A DNA stretch of 64,000 nt from Octopus vulgaris. Lineage: Eukaryota. A program made the position numbers and the translations under genes. Location: NCBI GenBank assembly GCA_951406725.2, contig OX597814.1, positions 156,302,001 to 156,366,000 of the forward strand. The letters run 5' to 3'. Under the pieces are notes generated by a model. That model was not told the origin of the DNA. It searched no databases and saw nothing but the letters and a program-made list of their open reading frames with translations. Positions 1 through 64,000 of this stretch are shown piece by piece (the first letter of the stretch is position 1; each line of letters opens with the position of its first letter).

Positions 1-40
1 GTGTAATTTTAACGTTTTATTTCTTTCTTTATATTTCCAG

Positions 41-475
41 CTGGTTCGGAACAAATCAGTACCAAGCATTCAGGAGGAAGGCCGTGGAACGCTTAATTTT
101 AGCATTCATTATAACAAAGACAAGTCTTTGTTGACTGTTAAGATTATCCAGGCACGGGATTTGGTTCCTTGTGAAAATAATGGTACAGTTGACCCTTTCT
201 GTAAAGTATCCATCTTGCCGAAACGCTGGAATCAGTTAAACGGTAAAGTGTTGAAAAGTACATTAAATCCCAAATTCGAGGAAGAATTTGTGTTTGAAAT
301 GCCGGCCGGAGACCTGAGGACGTCTACTTTGGAAATACTTTTAGTGCATCATGATAAATTTTCACGGGGAAACAGTATTGGCAAAGTACAGATGGCGTTG
401 TGCGATGTTGATTTATCGGATAAAGTGATCATTTGGAAAAATATCATGAAAATAACCTCAGAAGATAAAGATCGG
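41..475 (+). CDS. Internal exon of a synaptotagmin-like gene (linker + C2A domain), phase 0 at both ends
   Basis: Pyrimidine tract + AG at 39-40. Open frame LVRNKSVPSIQEEGRGTLNFSIHYNKDKSLLTVKIIQARDLVP...DPFCKVSILP...TLNPKFEEEFVF...DKFSRGNSIGKV...IIWKNI has C2A hallmarks. Donor GTGAAT at 476. The rest of ORF 128-754 is intron read-through. Confidence 0.9.
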
Positions 476-3059
476 GTGAATATCACATATATTACCATTT
501 ATTTTCTGTATATGTGTATGCATGTATATGTGTGTATGCATGCATTCATTTCTGTTTATCTCATGAAAAGCTATATGCATAAATTATCATCTTTTGTTAC
601 ATGTTCAGCTCTATATCTCAGTAGTAAAGGATATATCTATGATGATCATCGCTTTCTTAATATTATCGGTGAAAAAATGTTATTTCTGCTGAGAAGCAAA
701 GCTGATTTGACGTCACATGTCGCTAAGCACATCAATCTTTTTTTTACCGCATAGTGCGTACTAGCTTTGTTCACGATAATTTATATTTAATTCATTCACT
801 GTAAATTATAATTTTATCGATTTTGTTTTTAACTCATATTAAATTTAACTCTGATGATATACCCTTGTGGTAACATGATCGAGAAAGTTATTTGTTCACA
901 ATATAAATTTTACCAATTACGTCAGAAATAATTTTCAGGGCAGCAGGATTTACAGAAATCTCGTCTCCTATAATTATTAACTGTTGTCTAATGCCTAAGC
1001 CTGGATTAATTCCTTCGTCGAACATCAATGAAACTGCAACGAATTTGAATTGCTGAATAAGCAAGCCAGTGACTGGCTTAAGTTTTGCTATAAGGATTTC
1101 TTGCATTGTTATACAAACAGGCAACGGATATAGCTGATTTAGTGTATGATTGATATTAATTCTTTGGACTCCAGAGCACTCAAAGTTGACTCCTATAGTG
1201 TTTGAAGTCAGCACATACAACTAAACAAAATATCACACAGCAATTACATTGGGACGCTAATATTTCTTCTAAACCAATGCCTTTGGTCTGTTTGGTGATA
1301 TTGGAACGTTCATTACATTTTCTTGTGAATTGTCAGCTTAAGCGTAACATGAAATGAATTCAATTGCAGTTTAAACTCGTGCAAATTAGTTTACTTTTAC
1401 TGCATGGAGATAATGGGCAGTGGATTGGAAAAATAAGAAGAGTTACAGATTAAATGCCTTGTCTTATTTGCTAACATTTCTTTGCTTTCTTAGTTCAAGT
1501 CCCTACAGTGTCATATTTTCCCCCTCCTGGTTTCGATAAAATAGGTTTCAGACATGTACAAGACGCAATAAACTAGATTATATTTCTCACCGTCCCAGAG
1601 ACCTATGTTCAAGGTCCTCTATAATAATACATTTATAATTCAATCCAGTCCGTTTGTTTTTGGATAAACTACCCATCGATAGCTTAATATACCTATTCGT
1701 GGAGTAAGATACTGAAAGACAAAAATTCATTTCAAAATAGTAAAACATTGTTAGTATTTGTCATGACACATATCATCAAAATTGCTCGAACTCAGCAAAG
1801 CGAGTTTAATAAAACAGCTACGTAGTAGTTTAACTCCAAGTCAAATTTGATAGTGCAGACCTACGTTCAAAAGTATTTCATCTATGAACATCCTGTATCG
1901 TTGAGGTTATGTACGACTAAGTTATATAATGTTTTCTGTCATTATCTAAGATAATATGGTCAGATTTGAGGATGTGGTGCGTATCGCAGTGAAATATATT
2001 GTCTTCAAGTATCTACTTGAATTTAGCTGAGCACTGATTCTGAGAGACAAATTCCCACTAATAAAATGCACTATCTGAAGACCTAGCCGCTGATCGATAT
2101 AACATCAGCCGCTATACTGATGCTTTGTCGATCAGGCTGTTGACATTTCTCTTCGTATAATACTGACATAATAAAGAAAAAAATTTAAAATAAAGTAATG
2201 AAATGTTTGCCTGTTTTTATTATTAGCTTAGTCAGTATAGTTAGAGAAGGAATGATAATGCGCAGGGCCTTTAACAAGGATTCTCATGACTAGTGGAAGA
2301 AAGAGATGAAGTTGTCCTCTGACCAAAGCCATAGCCTAAATGCTTGCAGCAGAAGAGATTTTGCCTAAAGGCATTATTGAGCCAAATGATTGTTTAAAAC
2401 TGTGCAGCAGACTACATTTCTCAAGGAATATGAATCCTCTTTCTGATGAGTCTTCGCATAGTTTCTGTCAACCAAATTTTCCTTGCGATGTTTCAGTGAG
2501 CCACAGATTATGGTAGAAGACTACAGGTTATGGGCAGTACAGCGAGTACGAACCCAAAATCATTTAGTTACAAAATGAAGTGTTTAGTTCCTTGTCTGTA
2601 CCTAATACTTAGGATGTTAAACAGATTTACACCTAAATGTACGGGAAGAGGCAAGAAAGAATTAATGACCTTTGCAAGCACTTAAAACTGACTCCCAATC
2701 AGTATGATTGAGAGTCAATATTTTACGGAAAAGCTAAAGTGGCAAAGAAATTTAGAAATTACGAATTCAAAGAGGGAAGATGAATAACATACCAGTCCAG
2801 TATAAAGGTGGGGAACACGTAGTGATGAAACATGAAAGGAGAGATGAGCTATTTGAAGAGTAGCGGAATAGAAAGTGTATGCAGCTAACTGTTTTCGATG
2901 AGCATAAAGAGCTAACAGCGATAGAAAAGGTTAAAAGAGAAAAACATTCGTCGGTCTGTTGAAACGAAAGTAAATAATTACTATTCTGTTGAACGACCAT
3001 TTGTACTCTATATGATTCCTGTGTCTGCTGCATCAGCAACGGCCGATGCGATGCCAGCG

Positions 3060-3550
3060 CTTCACTACGGCGTATAATGGTGCATCGTCACCATAAACTT
3101 CTTTCATCCCATCAAAAGTTTCTTGGTGTACGGCTTTTCAAGTATAAGAACCTGATCACTGACCTGCATTCAACTGCCTCTATTATAATACCTTAGTCCA
3201 CTTCAGCAGCCGTAAAAGACAAACAAATACTAGTGGAAAGCTGGAATTTATGTGATATGTAGAGACATGTTTGATTATTCCTGTACAAGTTCCATTTCCT
3301 GCAATAACCAGAAGTGGGACAGCGAAAATCTTTAATGAACACCCCTCGTATCTGTAAGCATTATCTGAATGCGACACCTAATCGAGACTTCCACAGAATC
3401 AACAATTGAACAGACCTGAAGTATTTACTAATCATATAGAGGGGGTGTATTCACTGAGAGGGTAATCAAGCGATGCCCTGTGCATGTTGATCTATGAAAA
3501 TCGAGCTTGTGTACACCGTAGTTGATGGCAGTTGACTTTCATGAGTTCAT
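3060..3550 (-). mobile_element. Degenerate RTE-clade LINE fragment
   Basis: Minus strand gives FDGMKEVYG (~3090-3120), resembling the RTE FY.ALKAVYG linker motif. Heavily decayed, boundaries approximate. Confidence 0.4.
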
Positions 3551-3567
3551 CTACCCTTTGATGGATG

Positions 3568-3570
<3 letters not shown>

Positions 3571-3622
<52 letters not shown>
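3571..3622. repeat. (TA)n microsatellite
   Basis: Direct reading; one of dozens of (TA)n, (TG)n and (TATG)n tracts in the window. Confidence 0.95.
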
Positions 3623-3625
<3 letters not shown>

Positions 3626-5114
3626 TGTGTGCGCGCGCTTGTATACGTGTGTGTGTGTGTGTATCTGTGTGTGTGAAATATCAAACATATATATGCATAT
3701 ATATATCATATATAAACTTTGTATATTGCCTATGTATAAATCACACATACACGAAATTATGGGCGTTTGTGTGTGTCTGTGTGTATGTATGTGTGTGCGC
3801 ACGCGCCTGTGTCTGTGTGTTGTATATGTACATATATTCTCTATGTGTACATATATTCTGGTCGCCTCCTCACTTACTTATACTGGTTAACCTCCAATTA
3901 ATGCTATCCTAATAAAGCCAATAAATTTCACACCGAATGCTATTATCTTCAGAAATGCATGACTCTCGTACTTACTAATATCCTTGTTTTGATATATTTT
4001 CTTTAATATTTAATACAAGCTGATATAATCTTAGTTATTAGACATATGTCACACTGCATTAAACAAATCTTTAACACTGTAACCCTTTAATAAAGAAGGC
4101 TGATGTTTATTACGTCGTATGTAGGACTAATATGCTGCCCACTTCACTAATGAGAGCGACCGTATGCAGTGACTTGAACTGCTAGATATAGCAGGCAAGT
4201 TATTAGAAAATAACGAAGAAGACATGAAGCAAAGTGCATTTGGTTGTACAGGTTACAGACAGGTTGGTCACGGCTGGAACGTTTTTCACCGTACGGCAAC
4301 CTAAGTAGGTCTAAAGCTACAATAGTCTAAATTACCTTTACGTGTTTGTTCGTTCGATCTCAGCGGTATATCAACCAGCTATCACCCAAACCACATTCTA
4401 TTGTCTTATCTATTATCATATAGTCCGAAACCAAGGTTGGGGCGGTCATAACTGGAATCTGTCTTTTATTATCGTAATTCTCTTCGATCAGGTTTGACAT
4501 GGAGTTAAACAGCATGTTATTTGCTTTCTAGCTCGGAAACTAATTATATTTCAAGTTCTTACTATCGTAAATACAACCAAATTACTTTCTCGAAGTTCTT
4601 AACAGTAATAAACTACTTTAAACATATCTTGCCTCTACTTCATAAAGAAGATAATTGTATTTTATGGCTGTAATCCTATGTCTTACGTAAAAATATCGGC
4701 AAAAACGATCAATAGACAGTATTATGTTGGTGATTTAAATGCTCCCAGAGGAAATTTATAAATACATACACACACAAATGCACATATTCAGTTATATAGT
4801 TATAGGTAGCCGCAACTCTTACAGAATGTTATAGGCATACATATCTTTGCACACACATACACACACATACACACATATTTGTGTGCGTGAGCAACCGTGC
4901 GATCGTGCATGTCGATAGAATGTTGCCATATTTTACTATCTATCATACATGCTTTAGAATTTGCTTCACACGCCATTTTGTTTTGATATTACTCGTATTT
5001 TTCTCTCGTTGTGTTTATGCTATTGCATATATATTTTCGTGACGAGCGAAACATAAAAACAGAACCAACGGAAAGATAGAAGTTTATTGCCTATTTTTTT
5101 CTTCTTCTGTTCTA

Positions 5115-5290
5115 TGTTTTACATGTTTCAGTCATTGGACTGCGGCCAGACTGGAGCACTGCCTTGAATAGTTTAGTTTAACAAATCAAAACCAGTACTT
5201 AATTTTCTTTAAGTCTGTTACTTATTCTATTCGTCGCTTTCCTTGAACTGCTGATTTACGGAGACGTAAACAAACTAACACCGATTCTGC
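5115..5290 (-). mobile_element. SINE family B, 3' fragment
   Basis: tttcagtcattggactgcggccagactggagcactgcc is the reverse complement of the tail of the copy at 20789-21190. Confidence 0.75.
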
Positions 5291-5382
5291 CAGCTCGCCG
5301 TCCTGACCAAGATAAATATTAACGAAATTCAATAAGCCTTCTATAACACGCACGCACACACACATACACATATAAAGGTGTA

Positions 5383-5436
<54 letters not shown>

Positions 5437-5441
<5 letters not shown>

Positions 5442-5690
5442 GTTGTATACTGTCAATTTAACGTGACAGTAGGGGATTACACCACCGCTGTTTAGCCCTA
5501 GGAAGCATCGACGCTTCCTGATGGCTTCGACACATTTTTTTCCTGTGTTTTTATATATTTACGAAGGGGAGACAAGCACCCCCAGCAGCCAGGCCTGCAT
5601 CTAAAGACACGCATGTTTCAGGATCTTTGTCCATCATCGGTCTAGAGTAGCAAAAGCCTGCCAGCCGCAGATATCTGTCCCGACTTCGTA
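5437..5690 (-). mobile_element. (TA)n-flanked insert with degenerate hammerhead motif (5601-5647)
   Basis: Minus strand reads AGA CCGAUGA uggac-aaa-gauccu GAAA CAUGCG UG UCU. The cleavage triplet GUG is non-canonical. Confidence 0.5.
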
Positions 5691-5794
5691 AATATATATA
5701 TCTAATTTTCAGTGAACTTTATTCACTGACTACCAAAATCAAAAATATTAAATTTCTAAATATCTCATAGAGATATGTACGGTGGTGGGGCGAT

Positions 5795-5835
<41 letters not shown>

Positions 5836-5837
<2 letters not shown>

Positions 5838-6111
5838 ATAAAACGGTAAGATAACAAAAGAAAGAAAGAGACCTCAATATTATGTAAATAGAGGAAATTT
5901 ATCTATACAATATGTTACATTACTCGGTAGTCAAGATAAAACTCTGAGTTTCAGATGCCGAAGTGGAAATCCACAACACCATCTCTTCGGTTATCTGGCT
6001 ATTTGCAAATAGCCAGATAACCGAAGAGATGGTGTTGTGGATTTCCACTTCGGCATCTGAAACTCAGAGTTTTATCTTGACTACCGAGTAATGTAACATA
6101 TTGTATAGATA
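5836..6111. mobile_element. (TA)n-flanked fold-back element with a perfect 212-bp palindrome (5900-6111)
   Basis: Arms are exact reverse complements around atttg|caaat (6005/6006) with no spacer. A unique tail lies at 5836-5899. Confidence 0.9.
6015..6077 (+). ncRNA. Type I hammerhead-like motif (CCGAAGA core variant); mirror copy at 5934-5996 (-)
   Basis: AGAUAA CCGAAGA GAUG..CAUC u GAAA CUCAGAG UU UUAUCU: stem I AGAUAA/UUAUCU, stem II GAUG/CAUC. Confidence 0.6.
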
Positions 6112-6294
6112 CATATATATATATATATATATAACATTTGTAAACAAACACGAAGGCATTGTAAGTCATGGATGAATAGCGACTTTGGAAGTCTCTTATT
6201 ACAATAATAACTATATAAAAATATCGCTTTATATTGGAGTATATATATATTATTATTGATATATTATTGTATAGTTATTATTTTTATCATTATA

Positions 6295-6364
<70 letters not shown>

Positions 6365-6383
6365 AGATTTAAGACGGCGAGTC

Positions 6384-6630
6384 GAGGCGTGTAGCTTAGA
6401 AGTAAGGTGCTAGACTCATGATCGAAAGATTGCGGTTTCGATTCCTGGACCCTGTGATGTGTTGTATTCTTGAATAAAGCATTTCATTTCACTTTACTGC
6501 AGTCCACTTAGCTGGCAAAAATGGGTAATCATGCGATAGACTAGCGTCCACTCCAGACGGTGGGGAGTATATACACCAATGAATATGGAAAAGCAACATT
6601 ATGAGTCTACATAATTCGGGAAGAAGCTTT
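6384..6630 (+). mobile_element. tRNA-headed SINE (family C-like)
   Basis: Degenerate A box and GTTTCGATTC B-box-like motif, followed by ttgaataaagcatttcatttcac..cagtccacttagctggcaaaaatg, shared with 27680-27980. Confidence 0.7.
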
Positions 6631-6646
6631 ATCCTTTAATAATTTT

Positions 6647-6850
6647 TAAGGCGGCAATCCAGCGTATTCGTCATCACTCTGAACAAAATGTTTACCGCCA
6701 TTTCTTCCGACTTTACATTATAAGTTCAAATTCCCTCAAGATTGACTTTGCCATTCGTCGTTTTTTGGGTCGATAAAATAAGTACTAGTTGACCACTGGG
6801 GTAAATGCAGTTTTTCAGGAATTGCTGGCCTTGTGCCCAAAAATTGAAAC
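6647..6850 (+). mobile_element. Nin-domain-like SINE (family A), diverged
   Basis: aaggcggc..agttcaaattcc..gactttgccattc..gggtcgataaaataagtac, similar to the family A copies. Confidence 0.7.
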
Positions 6851-6959
6851 GTACATATGCAAGACGGAAACAGGGACTACCATTAGTTTCATAATTCTGA
6901 AAATGCAATAGTCAGACAATCCCGTATAGCTTGCTGCACACAATAATGAAATTATTATA

Positions 6960-7360
6960 ATGCGGTGAGCTGGCAGAAATGTTAGCACGCCGGGAGAAAT
7001 ACTTAGCGGTATTTCGTCTGTCTTTACGTTCTGAGTTCAAGTTCTGCCGAGGTCAACTTTGCCTTTCATCCTTTCGGGGTCGATTAAATACGTACCAGTT
7101 ACGCACTGGGGTCGATGTAATCGACTTAATCCGTTTGTCTGTCCTTGTTTGTCCTCTCTGTGTTTAGCCCCTTGTGGGTAGTAAAGAAATAGGTATTTCG
7201 TCTGTCTTTATGTTCTGAGTTCAAGTTCTGCCGAGGTTAACATTGCCTTTAATCCTTTCGGCGTCGATAAAATTAAGTACCAATTTCGTACTGGTGTCGA
7301 TGTAATCGATTGCCCCCACCTCCCCCAAAATTTCGGGTTTTGTGCCTAGGGTCAAAAAGA
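6960..7360 (+). mobile_element. SINE family A dimer (full unit + headless unit)
   Basis: gcggtgagctggcagaa head, then the gcctttcatcctttcggggtcgat core twice, joined by gggtagtaaagaaata|ggtatttcg. Confidence 0.9.
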
Positions 7361-9494
7361 ATAATGAAATAATTGTGTACAGCGCTCAGGTGCACTTCAA
7401 TACCTTTGGAAGGAAAAAAAAGAGAAAGAACGAGGAAGAACGAGAGGATACGAGCAAGACAAAATACGGAATGAGAAAAACGAAAAAAGAAACATGTAAA
7501 AAGACGAATTAAGAATTGCGCTCCTTTGGTTCATTAAAATTGAAATTGATATGATTGGCGCAATTAATTCAACGGGGAAAGATTAAAGCATGTGAAACCG
7601 TATGCTTAATTCGGAAACAGTAGCATTTTCCTGTTCAATTAAACGTGTCCAGACGCTTATCGTTAATGAAAATCTCGGATTTAGAATTCAGTAGAATTCA
7701 GAATGAATTGAAGATTAAGTTTGAGGATTTGTTACTGATATCTACACATTGTAAAAATGAAGCGTGAGAAAAACTAAATATTCCTGTTGAACAACGATTT
7801 CTTCGAATATTAGCTATACACTGGTAGTTGATGCACCATGTCTCTCGAAAGTGAGGGACGTGCCCATTTTCCTACCAACACAAATTTTGCAAGTTGATAA
7901 TGTCTACGTTCTTACCAAGGAAACTTCAGTTTCCAGCTTCTTTATAAATTCAAGATTCTCATTCTCAGATAGGACCAGTGGCTTCTTTTTTAAATTATTA
8001 GTCTTCCTTGAAGTCATGTTGTCCAATCACTGAGATATTAAAAAGAATTGCAAGGCAGCACAAGTAGCTATATTCCTTATGGTGGTTGTTGTTCCAGCAT
8101 GCATTATCCTATCATGTTGAACGATCAGAAAATATTTGTTTTCGTAAAGAAAATCAATATCAGATGGATCTTCGGCGAATTTATGTCTATGTAGTCGGTA
8201 AGCGAATTAAGAGCCTAGTTAATATGGAAAAACTGCACAGTGCTAGAATGAAAATGTTTAGTTTTAGACGGGTACGTGAAACTGAAGTGTAAACAAAGTG
8301 TGTAATAATAAAATGTCGCTCATTTCCTGTACTTACTTTAATCATTGTTCCATTATCTCATCACCTGACCTGTACAAATGCTGATACAGCAGACTACAGG
8401 ATATACAGTGCTATCCCAGAACAACGGCTACATTTCTGTGTAAGGCGCAGCGAAATATGATCTTTTATTATGTTATCCACTCAGTTTAATATTTATGATG
8501 ACTGTAATATATTTATTGAGTTTAAAGTATCCTATTATTACACGGAGAATATAAACTCCCGCAACACTTGTTTCAAAGATAATAGTGAAAATCAACACCG
8601 AAACTGTCTTAACAGGTTTTGTACGATTCATCCGATATCCAGCTCAACTGGTCGTGTTTTAACAGGGGTCCTTTGTATATATGCATAAATACTTACACAC
8701 GTATGGATTTTTTGTGTTACTTGACTGGCCAAATGATATGATATTGCATGTTGCACAAAATATTGTCTTTCACACCTTAACTTATATGCAAACATACTGT
8801 GCATCATTCTCTTCTAATAAATATTGAAAACTGGTTTTGTTAAAATCATGGCCCAAGCTTTCCAAACCTCGATTATATATTATCTTGTATTTTATTTCCA
8901 TACTTCATCGTTTTTCAAGTCAAAGGCATGCCTATGTTATTCAATCATCTTAACTTGGTTGAATTTACTCCAGTAAAATTTGTGCTCATCATTTGACAGC
9001 TAATATATAATGAATATAGCATGGTCAAGCAAGTATAGGTTTCAATGCAATTTTCTCCAGTAAAGATTTTTACATCAGCATGTAATTGCATGTAAATATA
9101 TGGGTTCGGCTTATGAGATGGCAAAGATAAGCTTACAACCTTTATTAGAAAATATTACATACATTTACGAAGTAACTAATTAAGAAGCAAATACTTGTTT
9201 AAGCAACGCGTTCAAACTGATCGCCTTCCAAATAGGATTTGTTAACAGCAGAAAGTGATAATTATGCCTCACTGATATTAAGGGAACAGGGGTGATAGAT
9301 GAGATAGATTGGCATTCACGTTTTGGCATGCCAACGTTGATTGGTTTTAAATTTTAAATTGACAGAATTGCGTCCGAATTGGTATTTAACGTATAGAATT
9401 GTGGATAAAGTGACTCAAGGTTCGTATTTTGCCATCATGTCACCAATGCGACTCTCTATCCATACTAAAAACACATGCATATTATCTTTTATTT

Positions 9495-9700
9495 TATATT
9501 TGCTTCAGTCATTCAAATGCGACCATGCTGGAGCACCGCCTTGAAGAGATATCTATCGCGCGAATTGACATTACTTTTTTAAAGTCTAATACTTATTTTA
9601 TCATATCATCTCTTTTCTTGAACCGTTAAGTTATGAGGGACGTCAACAAACCAACATTGATTGTCAATGGGTGGTGGAGCCAAACACAGACACAAAGACA
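9495..9700 (-). mobile_element. SINE family B, 3' fragment
   Basis: ttcagtcattcaaatgcgaccatgctggagcaccgcc..gaaccgttaagttatgagggacgtc. Confidence 0.75.
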
Positions 9701-10053
9701 CACACACACGCACACCCTCACACACACGCACACCCTCACACACACGCACACCCTCTCACACACACACACATATATATAAATATGTGTGTTTATATATATA
9801 TATGTGTGTGTGTGTTTAAAATATATAGGGTAGCGAATATTTTTAGAAATTTCACTACCAGTGGCCTAACATGTATAAAAAGTCAATAGACAACATATTC
9901 CTAATATAAAATATTGTAAATTTAAATACAAGAGAAACTACCCTTTAACAGGGAATTTTACACGCTAGATGAAGCAGTCAAAACGACTAAAACCACATTT
10001 ACGAGCTATTTCGAAGGGAATGAAAAATAAAAACTTTTACCTTGTTATTTGTT

Positions 10054-10127
10054 ACGGTTATACCTAGATTTCAATTTTTTTTAGCAAATAAAATAACTTA
10101 CCAGGCTAAATTCTCATCAGTAACTGC
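10054..10127 (-). ncRNA. Type I hammerhead ribozyme motif
   Basis: Minus strand: gcaGUUA CUGAUGA GAAUUU...aaauu GAAA UCUAGG UA UAACcgu, with a GUA cleavage triplet. Confidence 0.7.
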
Positions 10128-10352
10128 TCCATAACATTAACATATCATTTAGAGACTGGTAGTGAAATTTCTAGAAATATTCCCTAACCTATATATTTTA
10201 CGTATATGATTCTAGCATTTCGAAAATTCAGTTCGGCATTTTTCATTTACTGCCGACTGAAACTGCACTTGCGCGGTGAATTCGAAAAATTATAACATAT
10301 TATGATGAGAAACGTGTTCTTTTGTCTCGAAATTATATGTTAATGTTATGGC

Positions 10353-10426
10353 ACGGTTACTGATGAGAATTTCGTCTGGCAAATTATTTTATTTGCTAAA
10401 ACAATTTGAAACTTAGATATAACCGT
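10353..10426 (+). ncRNA. Type I hammerhead ribozyme motif
   Basis: ACGGUUA CUGAUGA GAAUU..GGCAAAU/AUUUGCU..AAUUU GAAA CUUAGA UA UAACCGU, with a perfect 7-bp stem I. Confidence 0.75.
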
Positions 10427-10608
10427 AAAAAATAACACGGTAAAAGTTAAAATACGTGTTATCATAATAACAACACACTATTAAAATAGCGCATTAAAAT
10501 ACTTTATCATCTCTAGTCAAATAGCAAATAATATTATAAATTGCATTGCTTTAAATATTTTCTAACAATCATTACTAAAAGTCAACGATTGATAATTAGA
10601 AATTATGG

Positions 10609-10675
<67 letters not shown>

Positions 10676-10678
<3 letters not shown>

Positions 10679-10938
10679 GTGTCGTTCAAACGATGAATAG
10701 CCTTCGCGTAAACCATTGGTTCGTTTTGTTCTCTTACTTTATTATCATCTTATAATCATCTCATAATAATGACCTTTATGACTCGTATTACTACCTCAGT
10801 CAATCTAAATGTATATATTTGTCGCTACCTGTCATAAATAGCCTTTTATCTATTTGCAATATGCATTTTCGTTGATTTTTCATATTTCACCCTTACATTT
10901 CCACGTGTATTTCATATTTTCTTTTCGTAACATATTTC

Positions 10939-10941
<3 letters not shown>
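10676..10941 (+). mobile_element. (TA)n-flanked insert with decayed hammerhead-like motif (10687-10728)
   Basis: caaac gauga a..gc cuuc gc guaaa CCAUUGG u uc guuuug; the core is damaged. Confidence 0.35.
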
Positions 10942-11007
<66 letters not shown>

Positions 11008-11033
11008 TGTATGTATGTATGTATGTATGTATG

Positions 11034-11125
<92 letters not shown>

Positions 11126-11135
11126 CATACATACA

Positions 11136-11255
11136 TACGACGGTTTTTTTTTAGTTTCTAAATACCAAGTCTACTCATAAGGCTTTGGCTGGCCCGATTA
11201 TAATAGAAGACACTTGTCCACGCAAGCATCTTACCACATAGTCATGCCTGCACCT
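11136..11255 (-). mobile_element. SINE family B, internally deleted 5' part
   Basis: ggctttggctggcccg..tagaagacacttgtcca..cttaccacatagtcatgcctgcacct. Confidence 0.7.
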
Positions 11256-11799
11256 AAGTTACCCCAAAAAAGGGCAAGAGTAAAAAGGGAATATAAATTT
11301 ATAAAAATTAATTCACAAACAAAAAAAAAACATGTAGGAAATGAATCAGGGAATTAGTAGTCAAGTTAGAACATTAGACATACTTTCTGTTATTAGATAT
11401 TCTTCTGATAAACGACCTGCCTGAAATGATCAGATTTCTCAATGCGTCTACAGTAAAATAATTTTTGTTGTCAACTTTCTACTGAATACTTGTAGAGGCT
11501 GACTGAAAGTAATTTTCTCGAATTCTACCGTCTTATTTAATGATGTTACTAAAATAAATCAGGTGATCCCTTGCCTGACCCCATTATTTTCTACATTGTT
11601 ATCTTTCTTCAAATTTCTTCAGGAATCTTTGATTGTGTATATGTATATATATGTGTGTACACATGCATGCGTACATACACGCACATATACATGCGTATGT
11701 GTGTATGTGTATGTATGTATGTATGTATTCAACCAGTTTGACGTCACTCCTTATAAAGGAATATTAAAGAGACACTCATTATCGCTATGCGCTCCATGA

Positions 11800-12141
11800 G
11801 AGCAGTCATCTAAAAGTTTTTGTGAATCTTGATGTTGACATAAATTCCTTGTTTTTCCTGATGAGAAAGCGGCATAATGTACTCCTTATTCCTTCACAAT
11901 TAGGAATATGCAGCCTTCGAAACATATGTCGAAAATAAAGGAAATTTGTTAATTTGTCGTTCAACTCCATTCTTTCATTTATTCATAAATTTTATAAAAA
12001 TACACACAAATTTCCACACGAAAACACGTAGTCTCTGCCCTAGGCACGTAACTTCAACCGTGTTATTTCTGATGTGAATTTGCTACCCAGGTATCGGTTA
12101 AACGAATTATCCATAAAAAGATATTTCATTTTTCTACTCAA

Positions 12142-12142
<1 letters not shown>
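11800..12142 (+). mobile_element. HHR-bearing short element ending in (TA)n; same family as 52443-52702
   Basis: Tail cgtaacttcaaccgtgtt..tgctacccaggtatcggttaaa is the reverse complement of 52488-52544. The 5' boundary is approximate. Confidence 0.75.
11853..11935 (+). ncRNA. Canonical type I hammerhead ribozyme
   Basis: UUUUC CUGAUGA GAAAGCGGCAUA...UAUGCAGCCUUC GAAA CAUAUG UC GAAAA: intact core, GUC triplet (predicted cut after 11930), palindromic stem III. Confidence 0.85.
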
Positions 12143-12207
<65 letters not shown>

Positions 12208-12233
12208 ATATCTATCTATGTATATATATATAC

Positions 12234-12352
<119 letters not shown>

Positions 12353-12894
12353 TACAAACCTCCATGTGATCGGCTTGAAAAGTTCTTAAGATATTTCCCT
12401 ATTTTTCTTAACATGTAACCAGTAGTAACCTAATCCACAAATATAGAAATTCTATTCAGCAATGAGGTTTTGAGAACACATCTTCATCGTTCAATATTTA
12501 CGTATATATACATGTGTGAGTGTGTGTATGTCGGTGTGTGTGTGTGTGTATGCGTGTCTTTTTGCACATGTATGTACGTACTTGTGGTTGAATGGCCGAT
12601 CTACATTTATGCATGCATCCAAGCACGAAATTATGTGGATCTAACAAGACACAGAGTTCCCTTTGTTGTTTGAAGTAGAAGGTCTTTTATACGTGGCGAT
12701 ACGTTGGTCGATAGTCCAACGGTTTCCTTTTCAAATACTCTCATGGAAATGTAACAATAAATCAAGTACAGTGCAAGAAATATTCATTTCTGTTTAGATT
12801 CGATAGAACACTTTCACACCTTGTTCATATATATGCGTGTGTACATGCTTGTTTTTGTGTGTACGTATGTGTGTGTGTATGTGTGTGTATGTTA

Positions 12895-13380
12895 CATCAC
12901 ATATTGCCAATCACTACGGTCCTGTATCACCTTTGTCATCTCTTCGCTAAGATGGAAATGCTACAGGTCAGCGTTAACGTCTCTGTCCCTAGTTTTTCTT
13001 GATCTTCTTCCCTCTTCACTTAGAGCACTCGGCAATTTTATGGGCAGTAGCCATAGTCCATGTCCGTAGCAACATGTCCGTAGCAACGCAAACTCCTCGC
13101 ATGCAAACTAAACCTGACTCCATTTATGTCTCGTTTTCTTAGTTAATTTCAAATTGTTATTCATGTACTCTAATATTCCATATCCATCGGAGCATGCTAG
13201 CTTCATTTGCTTCTACTCTTGGCTAGTTTAGTACTTCGAAGGTTCGTGTCTGGATCCCGGGCACATTGCATTTTTAACACAAGCATCATTCTATGTGTCT
13301 TTCATTTGGAAGGAAAAGCAATTTGTTGCCAGACGTAGCAATAATACTTTTATTTCTATCCCGTTCTTACCTGGTTACTA
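12895..13380 (-). mobile_element. RTE-clade LINE 3' fragment
   Basis: Minus strand encodes EASMLRWIWNI.. and GRRSRKT....EEMTKV, typical of RTE C-termini. Confidence 0.65.
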
Positions 13381-13454
13381 TATGTGTGCGTGTTTGTGTG
13401 TATGTGTGTGAGAGAGAGAGTCAGTGTATATGCGTGTGTGAATTAGTATGTGTG

Positions 13455-13655
13455 TATAGTACCTGTATTTCAAAGGGCCAGCCTTGTCACATTCTGTGTG
13501 TCACGCTGAATCTCCTCGAGAACTACGTTAAGGGTACACGTGTCTGTGGAGTGCTCAGCCACTTGCACGTTAATATCACGAGCAAGCTGTCCCGTTGATC
13601 GTATCAGCTGGGACCCTCATCGTCGCAACCGACGGAGTGCTCCTATAGTACCTGA
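13455..13655 (+). mobile_element. SINE family C 3' part, flanked by direct repeat tatagtacctg (possible TSD)
   Basis: cacgctgaatctcc..gtctgtggagtgctcagccac.. matches 27840-27980; the 11-nt repeat is at 13455 and 13644. Confidence 0.8.
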
Positions 13656-14321
13656 ATATATAATCAAATTTTTTTAATGAATTTGAATTCACAATCTCTA
13701 ATAATGCAGTTCGGTATCTTTGTTCGTATCTCAGTAAAAAAAAGTACAATATGCAGAAGTATTCTAACTGGCAGTTGTGTATATCATTGTTTTCGTTTCT
13801 GTTGTCGTTGTTGTATATACAAACTCTAACTACGATCGAAAATGCTGGAAGTCCTGCCAGCCCTTACTATCATGTTTTCTGCTATACCAAATATAATATT
13901 CTTGATTGTCTGCTTGTTTCAGCGGGTAGTATATGATTCGCTGCTAATTTTAGTAGAACAAACGAAACAGAGTCCCCTATGATTTTTTAGTGACGTGAAT
14001 TTCGTTTTGATACATTAGTCTTGTTAAATTGTTTCCAATACCTTCATTTTCAAATAGATTCATGGAAAATATAGTAAAATATTTTTATCTGTCAAATGAA
14101 TTTAAGTTTACCGCGAATTAAAATCAAGCGCTATGCCTAAAAGAGTCATTTTTATGTAATTAGATGTGGCTGTAGAGCACGTATTTTATGTACATGGGTC
14201 CAGTTTAGATAGCTCGGCGTAGCATGTTAGGCACGTGACTTCCTCATAACATCAGTTGGGTATTTGTAATTTAAATTCCACATAAATATAAAAGTGTATG
14301 CACATATATATATAGAGAGAG

Positions 14322-14322
<1 letters not shown>

Positions 14323-14394
<72 letters not shown>

Positions 14395-14400
14395 TAGATA
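14323..14400. repeat. (TAGA)n microsatellite
   Basis: Direct reading. Confidence 0.95.
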
Positions 14401-15099
14401 TATCATGAAGACACGATTATATTCAAGCTTAATTATTCCCATTAAGAAGTTTCACAAGCTTAAACCGATAAGTCAGATGACGTACCACACGAACAACTCG
14501 ATCCCGTAACAAAGCCTATTTGAGAGATGGTAAAAAAAAAGCTATGTAGTGATACTTCTAGGTTGTGGATTCTCACAAGGCGTTAGTTTGAGTGATAGAG
14601 GAGAGGAGTGAAATTAAACAGAAAGAAATAAATCAAAATATACTTGTAATTTTAGGGTAAATAGAAAAAAGTGCGCAGATAAGGGGTGTAAGTGTAGGTT
14701 CGTGTCACGAATTGAAACAGACCTATGCACTTGAGGTATATTTTATGAAAATGTATATGAGATAAAAGTCTGTGAGATACAATAGCTATAATCAGTTTGA
14801 GGGAACACGGGTGAGTAATAATGAGGTATAAGTGAATGTATAGAGGCAGGGATTACAGTTATGTAAAGTAGAATACCGTAAATGATAAAATCTATACTTC
14901 AGTAGTAGTGGGAGAACTTCAGAAAATAGTGTTGCTATATTCCGCACACATATTACACCGGGTACTCTCCATGAGATGAGGATCTGCTGTGACACTAGGG
15001 TCAAGGGATGACCCCGGTTCAGCAGAATTTAACGGACCATATTATAATTAAAAAAACAAATAATAATAATACGTTTTTCCACAAGTGCAGCTTGTGAGA

Positions 15100-15244
15100 G
15101 AGGTTTAAGTTGGTTATATCGACTTAAACCTCAGCTGGTACTCATTTAAACGACCCCGAAAGGATGAAAGGCAAAGTCGACCTCGGCGGAATTTGAACTC
15201 AGACCGTAGCGACGGGTGAAATACCTATTTCTATACTACCCACC
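15100..15244 (-). mobile_element. SINE family A, headless unit
   Basis: cgaccccgaaaggatgaaaggcaaagtcgacctcggcggaatttgaactcaga, including the multimer junction gaaatacc|tatttc. Confidence 0.85.
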
Positions 15245-15249
15245 TTAAT

Positions 15250-15289
15250 AATGATGATGATGATGATGATAATAATAAAAATAATAATA

Positions 15290-15335
<46 letters not shown>

Positions 15336-15375
15336 CGATGATGATGATGATGACGATGATGATGATGATGATGAT
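15250..15375. repeat. (GAT)n/(AAT)n microsatellite
   Basis: Direct reading; source of the poly-M and poly-I pseudo-ORFs. Confidence 0.95.
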
Positions 15376-15846
15376 AATAACAACAAAAAACAAACAAATT
15401 GACGTGTCATTGAATCAAACCTTTCCGATTAAATATCGACATTGTTAAGCTGTATAGAATATAGTTTATTGATGCAAGCTAAATGGGCTTTAAATCACTG
15501 AAGCTCAACGCTATGACCTACTTTATGAACAACTTGTATTGACTTCAATATTGATCTACTGTAAAAGATCATATAGACTGAAAGATCTAATCGACAATTT
15601 TCCTTTTCTATCTGAATGTGATTTCTAAACAGTGTTTTTAACTTGATAGTTTTTGTGTGACAGTACATATATATCAAAACAAAACAATGAGAAATCAACT
15701 ACGTCGCTTTAACGCAAAACTTTTGTTTCCTTAACTAAACGTCTTGTTTTTTTTTCCTCTCCCAACACCCATAATTCTGTCTGCCAATTACTATGTATTT
15801 ATCTATACAAACACCCTCATACATATTTACGCATGTATGTATGTTG

Positions 15847-15923
<77 letters not shown>

Positions 15924-15982
15924 CATGCATATGTGTATATATGTATAACTGCATATGCATAAATGTGTATAAATGTATATGT

Positions 15983-16017
<35 letters not shown>

Positions 16018-16279
16018 ATATATACATACAGATATATATACATATATATATATATACACACACACACACCCACGCTAACATACACATACATTCATGTCGA
16101 TGGAAGGAGTTTAGCGATGGTCTGAATCGGGGAAAAAGCTACATGTTTGTTTTTTTTAATGTGGTTACTGACCGGAAAAATATAGAATTCTGACGTTTCG
16201 GACAGTATTATCTAGAGAATACACTCAATCATACATCACACATCACACATCATATGCGCACGCCGACACACACATCACA

Positions 16280-16319
<40 letters not shown>

Positions 16320-16685
16320 ACACAAGCACAGACAGGCACACACACACATATGTTTATATACAGAGAGAGAGAGAAAAACAGACAGATAGAGAGTGTGTGT
16401 AAGACAGAGAGAGAGAAAGAGGGAGGAGGGGAGAAGGTGAGAGAGTTGTGTGTATAAAGGATAGTGCAAGCATGCGGGGAATAGAATCTTCTGAATATTG
16501 AATATGCAGGCTGATGTAGTTAAATAAGCAAGAACTAACAATTTACTAAGTTTTAGTGTCCCATAAATCATGTGTCTATGTGTGGGTATATATTATACAT
16601 ATACTCATGTATAATATTATATACATATCTACATATACATGCGTCTGTGTGTATATTCGTGTGTACATATGTATAAGTGCGTATC

Positions 16686-16918
16686 TTATTTCTTTACTGC
16701 CCACAAGGAGCTACACACAGAGGGGACAAACAAGGACAGGCAAAGGGATTAAGTCGATTATATCGACCCAAGTGCGTAACTGGTACATATGTAATCGACC
16801 CCGAAAGGATGAAAGGCAATGTCGACCTTGGCTGAATTTAAACTCAGAACATAACAGCAGACGAATTACTGCTAAGCATTTCACCCGCCGTGCTAACGTT
16901 TCTGCCAGTTCGCCGCCT
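16686..16918 (-). mobile_element. SINE family A, full monomer with long tail
   Basis: Reverse complement of the head (aaggcggcgaactggcagaaacgttagc) through the tail (gggcagtaaagaaata). Confidence 0.9.
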
Positions 16919-17904
16919 TGTATAAGTGTGTATCTGTACTTATGTAGGTATATCATTAACTCTCCTTATTCAGCGAGATTCTAAAATATTGAGCAAAGAT
17001 AATTTCCCTAAATCCTATATACATACTGTTATCTACAGCCACCTTAAGTATCTCTGTAACGGAATCCTTAAATGACAAGCTCCATTTTTTTTTTCCAGAA
17101 ATAAACGGTATTGAAATATCACGTTACTTTTACTTCTCTTTCATTTTAATTCTAGATTATATAAAGTTAATGTTAATGAAGTTGCATGAAAATTCTTTTA
17201 TGAATCATCTTCTATAAAACTAGATCGTTTATGCGTTGATATACTTACACATTAAACATCATAAAATTGCTTAAACACGCACGGTCCACAACTGTATAAC
17301 ATGCTTATCACATAAACCAGCGGCAATCAGCTTTGAAATATAATCTCACATAAATTCTAATCGGAATTTAATATGTATAAACTATATAATAATACATGTA
17401 GTAGAATTTACAAAATGCTCCTATGCCTGTGACGAACGATAAGATTTCGAAAGTTTGAGTTGTAATTTAAATATGTAATATTCAACTCTTAATAATTATT
17501 ATATACCGCAACATTACACCTTTACCAGCGTTTATATATACCTACATATATATACGCAACAAATTACTCCAAATCGTTGTTAGAGTATCCGCGTAAGTGG
17601 AGTGAAGTCTGGTTAGTTTGTACAGGAATCGAGTCGTATTGGTTATAATAATGAAGTCAGACCAAAGAGTAATATTTTGAAATCATTCAAAACGTGCTTT
17701 TCAGGTTTTCATAATATATAACAGGAAAGGCATCCATTATTATTACAACTAATATGACTCGATGTACAAACAAGTCGGTCTTGACGTCAATTATGCGGAT
17801 ATTACAACAACTATTTTAAGTAGTTTGTTATATTTAAATCGAGTCGAAAATGTTGGTTCCGTACACCACATCTTAGGGTAAAACGAAATACGAACATACA
17901 TATA

Positions 17905-18114
17905 TATAGTTAATCCAAACATGAAAACGCAAAGAGAAAATACAACAATGCGAGGATGTGGAACAAGTATAGTATTATTGGATGCTCATGAAAGAAGGAA
18001 AGAAGGAGGGTTTAACGTTTCGAGCGGAGCTCTTCGTCAGAAACATAGGAAAACAAAAGATCCGAAGAAGGGAAAACGGAGGGAAAAAATCGCCAACGGT
18101 GCACACGCGGTGAA

Positions 18115-18115
<1 letters not shown>
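17905..18115 (-). mobile_element. HHR-bearing PLE-terminus-like element; same family as 63727-63930
   Basis: gttaatccaaacat..gtggaacaagtatagtattattgga..cacacgcggt is shared with 63727-63930; flanked by TA/CA repeats. Confidence 0.8.
18010..18044 (-). ncRNA. Minimal type I hammerhead motif
   Basis: GUUU CUGACGA a GAGC ucc GCUC GAAA CG UU AAAC: PLE-type minimal fold with a GUU triplet. Confidence 0.7.
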
Positions 18116-18173
<58 letters not shown>

Positions 18174-18177
18174 TATG

Positions 18178-18216
<39 letters not shown>

Positions 18217-18478
18217 ATACGTGTGAAGACATTTTGTTAAATGAGAATCGTGTAAAATCTGCGAAAATTAACGCAATATCGTACGTAATTGAAATATTAA
18301 TTCAACTTTAAAAAATACAATTTTTAATGCTATGCTTCTATTTCGATAAATTACTGTAGAAGAATATAACAAATACACAAAGTTTGTACGCACGTAGATA
18401 TGTATGCATTCATATCTGGATAAATATATAGACACATATACACATCTACACATACATGTATGTATGAATGTATGTATG

Positions 18479-18512
<34 letters not shown>

Positions 18513-20608
18513 TGTATGTATGTATGTATGTATGAATGCATGTATGTATGCATGCATGCATGTATGTATGTATGCATGTATGTATGTGTGTGTGTATATA
18601 TGTATGTATGTATGTAGGTAGGTAGGTAGGTAGGCAGGCAGGTAGGTAGGTAGGTAGGTAGGTAGGTAGGTAGATAGGTAGGTAGGTAGATAGGTAGGTA
18701 GGTAGGTAGGTTGGTAGGTAGGTATGGTTTTTTTCGAGTTTTAGTTAAGTTCTTCAAAGAGTTCAGCCGGTTTCTAACAAAGCGACAAAGCTTTTTGAGT
18801 TAAGAGAGCTCCCGGTGTTTGTAAATATGTGGTTCAGCTGGCGTGTTGGTTAAACTGCTGATGCATGTGCCCAAGTGTAAGCATCTATTCACATAAGAAT
18901 TTCAGGTGGCGATATGTATGTATGTATGCATGTATGTATGTATGTATGTATGTATGTATGTATGTATGTATGTATGTATATATGTATGTATATAATGTAT
19001 TCATTCATTCTCAGTACCATTCTAGTAGATCCGAGCATGTATGTGCTGATCACTGTTGTATTTAGTCAATGAAGAGCATCTCACCGTAATCGATCTGTGT
19101 ACTGGCAGAATGTAATGAGAGTGAATAGAGACGTTGTTGTTTGGATTCTCTCTGCTCTGCAGTGCACTTGATGAATTAAAAGAGAGAGGGATGGATAGGA
19201 GCGATAGATATAAATTTACAGATAGACCGAAACAATGATTTATGTACAAAGTAGCAACCGAATGCATGTTGATCTTCAAAAACCTGCGGAGATATATAAT
19301 TTCCTTGATGCTGCTTTTATAAGTGTACATCTAGTTTTTGTATGTTTATGTAGAATCAAAGGTACTCCGATCTTATGCAATTGTATAACTGACCATCAAT
19401 CGTACTACACTAAAGTTCTATCTAATTTTTTCACAATATCATCATTACGAATCACTTCTAAAAGTTGTGAAAGTTATAATATCGATCTATTTGAGCTTCG
19501 TTGCTGCAGGGGGAAAATATGATAGCTAGGAAAGTGTAAGAGGGTAAGTACATATTGTTTTCTTATATACCCTTTTACAACATATCAATCCAGACTACCA
19601 CCTCACTCTAAAACATGCTTTCGTGTATTGCTTCAGATTTGTTCAAACTGATATTACACATCTTTGATGTTATAGGAAATCCATTGGTGCAATGTTTGTG
19701 CTTGTGCATGTGCGTATGAAGTAGAATGAAAGTAAAGTTTGTTCGTCTTTAGTGAGTTGCAATCTCAAATAGCGAGAGCGTTTATTTAGAAAATTTAATT
19801 CTCTTCTTATACTCATAAAATATATTTCATATATATTCACGTACGTGTATGTATGTATGCATATATAAACATGCATATATATGTGCATGCATGTGTAATT
19901 CGTATATATGTATGTGTATTTGTGAATATATACTTGTACATATATATGTGTGTGTATGTGTGTTTGTGCGTATAAGTGTGTACAAGTAAGAGCAAGTGTA
20001 TATACTATATGTACACAAAGTAATAAAGTTCCCCTATTGCGTGGTTTGGTTGTAACGGAAGGAATTTTTACGCCAATATTTTTATATTGATATACAAGTA
20101 TTTACAATTTCTTCCAGTGATTATAGAAACACAAACATTATGGAGTGGTAGATGTGAAAATGTGACGAATTCTAGCCATAAATAATTTTTATTAATTTGC
20201 GTATAGCAAATCTTTGCATCTCTTTATACATTCGTTATAATTTATTATGTATTTTTTTTTGTCTAGTCATCTAAACAGAAAGTGTGATTAAAAATATAGA
20301 CAAATATGCTAATAACTCCTGGAGTAATCTTTTGACAAGTACATGGTTTCCAAATTTGTCTACATTTTACTTTGGTATTTCTGAATTTTCTAAATCCCAC
20401 CTGAGGTCGGTTAAGACATTTCCATTCACTCTGCGTGCAGAACAGGTTCTTTGGCAGTCTGTCTACTAGTCTCATCTTCATATTTAGCATTACCTTACTA
20501 GTCTTTCTTTACAAAATCTTACGCTGGTAAGTCCTCTGAAACTACCAGCAGGAATGATGTGCACCCTGAAACTTTTTCACGATTTTGATCGATTGCTTTT
20601 GCATGTGA

Positions 20609-21190
<582 letters not shown>

Positions 21191-21759
21191 AACTGATGAG
21201 AAAGAATTTTTATTTTTGAGTTGAGCATTTATTAATAAAACTTTATTTGTGTGACGAGTGTAGTAACGCTTCATTAAAAGGGTAAGTTTCGGAGGGGGAA
21301 AATTCGGTTCTGATCAATATTACTAACAGTAAATGCAAATTTGGAGAGAAGAGATGTGAATATCCTGTTTGAGAATAAGCCAGTAATTACATGATATTTG
21401 TGTTATATCTAGTTTATTTAATGTAAATGATCTTTTAATCTGTAGTAAAACGATTCGGATTTTGTTACTTAAAAGTGTGGCATTAATTCGTAAATGCACC
21501 TTACTTTGTATGTTCCATTTCATACAGACTACACGCGCTTGAACAATAATTTTTGACGACTAAATTCATCATTTAAGCACTTCAACATAGAAATAATTAT
21601 TTTAGCGCTAGAAGGGATCTTGTGGTTATAAGTTTTGTATACAAATGGTCTGATTGATACATGTTAAAAGTGACATTTAAGTACTATTTCAATCACTTCA
21701 GTTTATTTTCAACAACCAAATATACCAGCTGTTTTGGTGTAAGTTATTGTGAAAAAGTG

Positions 21760-22350
21760 AAAGAGCTAATTATGAGCAAAATAAGAAAAACGAAAAAAAT
21801 AACAAATATCAACAACAAAGTGAACGTATTATGTCGTGAACAAATGTGAGAGCTTTTGGCGTTTCGGACAATTTATTCTTCATCTAGGAAAAGACAAAAA
21901 ATGTGAGACTAAAGTACATAGATTATCCAGTCAATTTGGTGAATAATGATAGATCAGAAGCAGGCTATGATTTGCAGTCCCAGGCAAAGGTAAATGAAAT
22001 GAGATATTGAGTGAATATATGTTTATGTACAGAAAATGCGTGTGAGCGTTATTTAAATTGAATAACTAGTAGGATTTGTGGGTATGTGAGGCAGAGAAAA
22101 ATGATGTGAGATGCTATGGATATAATACAATCTTTATATCAACGAGTGTAGAAGAGTATGTGAGTGGGATTGTAGGTAATGATAATAAACGATTTTCGAT
22201 GCTAACATAAACGGCATGACGGAAGGGAGATGAGGTGAATCTTCCTATATAAACATTTATTGGATTGAGGGTATAAGAGGAAAGGTAATTGATTATTGAC
22301 ACCTCAAGGATTGGCTCTCATGGAGGTCTGAAAATCAAGAGATATTCGCG
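21760..22350 (-). mobile_element. Possible decayed PLE 3' end (GIY-YIG tail + HHR remnant)
   Basis: Minus strand EYLLIFR..NP*GVN resembles PLE endonuclease ends; cuagauga..ucc GAAACG cc aaaa at ~21855-21890. Confidence 0.35.
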
Positions 22351-25300
22351 AAGTGGTTGAAGAAATTTAGCTCCATGCTGCAATGGTGGGGTGGCTTCGA
22401 GACTTGGATTGGTGCGCAGTGTATATGAATGAGTCATTGCTATTTAGGTTAAAATATTCAACTAGATATTAAACCCCAGCCTGCAATCTTACTAAATTGC
22501 TAAAACCGCCCTCAAAATAAAGCCAGACCATAGTTCAGATTCCGCAGTTGTCCACATTTGATCCATCTTAGGTAACGTCCCATACAGGAAAAGTGGGTGC
22601 AACTTCTACACACAGTCATACCAGAAGCTTTCAAAAATATTACTGTCTTGCTGGCTGGCAATTATCCTCTCACTCAAGTCATGGAACTAGTCACAATAAT
22701 AAGTTGTGATTCTTCTTCGAATGCAGGAAAACGGTAAAATATTCTGAAAAATAGAAAGACAATGCTATCAAATAAAATCCATACATTCAATAAATTTCGC
22801 CATAAGGACGCCAATATGTTTGCTGGTTTGGGATAAAGCTATTTCATTAGTCTTTTAAAAGTAACGTATTTGACAAATGTATATTTTATGTTTCTGTTCC
22901 CTATAAAACCTTGAAAATAAATCAATATAAATCTTTTATTGTTGTTATTTAGGCCACGAAATCAGAATGATTCCAGTTGTAACCCTGATATTTTACTAAA
23001 CTTCTCGGACTCCATTATTGAATGTTTCATTTATTTGGAAAGATGATAGGGTGAGATTTGATAGAAATTTGCCTGCTGCCTTGTGGGTAGAACAACCGCG
23101 TAGCTATCCATTGTTGGATGGCGTTGATGCTGCCATGGTGGCTGCAGAATAAAATGATATTCCTAATAAACTACATAGCAAACCCTCTTCCTCTTCCTAA
23201 TGTAGCCTTTTCAATTTATTTCAGGCATTCAGAAAACTATGCGCATTATATCATCTTTCTACTTGTAACTATGAAACGTTGAATCCCTACATGGATCAGT
23301 TTCGTGTATGCATTTGCGTGTGTGTGTGCGCATAAGTGCGTCTGTACGAATGTGTGTATATATGTTGTGTAAAATGTGGCAGTGAGTCTGCTAAATTTAT
23401 ATTATAGTTCTTTCATATCTTGGATGCATTGTAAGAATAAATGTATCGATTCCAGTAAAATATTTTATATTGAACGCCTGTACAGTATATTACATTTCAT
23501 TTTCTTTTGTTTCTCACCCCTTATCTTCGCTTTATCCATCTCTTTTTCTCTTTGTCTTATATATGTGTGTATATAACAAAAACGAGCGAAAAAGAGTAGC
23601 TCTGAATGGCCCGTGACATGACTTTGGATAGCAAGGAAAAAGAAAAGGGATACTAACTACTATGCTGTATAAAAAAAGCATATTTTTGATGTACTGAAAT
23701 TACCAAATCATCGAGAAAATGGAAACCATGCACCTCGCAGCAATTGCAGCTGACTCTTAATGAATATAGGCGTACGTGCCAGCATGTATGTTTGTGGTGT
23801 GGTGTGTATGTATGTGTGTGTGTGTGCTTGTTTGTGTTGCCCGTGTATGTGTGTATGTGGGTATGTAGATTTTGTAAATTTCATTAATTCATTAATTCCC
23901 TTAAAGTAACAAGTGTGAAAATATAACTAGAATGACCTATTTGTTTTGTTGTTGATATTTAGACACAGGTCAACCACTGGGAATCGGATTTAAAATCAAA
24001 GGCATTCCCAAAGAAATAAACCATTCGTTTGCCAGAGGCTACGTTGTTCTATTTATATGTCTTTATTAAAAGTAATAGATCTTTTGAGCCGTACATCGAA
24101 TAACCTATGGTTCAAATTCTTTGAATTGCAGTTACTGTTGTTTAGTCACAGTTCAACCTTTATCGAAGAGCCTATAAGTAAAAGCATGTCAGTTGTGAGC
24201 ACCACGTCTATTTGTAAGACTTAAAGAAATTACTTTTCTGTTCTCGCTGAAATTTCTTTTCTAGACTCTTCTAACTAAAGCATTAAAATGAGTTACAAAG
24301 AAAATGAAAGCGCTCAAAAGTCCTTGTCAAACTCACTGTGACTGGTGGTAGGAATATATCTTCAAACAGACAATATGAACCAAATGTTTGGAATAGAGTA
24401 AGCTCTACTAAATACAGAAAGGTTAGACAGTTGATGATATTTAATCAGGTGACGGATTAGGTGTATATCATGCAATATTCTGCACACATTTTAAAACAAT
24501 TTAATGTGATCTGTGAGAGATTTAATTGCTCTTTCTGAAAAGCTGAATAACCATGTGTAGGTTCCCTTGTTGGTTCCATCCTTCTAAGTACTTTTCTTCT
24601 TTGAACTTTTATCCATTTTCTTACCAGCTATTTATGTTTGCGTGAAAGTTAAATTAGCAGAAATAACTCCAGTCGTTTGCAGTACCGAAATTTCCCATGC
24701 TGCTTAAGGCACTGATGTCGGTTAATTGCTATAAGGAAAACTCTGAAAACGAAAGAAATCAAAACCAAATATAGCCAGCTTGGTTGTTTGGAAACTATAT
24801 ATAAGTCAATAGCGAAAATGTTGTTGTCGAGAAAATTCGCTGCTTTGATATAATGATGATTATAATAAAAATCCTGAATATAAAGAGCATTACACTGTGA
24901 ATAGATTAGCTTTCGGCACTGTAAACTACGAAACATCGATTACCTAAGAGTTCAACACGCCACCACCATTATTTCCATTACATGTTCCGCTGTAAGGCAA
25001 ACTGATTTTCAAGGCTTCATGCAAGACACAACACGGCAGTAAGTTTGCCGTTAAGAAATTAAGTTAGCGGCATATTTATTGTTGGTATGTTATTTCCTGG
25101 AGCGTTGAGATTTTTCAGTAATTTTTACGAAAATACTTTTCAATTTTGAAGACTCCAGAAACTTTCGAAACTTACTGATTTCTGTTCATAAAACGAGCAA
25201 AATTATGAATTGCAACTTCTATTATTACAGGAATTTATTTTTTTTTAACAAATATTAGTCACGATTCTCTATTTAATGAAATGCTATTGCTAATATCTAT

Positions 25301-25649
25301 TATTAGTTCATAACTACAAGATTTTAATATGATACGCGAACAATCATGTGTAGAATAGACACGCTTTGACTAGATATAAAGCTACGTCGGCAAAGTATAC
25401 ACAGCGAGTGGTCGGCTGCTGATATTGTGATTAACACTACGTTGAGTCCATGTTAATCACATGTAATTCTTAAAAAATGGTGTAGGCTATGAGCAACCCA
25501 AATGAGATGCGTAGGAAGGTACACTCTAGGATGAGATACGAAAGAAGACATTAGTGTTAATTTGACTTAGATATAGAGAGGTAAGATCCATAGTAACACT
25601 GTTGAAAATTTGGAATCGCTGGACAGGAAATGTGCACCTATGACAATGG

Positions 25650-26266
25650 TTAGCACTCAATGAGAAAAGAGTATCCACTCCCAAAATATGAGTACACACA
25701 AGAAACTTTATGCACTGTTTGGCGGGATATGAAAAGTGGTGTCTACCATGAAGTGCTTAAATATAACGAGAGTCAATGCAAAGAAACATTGTCAATTGTA
25801 AGTGTTGCAAAAGAATTTCCAGAAAAAGTTCACACACACACACATTGGTCAATCGTCAAAGGATAACGCAAGACCACATATTGCCCAAATCATTAAGAAA
25901 AACATTATGTCACTAAATTTGGAATTTTGGTCTCAATGTATTTGCTCTCGTTTTCATTTGCTCTCATTCTCTTTGCTCTCCTGATCATCATCTGACTACC
26001 ATATTTTCAGATGATTACAAAATTAAGAGGGAAAACAAATCATTAATTGGTAAGAAGGTAAAAATTATATAGAATGTTTCTTTGCCTAAAACCTACAAGA
26101 AGTTTATGCCTGGGGGAAAACACAATTTACCAGATAAATGGGATTATGTTATCAATAATGATCGAACATATTTGCTTGATTACATATATATATATATACA
26201 CATTAAACCCAAAAATAATTTCTTTCTTTATCTATCTTCAAATGTAACCGAACTGTCTTTCCAGCC

Positions 26267-26270
<4 letters not shown>
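25650..26270 (+). mobile_element. Mariner transposon remnant (3' half)
   Basis: Across frames: LCTVWRDMKSGVYHEVL, DNARPHIAQ, SDYHIFR, HNLPDKWDYVINND; these are mariner DD34D-region motifs. Confidence 0.75.
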
Positions 26271-26320
<50 letters not shown>

Positions 26321-27679
26321 ACACATATATACACTCTTACCCATTATTTCTCTCTCCTTTTCTCTATCATATACTTTCCTTCTTTCTTTCTCCTTTACAC
26401 AATGAACTGTTAATGACGATCCGTAAATGCTAAAGACATACTTTAAGGATTCTATCATTAAAAGAAAAAAAGTTAAACGAAGGAAAATTCAATCAAATAT
26501 GTGCATAGTGGAGAAATAGTAGTAATGTGGATTCTGGTAAGTAGATTGTTTCTTCTGTCATAGATTTGAACAACCAACAATGCGTGTGTGGCGTGTATGT
26601 ATCTGTTCGTGTATGTGTAGGCATATATCTGTGGATATGTGTATGTATATATATATATATATACATACACACATATACATAGATATATATGTCTACACAT
26701 ACACGAACACATATTTATATATGCATATATAGATGCATGCGAAAAACATTCAAATATATTCATGCTTACATACATATACACTTCTAAGACAGCGCATTAT
26801 CGTTTCCTATGCATAACACCACACATAGATATGATCCATTACATAATCATTTCGACCTTCTTATATGTGGGCCATTTATGCCTGAATGCGCGTGTGCACA
26901 TCTGTGTGCATGCGCGTACGCTTTTCTATGTACTTTATCTTAAAGTCGCTCATGTATTAAGCTTCTTTAAACAAAGTCTCACGTCTAGAGCATTCTCTAG
27001 TTCCAGATTTGTCTAACATTTCACCTAAGTATATATGTATGAAGTATATAAGTAATTCGGTCGAAGGTCACTTGATTCAGTATATATCACATTTCATGTG
27101 TAGTATGATGTCTTCTCAACCTGTACGCTTCCCTTTAAATCTTTACATCACGCAGGATATTAGGTAGCGTGGAGGAGAGCTTACTCTTAAATCTTTGATT
27201 GAGCAATACTCTTGCTTCACAATTTTAGTAATAATTAGGGAATTTTTGGTAGGTTGGGAAACACGTTCAGAATAGCAGATAAGATATTCAGCTGGAAAAT
27301 TATTTTTTAGCGAGATCCACTTCATGATACGTTCTCTTGATTTCAAGAGAATGCCCGGCAATCTTCTTTAGGCTTGTTAACTGAGTGGCACAGTGGATCA
27401 GCATTAATAATGTTAATCATGATTATCATTGTCACTGCAATGATTACTGCAATTCTAGAATGAAAGATGATTTGTTGAAAATCTAAAATCAATTAAATTT
27501 TTTGACTGAGCCTTTTTTTGATCGACAATCCACACAAGAAATGAGTAGTCGACTCAAACAGTATTCTGGGTTTAATTAGTTCCATGCTTAACTTAGTTTT
27601 TTGTTTAATGAGTGAATAGAATACAATAAAATATAATTCTAATAATGGATAATATATAATCAACTATACCTTTCCACAG

Positions 27680-27980
27680 TGAAGGTGCCTGGCTTAGTGG
27701 CTAGGGTATCCGGTTCACGATCATAACGTCAAGAGTTCAATTCCTGGCGACACGTTATATTCTTGAACAAGACACTTTATTTCACGTTGTTCCAATGCAC
27801 TCAGCTAGCAAAAATGAATATTACCTGTATTTCTGTTTCACGCTGAATCTCCCTGTGAACAACATTAAAGATACACGTGTCTGTGGAGTGCTCAGTCACA
27901 TGCATGTTAATTTCACGAGCAGGCTATTCCGTTGATCTGATCAACTGGAACCATCGTCGTCGTAAGCGACGAAGTGGCAG
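27680..27980 (+). mobile_element. tRNA-headed SINE family C
   Basis: A box TGGCTTAGTGG and B box GTTCAATTC; body shared with 13455-13655. Confidence 0.85.
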
Positions 27981-28858
27981 TGTCATGTCCTCTCTCACAA
28001 CTATTTGATCTACTTGTGTAGAAATCTGTATTAAACAGTTATTTTTCTATACATAAAACAAAAATCTATAAATACACTAAATAAAGTAATGAACAACCAC
28101 TTAAACATAAATTTGAATGTTCATGTGCCTTGTTGAATGTTGTTTTACACATTTATATTTGTCGAAAATATTTCATTGTGTTTATAGAAAAGAAATTTAA
28201 TTCTGCGAGAAAAAAAATTAGTATACGTGATGGAACTTTTTAATATATCAGAAGACAAAATTTTGCTCAGTTACTACTTCTAGCTTTCATCTTTCACAAC
28301 GATTGATTTCACATGTTACGCTTCAGAGGATCGTAGAATATTCGTTCATTCACCATTGTTCAGCTGATTCGGAATGATAGCGCTTCTTTTTTAACACCGC
28401 TTTGTTAGCTTTTAGTGTTAGACAATCGACATAAAGGATTCTACCTCGCTGGCGATGTGAGTAAACAGTGAGTCACTCTGGCATCATGGAAAACATTATA
28501 ATTGTTTTTTGTTGTGTTTGAATTATGACACAATTTCTTGCATTTTGTTTGGCATTTCAGTAACTCAATAGTAACATAAGTCTAAGTGTGTGTAAGGAAC
28601 TTTATTTCGAGACATACTATCAATCTGAATATACTGAAGCCTTCAGATACTTCGGAGTTTGAAATAAAACTACAGCATTCTGCCATCGAACGCCTTGATG
28701 CCTCTTTACGGTTTGCAGTCACCTTAGGTATATGACTAAGAACAGCAAAATTTCACTTACATACAGACGCCAAAGTAGAAAATGATTGTCCGAGGCGCAC
28801 TGACACCAATTAGAAGTTTTGTAACTCCAAAGTGAAATTCATAACCACAATGCCATAT

Positions 28859-28941
<83 letters not shown>

Positions 28942-29998
28942 TACACACACGGGCACGCATGTATGATATTTTGATTTAGATAACAATCACCCTGCTCTGC
29001 CACGTAGGTCCGCTTTTCAAGTTAAATCTTACATGTGTAAATCGTATTTGTACGAATTCTGTAAAATGATTTAACGAACTCGAACCAATATAATGAACTC
29101 GCATCACTGGTAGCTTGCTGCTTTTCTACACTACTCTTACATGCGGGGAAATACAAAGATACTAAACAACTTTAAAACATCTTTTGATCATAATACATTA
29201 TAAAACGAAAACTCGGAAAGAATTGATAATTGATAGTTTGAGCAATTTTCGAAGCTTTAATAACGATCTATTTCTAGTGCTCCGATTGATAAGCGGAAAG
29301 AATTGAGGTTATGTACTTTAATCAAGTTCAGAGTTTGGTCTGTGTTACGAGGTGCAAATATATGAATATCAGGCGGTCATGAGATTCAACATTTTCCATT
29401 AGAGAAGACATTAGATTTCTAATTCTATGCATAACTTTCAAAGGTTAAATTAAAATTACGCTCAACAAATTCTTACTACTCAATAGCTATCAATTATATG
29501 GAATTTTAAGCGCATAAAGTATGTCATAAATACGAAATGTAACCTGTAGTTATATCCATTAAATTCAATTAGCCTTAAACTCGACTCATAACTGTTCATT
29601 AACTTTCGGATAATAATTTAACATTCCATTATATTATATATTTCCGACAAGGTGATCTCAATAGAAATAACTAGATGCTTAATACTGGAATATGTGGTGA
29701 ACATCACATTATAAATTTGCTAGTAGAAATATAATTGTAGATAACTTTCTGTCTAGTGAGACCACTCAATAAATTTGGATGGCATGTACTTTTATATATT
29801 TTATTTATTTTATTATCTATTTCGTTTTTTTAATATGCTGGTGCTTTCATTTGTTGTCCATTACCTTTATTACTGCGTGTACGGTTGAGTGCATATGTGT
29901 GCGTGTGTATGCTTATAACACACAATTGAGACACTCCTCCACAAATTTTCTACCAGATGAACTTTTATTCAATTAATAGTGTACTTGCACGTACGTGG

Positions 29999-30029
<31 letters not shown>

Positions 30030-31854
30030 TGTATGTATGTATGTATGTATGTATTTTGTCCAATAAATTATGTTTGTATATTTTTTTAAATATCAAATTT
30101 CATGTCAGACATCTCAAGTGGTTCTGTGGTATAATTTTCAATTTATAATTAGAGCTTTGAATATCATCGATTTTTCAGAAATTTGCGCTACATCAGAGGA
30201 TACGTTGCTGAGAATTTGGCTAACGTATTGATTGCCAGGTTTTGCATTTCAATGACATCAAATGAGAAAGTCGTAGAGAAAGGAATATACTGGCAGTTCC
30301 GGTACCATTAGGCTACCAATGAACACTTTGTTCCCCAGCAATGAAACGATTTCTCTCATGCTAATATAGTTTTCTATTGCCTTTCCTCGGTCATTGAAAT
30401 ATTTGCCAATCACATGGTCATTTGAATTGCAGAAAAGTACGATGAACTGTTCTTTTCTACAGAAGTTATTTATTGCTAGGCAGACTAGATTAAGCTATCA
30501 TAGAAAGTTATTTGTTTTCCTGCTATACAGTTTTGCGACGGTGATTTGAAATACGCTTCTAATCTCATAAAGCAGATGCAGGTAAACATAATTGTTTTCC
30601 TTAGAAAGTAATACACACATACTTGTTCGATGCAGAATACTAACGCATAATCTTATCAATTGAGATTCTGCGAATTTATATTTATTTATTCATCTTATTC
30701 AATTCCCTTAGAAAGGAAAAAAAAAAACAGTAACTAATCAATTTCTGGATAGGAAACTAATTCTTAAATTCACCGCAACATTAATGTATCTATGATACAG
30801 ATTTTTCGTCGAAGGAAAGCAAAGCGAATTCACAATGCACCAAATATTTTTTATGTGAATGTTTGTAATAAATCCATTACATTATTACGTCAAAACATAA
30901 CGTGGAAAAAAGAAAAAAAGATTATCAGTGTTTATTGGAAATGCGAATTTTGAGAAATTATATGATTTATTGAAGCATATTATCTGAATGCAAATAGTTG
31001 ATTAGTAACTTCATCAACTGGAATTTCTTGCCGATTGATCAGTACAAGTTAAGGAAGATTTTCTAAATAGTTCGAACGCGTGAAAACATGAATAGTAAAA
31101 ATAAAATTAACTATGATAGAAAGTTATGATTCAATATATTACTGGAAAGTAACCACGGCTAAATAAGACAAGCATGCAATAAACAGGATTTTCATTAATT
31201 AATTAAATCGAACAAAGAAAAGCATCAAGAAAACAGAACAAGCTTCTTCCGTTTATTTATTTATTTATTTATTTATTTATTTTTCATGGCTGAGGCACAA
31301 TATGAAATATTATAATCTTTATAGTTTTGACATAGCATTGATTTAAACAGTGGGCTTCTTATCCGTTGTTCATAATAGATTATCATCATTTCGACGTTTG
31401 TATTTATTCATTAATATGGTGTCTCCCAGACTTAGAAGAACTTTGTCGAAGATGACAAAATATTCAATAACATCGTCACTGTTTCTTTATAATTCTATAC
31501 AAATTCCAGCTGCGTTCGTTATATGGTTCTTTAAACATTGAAAACTACAACAAAACAACTTTTAATTTATTCAGTTAATAAAGACATTTTGAACTTGCTT
31601 TCCTTTTTCTACTCACTGTGTCTTTCTGTTTTAGTTGTTATACAATTATCTTCGGTATGAAATGTGTGGGGGTTAACTCTTAAAAAGAAAAAAGCACAGT
31701 TTCCGTGAAATGCTCCCAACATCCATTTGTTTCTTTTTTTTTTTTTTTTGTTATGAACACAATACAACGTCAGTTCTAAATTTCAGCATAACAGATGACA
31801 ACACGAATCAAGATATAGACATTAAGTTAGCTATTAGTTATCTTCTATGTTTTA

Positions 31855-32255
31855 TCTTTTACTTGCTTCAATCATTAGACTGCGGCCATGCTGGAGCACC
31901 GCTTTGAGTAATTTCTAGTCGAATAATTCGACCCCAGTTTTTCTTTTTAGGACTGATATTTATTCTATCACACCAACACCGATTATCAAGTGGTTGTGGG
32001 GGGTCATATACGGACACAAAGACACACACACACATAGACAACCAAACAAACGCTCACACTCACACACACACACATATATATCTATATATACGACGGGCTT
32101 CTTTCAGTTTCCTTCTGCAAAATCCACTCTCAAGTATTTGCTCGATTTGAGATTATAGCAGACGACACTTGCTCAAGGTACCATGCAGCGGGGCTGAACC
32201 CAGAACCATGTGGTTAGGAAACAAACTTCTTATCACACAGCTATGCCTTCGCCTA
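31855..32255 (-). mobile_element. SINE family B
   Basis: gactgcggccatgctggagcaccgc..cgacgggcttctttcagtttcc..gaacccagaaccatgtggtt..cacacagc. Confidence 0.85.
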
Positions 32256-33721
32256 TGTACACAGTCACGTCTAACATTCTATTAATCAAACTAACGCTGA
32301 CAAATGTATGAAAGCAAATTCGTAAAGCCTATAACTTTGATTAGTTTACCATTTATCTTTATTTAACCGTCAGAGAAAGTATTACATTTCAAAAAAAGTT
32401 AATAGCTTCATATAATCCCATTCTCATTATACTTTTACTGTTGCAGATTTAATTGTAGTTGCCTAGGCATGATAGGCATGCCACGCCTTATAATCTCTTA
32501 TATCTTATATATATACTCTTATAATCTCAATCTGCCTTTGTTTCTGTTTTTTAATTGAAAGTAGCAAAACATAAAATAATGAAAAATGTCGAGAGTTTCA
32601 GATTATTTTGATTTAAAAAAACTACTGAAGTTTCAAGAAACACGTGGAACATGTGCCCGAATAATCAGGTTTGTAAGGTACGCTAAAACGAAATAAGAGT
32701 GTCGTCGATTGCAAGGATATTTCAACGTAGAAAATTATTCTATGTGGTTATCACTATTTCAACATAATGCATTTACAAAATACATTGACGGCTGTCTTCT
32801 TCAAGGTTGCGGTAGATTATCACCGCACACCGACCAAAAATTGAAAATGTTCTTTTTGATAATTTAGTATAATCTAGACATAACTTTTTCTAAATTTGCT
32901 TGAACTTTGACATAGAAAACTCTGGATTCTGTACAGCACAAAAACCTGAGTAAACATAGTTATGTTATGTTGTTTAAATGACAGGCGCTCTAGTCGCTAT
33001 ACTATTGAGTAGCATGTTGAAAGGTTACATTTTTATATTTTGTTACTATACCTATATTATTTCTAGGGCAACAGAATTTTTAAATGACCCAGTCCGCTCA
33101 AATGTAAGTCAGCATCACAGATAAGTACGACCTGCTGATCGTAAGCAGTAATATCAAGGGGAAATGGAAAACAAGCGAGGACTTCGTTAGACTGAAATGC
33201 TGAGCACAATACCTGTAGATATAGTTTGGAGAGATGAACTCCACCAGCTGATATTTTCGAGAAGCAACGATCAAACATTCTTGTGGTTTTTCTTGATCTA
33301 TTTAAATTTAGCAGCTCTTTATCAAATGACACACTCATAGGTCTTCGAAACGGAAAGCATTTATTGTGTAATGTAATTTTAGATAGACACAAAAGATAGG
33401 TTGGCCACGGCTGGAATACCACTGACCATAGGTCTTCTCACGTTTGGCATGGTGTTAAACAACAACAATGGCTTAAAAAGGAAAGTCTTTATGTAACTCT
33501 CCAAGAGCCAATGCACACAAAATTTAGCATTTCGTCAAAAATAGTGCTTTGATATCGAAAACACGTTACTGTCCCAGCCTAAATGAGCTTTAAAGGCGCG
33601 TTATATTTTTTTAATTAATTAGTACAAGAAACATGTATGCGAAATAAACTTCCGTAACTGTATAAGCATAACCCATAGATGTGTGTTTGTGTGTGCATGT
33701 GTGCATGTGTGCGTGCGTTTG

Positions 33722-33774
<53 letters not shown>

Positions 33775-34761
33775 ACACACTCCGATCAGAATGCAATTAC
33801 GGTTTAAATGATAAAGCTTAGTTGTGTGTTAGACCAACGATCCAAAACTTTAAAAATAACAAACCCTACAAAACAAAAAAAAAAACAGAAGTAAACATTT
33901 TCCAGCAGAGATGATAGAAAGTCATCATCTAAGGTCCCTATGGAAATGGACAGGCATAAATCTGAAACAATTTCAGGCGTATACCGTCACGAGAGAGAAA
34001 GAGGGAGAGAGAAAGAAAGAGAGAGAATCCGTGAATTAAGAGCGACGACTATGCATCATTTTTGTAAAACACCTCACACCAGTGAATTGATGAGCCGTTT
34101 GAACTTTTATATGCAAATGTAAGTTGAGAAAACGTGGGCTGAGTTAAGTGTAAATCTCAGAGGAATGCAATCGAAAGAGAAAGCATTAGTTAAAATATGA
34201 AGCGTAGCTATACAGATGGGATGACATAACGGAAGTGAATTGGGCAGGATGCTATATAAAGTGTTATTTCAGAGAAAAATCCATTATTGTAGAAAACAGA
34301 GTGAAATAGCGTGTTTGTAGGCGGGTGAATATAGGGTGTTGCTGAGTAAATGCTTCCCAGTAAGTCAGAATATTTAAGTAAAGAAGAGAGTGATGGAAGT
34401 GAATTTCCTTGATTCATCTACTTTCTCTGTATTGCGCTTTAAATAGTAAAGATACTTAAAGGAATGTTATAGAATGACAACAAAATGCATTCACGAGCAT
34501 ATATCTTCCGGCAAAGTAATTATTGTTTTCTTTTTGTATTGACACAGTGTAACAAAATCTTGTTTGTTTGAATTTTTGTTTGGTATTCAAAGGATACTTT
34601 ATTAAACAAGTTCATTTCCATTTTTTACTAGTTTGCTTAATATTCTTTAATTTTAAAATCCATTTCCAAACTAATTATTACTGTTGTATACCTATACTGA
34701 GTGAAAATTAACTCATATTTTTTTATATGTACAACCTTATAATAAAACAAAAATCAATAGC

Positions 34762-34823
<62 letters not shown>

Positions 34824-34825
<2 letters not shown>

Positions 34826-34955
34826 GAGAGCAGAGCATGCCATCAAAGTGACACTGGGGTTAAATATACGAAGCCCAGTATACCCATCATGACAACCCAT
34901 CTGATAAGGGTACACTAGGCACATGCATCACAACCATATGTGCGCGACATGGTGA
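34824..34955 (-). mobile_element. 132-bp insert splitting a (TAA)n tract; possible 3' UTR of a TAA-targeting LINE
   Basis: Unique, higher-GC sequence flanked on both sides by (TTA)n (34762-34823, 34956-35263). Dong-type LINEs are known to target (TAA)n; the assignment and strand are inference. Confidence 0.4.
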
Positions 34956-37270
<2,315 letters not shown>

Positions 37271-37599
37271 TCTCCGCGAATGTTCATGGTTCAAGTCAAA
37301 CTGAAGTCAACGTTCTTCTCTTTCTCATCTTCCTTGCTGTAGATGTTACATAGATGCAAACTTATGAAAATTCTTAATATTCCATATTGAATTAAGGGAG
37401 GTATTATAGAAGAACAAGGTATAATCGCATGATAATTCGTGACTATAATCTAGTTTTGATTCTTAAAAACGTAACCCTTTCAGTAAAACATTCGTTCTTT
37501 TTTTCCGGGTTCTTTTTTGTGTGTGTTTTGTTAACCAAAGTCAAGATTGTAATAAAACTTTTCGGATCAAAATATACAAGATACTGTATCACTGTGCCT

Positions 37600-37720
37600 T
37601 ACCTACAAAGATGACAATGTCAACCTCGCTGAAATTCGATCTCAGAACGTAAAGAGCCGAAACAAGTAATGCTAAGCATTTTTCTGACACTATCACAATT
37701 TTGCCAGCATGCCAGGCTTT
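37600..37720 (-). mobile_element. SINE family A fragment
   Basis: tgtcaacctcgctgaaattcgatctcagaacgtaaag..gctaagcattt..tgccagc. Confidence 0.65.
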
Positions 37721-40379
37721 ACATGATATACAATAATGAATATAAAACAGATACTGAAAAATAGCAAGTTATTGAGTCATATTAGTAGATACATCTTGTA
37801 TTAGCATGATATTCACACTTCTTTGATGATATGCTAATTACTAGTAGTTCAGAGAGTGATGTGCTAAAATTCTGTTTGATTCAGCAGCATCAGATGTCAA
37901 TTACTTTCAACTTCATGCAAGCTCTTAATTAGCCAACGTTATGCATTCGTGTTATTTATCGCATCAAGCAATTCATACACGTAGACATTCTCAATTTATG
38001 AACGCATCAATTGTTTATAAGACGATTTATGTTACACTGAAATCAGGAACATAGCTTGAAACGTATGGTTCATATGCACAACAGATGGTTGGTCAGCAAA
38101 ATGCTATTATTTAAGTTTGCTCCATAAAATATAATATAGAAATTACTATCGAAAATAAGAGATAATTCTACATGATGTTCTTTTCTTTGTTTGCAAAGGC
38201 GCAGTGGGAAACAGCAAAACAGGCTCGTTCATTCTGTTTCCATGAGCTCCATTATCCAATGTTATGCATCTACAACCGCGAACTAGCAACAAGTTACATA
38301 ATTAGTTAAGTGATCTGGTAATACACATAATACAGATAACCGCTGGAGCCATTACCTGACGACCATCCTAAGTAGGTGAGATCCCTATATATGCTAAATC
38401 TGAACTTGCCGTGTGATATTTTGCCTCGTCAGATTCAATAATGCTACAAGTTTTATGCTGAAGTATTGTACGTGGTTGAAAGCAAAGATTAAAAACATGA
38501 GGCAGCAGAACGCATCGAGCCAAGATATTGCATCAAGTTTTGCCAAAAGCTTTGTGATACTCAAATTCAAACTATCCAGATGATTCAGCACACCTTTGGC
38601 GATAATGCCCAGTGCGCAACTGGCACTAATTTTATGGAACCCAAAATTGATGAATGGTAAAGTCAACCTCGGCGGAATCGGAAGTTGCAATATTAACTTC
38701 TATATTAACTGAGTCATATATTAACTGTTATCATATTTTAAATCCTATTTCTATTTCCTTTTACTTACGTTGCTATTACCACTGAAATATCATTGAAAAA
38801 TATATTTTCTATTAATCTGAGGCTTTAACCTACGTATATATCATTACTTTACTTTTCTATCAGTTTAATTTCTCTAAATTATAACGAATATATATTTATA
38901 ATAATTCTAGGTGTTTATGTTGATAACATATGCATTTATACACGATTAACATATTAATTATTTTTTAGATTATAAATAAATGTTGTTTTTTTTTTTGCTG
39001 CAGATTAAGACATATCATGTTTCTACTATGTTATAAAATATATTATTTTCGTTTTGGATTTGAAAAAATAAATATTTCGTTAAGGATTACAAAACATTAT
39101 CTTGTCATCAGATTATTGAGCGTGGGTTTTATCTTGTCAGATTAAAATATCAATTCTCAACAACATATGTTGTGGTATAAGAATTCTTCAGTAGGATAAT
39201 AACAAGACGTATCAACGTTTTGAGATTCGTTATTGCTGAAACCAGGTTAGAACTGACCGAACTGACCAACAAAATCGTTGTAAACTGAACCATACCGTTC
39301 TCTTTATATGTCAAACTATAAGTGTACAATATATTCAGGTTTCTTTTTTTAAGGAAGTTGAATGTTATTTGGCCAAACCTTTGCTAATATATATACACCT
39401 AACAAATCGATCAACCATAAAGAAGCTGTCTTGGTGGTTCATTTTTAGCTTTATCTTATTGTTCTGAGAAGGCGAAAGTTCAATTTTAATTTGATCTTAC
39501 TTCGTGACGTCGGGTAACTGAGTGATTTAAGATGTGGCTGATGTGTCAGTTAAGCGTGGTTAAAGAGAGATGATTATAGATTTCTGTGACCATGAGTTAC
39601 AGAATTCTGTCACTTAGCTAGTGAGAAAGAGATGAACTGAAACAAACTCCAGAAACTCGTGGGTCTGAAGAGAAAATGTTTGGCTTTGCAATGCATGATG
39701 TAATATATAACATGATGTGAGCTGCGAGAAGTAGATTTAAATGAGAAAAAAAAATCAAAATAAGAGAAGGCATTATAAAGAATAGAAGAAAAGACAAACA
39801 AAAAAGATTCTTGTTTTATTGTGATTCCAATCACATCAAGGAATGTTTAATATGAATTTGAAATCGACACCGACTACCTAACTGATACTTTATTTGGCTT
39901 ATTGTCTCATGATGTATAGAATGGCAAAGTTGACTGCAATGGGATGTGAATTCGGAAAATAAAAGGTTGTGACTATCACAGGCCCTTTTTCCCCATGTTC
40001 TACTAATTTTGTCAATATCTTATTGTTGCTATTTAGTCTTAAGCCAGCCAGATAGAGCAAAAATATGATCACCAACAGTGACTTTTTCCTGCATTTTTCC
40101 TGCGCAGATTATACATTACTACATTATTCAATGTGTCTTTCCATTGACTAACGGTGGACCAAGAATGGGCAACCTCTTTCAAGGAGTGGGCCGCATGAGA
40201 CATGATTATCTTCAGCAGGCCACATTATTAAAAAAGAATTCATGCAAATTTTTCGTTAGGTGCAGACCGACATATTACGTAGAAGCATTTTTGTGACTGT
40301 TGATGGGGTAGACATAAATATTATGTGAATATGCTTCCACAGCCATTATATGTAATTCAGAGCGTAAAACCACCCCACT

Positions 40380-40705
40380 TTCGTTCAGGAATAACTACGG
40401 GATTTCACCTAGAATGTTACCCTCCTAGGCACAAGTCCGGACAAATGTGTTTATGGAAAACCAGCAGTCACCTATGCATACCAGCTTCCCCTCTCCATGC
40501 CACCGATGTTGTCCGAGGCAAAGGCAAAGGCCGATACAGTTTGGCAGCAATGACGTCGCAACTCATTTCTACACTGGAGTGAACTGGAGCAACGTGAAAT
40601 AAAGTGTCTTGCTGACAAACACAACATAAAGCCTGGTCCGAGAATCGAACTCACTACCTCATGATTGTGAGCCTGACGCTGTAGCTACTGAGCCATACAC
40701 CTTCA
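40380..40705 (-). mobile_element. tRNA-headed SINE (C-like head, different tail)
   Basis: Minus-strand head gaaggtgtatggctcagtag..gagttcgattctcggacc..gcaagacactttatttcacgttgctccagt. Confidence 0.8.
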
Positions 40706-41184
40706 TTTAGAGCGTACACAAGTAGTAGATATAGGAAATATATATAGTGCATGTTTGTGTGCGCGCGCGTGTCCGTGAGTGCATATGCGTATTATTTCTG
40801 TTACTCCGAATACTGTTAGAATTCGAAAAATGTTTGGCTTCAAAGTTGCTGCTGTCGTAGCAGTTGTTCTTGTTGCTGTTGCTATTGTATCTGTTGCTTT
40901 TGTTACTGTTTTACTCTAAGCCACATTTGATCAATCATCTCTTTCAACAAAGGCATTCAAGCCGTTGCCATCTTGTAATCCCGCCTTTTTGTTTATCCAA
41001 TGTGTATTTCCATATTTTAAAACGGTAGCAAAGAAGATTTGGATGCTATCTTTAACGGGTCACTCGACCACGTAGAGGCTCCTTTGCTGATTCATCCAAA
41101 ATTGATTGAAGAATGTATTTGCGATGATATAAATAACAGATGAAGTAATGATTTAAATCAATTAATTGTTATTTGTATATTACT

Positions 41185-41470
41185 AGTTTCTGTCATTGGA
41201 CTGCGGCCACGCTGGGATACTGCCTTGAAGGCTTATACTCGAATCGAACCTACTACTTATGTTTTTAGAGCATGGTACTCATTTTATCGGTCACCTGTGC
41301 CAAATAGCTAAGTTGCGAGGATGACGGACTACCAAATCCACCCACCAGGTTTTGGTCAACCTGGGGCAATAGTAAGACACCGTTGCTAAAGTGTCGAAGG
41401 TGCCACGCAGTGGCACTGAACCCAGAACCATGGGTTTGGTAAGCAAACTTCTAAGCACACAGAGACGCTT
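41185..41470 (-). mobile_element. SINE family B, rearranged or deleted copy
   Basis: gtcattggactgcggccacgctgg..aaggtgccacgcagtggcactgaacccagaaccatg. Confidence 0.75.
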
Positions 41471-42899
41471 ACACATATTCGTAAATTTATAATTATATTC
41501 TGTAAATCGCGATCCTGAAAGATATACAAACCTAGTGGAAACTGCAGATTGAGAGTTTATAAGAGATATCTGACAAGAACGAAATATCATTCTTACCATT
41601 TAACGTTCAAGACATCCATGGATATTCTGACCAGCTAACGAGTTCTTGGCACAGTCAGAGGATAAAAGACAATTCTTTACCTAACTGTTGAATATGCATG
41701 AGTCGAAATATTCTATGTCAAAAATATCTGAAGTAGTGTCCTTTGAAGCAAAATCCTCGTGAGGAAAGCTATTACCATGCGCTTTAAAAGAAAACGCAGC
41801 TTAATACTTGTATACATATTTAGACGCACACATGCACATACACAGACTCATACGCGTACACACAAAACTTCATACACACCCATACACACAAACACACGTA
41901 CACAAATACATATATATTAATAAACGAAGAAATCAATTACATGTTGGAGTAATAATTCCATCACTTATATTCCTTTAGCGCTGGTATTCCTAATGGCGCA
42001 ATTACAGAATGTAAAGCCACACATTAACCATTCAAAATCAAGCAAAAACTCTTGAATTCACTTAATTACAGTTGGTATAACGAAAATGTTGATACCAAAT
42101 AATAAATGACTACAGGAAATGATGATTTTTTGTGTACTCTCAAGCTTTCAATGGCTAGAATGTGTAATTCACACAGTAATTACTTTCGTTTCAACACATG
42201 ATCTCAGATCAAATTATATGCATCTTCGGAATTCTTCATGGACAAAGAATAAGTAGGTTTTGGAGTAGCCATTTAAGATGCTTGATTACTTGTTTGTTGT
42301 TTTCAGTCTGTGTGTATGAATATCTGCATATGTCTGAGTGTGCGCGTGAGAGTGTATGTGTCTACATAGGGGGTGGGAATACTTATAGAAAGGATAAATT
42401 GGGAACGTTGTGTTTTTAAGTAGTTTGAGTGGTATCTTTGTCGCAAAGGGTTTATTGTTTATTGATTTCTGTATATATAAAAAAAACATTTGCTGTTTGT
42501 TGAAAACTAGGACAAAGAACAAATGATTTCTGAACTTGTTTTGATGACAAGTTTCTCCAGAAATGTCTGTTTACATATTAATTTCAAAAACTGCTAGTGT
42601 TAATAATTGAAAAAATATCATTAAATAGTTGATTTGTTTTTGTTCAAGATATGTGAATGGCTTTTTGGAATGGTCTATATATTTGTGTTGGCGCGTGTGT
42701 GTGTGTGTGTATGTGTGTTTGTGCGTGTGTGGTAATTGTTTAAAGATTTTTTAAAAATTTGTTTTAGTAACAGCGATGACAACAACATCAGTAATACCTG
42801 GTGGTGTTTCGGATCATCTGGAAAAATCATTCTTTCATAAAATTTTCTTTCTCTCTATGAGTAGAGTTTTTATACATTTACTTAAGGTGCCATAGTTTT

Positions 42900-44480
42900 C
42901 AATGTTTCTTCATTTATGTTTTCTGTCTCGGCATTTTTGATCATCCTTTGAGTATTTATAAAATGAGAATTTGCTGTTTCTGCACATTTCTAGATGTTCA
43001 CCCACTGGAATATTTCATTGTCTAATCTGCTGCTTTTGTGTTCTTGTTCTTTCACAAAAGCAGTATCTCGTCTGGTCGAAGTAAATTGTTTTGTAGGTGG
43101 GAGAGCTTGCGCAACATAACAGATTTCATGTTTTGCAGTTTCCTGTTTGTATTTATTTGGAAACGGTATCCATTTGTAAATTTTATATTGCATCCCATCC
43201 TCAAACATATTCTACACCCGCAATCTCTGGTAGATTTTACGGATGGTTCAGAGTTATACTCTGTCTTGAATGCTGCCCTTGTTAGTGGTTGCCTAATGAT
43301 TTTGTAGGCTGATATTTACTGTTCTTAATACAGTTTTGTGTATATAGCTCTCTAATTTTGGACTTTGAAATAGGATTGATAGATTTACTTTTATGGTGAT
43401 AAATATGTTTGTAACGCTTGGATAATTTGTGCTGACAAACGAAATAATATTCTCCACAACTTTTTGTTCCAACAGTTCTCAGTTGTAAAAGGAATAATCC
43501 CTTTGTCTTTTGAATACCGTTGTCTATAACTTTCAAAGGATAGTTTCGAACCTGTACAAAGTCAAATTTACCGTAAATTTCAGCCATCCCCTATTGCGCA
43601 AATAAATGTTGCCATTTTATAGAGCATATTCTGTTTGATGTGTGAAGGATGGCAAGAGCAACAGTTAAATATTGTCATAGTGTGTCTGTATTTTTGTGAA
43701 ATATGTCCGTTATTACTTTGCTTCTATGCAGATATCTAAAATCGGTAGGTCAATTTGATTGGGTTTTGTTGTGAATTTAATGAGTAAATGAAAAGTGTTC
43801 AGAATTTCATAAAATCTTTGAAGTTCATAATTTGAATTGCCTAAAGATAAAGCAGTCATCAGATAAAGCATTTCCACTTCCCAATAATACACTTTTAAAA
43901 TTCTCTCCAAATGTTGTCTCTACTTCTTGATATAAGTTTTCTTCTAAGTAAACTATCACCAGGTTAGCATATGAGAGTGCAGCTGTTGTGTCCATAGCTA
44001 TGCCTTTTTCTACCTATTCGTTTTTCCTCCGCAGTTGAATGTGTTTTCTTCCTGTATCAAGTATGTAGCTTAAATAACGGAGTCCATTTTGAATCGGTTA
44101 TTTATAATTTTCCTTTCTATCTATTCAGTATCCCGATACTTTAAAGTCCTAAAGTATGTTGTTCACTAGTATAGAAGCTAACAGCGAAGCTTGTTTAAAT
44201 AGTTCCTTCTGAGATGTTGCATACGACGTGTTTAAGGAAATACATGTCATCTGGAATGCAATTGGGGATCAATGTGCATACGTGTTTGAGAAGTAGAACT
44301 AAAGAGTGATCAGATGTTATTTTAGAGATTAAGCCCTACAATTATTGTTTTAATTGTGAACTCACGTGGTATTACTGCTTCTATGTACTGATTATTTTGT
44401 TTATTTGTGGCTATCAATATTTCCGAGCTTGTAGAGATCTTATGTAATCCATAAAAGTTTATCTCAATAATGTTGAAACT
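42900..44480 (-). mobile_element. Penelope-like element remnant (RT + probable GIY-YIG)
   Basis: Minus strand GIAMDTTAALSYANLVIVYLEE (cf. G.AMG...AP.YANL), FYEILNTFHLLIKFT..LPILDI and RTRTQKQQIR, with many stops and frameshifts. Confidence 0.8.
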
Positions 44481-44638
44481 GCACAAATTGTGAATTTCTT
44501 TGTAAAATGTTCTGAGTATTTATTAATTCTCTAATTTTGCTTATAATATGTATGTGTGTGTGTATGTTTTCTAGACCTTTCCGTTTCTTGCTTATAGTTG
44601 CTTTTAACTGCTATTTATTCTAATATTTTATCTTTATA

Positions 44639-45172
44639 AGGCGACGAAGTGGCAGAATCGTTAGCAGGCCGGGCGAATGCTTAGCAGTATTTCGTCTGCC
44701 GTTACGTTCTGAGTTCAAATTCCGCCAAGGTCGACTTTGCCTTTCATCCTTTCGGGATTGATTAAATAAATACCAGTTAGGCACTGGGATCGATATAATC
44801 GACTTAATCCCTTTGTGTTTAGCCCCCTGTGGGCAATAAAGAAATGCCTAGAGGTATTCCGTCTGTCTTCACGTACTGAGTTCAAATGCCGCCGGGGTCG
44901 ACTTTGCCTTTAATCCTTTCGGGGTCGATAAATTAAGTACTGGTGAAACACTGGGATCGATGTAATCGACTAACTCCTACACCAAAATTTCATGCTTTTT
45001 GCTTATAGTAGAAAGGAATATTTTATCTTTATTGTTTCTGACCATAATAACTATTGCCCCCAAACGGCGAGCTGACAGAACAATTAGCACACTGGACAAA
45101 ATGCATAGCTGCATTTCGTCCGTCCCAACGTTCTGAGTTCAAATTCCACGAAGGTCGACTTGGCCTTTCATC
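44639..45172 (+). mobile_element. SINE family A dimer (44639-45015) plus a truncated copy (45063-45172)
   Basis: Same head and core as the array; junction gggcaataaagaaatgcctaga|ggtattccg. Confidence 0.88.
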
Positions 45173-45319
45173 CAGTTTTTGAATAAAAAAAGACAACGAT
45201 TGAAAGAGTAGCAATGTGAATGATATTCCAGCATGTTCATAAGACTGGGGTGGATGTGTGAAGATTGTGATAGTATATAAATATATATGTGTGTGTGTTA
45301 TGCACTTGTTTGTGCATGC

Positions 45320-45349
<30 letters not shown>

Positions 45350-45350
<1 letters not shown>

Positions 45351-45464
45351 GGGAGAGTTTACGAAAAAAACAAAAGACGAAGGCAGGTGATGTACAAAAC
45401 AAATAGATATATTAGTATAACGCTCAGGAATAGAAAAAAGTCTTTTACGTTTCGAGCCTTCGCT

Positions 45465-45467
<3 letters not shown>
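45350..45467 (-). mobile_element. (TA)n-flanked PLE-terminus fragment starting inside a hammerhead
   Basis: Minus strand begins aa GAGC gaag GCUC GAAA CG UA AAAG; the CUGANGA half is replaced by (TA)n. Confidence 0.65.
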
Positions 45468-45519
<52 letters not shown>

Positions 45520-46481
45520 ACACACACACACACACACATACACACATACACACACACATATATTGGGGAAAATACATACCACACAATAATGCACAGTGAA
45601 AATAGCACGGAATGATTTAGAACAGGAAGTATTTTGCATCTCAAATGGTCTCTGTTGCATTAAGACAATGTTATTTTAATACTAACCATAGCAAAGATTT
45701 TGAAATAATGTTATAAAAACAGTTTTAGTTTTAAGCTCAAACAGTGAAATAACATTAAATTAGTACCAACTGCAACATACATTCATTTTCATTCAAATGA
45801 CCACATTAAATATAAATCACATTATAATTCTACAACAAAATTACCTTATTACATTGTCAGCTATAGATTATATCATGTTTGATATTAATCAAATTTTTAT
45901 GTTAACCAATGTGTAACGTTTAATATAATAATTCTCGTATGGAGACTGTATATGTCTGTGACTGGGTCAGGAATCAATGTTGTTAATATAACTGATTTTT
46001 TATAGTATACTGTCAAGTCATCGAATTATTTCTATGCTGATGGTATTTTGGTTTTCTTTTTTTTTTATTCATTTATTCATGTATTTTTTATTGTTATATC
46101 TTTGTTTGCCTTCAGTGCTTATAATCAGTAATTACTCATGATAGAAATTAGTGTATCTGATGGTTTCGAATCAATTTTATAGACAGAGTAAGAAAAGCGG
46201 AACAAAAAATATACGATACAAAAATTGGTGGTGAACCAAATAAATACACATTAAATATCTCTGTGGAACTGAAAACTAATGGTGGATAAGCATGTATTAT
46301 CAACTTTTATTATTACTGTATGGAACATCGATAATTCAGCAACATTTCAGTAAAAGTTATTAAAATACATATGCTTACAGAACATTAAAATATACAAATA
46401 CAAACACACATTCACAAATATACTTATACCATTAATCACAGTATACATATACCATTTTGTTGCACACATACTCACACAAAC

Positions 46482-46569
<88 letters not shown>

Positions 46570-46658
46570 TGACAGACATACAGACGGATAGATAGGTAGA
46601 TAAATATGATGATGATGATGATGATGATCATGATGATGATGATGATCATGATCATGAT
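46482..46658. repeat. (TAGA)n and (GAT)n compound microsatellite
   Basis: Direct reading. Confidence 0.9.
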
Positions 46659-46659
46659 G

Positions 46660-47893
46660 AGAACATGGAGAACCACACTGATTTTGAACAGTGACAATGA
46701 ATCTTTCTATGCTGGAGATGTAAGAATTTCATGTACCATTTTCGAGGGTGACTCTTTTGTCTAGCCTTAATACCTCTCTTGAAATTGCTCAATGATGTAC
46801 AATACTGTTATTAAAATTTTGATAAAAATATAAATCATCTCTTTTACAGGGATGATTTAAAGCTCTTTGCAAAAAATTACCAACAACTACAGGGCTTATT
46901 AGCAATTGTTAAATATTTCTGTAATGACATGAGCATGGAATTTCGCCTCGATAAATGTGCGAAAGTTACATCTAACAGAAGGAAAATGACAGAAACGTTC
47001 AACGATAATCTTGACCAACAGAATGTCATAAAGGTGTTAGAACCAGCAGAGAGCTACAAATACCTAGGGATAATTGAAGGGAACGGAATCAAACATGCAG
47101 TGATGAGGGAAAGGGTCAGAAGAGAATTTTATCGCAGGTTGGGAGCAATACTGACGACAGAGATGAATGCAAGAAACAGAATCGAAGCAAGCAGTGCTTT
47201 AGCCATACCAGTAGTGACTAACAGTTTCAATAGCATTAACTGGTCAACTACTGAAATATGTAATCTTGACAGAAAGATACGAAAATTGTTGGCAATTCAT
47301 AGAATGCACCAGCCTAGGATAGATATGGAACGACATTACCTGCCAAGAAAAGAGGATGGCAATGGACTTTTACAACTGGAACTAACAATGAAGATTGCCA
47401 CAATTGACTTGAGCACCTAACTTGAAAAACTCTGATGACTGGAAGTCAAAACATGAAAAGAAGAAAATATTATATTCAGCAACAAAACAGGCAAAGAAAT
47501 ATCTAAGTGAATTCCAAATACAACAAATCCCAGAATTAGACGTAATGGAAACAAGCATAGAAAAAGTTAAGCGAAAATCCTGTGCTAAAACTGCCGCCTT
47601 AGATATTCTTATTGATAAATGATAAGAAAAACCTCTCAATGGCAAATACCCAAAGAGAGCTGATAATGCCGATGTTGACGAAGCCTTTATCTATCAATGG
47701 TTAGTGACTTTTGGCTGAAAATCAGAGACAGATGGGTTTATCATAGGAGCCCAAGATCAATTCCTACCTACAAGGAGCTACGAGGCCAACATATTAAAGA
47801 ACGGCAGCAGCCCAACATAACGTGTATGTAAACAACAAAATGAAACCATCGATCATGTTGTCTCTATGTGCAGTCGTCTTGCACCTACAGACA
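46660..47893 (+). mobile_element. R4/Dong-like (RLE-type) non-LTR retrotransposon fragment
   Basis: TIFEGDS, INHLFYRDDLKLFAK, MEFRLDKCA, YKYLGI, LDRKIRKLL, YLPRKEDGNGL, LKSETDGFIIGAQDQ and the zinc-knuckle remnant RVCKQQNETIDHVVSMC. Confidence 0.85.
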
Positions 47894-47894
47894 G

Positions 47895-48380
47895 CTTTTG
47901 TGAAAGATGTCTAGTTGGTTTAATGTGTCGTTTTTAGGGTATCCACAATTCTGAGACATACAAGAGAGTAGTTAAAATGGCTGCTTTATAGTCCTGTAAT
48001 TTGGTGTCAAATTTGATGCCCCTTTCATTCCTTAGACGATGATGGAGTTTGCCAAATGCGATGGTTGTCTCTGTAAGACGGTTGACGAATTCATCGTCAA
48101 TGGAAGCATTCGAAGTCACTTTACAACCAAGATGTGTAAACGACTTCGCATAATTTAGGTTTTTCCCATCAACTTGTATAGGAGTATCAAGAAAATTGTG
48201 AACCGGTGGCCTCTGCTTGAGACTTCGAATTTGTTTAGGAGTAGGGCAAGGTTGGTGAGTTACTTCTGTCTTCTTTATGCTGATGATCAAACCAAAGGCT
48301 TTACGTGCAGCAGAGAACCGGTCTAGAAGTTCCTGAGCTTCCTCTAAGGAGGTCGCTACTAGTGCAGCAGCATCTGCGAA
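47895..48380 (-). mobile_element. RTE-clade (BovB-like) RT C-terminal fragment
   Basis: FADAAALV..LDRFSAARKAFGLIISIKKTEV..FTHLG..AFGKL..TKLQDYKAAILTTLLY.SELW. Confidence 0.85.
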
Positions 48381-48383
48381 AAT

Positions 48384-48433
<50 letters not shown>

Positions 48434-48434
48434 T

Positions 48435-48961
48435 AATAAATATAAGAGAGTGGTCACTATATGACTCACTCTAGCACTAGTAAATCCAAAAGGTTTCAAC
48501 CACAAAAATACATGTTTCCCATGAAAGTCAGTACGATTGTTAGCTCACACGAACAGGGCAAATAAAAAATAACAAAAATACAGATTATTTTGGGACAATT
48601 GTTTCGCTATTAATGAATTAAATGTAATTTTACTCACAAAAAATTACATTTAATTCATTAATAGCGAAACAATTGTCCCAAAATAATCTGTATTTTTGTT
48701 ATTTTTTATTTGCCCTGTTCGTGTGAGCTAACAATCGTACTGACTTTCATGGGAAACATGTATTTTTGTGGTTGAAACCTTTTGGATTTACTAGTGCTAG
48801 AGTGAGTCATATAGTGACCACTCTCTTATATTTATTTTTGTATAAAATATTATAATATATTATAAAATATTATAATAATCCAGGTTTCTCGGGGCACTGG
48901 GCCACTTGGTGTTGAATAGATATACTATTAAATTAGTATCTAATTCTCTCACCCTTATTAA

Positions 48962-48967
<6 letters not shown>
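48435..48967. mobile_element. (TA)n-flanked fold-back element: 197-bp perfect arms (48435-48631 / 48640-48836), 8-nt spacer, 3' tail
   Basis: Arms read as exact reverse complements. Each carries the 3' half of a hammerhead (GAAAC AAUU GUC at 48666-48677). Confidence 0.9.
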
Positions 48968-48996
<29 letters not shown>

Positions 48997-48999
<3 letters not shown>

Positions 49000-50674
49000 C
49001 ATATTATACGACTAAACGCACGCACCCTATTAAGTAAGATTGTTCTGTTTATCAAGTTCGCCTTGATATTAACTCTCACGCGACTCTGCCTCTTTCTTTC
49101 TTTCTCTCCCATTCCCTTTTTCGTCCTTTTTCCCTCACTTAACTTGTCTCTTCCTCTCTCTCTCCCCCTCACTGTTCTTCATGGTCTCCTCGCACCATTC
49201 CCCTTCTTCTCTCTCTTCCTCTTGCTCCTCCTCCCCATTCCCGTCGTCCATCTGCGACGTACTTCCGTCGTAACTGCTTTCCTGTCTTTCCTCACCTGCC
49301 TTCTAAGGCCACTGGTCGACATCTTCCTCTCTCGTCGTCCACTATAATCCAGCGTTTGCAATACTTTTTTCGTCTGGCGTTAACAGCCCTTCTTATCTTG
49401 TTCTCCTTGTCCTGTCTCTCACTGTTATATATTTATTTTTCCACTGTTTATATATATATTTTTTACTGTTTATATGTTTGTACTGTCGTTACCGTCTTGC
49501 CTTTTTTTTTTTTTTTACCCCTCCGCGACAAGATCTCAGAATTTTAATTGATTTGCTTGTCTCGGGAAGGAATTTTTCATTCGAAGTATACGTCTCGCTT
49601 TTATCCTTCGAAACGTTTAGTAGATGAAACTTTAGCGACTGAAGAAGGGGATTTTTCGTTGTGCTTATTGTCCTGTATCTCCTTTTTTTGCTTGTCTTGT
49701 TCCTTGGTTTGTGTCTATGTTTTTCGTCTCTCTATGTGTTCGACGTCCTTTTGGTGTCCTGTACACATATATGCGTGTATATGTACATGTAGAGGTAGGT
49801 ACGTACATACATGTTTATATATATGCATATATTTTATTAACATATTATACGACTAAACGCACGCACCCTATTAAGTAAGATTGTTCTGTTTATCAAGTTC
49901 GCCTTGATATTAACTCTCACGCGACTCTGCCTCTTTCTTTCTTTCTCTCCCATTCCCTTTTTCGTCCTTTTTCCCTCACTTAACTTGTCTCTTCCTCTCT
50001 CTCTCCCCCTCACTGTTCTTCATGGTCTCCTCGCACCATTCCCCTTCTTCTCTCTCTTCCTCTTGCTCCTCCTCCCCCATTCCCGTCGTCCATCTGCGAC
50101 GTACTTCCGTCGTAACTGCTTTCCTGTCTTTCCTCACCTGCCTTCTAAGGCCACTGGTCGACATCTTCCTCTCTCGTCGTCCACTATAATCCAGCGTTTG
50201 CAATACTTTTTTCGTCTGGCGTTAACAGCCCTTCTTATCTTGTTCTCCTTGTCCTGTCTCTCACTGTTATATATTTATTTTTCCACTGTTTATATATATA
50301 TTTTTTACTGTTTATATGTTTGTACTGTCGTTACCGTCTTGCCTTTTTTTTTACCCCTCCGCGACAAGATCTCAGAATTTTAATTGATTTGCTTGTCTCG
50401 GGAAGGAATTTTTCATTCGAAGTATACGTCTCGCTTTTATCCTTCGAAACGTTTAGTAGATGAAACTTTAGCGACTGAAGAAGGGGATTTTTCGTTGTGC
50501 TTATTGTCCTGTATCTCCTTTTTTTGCTTGTCTTGTTCCTTGGTTTGTGTCTATGTTTTTCGTCTCTCTATGTGTTCGACGTCCTTTTGGTGTCCTGTAC
50601 ACATATATGCGTGTATATGTACATGTAGAGGTAGGTACGTACATACATGTTTATATATATGCATATATTTTATT

Positions 50675-50681
<7 letters not shown>
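48997..50681. repeat. Near-perfect head-to-tail dimer (841 + 836 bp) inside (TA)n
   Basis: Units start taacatat at 48997, 49838 and 50674. The only differences I see are homopolymer lengths. Confidence 0.92.
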
Positions 50682-50714
<33 letters not shown>

Positions 50715-50719
<5 letters not shown>

Positions 50720-51160
50720 GAAAACATTATAGAAATAACACGTGTCTCATCCTTACAAATTATAATTTTTCGAATCCACCGCGCAAGCGCAGTTTCAATC
50801 GGCAGCAAATAAAAATTACGATTGAACTTCAGAAATTGCTAGAATCATTTCTTAAATGTATATAGGGTACATAAAAATTATAGAAATATTTTTCTACCAG
50901 TGGCCTAGTATGTATACAAAGGTCAATAGACATATTGTGCATATAACAATTAGTGTACATTTATACACAAAGAGGCAAGCTTTTAACAGGTTCCCTAACA
51001 TATTGGTCCGGCTGTAAAACATGGTAAATGTTTTTATTTTTCATTCCCTTCGAAATAGCTCTTAACTGTTGTTTGGACTCTTTGACTGTTTTTTCTAGTA
51101 TGTCAGGCAACCTGTTAAAGGCTTGCCTCGTTGTGTATAGATGTACACTAATGTACATAT
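50715..51160. mobile_element. Second member of the 9813-10450 family, with a different inversion point
   Basis: 50737-50850 matches the reverse complement of 10206-10318; 50855-50990 matches 9817-9952; 51022-51120 matches the reverse complement of 9942-10041. Internal inverted repeat 50951-50992 / 51109-51150. Confidence 0.8.
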
Positions 51161-51608
51161 ATCCACATATGTATGTATGTATGTATGTATGTATCATTAT
51201 GATATATCAGATTTACAATAAAGAAGCCTTTGGTTTTTTTTAGGAAAACAACGCCATTCCATATCATTTCCTTTACAGTATAACTAAGAGTGGAGGAGAA
51301 ACGTTCAAGTCAGACTGTAAAGTTATCGCTGAAACATTTTTGGCTTGTGTTGCTACCTCTCATCTCCAGAGCGGGAAATTTTATCTGTGATAGGTTGATG
51401 CCCGTTTAAGGAAAAGCGTTATTAAATTCAAACTAAATTAAACGTCATTCTCTAAAGTAGGGGTCCATAACCATCAGCCAGTGGAACAGTAACAGACTGT
51501 GGGTCATTTGGTATCTGGCTGCACAGAAAGAATAAATTTTAAAATATTATTTCTAATTTATTGGCTTTCGCTGTCTGCAATTTTTTTTATGCATTATATA
51601 TGTAATGT

Positions 51609-51915
51609 GAAGGCGTAATGGCCCAGTGGTTAGGGCAGCGGAATCGCGGTCATAGGATCGTGGTTTCGATTCCCAGAGCGGGCATTGTGAGTTTTTATTG
51701 AGCGAAAACACCTAAAGCTCTACGAGGCTCCGAAAGGGGGGGGGGCATCTCTGCTGTACTCTTTCGTCACAACTTTCTCTCGCTGTTTCTTCTGTTGGCC
51801 TGCTTGCTTAGCCAGCGGGGTGGCGTCATTTGAAGGCCAAAACAATGCGAAGCGTATTGTGACCAGCGATATGCAGCAACATCTGATAGCCTGGTCGGTC
51901 ACGGTGAACACGGTG
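51609..51915 (+). mobile_element. tRNA-headed SINE (family D)
   Basis: A box TGGCCCAGTGG, B-box-like GTTTCGATTC, unique body, end cacggtgaacacggtga. Confidence 0.8.
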
Positions 51916-51922
51916 ATATATG

Positions 51923-51957
<35 letters not shown>

Positions 51958-51959
<2 letters not shown>

Positions 51960-52376
51960 TAATAAAATAGGGTCATTATAAATTATTATTACCAGTGGCT
52001 TAGCACAAAAAACGAATTAGTCATTAGATTATATATTATTCATATAGAAATACAATAAGAGGCTTCCAAATAGGAAAGCGTTGTGCTAGAACACAAAAAG
52101 GGATAAATTCACGAAAGGAATGAAAATTAAAAGCATTTACCATCTCAACTATATCCCAGGCCGTTAGCTCTACATGTGGATCTAGCAGTCTGTACGCCAG
52201 GATTATGAAGGCTGTCCCACTGAAGAAACTTGCCTTCAGCAAATATTTTTGCTGGAAATAGAAACCGTCCGTCTGGGATATAGTTGAGATGGTAAATGTT
52301 TTTAATTTTCATTCCTTTCCTGAATGTATCCCTTTTTTGTGTTCTAGCACAACACTTTCCTATTTGGAAGCCTCTT

Positions 52377-52382
<6 letters not shown>
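51958..52382. mobile_element. (TA)n-flanked fold-back element with hammerhead; related to the 9813 family
   Basis: Arms ~52041-52159 / 52273-52382. Shares ggtaaatgttttta.ttttcattcc and accagtggc motifs with 9813-10450. Confidence 0.8.
52214..52279 (+). ncRNA. Type I hammerhead ribozyme motif
   Basis: GUCCCA CUGAAGA ..UCAGCAAA/UUUGCUGG.. GAAA CCGUCCG UC UGGGAU, with a GUC triplet; the base of stem II is imperfect. Confidence 0.7.
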
Positions 52383-52442
<60 letters not shown>

Positions 52443-52445
<3 letters not shown>

Positions 52446-52702
52446 TGAAATGGATAAATGAATTATCTTGTTAAGGATTATTCAAAATTTAACCGATACC
52501 TGGGTAGCAAAAATCACAACAGAAAAAACACGGTTGAAGTTACGACCTTGGGGTGGATAATTGAAGTTTAATATATTTAGTGAAGGGAAGAAATGGAGCT
52601 GAACGAAGATTGTACAGAATTCCTTTTATTATTTTCTACACATGTTTCAAAGGCCGCAAATTTCCAAATTCGGACTGAATAAGGAGACCATTTTGCAGCT
52701 TT
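52443..52702 (-). mobile_element. HHR-element of the 11800-12142 family, 5'-truncated at the ribozyme core
   Basis: Minus strand starts AAAGCUGCAAA..UUUGCGGCCUUU GAAA CAUGUG UA GAAAA, followed by the homologous tail. Confidence 0.75.
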
Positions 52703-52719
52703 ATATATATATATATATA

Positions 52720-52951
52720 CACACCGGAGTAAACACATAAATGTGAAACAAGGTGGAAAAAAGAGTACTCAAATACCAGTGGTAGAGTAATATGCTTTAT
52801 TTAAAGCAACAGAAAATTCAACAAAACCTGTTACTCTGAGTTTCCCGTTGCTGTTCATCGGACAGATTTTTCTAGCAAAAACTGTCCGATGAATGGCAAC
52901 GGGAAACTCAGAGTAACAGGTTTTGTTGAATTTTCTGCTGCTTTAAATAAA

Positions 52952-52956
<5 letters not shown>
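52720..52956. mobile_element. (TA)n-flanked fold-back element (palindrome ~52791-52956)
   Basis: Imperfect palindrome centred on ctag (52872-52875); unique tail at 52720-52790. Confidence 0.85.
52882..52919 (+). ncRNA. Minimal hammerhead motif with CCGAUGA core; mirror copy at 52828-52865 (-)
   Basis: CUGU CCGAUGA auggcaacgg GAAA CUCAGAG UA ACAG. Same stem III as 6015-6077; stem II is weak. Confidence 0.6.
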
Positions 52957-53004
<48 letters not shown>

Positions 53005-53007
<3 letters not shown>

Positions 53008-53565
53008 CTTAGAATAAATAACTTAGAAAGATTTTGGCCAGTATTGGCCCAGGCCATGTGTAACTTAATAGCACTACCTGGCGAAGTCTTTCAATTCAGG
53101 ATTTGGGCACCGAGGCCCATTCGAGCAGAGAGTTATTGTTTGCGGAGACATATCCGGTGTGGGTGGTTTGTCCGGGACTGTTTGAAGGAATTTGTCGAAA
53201 GACTTCTTAAATTTTGTGTGGTCAGTTTCTTTTTTGACGTGTCCTGGTGTAATATTGAAGAGAGCGGGTCCAATTAAGGTGGAATAGTTGTGCCGTATTG
53301 TCGTTATGTGATGCGATTTAGATTTTTGTTGTGGATGGATGGCACGTGGTCCAAGCTCTGGATTTATTTTGAAGGTGATGCCAACATCATTCGGACAGTG
53401 CTGATGGAATATTTTCCACATCATACAGATAATGTAGCGTTCACGGCGTCGTTGGAGTGAATGTAGTTTCAGCTTCTCTAGTCTACCCCAGTAGTCAAGG
53501 TCTGACATGCCATCTATCATTTTTGTGATTGACCTTTGGGGAGCTTCAATTCTCATAATATTTTG
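53005..53565 (-). mobile_element. CR1/L2-group LINE 3' end
   Basis: IEAPQRSITKMI..YWGRLEKLKLHSLQRRRERY..GPALFN..FKKSFDKFLQTVPDKP, then a short UTR ending in ttctaagtta repeats. Confidence 0.85.
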
Positions 53566-53568
53566 TTT

Positions 53569-53617
<49 letters not shown>

Positions 53618-53632
53618 TATATGTAACAATTG

Positions 53633-53910
53633 TGTGGCCGCATGGCGCGGTATTTATGATGTTGCATGCGAGATTGTGGTTTCAATTCTTGGACTAGTGG
53701 TGCGTTATGATCTTGAGCAAAACACTTACCTAATGTTGTTCTACGATCACTTCAACACCTGATGTGTGGTACACTGTGCACTTCTTCAGGCAACATTGTG
53801 TTGATTGGGGTGGGAATGAGCAAATGTACAGCACATACATATGATCACTATACATACATCATTTGTGCATGTCGTTCAGCAAAAGATTGTTGCAGAACCA
53901 TTATTCTTAG
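53633..53910 (+). mobile_element. tRNA-headed SINE, diverged
   Basis: tggcgcggt..gtggtttcaattc..tcttgagcaaaacactt, a head and core similar to family C. Confidence 0.6.
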
Positions 53911-54129
53911 TCGACAAAAGACTACCATCATATGTAATAATTATATTATATTATGCGCGTTATTGTGTTTTGTTATACACATCACCCGCTGATCCGTGGG
54001 CAAAATTACCTTACGTTTAACCCGGCCTGTGGAGTCCGCTGCTGTAAGCATGCGACCTTCTGAAAAAGCATAAATACAGAATGAAAATACAAAGGGGAAA
54101 TGAAATACTTTTTGAGACTTTTAAACATA

Positions 54130-55419
54130 CGAGGGGCATTCAATAAGTAATGCCCCTGATCCACTTGTAGTTGTTCGATCTAGCTGGAATTTTGCATGTG
54201 CACTTACTTATATCTCTATAGATTAAGTGGCAAATTACAGCTCTAAACTAATTGTGGTTTCTGATTTACAGGTGTTTGAACTGAGTCAAGTGTGAAATGG
54301 AGTCTATTGAATGTCGAGCAGTGATCCGGTTTTTGTATTTGAAAGGACGCACACCACGGGAGACTTTTGATGAAATGAAAGTAACTTATTGTGATAATGC
54401 CCCATCATATGACCTTGTAAAACGCTGGCATCGTGAATTCAAACATGGTTGGAACTCTGTGGAAACAGCTCCCAGATCTGGTCGCCCCCTTTTGCGATTG
54501 ATGAGGCATCTGTCCGTCAAGTTGAGGCTGCCATTTTGGAAGATCGACGCATAACTATGCGCAAAATAGCCCATGAGGTCAAGATTAGTACCGGGTCTGT
54601 GGAAACTATCATTCATGACCATTTGCATATGCAAAAGGTTTTCTGCCAGATGGATTCCCAGGTTGCTCACATCTTTCCAGAAACAAGAACGCGTCGATTG
54701 CTCGAGGATGAATTTGGAGATGTGCCAAGAAGATGAGTCAAAATTTTTCAAAAGACTGATTACGCAGGATGAAACTTGGGTCCATCACTATGATCCAGAG
54801 ACCAAAGCCCAGTCAATGCAGTGGAAGCACCGTGACTCCCCTCCTCCAAAGAAGGCAAGGGTGCAGCCCTCTGCTGGCAAGGTCATGCTCAGTCTTCTGG
54901 GACCAGGACGGAGTAGTGATGACAGATTTCCTGGCAAATCGTGCCACAATTACAGGAGCCTATTATGCTTCACTTTTGAGGAAATTAAGAGAAGCTATCA
55001 AAATCAAGAGGCGGGGCAAGATCAGCAAAGGCATCCTCCTCCTGCAGGACAACGCTCCAGTCCACAACTCGCGTGTCGCCAGATCAGAAGCACAGGCGTG
55101 CGGCTATGAACTCCTCCCCCATCCCCCTACTCTTCTGACCTTGCACCTACTGATTTTCACCTCTTCCCAAACATGAAGTTGTTTTTGAAAGGAAAGTGTT
55201 TCCCAGATGATGCAGCCTTGATTTCTGAAGTCACGTCGTGGCTGGAGGACCAAGCTGGTGTCTTCTACAGAAACGGTCTTCAGAGCTGCATCAAACGATG
55301 GGAGAAATGTGTAACTCTGGGTGGTTCCTATGTAGAAAAAGACTAATAACTGTGCCAAGTTTCGTTGCTCTACTGCTATGGGAAGTGGGTCAGGGGCATT
55401 ACTTATTGAACGCCCCTCG
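54130..55419 (+). mobile_element. Full-length mariner (1290 bp) with TA target duplication
   Basis: Left TIR cgaggggcattcaataagtaatgcccctgatccactt matches the right end aagtgggtcaggggcattacttattgaacgcccctcg; TA at 54128-54129 and 55420-55421. Confidence 0.95.
54297..55346 (+). pseudogene. Mariner transposase (DD34D type) broken by ~4 frameshifts
   Basis: MESIECRAVIRFL, RSGRP, WIPRLL, DETWVHHYDPE, FWDQDGV, QDNAPVH, DLAPTDFHLFP and YVEKD* are spread over several frames. Confidence 0.92.
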
Positions 55420-55822
55420 TACATGTATTATAGAATAAGGGATATGCACCAAAATTTTCGAGCACTCGACACGGATTCATTTCTTCATTCAAGAACTCTA
55501 AAGTCTATTTCATTGCTAATACTCATGAAATTCTCATAATCTTATTTATACCCAACTATAAATGGGATGCTTTGTACCTTACATAAGAAATCGATAGTGC
55601 ATTTCATTGGATAGAGAACGAAATAACTTCTTAAATGCAATCCTTCTTTGTATCTGATGTAATCCTACCGTATTTAGAAACCATTGACAAGACGAATCTA
55701 GGGATATTGGTTCATTCCGTTCAATCTTATGCACGCACACACACACACATACACACATATATATATATATATATATAATTATATATGCACACATATACAT
55801 TTATATATACACATATATATAC

Positions 55823-55894
<72 letters not shown>

Positions 55895-55957
55895 GTACAT
55901 ATGCATACATATTCATATATATATACATACATTTACATATATATATATATAAGTGTG

Positions 55958-55991
<34 letters not shown>

Positions 55992-56558
55992 CACACACAC
56001 ACATATATATATACTTATGTATGTATGTATATATATATATATATATATTTATATATGTATATATGTATGTATGTATGTATGCATGCATGTATGTATGCAT
56101 GTATGTATGTATGTCCACACAAATACAGACGTAGTGAAGTTTTTCAAGTGGTCTTATATGAAACTCTCTGTATATTGTCTTTTTCTCTTCAATGTCTCTC
56201 TCTTTCTACCCCCTCTCTCTCTTACTCCCTCTCTCTCTTTCTCTCTCTTTTCTCTCTTTCTCTCTCTTCTCTCTCTTTTCCATCATACACATTCGCACAC
56301 ACAAATAAACTTAGCTTTATGCACCGTTCGTTGGAGGAGAGCAATTCTTCAAAGTAAAATGTACTCGTTTACGTGCCGTTTGCGTCGGTAATATACAATT
56401 CATTTGTGTAACGAAAGACATTTCTGTAATTTGAAGTAAATCTCTCCTGCTTTCCTTTCCATTGTATGGTAAATCTGAAAGATCTCATAATTCCATACAA
56501 ACATAGAGATGAGATGCAGAGTAGTATATGAACAGTCAATTTTACATAATCAACAAAA

Positions 56559-56612
<54 letters not shown>

Positions 56613-56645
56613 CATATATATACACACATATATATATACATATCC

Positions 56646-56690
<45 letters not shown>

Positions 56691-57964
56691 TATACACATA
56701 TATATATACATATATATACATTTATATATTCATATTCATATATATACATATATACACACACCCATGTATATATGTGTGTGTGTGTGTATGTGTGTGTGGA
56801 GAGAGAGTTAGACACTAAAATATATACATAACTGCAAGCGTAAATGTATCTACAACTGCATATGCATGTATGTATGCATGTATGTATGTATGTATGTATG
56901 TATGTATGTATGTATGTATGTATGTATGTATGTATGTATGTATGTATGTATGTGAAGTATCAACCAGCATATCAAGGAATTCTTCTTGAGCGACGACTTT
57001 AACTTCCGAAGTACTGAATACCCCCACGGACACATTCACAAAGTTGTCATCGCATGCAAAAATACTTGAAGGATTTTAACCCTATTATGCTTTGTAGGAA
57101 ACAAATTATATTCCAAACAACCAAAGTAAATTCATTTTAGATCTCTGCTTCACAAACAATTTGGATCTCATCCATAATGTGAAGATAGCCCTTAGGATTT
57201 TCTCAGATCATAACCTTATATAGCTTACAACGTTCTGCTCACAGATCAATGAATACCGCAGACAAACATTCGGGAAGAAAGAAATGAGATCTGTCCTGCT
57301 TAAAGTTTTACAAAGCTGGCTAGAAATCTATTCATAAAGATATTCTTAGGCAGGACTTGCTAGAAAACTCTGAGCACAAGAGACTTGAAAATTTTGAACA
57401 GTGGCTTTATGATATTTTAAATGAAAAAGATGTATTCAGCTATACAAACAGAGACTCTAACTAAGCCACGCTAACGGTAGAGAACTCTCTGGGGCAATTA
57501 AGATCCCGGGTGATGTTGCAAACTTACATCAATACATTAATTCAATTAACGTAAAAACAAATGGGTTGAAGAAAATACCAAATAATTTAACGCTTGAAAG
57601 TTCGAACATCTTCCCTACCAGCACAGGACACATTCTATGCAAATTATATACAGCGGATTTCCAACACGCCGGACACTAACCCGAAATTCTTGAGGGTCAT
57701 GCTAATGTTAGACAGTCGTTGAATCTACACTAGGTTCATCCGTCCTTTGACAAGTCTTGTTTTTAGTCCTACTGCTTTTGGTCTGGCAACTCTCTTCATC
57801 AGGCAAACCTAGTGGAGTTGCCAGTTTAGTCGCCGACAACCGCCCATGCGACAAGTTTTACTGGATTCCGTGATATCAGAAGTACTCATGAGAGGCATTA
57901 CAACTGATCTGACTTATTATACTTACACACACACATACATGTATATATATTCTTTATTCTTTTT

Positions 57965-58156
57965 ATTATTTAATTTGTTTCATTTATTTGACAGCGGTCA
58001 TGCTGGAGCACCGGCTTTAATCGAACAAATCGATCCCAGGACTTGTACTTTGTAAGCCTAGTACTTATTCTATCGGTCTCTTTGCCGAACCACTGAGTTA
58101 CGGAGACGTAATCACACCAGCATCGGTTGTCAAGTGATGGTGGGAGAACAAACACA

Positions 58157-58214
<58 letters not shown>

Positions 58215-58378
58215 ACAGGCTTCTTTGTGTTTCAGTCTACCAAATACACTCACAAGGCTTTGGTCGGCCCGAGGCTATAGTAGAAGCCACTTACACAAGC
58301 TGCTACGCAGTGGGACTGGAGCCGGAGTCATGTGGTTGGGAAACAAGCTACTTAACACACAGCCATCCATGCGCCTAT
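57965..58378 (-). mobile_element. SINE family B, near full length
   Basis: Reverse complement of the family B copy at 20789-21190, with internal (TA)n. Confidence 0.9.
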
Positions 58379-58414
58379 ACATAGCAATATATATATATAT
58401 ATATATTTATATAT

Positions 58415-58570
58415 GAGTACAGGACGTTACAAACCGTAGACAACATGAAATACGAAAACAAATGAGTTTAATACGCAAACAACAAGAGAAACGAATGGAA
58501 AACAGGACAAGTAACATAAAAAACGACCCTTCATCAGTTGTCGGCTGTCTATCTATTCCTTATTTCGAGC
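58415..58570 (-). mobile_element. PLE-terminus-like fragment related to the end of the 841-bp dimer unit
   Basis: Minus strand gctcGAAAta..caaCTGATGAagggtcg..ttacttgtcctg resembles 49606-49675 (cttcGAAACG..CTGAAGAagggg..ttattgtcctg). Confidence 0.5.
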
Positions 58571-58571
58571 T

Positions 58572-58716
58572 GTTTCCATCTACCAAATTCACTCACAAAG
58601 CTTTTGTCGGTCCTGAAGCTATAGCAGAAGACACTCGCCCAAGCTGCCACGCAGTGGGACTGAACCTGAAACCATGTGGTTGGGAAGCTTCTTACCACAT
58701 AGCCACGCCTGCGCCT
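58572..58716 (-). mobile_element. SINE family B, 5' half
   Basis: tttccatctaccaaattcactcacaa..gccacgcagtgggactgaacctgaaaccatgtggttgggaagc..cctgcgcct. Confidence 0.85.
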
Positions 58717-59324
58717 ATATGTGTTTGCGTTTATGTGAGCGTGTGTGTGTGTGTTAAAACGTCTTCTTTGCTTCATTTATTCTCACTGCCTACACTCAGT
58801 CCATAGTTTAACTTATGTAAAAGACTGGTCTTTGTATATCTGTTCTCTGGAAAGCATGCTCACTCAAAATTCATTCTCTTTATTTTTTCCCTTCTTGTCC
58901 TAAAATCCTATTAACAGAGAATGTCTGCGTTCTTGCAATTAAGTGTCCATTGTGTCTTTCTCCAAACATATCTCTTTTGCTATTATTTCTGAAATGTTTA
59001 CTGATAACCTGTACACCACAATCATAATATTGTTTTAGGCGCTGAGCTTCTTGGCGAGTTGGTGAGATTTGTTAACTTCGATGTGACATGACAGACGGAA
59101 CATATATTTTTAGACAAAGATGTCAATTAACATACCTAGCGGCGCGCAAACTTTACATATTTTACAGACATGAAGACACACATATTCATACTGATTGTTC
59201 GTTACACTGCACACAAATATTTGTTTTACGTGCAAATATACAGCAGAAAGCCAGTGCCGTGCTTCTATGTCTTCTAGAATTAAACGAAAGTGAAGAATAG
59301 TCCACAAGCGTTCGTCGTGTTAAG

Positions 59325-59375
59325 ACGAGAGCCATTTAGATGTTTCGATGATTATCCATCTCATCAGTTGTCATG
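59325..59375 (-). ncRNA. Degenerate hammerhead motif
   Basis: CUGAUGA GAUG gauaau CAUC GAAA CAU cuaa AUG gc: core and stems II/III intact, U16.1 and stem I damaged. Confidence 0.45.
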
Positions 59376-59579
59376 AGCTGAAAGCAGTTCTTTTGTTAGT
59401 CACGCACTTTGAATATTATATCTGTCTGTGGTGGTTGACATCTAAAATGGTATTGGCAAGACAAAAGGATAAAATGAGAACTTTATGCGCAACCTCAAAA
59501 TAATTCTCGTTAGTTACTTTCTTTTGTTATTGTTTATACGACTAATAACACATTCAGCATATGTATTTATGTACATACA

Positions 59580-59674
<95 letters not shown>

Positions 59675-59904
59675 GTATATAGTTATTTATTTATTTATTT
59701 ATAATGTTTTGTGGGTAGAAATTAAAAAAGTTTGAGAGCTATCCCCTACCTTTATAAACTTCCTTGATAGTAAGTGGTTGCCCGGAACGCCCGGTCCTTG
59801 AATCATTCTGTAAATTCTGCTGATTAAAAACAATAACAATAATAACTAGCTAGAGATTTATAGCTTGACGATATATAGATAGATCGATAGATACAACACA
59901 TAGC

Positions 59905-59966
<62 letters not shown>

Positions 59967-60084
59967 CTTATAAAATATAGGTATGTTTTTATAAGCTATT
60001 TATAAATTTAACCTTTAAAGGCATTTTTTATATGTTGGCCATTGATAATTTTTTTCTTTCGAAACAAATCTTATCCTACATTAG

Positions 60085-60136
<52 letters not shown>

Positions 60137-60305
60137 TATATATATAGGGAAAATTCACCCAAAAAACATATATATTTGAAAGAATTAGAGATGGCTTCCT
60201 TGGGGGGATAATTTTTATTCTTAAGATAAAAATTACCTCCTAAGCCATCTCTACTCATCTTTACAAATATATAATTCTGTACCAAGAACTTTCTTTTTAT
60301 TATTC

Positions 60306-60365
<60 letters not shown>

Positions 60366-60869
60366 TAAATCAAATATAATGCAGTTGAATCTCCGGGAAC
60401 TAAGAACAAATGAAAACAATGCTTTTTGTGAAGTGCCTGTATATGAGGACAATATGTGCGTATGGGTGTACGGTGGATTTGTTCAAGAAATACACACAAT
60501 ATACTTTTATACATACACGCATATATATATAGAGAGAGAGGGAGGGGGAGTGAATAAGTTACTAAAATACCAGCATATATTAGTATCCAGTTCCCTAATT
60601 TAGAAAAGCAAAACCAATTTAGTTCCTGCTAGCAGCACAATGTATTGACACATTATATTGGAATCTACAGAAAGGAAATATATTTATTTTCGTTAGTCTT
60701 CTACTAACTCAGTGGGAAATGTCTTGTGTTTATTAGATGCCTTAGGATAACAGACTTGTAATGTTCCCAGGGTTATACTTGGTGGTCAGCAAGTTTATTC
60801 AAACAATCTCCTAGTTACATGTTTTAGTATTGTTATGTTATTGATTCTCTTGCACACAAGCACACACGT

Positions 60870-60901
<32 letters not shown>

Positions 60902-61379
60902 GCAAGCAGACATACAGACAGATAGAAAGATAGATAGATTGAGAGATTTTGAGATTGTCAATATTGGGCGAGTCTCATCCAGCTAAAAATGTATGAGTTA
61001 CATAGTTAGGCATTGTACAATGAACAGATTAGTATTTATCTGTTAGCATCTGGACATAAAAGTTACCATTGGCTGTGTCGTCAAAGGAGATATATACAAC
61101 TATAATTCGAACTGCAGCCCAAACACATGATCCGAGACAGGTTACGCCTGTTTTGTGAAGGTTATCTGTAGCATGAAATAGGTTATACCGGTGGATGATG
61201 ACTTCATTAGGATAACAAGTCTTATGTGATGAAATTATTCGATCAATTATGAAAGAACTGCACGACAAGCAAAATCATTTAGTGTTTATAAACATCTAAG
61301 GATTAAGTGATATTTCAGAATGCTACGCAATTAATAATTAGTTGATATTCAATTGCGATGAACAATGCATAAGAAATAT

Positions 61380-62900
61380 GGAAAAATGGGGACCATTTCC
61401 CCTTGTGGGATAACGTTAAAATAATAGACCGAGAATACCACAGGAAAATACGAAATACAGACAAATGACTCAACACTAAAGTAAACTACTACACATGTAC
61501 AATCTCCCTAAGATTCACAAGGATGGTATTCCATTAAGACCTATAGTGAGCTGTAGAAGTTCAGTATGTCAGCCACTGAGTCACTTCCTTGTGGATACAA
61601 TCAGTCCATTTGCAGGAAAGTCAACATCGTACGTGAATAATTCCACCCACTTCACAGAATTCTTTAAAGATGCCATCATTGAATCCAACCAGATGGTGAG
61701 TCTAGATGTGATAAGTCTGTTCACCTAAGTCCCAACTGGTGAAGCACTATCGGTGATTAAAGAAAAACTAGCGACAAACACCCATCTAAAAGAACGCACT
61801 AATATACTAATAAGAAACTTGATGGGAATGTTGACCTTCTGTGTAGAAACTACCTACTTCAGTATAGACACTGATATATATCAATAGGAAGAGGGTTTAG
61901 CTATGGGTTTCCTCATTATCACCGATATTAGCCAATATGTACATAGAATACTTTGAGAATTTGGCTTTAGGATCAACGCCACTAAAACTAACCCTATGGC
62001 TGCGATATGTTGATGACACCTTTATATTCCGGCCCCACCAGGAAGATGTCCAAGTGATGTTAGATCATGTAAACTCAATAATAAAGCCATCAATACAGTT
62101 CACAATAGAAAAGGAAAAGAGACAATCAACTAGTATTCCTGGACGTATTAATAACAAGCATCAAGTATGGATTCAGGACATCCGTAAACCGCAAGCCGAC
62201 CTTCACTGGACGATACCTAAACTTCAATTCCCACCATCCATACAGTGTAAAGAGAGGGATTGCTCAGTGCCTAAAACATCGAGAATATAAGTAGCGATTG
62301 TGATACCCACCACAAAGAAATGATCAAGCTCAGTAACAATCTGTTAAGCAACAACTACCCCCAAAACATACTATCCACTCCAATTATAAAAAAAAAGAGA
62401 GGATGAAACCAATGAACTGTCCATAGTCTGTCTACCATGTGGATGGCCTATCCGAAAAGATACAAAAGATTTGCGGCTCATATGATATCAGGACAGTATT
62501 CTAGAGTAATACAACACTTCGCAAATATCTCCTTCCAGTAAAACCACCAATAAAAGACAATATGATCAAAAGCTGCGTGTATTCTATCCCATGCAGCTGT
62601 GGTAGGTTATACGAAGGCGGGACATACTGCCCGCTCAAAATAAGGGGAGAGGAACACCGCAAAGCTGTGACATGAGGAGATATTGATAAATTGGGTATAG
62701 CTGATCATGTATGGAAAAATGGAAACAACCTCCCTCTGTGGGATTAAGTTAAAATAATAGACAGAGAACATCACTGGAAAATACGAAAACTAAAGGAAGC
62801 AGCACATATGCTAGACACAACAACCGCCTAAGCAGACCCAGTGCAGATATGAATTGCATATGGAAACCGGTATTAAGGAAATATAGGAAAATATTAGATT
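61380..62900 (+). mobile_element. Penelope-like element: RT + GIY-YIG, decayed, with a short duplicated endonuclease fragment at 61380-61455
   Basis: YNLPKIHKDGIPLRPIVS, MVSLDVISLFT, GLAMG, WLRYVDDTF, PSIQFTIEKE, CVYSIPCSCGRLY, IADHVWKNG, LKEAAHM. Confidence 0.92.
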
Positions 62901-62934
62901 TATAAACCCTAAAATTCACTTCATAATTGCCCGT

Positions 62935-62998
62935 GGGCATATGGCGTAGTGGTTAAGAGCGCGAGCTACTAGCCCCAAGATTCCGAGTTTGATTCCAG
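62935..62998 (+). promoter_or_regulatory. tRNA-derived Pol III promoter-like head
   Basis: A box TGGCGTAGTGG (62942-62952) and B-box-like GTTTGATTC (62987-62995); no complete cloverleaf. Confidence 0.7.
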
Positions 62999-63132
62999 AA
63001 TAATAATATTAATAATAATAATATTAATAATAATAATAATAATTATTATTATTATTATTATTATTATTATAATAATAATAATAACAACATCGAAAAATAC
63101 CTTAGGGAAACCCAGTTTCCAAATATCCCTAA

Positions 63133-63178
63133 GATACCTGACGTAGGCTTGAAGGTGTATCAGCCGAAACGTTGTGTT
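63133..63178 (+). ncRNA. Minimal hammerhead motif in the putative pLTR of the PLE
   Basis: GAUAC CUGACGu a GGCU..AGCC GAAA CG UU GUGUU, with A9 substituted. Confidence 0.6.
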
Positions 63179-63726
63179 AACATCAAACAAGGTGAGGACA
63201 AATATCCGCCAAATGTAAATAATGTACGTAATTCCTCATCTCTTAAATGAAGAACTGTATTATGTGAAGCTGTTGTTCATAATATTAGCTGACGGCACAT
63301 TCACTTCTGCTTTGACTGTCAAATGATGCCCAGAATTAAACGTACCCTTAATTGAAACTGTACGCTAAACAGTATATCAATCGTTCTCTTGATTGTTATA
63401 TCAATTCTGAACTGCTATTCTTGTTGTACAGAAATTGGATATAGAGATAAATACTTTTATCTAACAAGCCATGTACGTTCTGATGAGCTCTAACGTAATT
63501 TACAAATATTTCTGATGTTACTGATGATATAAAAGTGTGTGTGCATATAAACTTCCTATTGAGAGTATTGTTTTAAAGTAAGTTAAATTAGCTATTACAA
63601 CTCAGCTTCTTTTCTTGAAAAAAAAAATTAAATCGTTAAGAAGTACGCTGCGTAAGCCAATGTTTCTGGATTTGACACTACTGAACAGTACCTCCACACA
63701 CACACGTATACTGTACATATATATAT

Positions 63727-63930
63727 AGTTAATCCAAACATAAAAACACAAAGAGAAAAGAACAACAACGCGAGGACGTGGAACAAGTATAGTATTATTG
63801 GACGCTCAGAAAAGCAAAGAAAGGAGGATTTAACGTTTCGAGCGGAGCACTTCGTCAGAAACATAGGAAAAGGAAAGATCTAAGGAAAGGAAGACGGAGG
63901 AAAAAAGATCGCCAACGATACACACGCGGT
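63727..63930 (-). mobile_element. HHR-bearing element, same family as 17905-18115 (HHR at 63828-63862)
   Basis: Minus strand GUUU CUGACGA a GuGC ucc GCUC GAAA CG UU AAAU. Confidence 0.8.
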
Positions 63931-63986
<56 letters not shown>

Positions 63987-64000
63987 TATATGTATATGTA

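What the first reader, a model, noticed from the sequence alone, without database searches (positions are those of the whole stretch)
9813..10450. Family reconstructs as a circularly permuted ~470-nt monomer with one hammerhead
In ribozyme sense, the minus arm (10155 to 9813) reads HHR-D-E-C-B. The plus arm (10155 to 10450) reads B-A-HHR. The relative at 50715-51160 reads C-B-A. Segment B therefore lies both downstream and upstream of the HHR, closing a circle HHR-D-E-C-B-A of roughly 470 nt with no ORF. That is what reverse transcription of a circular or concatemeric RNA would leave. The two HHR copies complement each other's defects and give the consensus ACGGUUA CUGAUGA..GAAAC CUAG GUA UAACCGU.
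Basis: partly seen in the sequence, partly recalled or inferred. Interest (0 to 1): 0.75.

Follow-up and report, generated by a model that had tools for sequence, protein, structure and literature searches.

The report
Aged hammerhead retrozyme, Penelope-type insertion
This is an old, decayed copy of a common 460-base non-coding jumping repeat that carries a predicted self-cutting RNA motif and was likely pasted into TA repeats by Penelope-like enzymes, a known kind of element whose RNA circle remains untested.

Summary
Window 9815-10448 is two back-to-back arms of a ~460-nt non-coding unit. The closed order HHR-D-E-C-B-A is real: 32 of 195 arms mapped in 137 loci of this genome repeat 60 or more bases of the unit head to tail, the longest 2.1 units. 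The type I hammerhead shows compensatory changes across three subfamilies that are 66-74% alike. The insertions carry Penelope-like (PLE) marks. 151 of 195 3' ends fall in two internal windows ~85 nt apart, mostly running into (TA)n. 5' ends are scattered. 40 of 137 loci have an inverted second arm, and 20 of 22 classifiable pairs use one site each. Ends do not sit at the GUA cut site, and most copies read through it. So it is a non-LTR retrozyme likely mobilised in trans by a PLE; no homologous autonomous partner was found. A circular RNA template is plausible (~55%) but unproven; uncut tandem RNA would leave the same permutation. Copies average ~6.5% from their family majority, so the family is probably inactive. 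The scan already noted younger families of this kind (359-495 nt) in this genome; this family had no look-alike. New member of a known kind.

The parts
9815..10156 (-). Arm 1 (subfamily F1): end of A, HHR, D, E, C, B; unit u427 to u305; 3' end at site B
   Evidence: 93.8% to family majority
10155..10448 (+). Arm 2 (F1): B, A, HHR; u260 to u91; 3' end cut short, not at site A or B
10155..10156 (.). Inversion junction of the two 5' ends, 2-nt overlap
   Evidence: spanned by a contig of another run
10054..10127 (-). Type I hammerhead copy 1: core 10120-10114, GAAA 10072-10069, GUA 10063-10061, predicted cut 10061/10060; mismatches in stems I and II
   Evidence: sequence; fold z -0.19
10353..10426 (+). 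Type I hammerhead copy 2: core 10360-10366, GAAA 10408-10411, AUA 10417-10419, predicted cut 10419/10420; stem III mismatch
   Evidence: sequence; fold z -3.96 with stem I and the distal hairpin formed
9817..9830 (-). Site B, TA-rich internal 3'-end site (u292-311), inferred start of reverse transcription for arm 1
   Evidence: 57 of 195 arm ends in u294-320
9895..9921 (-). Site A, TA-rich internal site (u~203-230); passed through here, but the commonest 3' end in the family
   Evidence: 94 of 195 arm ends in u208-238
9690..9814 (.). CA/TA microsatellite next to the site-B end (likely target)
10449..10612 (+). Internal piece of an unrelated, longer AT-rich repeat, joined to arm 2; not part of the unit
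   Evidence: 41 matches; family extends over 1.2 kb
50715..51003 (-). Relative, subfamily F2, arm u159 to u426, then a short piece resembling site B running into (TA)n
51005..51160 (+). Relative, F2, inverted arm u58 to u220, ending at site A

Best explanation
It is a decayed two-armed insertion of a dispersed, non-coding ~460-nt repeat with a type I hammerhead motif (a non-LTR retrozyme), likely copied into TA microsatellites in trans by a Penelope-like RT/GIY-YIG protein. Shown: closed unit order, conserved hammerhead fold, no ORF, two fixed internal 3'-end sites ~85 nt apart, scattered 5' ends, inverted arm pairs that nearly always use one site each, and shared variants between rounds and arms of one locus. 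Inferred: tandem transcripts are cut by the ribozyme (in F1 probably as a dimer, since stem III is short and palindromic) and may be ligated into a ~460-nt circle. A PLE protein, probably Neptune-like, would cut both strands of a (TA)n target, prime reverse transcription from both ends at sites A and B, read through the cut site into the next round, and stop early. The two cDNAs would then join 5' to 5', giving the inversion. At this locus arm 2 later lost its 3' end, or landed in an older repeat.
For: Family size: 2931 and 3552 first-look candidates, 40 scored each. Closure. Hammerhead: 88.4% of cells paired against 77.7% in shuffles (0/500); 12 of 22 pairs change on both sides, 6 of 7 in stem I; slid controls give at most 48.8%. 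Core intact in 53 of 80 F1 and 32 of 43 F2 copies. 3' ends: 94 at A, 57 at B, 44 elsewhere, of 195; 49 of 58 at A or B in end-unbiased sets. (TA)n follows 108 of 151 A/B ends against 15% of random flank positions. Inverted 5'-5' pairs in 40 of 137 loci, with AB 20, AA 1, BB 1 and 18 unclassifiable (p about 6e-5); no 3'-3' pair in 97 loci. Shared derived variants: tandem rounds 63 against 19 expected between loci; inverted arms 90 against 27. The genome holds intact 781-aa RT + GIY-YIG frames with a Cys-rich linker, whose copies also end in (TA)n. Literature: PLE insertion anatomy (PMC8557442, passages); two internal RT start sites, both strands extended, unprocessed RNA used (PMC11167929, parts 1-2 of 4); retrozyme circles and PLE as candidate helper (PMC7229834, parts 2-4 of 6).
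Against: No autonomous partner homologous to the unit was found. The young Neptune-like terminal repeat shows no similarity (one of six alignments reached 2/200 shuffles, on the opposite strand). None of 30 GIY-YIG loci carries the unit as its own terminus, and no PLE coding remnant lies upstream of an arm in 97 loci. In vitro the anole PLE starts at RNA sites not homologous to the cut DNA (PMC11167929), whereas sites A and B here are TA-like, so the priming detail may differ. 44 of 195 3' ends are elsewhere, this locus's own plus arm among them. 17 of those 44 are also followed by (TA)n. The covariation set was picked for intact cores and comes from three related subfamilies. Cleavage, expression and circles are untested.
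Confidence: 0.8

Rival explanations
1. Template question, first reader's version: the template was a covalently closed ~460-nt RNA circle that the RT ran round more than once.
For: 48 of 58 arms read through the cut site; rounds within an arm share variants and show no consistent first-round/second-round difference; the ribozyme fold is conserved over three subfamilies; circles are shown for coral, mussel and axolotl retrozymes (PMC7229834). Internal priming would shorten linear arrays each generation unless a circle or a template jump rebuilds them (inference).
Against: No array over 2.1 units among the 40 best matches to a dimer query; median arm 269-304 nt; the anole PLE uses uncut RNA and needs no HHR cleavage in vitro (PMC11167929).
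Confidence: 0.55
2. Template question, alternative: the template was a linear uncut tandem transcript, or linear monomers joined by RT template jumping; no circle is needed.
For: Short arrays; PLE partial tandems are the same kind of structure; a template jump within the unit is visible in the relative at 50715.
Against: Cut linear monomers should leave 5' ends at u62, but only 1 of 58 lies in u57-66; a purely uncut cycle gives no clear reason to conserve the ribozyme.
Confidence: 0.4
3. The arms are only 5'-truncated terminal repeats (pLTRs) of an autonomous PLE, not a separate non-autonomous family.
For: PLE pLTRs carry type I HHRs, and opposite-strand HHR pairs 100-700 bp apart are described for PLEs (PMC4209133, passages).
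Against: Arms wrap back into the unit rather than into coding sequence (32 tandem arms); 5' ends cover the whole circle; flanks shared between loci were other repeats, with no shared PLE-coding upstream flank.
Confidence: 0.07
4. DNA-level origin: a satellite or foldback element rearranged by recombination, with a chance hammerhead-like motif.
For: No Rfam hammerhead match; the minus copy folds no better than shuffles.
Against: Polar ends, dispersal over most large contigs, fixed 3' sites, compensatory stem changes and an invariant core.
Confidence: 0.03

Closest known systems
Metazoan non-LTR retrozymes (Cervera and de la Pena 2020, PMC7229834; Li, Clavereau and Pollet 2026, bioRxiv 10.64898/2026.07.22.740005)
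   Same: Short, AT-rich, non-coding tandem unit with one type I hammerhead; many dispersed copies; PLEs present in the same genome.
   Different: Unit ~460 nt, just above the 150-450 bp quoted in 2020 but within the 51-972 bp of 2026; stem II region ~41 nt with a distal hairpin; arrays at most ~2 units and aged; two fixed 3' ends and inverted arms, not described in the parts of those papers that I read; no homologous PLE pLTR found, unlike 24 of 57 Xenopus families.
Penelope-like elements, EN+ (Neptune/Poseidon; PMC8557442, PMC11167929, PMC4209133)
   Same: 5' truncation, partial tandems, inverted 5'-adjacent copy, extension at one end only, microsatellite targets, type I HHR with short palindromic stem III.
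   Different: No RT/GIY-YIG ORF; the gap between the two end sites is ~85 nt against a 30-40-bp tail; the end sites resemble the TA target.
Non-autonomous Chlamys PLEs such as MRC1 (PMC8557442, passage)
   Same: Non-coding, head-to-tail insertions made by a PLE in trans.
   Different: Those resemble their autonomous family at the 3' end and mostly lack HHRs; algal.

Membership tests
Non-LTR retrozyme | Type I hammerhead core and stems in each unit | tested here: met
   no Rfam match
Non-LTR retrozyme | Short non-coding unit in head-to-tail repeats | tested here: met
   periods mostly 446-475 nt; ATG ORFs at most 73 aa in 27 units
Non-LTR retrozyme | Many dispersed copies, GC under 50% | tested here: met
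   2-kb bins around the locus 28-34% GC
Non-LTR retrozyme | Two consecutive units with complete HHRs ('active' criterion of Li et al.) | tested here: inconclusive
   not met at this locus (HHRs on opposite strands); met in L067; L014 and L064 have a damaged copy
Non-LTR retrozyme | No LTR, PBS or PPT | not tested
   no PBS/PPT search was run; no terminal direct repeat or TSD seen at this locus
Non-LTR retrozyme | Self-cleavage of the RNA | not testable with these tools
   needs an in vitro assay
Non-LTR retrozyme | Accumulation as circular RNA | not testable with these tools
   only contigs were available, which show no strand or ends
Autonomous Penelope-like element | ORF with RT and GIY-YIG | tested here: not met
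PLE-type insertion (works like) | 5' truncation, partial tandem, inverted 5' copy, tail at one end, microsatellite bias | tested here: met
PLE-derived non-autonomous element | Sequence shared with the terminal repeat of an autonomous PLE | tested here: inconclusive
   none in 30 GIY-YIG loci plus 12 longer stretches; only 150 of 6136 candidates were scored

The most novel reading that the evidence does not exclude
Each insertion was written from one ligated RNA circle by a PLE protein dimer priming from both strands of one (TA)n break at two different fixed sites (A and B). This would explain the PLE 'tail at one end plus inverted copy' pattern in general and show the route conserved across three subfamilies only 66-74% alike.
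Probability: 0.4. Interest if true: 0.6.

Novelty: new member of a known kind. Interest (0 to 1): 0.33.

Why it matters
Retrozyme mobilisation by PLEs has been proposed from co-occurrence and pLTR similarity (PMC7229834; bioRxiv 10.64898/2026.07.22.740005). This family adds insertion-scar evidence, in particular that paired arms use one end site each, which is testable with the published PLE in vitro system. A full-text search for 'retrozyme' with 'cephalopod' listed one work, on Naiads, and 'hammerhead ribozyme' with 'octopus' listed none on this subject, so such families may be unreported in the held library. However, the element class is known, this family is old, and younger families in the same genome are better material for the same question.

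Tried and rejected
1) Idea that 5' ends pile up at the ribozyme cut site: 13 of 39 F2 arms began at u57-79 in the first set, but with queries placed at u~90-200 only 1 of 58 began in u57-66. Rejected as query bias. 2) Rfam: no hammerhead at E<=10 on 781 nt; none among the 150 of 171 rows shown for the window. 3) Partner search: the unit profile hit only L124 and L161 among GIY-YIG loci; these are copies of a third subfamily (F3, periods mostly 474-507 nt; 66-68% to F1/F2) flanked by TA or CA runs and read as independent insertions. 4) Expression: no RNA holder listed. Contigs of four guessed-RNA runs carry family pieces, but they show no strand, end or circle, and DNA may be present; not used as evidence. 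5) TSD search at this locus: none. 6) The dedupe over-merged nine distinct loci; it was redone and the counts are not used. 7) Four of 31 natural units were dropped because the anchor motif was mutated; two duplicate arms were dropped; arms under 30 bits were left out of counts. 8) In the covariation alignment the F3 stem II is out of register, which lowers the stem II figures. 9) The uniform-null p-values for end clustering ignore query selection and are not relied on.

Full report
Setting. The window lies in a 2.8-Gb, microsatellite-rich animal genome. Earlier scan notes call it an octopus; I did not check that.

Observation. On a 462-column unit profile (u1 = C of CUGAUGA; predicted cut u61/62) the locus is a minus arm u427 to u305 (10156-9815) and a plus arm u260 to u91 (10155-10448), joined 5' to 5' with a 2-nt overlap. 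A contig from another run crosses the junction with no difference. The minus arm ends in a CA/TA microsatellite. The plus arm stops early and abuts an internal piece of another repeat, so its original 3' end is probably lost. The relative at 50715-51160 is a second subfamily (F2, 74% to F1) with the same two-armed form.

Family. DNA searches gave 2931, 2076 (F2 query) and 3552 first-look candidates, of which 40 were scored each time; these are not copy numbers. After removing duplicates I mapped 195 arms (124 F1, 71 F2) in 137 loci. Head-to-tail periods are mostly 446-475 nt. The longest arm is 981 nt, 2.1 units. Copies average 93.5% to their family majority, and the best arms over 200 nt reach 96.5%: the family is old. 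No unit has an ATG ORF over 73 aa (27 units). A third subfamily, F3 (359 candidates), is 66-68% alike and, in the flanks I viewed, mostly ends at the homologous sites.

Ribozyme. All three subfamilies share the core CUGA-N-GA, GAAA and a GUH triplet (GUA, GUC, GUU), with stem I enclosing both ends (type I), a long stem II with a distal hairpin, and a 2-3-bp stem III, palindromic in F1 and F3. On 36 copies chosen for an intact core, 88.4% of cells pair (shuffles 77.7%, 0/500), 12 of 22 pairs change on both sides, and stem I has 6 of 7; sliding partners drops pairing to 16-49%. Relatedness inflates such counts, but the between-subfamily swaps in stem I are clean. Cores are intact in 53 of 80 F1 and 32 of 43 F2 copies. 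A short palindromic stem III is described as needing a dimer (PMC4209133, passages). Rfam has no match. One natural monomer folds at z -3.69.

Insertion anatomy. 3' ends: 94 at site A (u208-238, peak 218-220), 57 at site B (u294-320), 44 elsewhere. With queries placed at u~90-200, 49 of 58 end at A or B. (TA)n follows 108 of 151 A/B ends, 17 of 44 others and 15% of random flank positions. 5' ends are spread round the unit; 48 of 58 arms read through the cut site and 1 of 58 starts at it. Forty of 137 loci have a divergent inverted pair: 20 AB, 1 AA, 1 BB, 18 with an unclassified end; the two arms are never from different subfamilies. Tandem rounds share 63 derived variants against 19 expected between loci, and inverted arms 90 against 27; this holds without CpG sites. 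Both arms and both rounds thus came from the same or identical templates.

Comparison. These are the PLE marks given in PMC8557442 (passages): 5' truncation, partial tandems, an inverted 5'-adjacent copy, a tail at one end, microsatellite bias. PMC11167929 (parts 1-2 of 4) shows an anole PLE cutting and extending both strands of AT-rich DNA from two internal RNA start sites, using uncut RNA. The unit itself fits non-LTR retrozymes (PMC7229834, parts 2-4 of 6), proposed as non-autonomous PLE derivatives (bioRxiv 10.64898/2026.07.22.740005, parts 1-3 of 5).

Helper. The genome has many GIY-YIG matches (148 of 150 scored; 6136 candidates), including intact 781-aa RT + GIY-YIG frames with a Cys-rich linker, which I read as Neptune-like from the linker described in PMC8557442. 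Their copies also end in (TA)n, but their terminal repeat is not homologous to the unit. The actual partner is unidentified and may be extinct.

Mechanism. Shown: anatomy and statistics above. Inferred: transcription of tandem copies, self-cleavage, possible ligation, and PLE priming from both strands of a (TA)n break at A and B, with early termination and 5'-5' joining. Circle versus uncut multimer or template jump cannot be told from the DNA (about 55 to 40). RNA data were not informative.

Earlier scan notes. After I had recorded my reading, look-ups showed many notes on younger 359-495-nt families in this genome with the same model, and no look-alike of this sequence. They are unchecked AI notes and are not counted as support.

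Verdict. Real; new member of a known kind; interest 0.33.

Noticed in passing
L154:244-747 and 4957-5460; L128, L137, L147 3' ends: A young Neptune-like PLE has a 479-aa frame upstream of the 781-aa RT/GIY-YIG frame. About 100 nt before its 3' end it has a minimal hammerhead-like motif whose core reads UUGAUAA (U3-A8 in place of C3-G8), with a short stem II and a palindromic stem III.
   Followed up: partly
window 11853-11936: Complete type I hammerhead of a different family (54-nt stem II region, GUC triplet), also seen in L128, L184 and L245.
   Followed up: no
window 52090-52350: Long palindrome holding a hammerhead-like motif and sharing u80-110 sequence with the unit; a distant relative (19 bits).
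   Followed up: no
window 10449-10612; L274-L277: Piece of an AT-rich repeat over 1.2 kb long; L277 carries a hammerhead-like motif on the opposite strand.
   Followed up: partly
window 5941-6070, 52830-52930, 48411-48860: Near-perfect DNA palindromes; the first two share the same terminal 12-mer and look like a MITE family. Their Rfam miRNA matches are below the gathering scores.
   Followed up: no
window 35187-37257, 6883-7322, 44641-45173, 16687-16922: Tandem and dispersed copies of a ~232-nt SINE-like unit; my scan found no canonical hammerhead in it.
   Followed up: partly
window 61447-62385 and 43462-44004: Decayed PLE-like RT remnants, 26-36% to the intact protein.
   Followed up: no
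window 49765-49849 and 50601-50686 (L061:1-635 and 842-1472): Local tandem duplication of about 840-bp period, 98.7% identical, just left of the F2 relative.
   Followed up: no
L129, L229, L244, L085: Several further hammerhead families with long stem II and palindromic stem III occur in flanks of unrelated loci.
   Followed up: no
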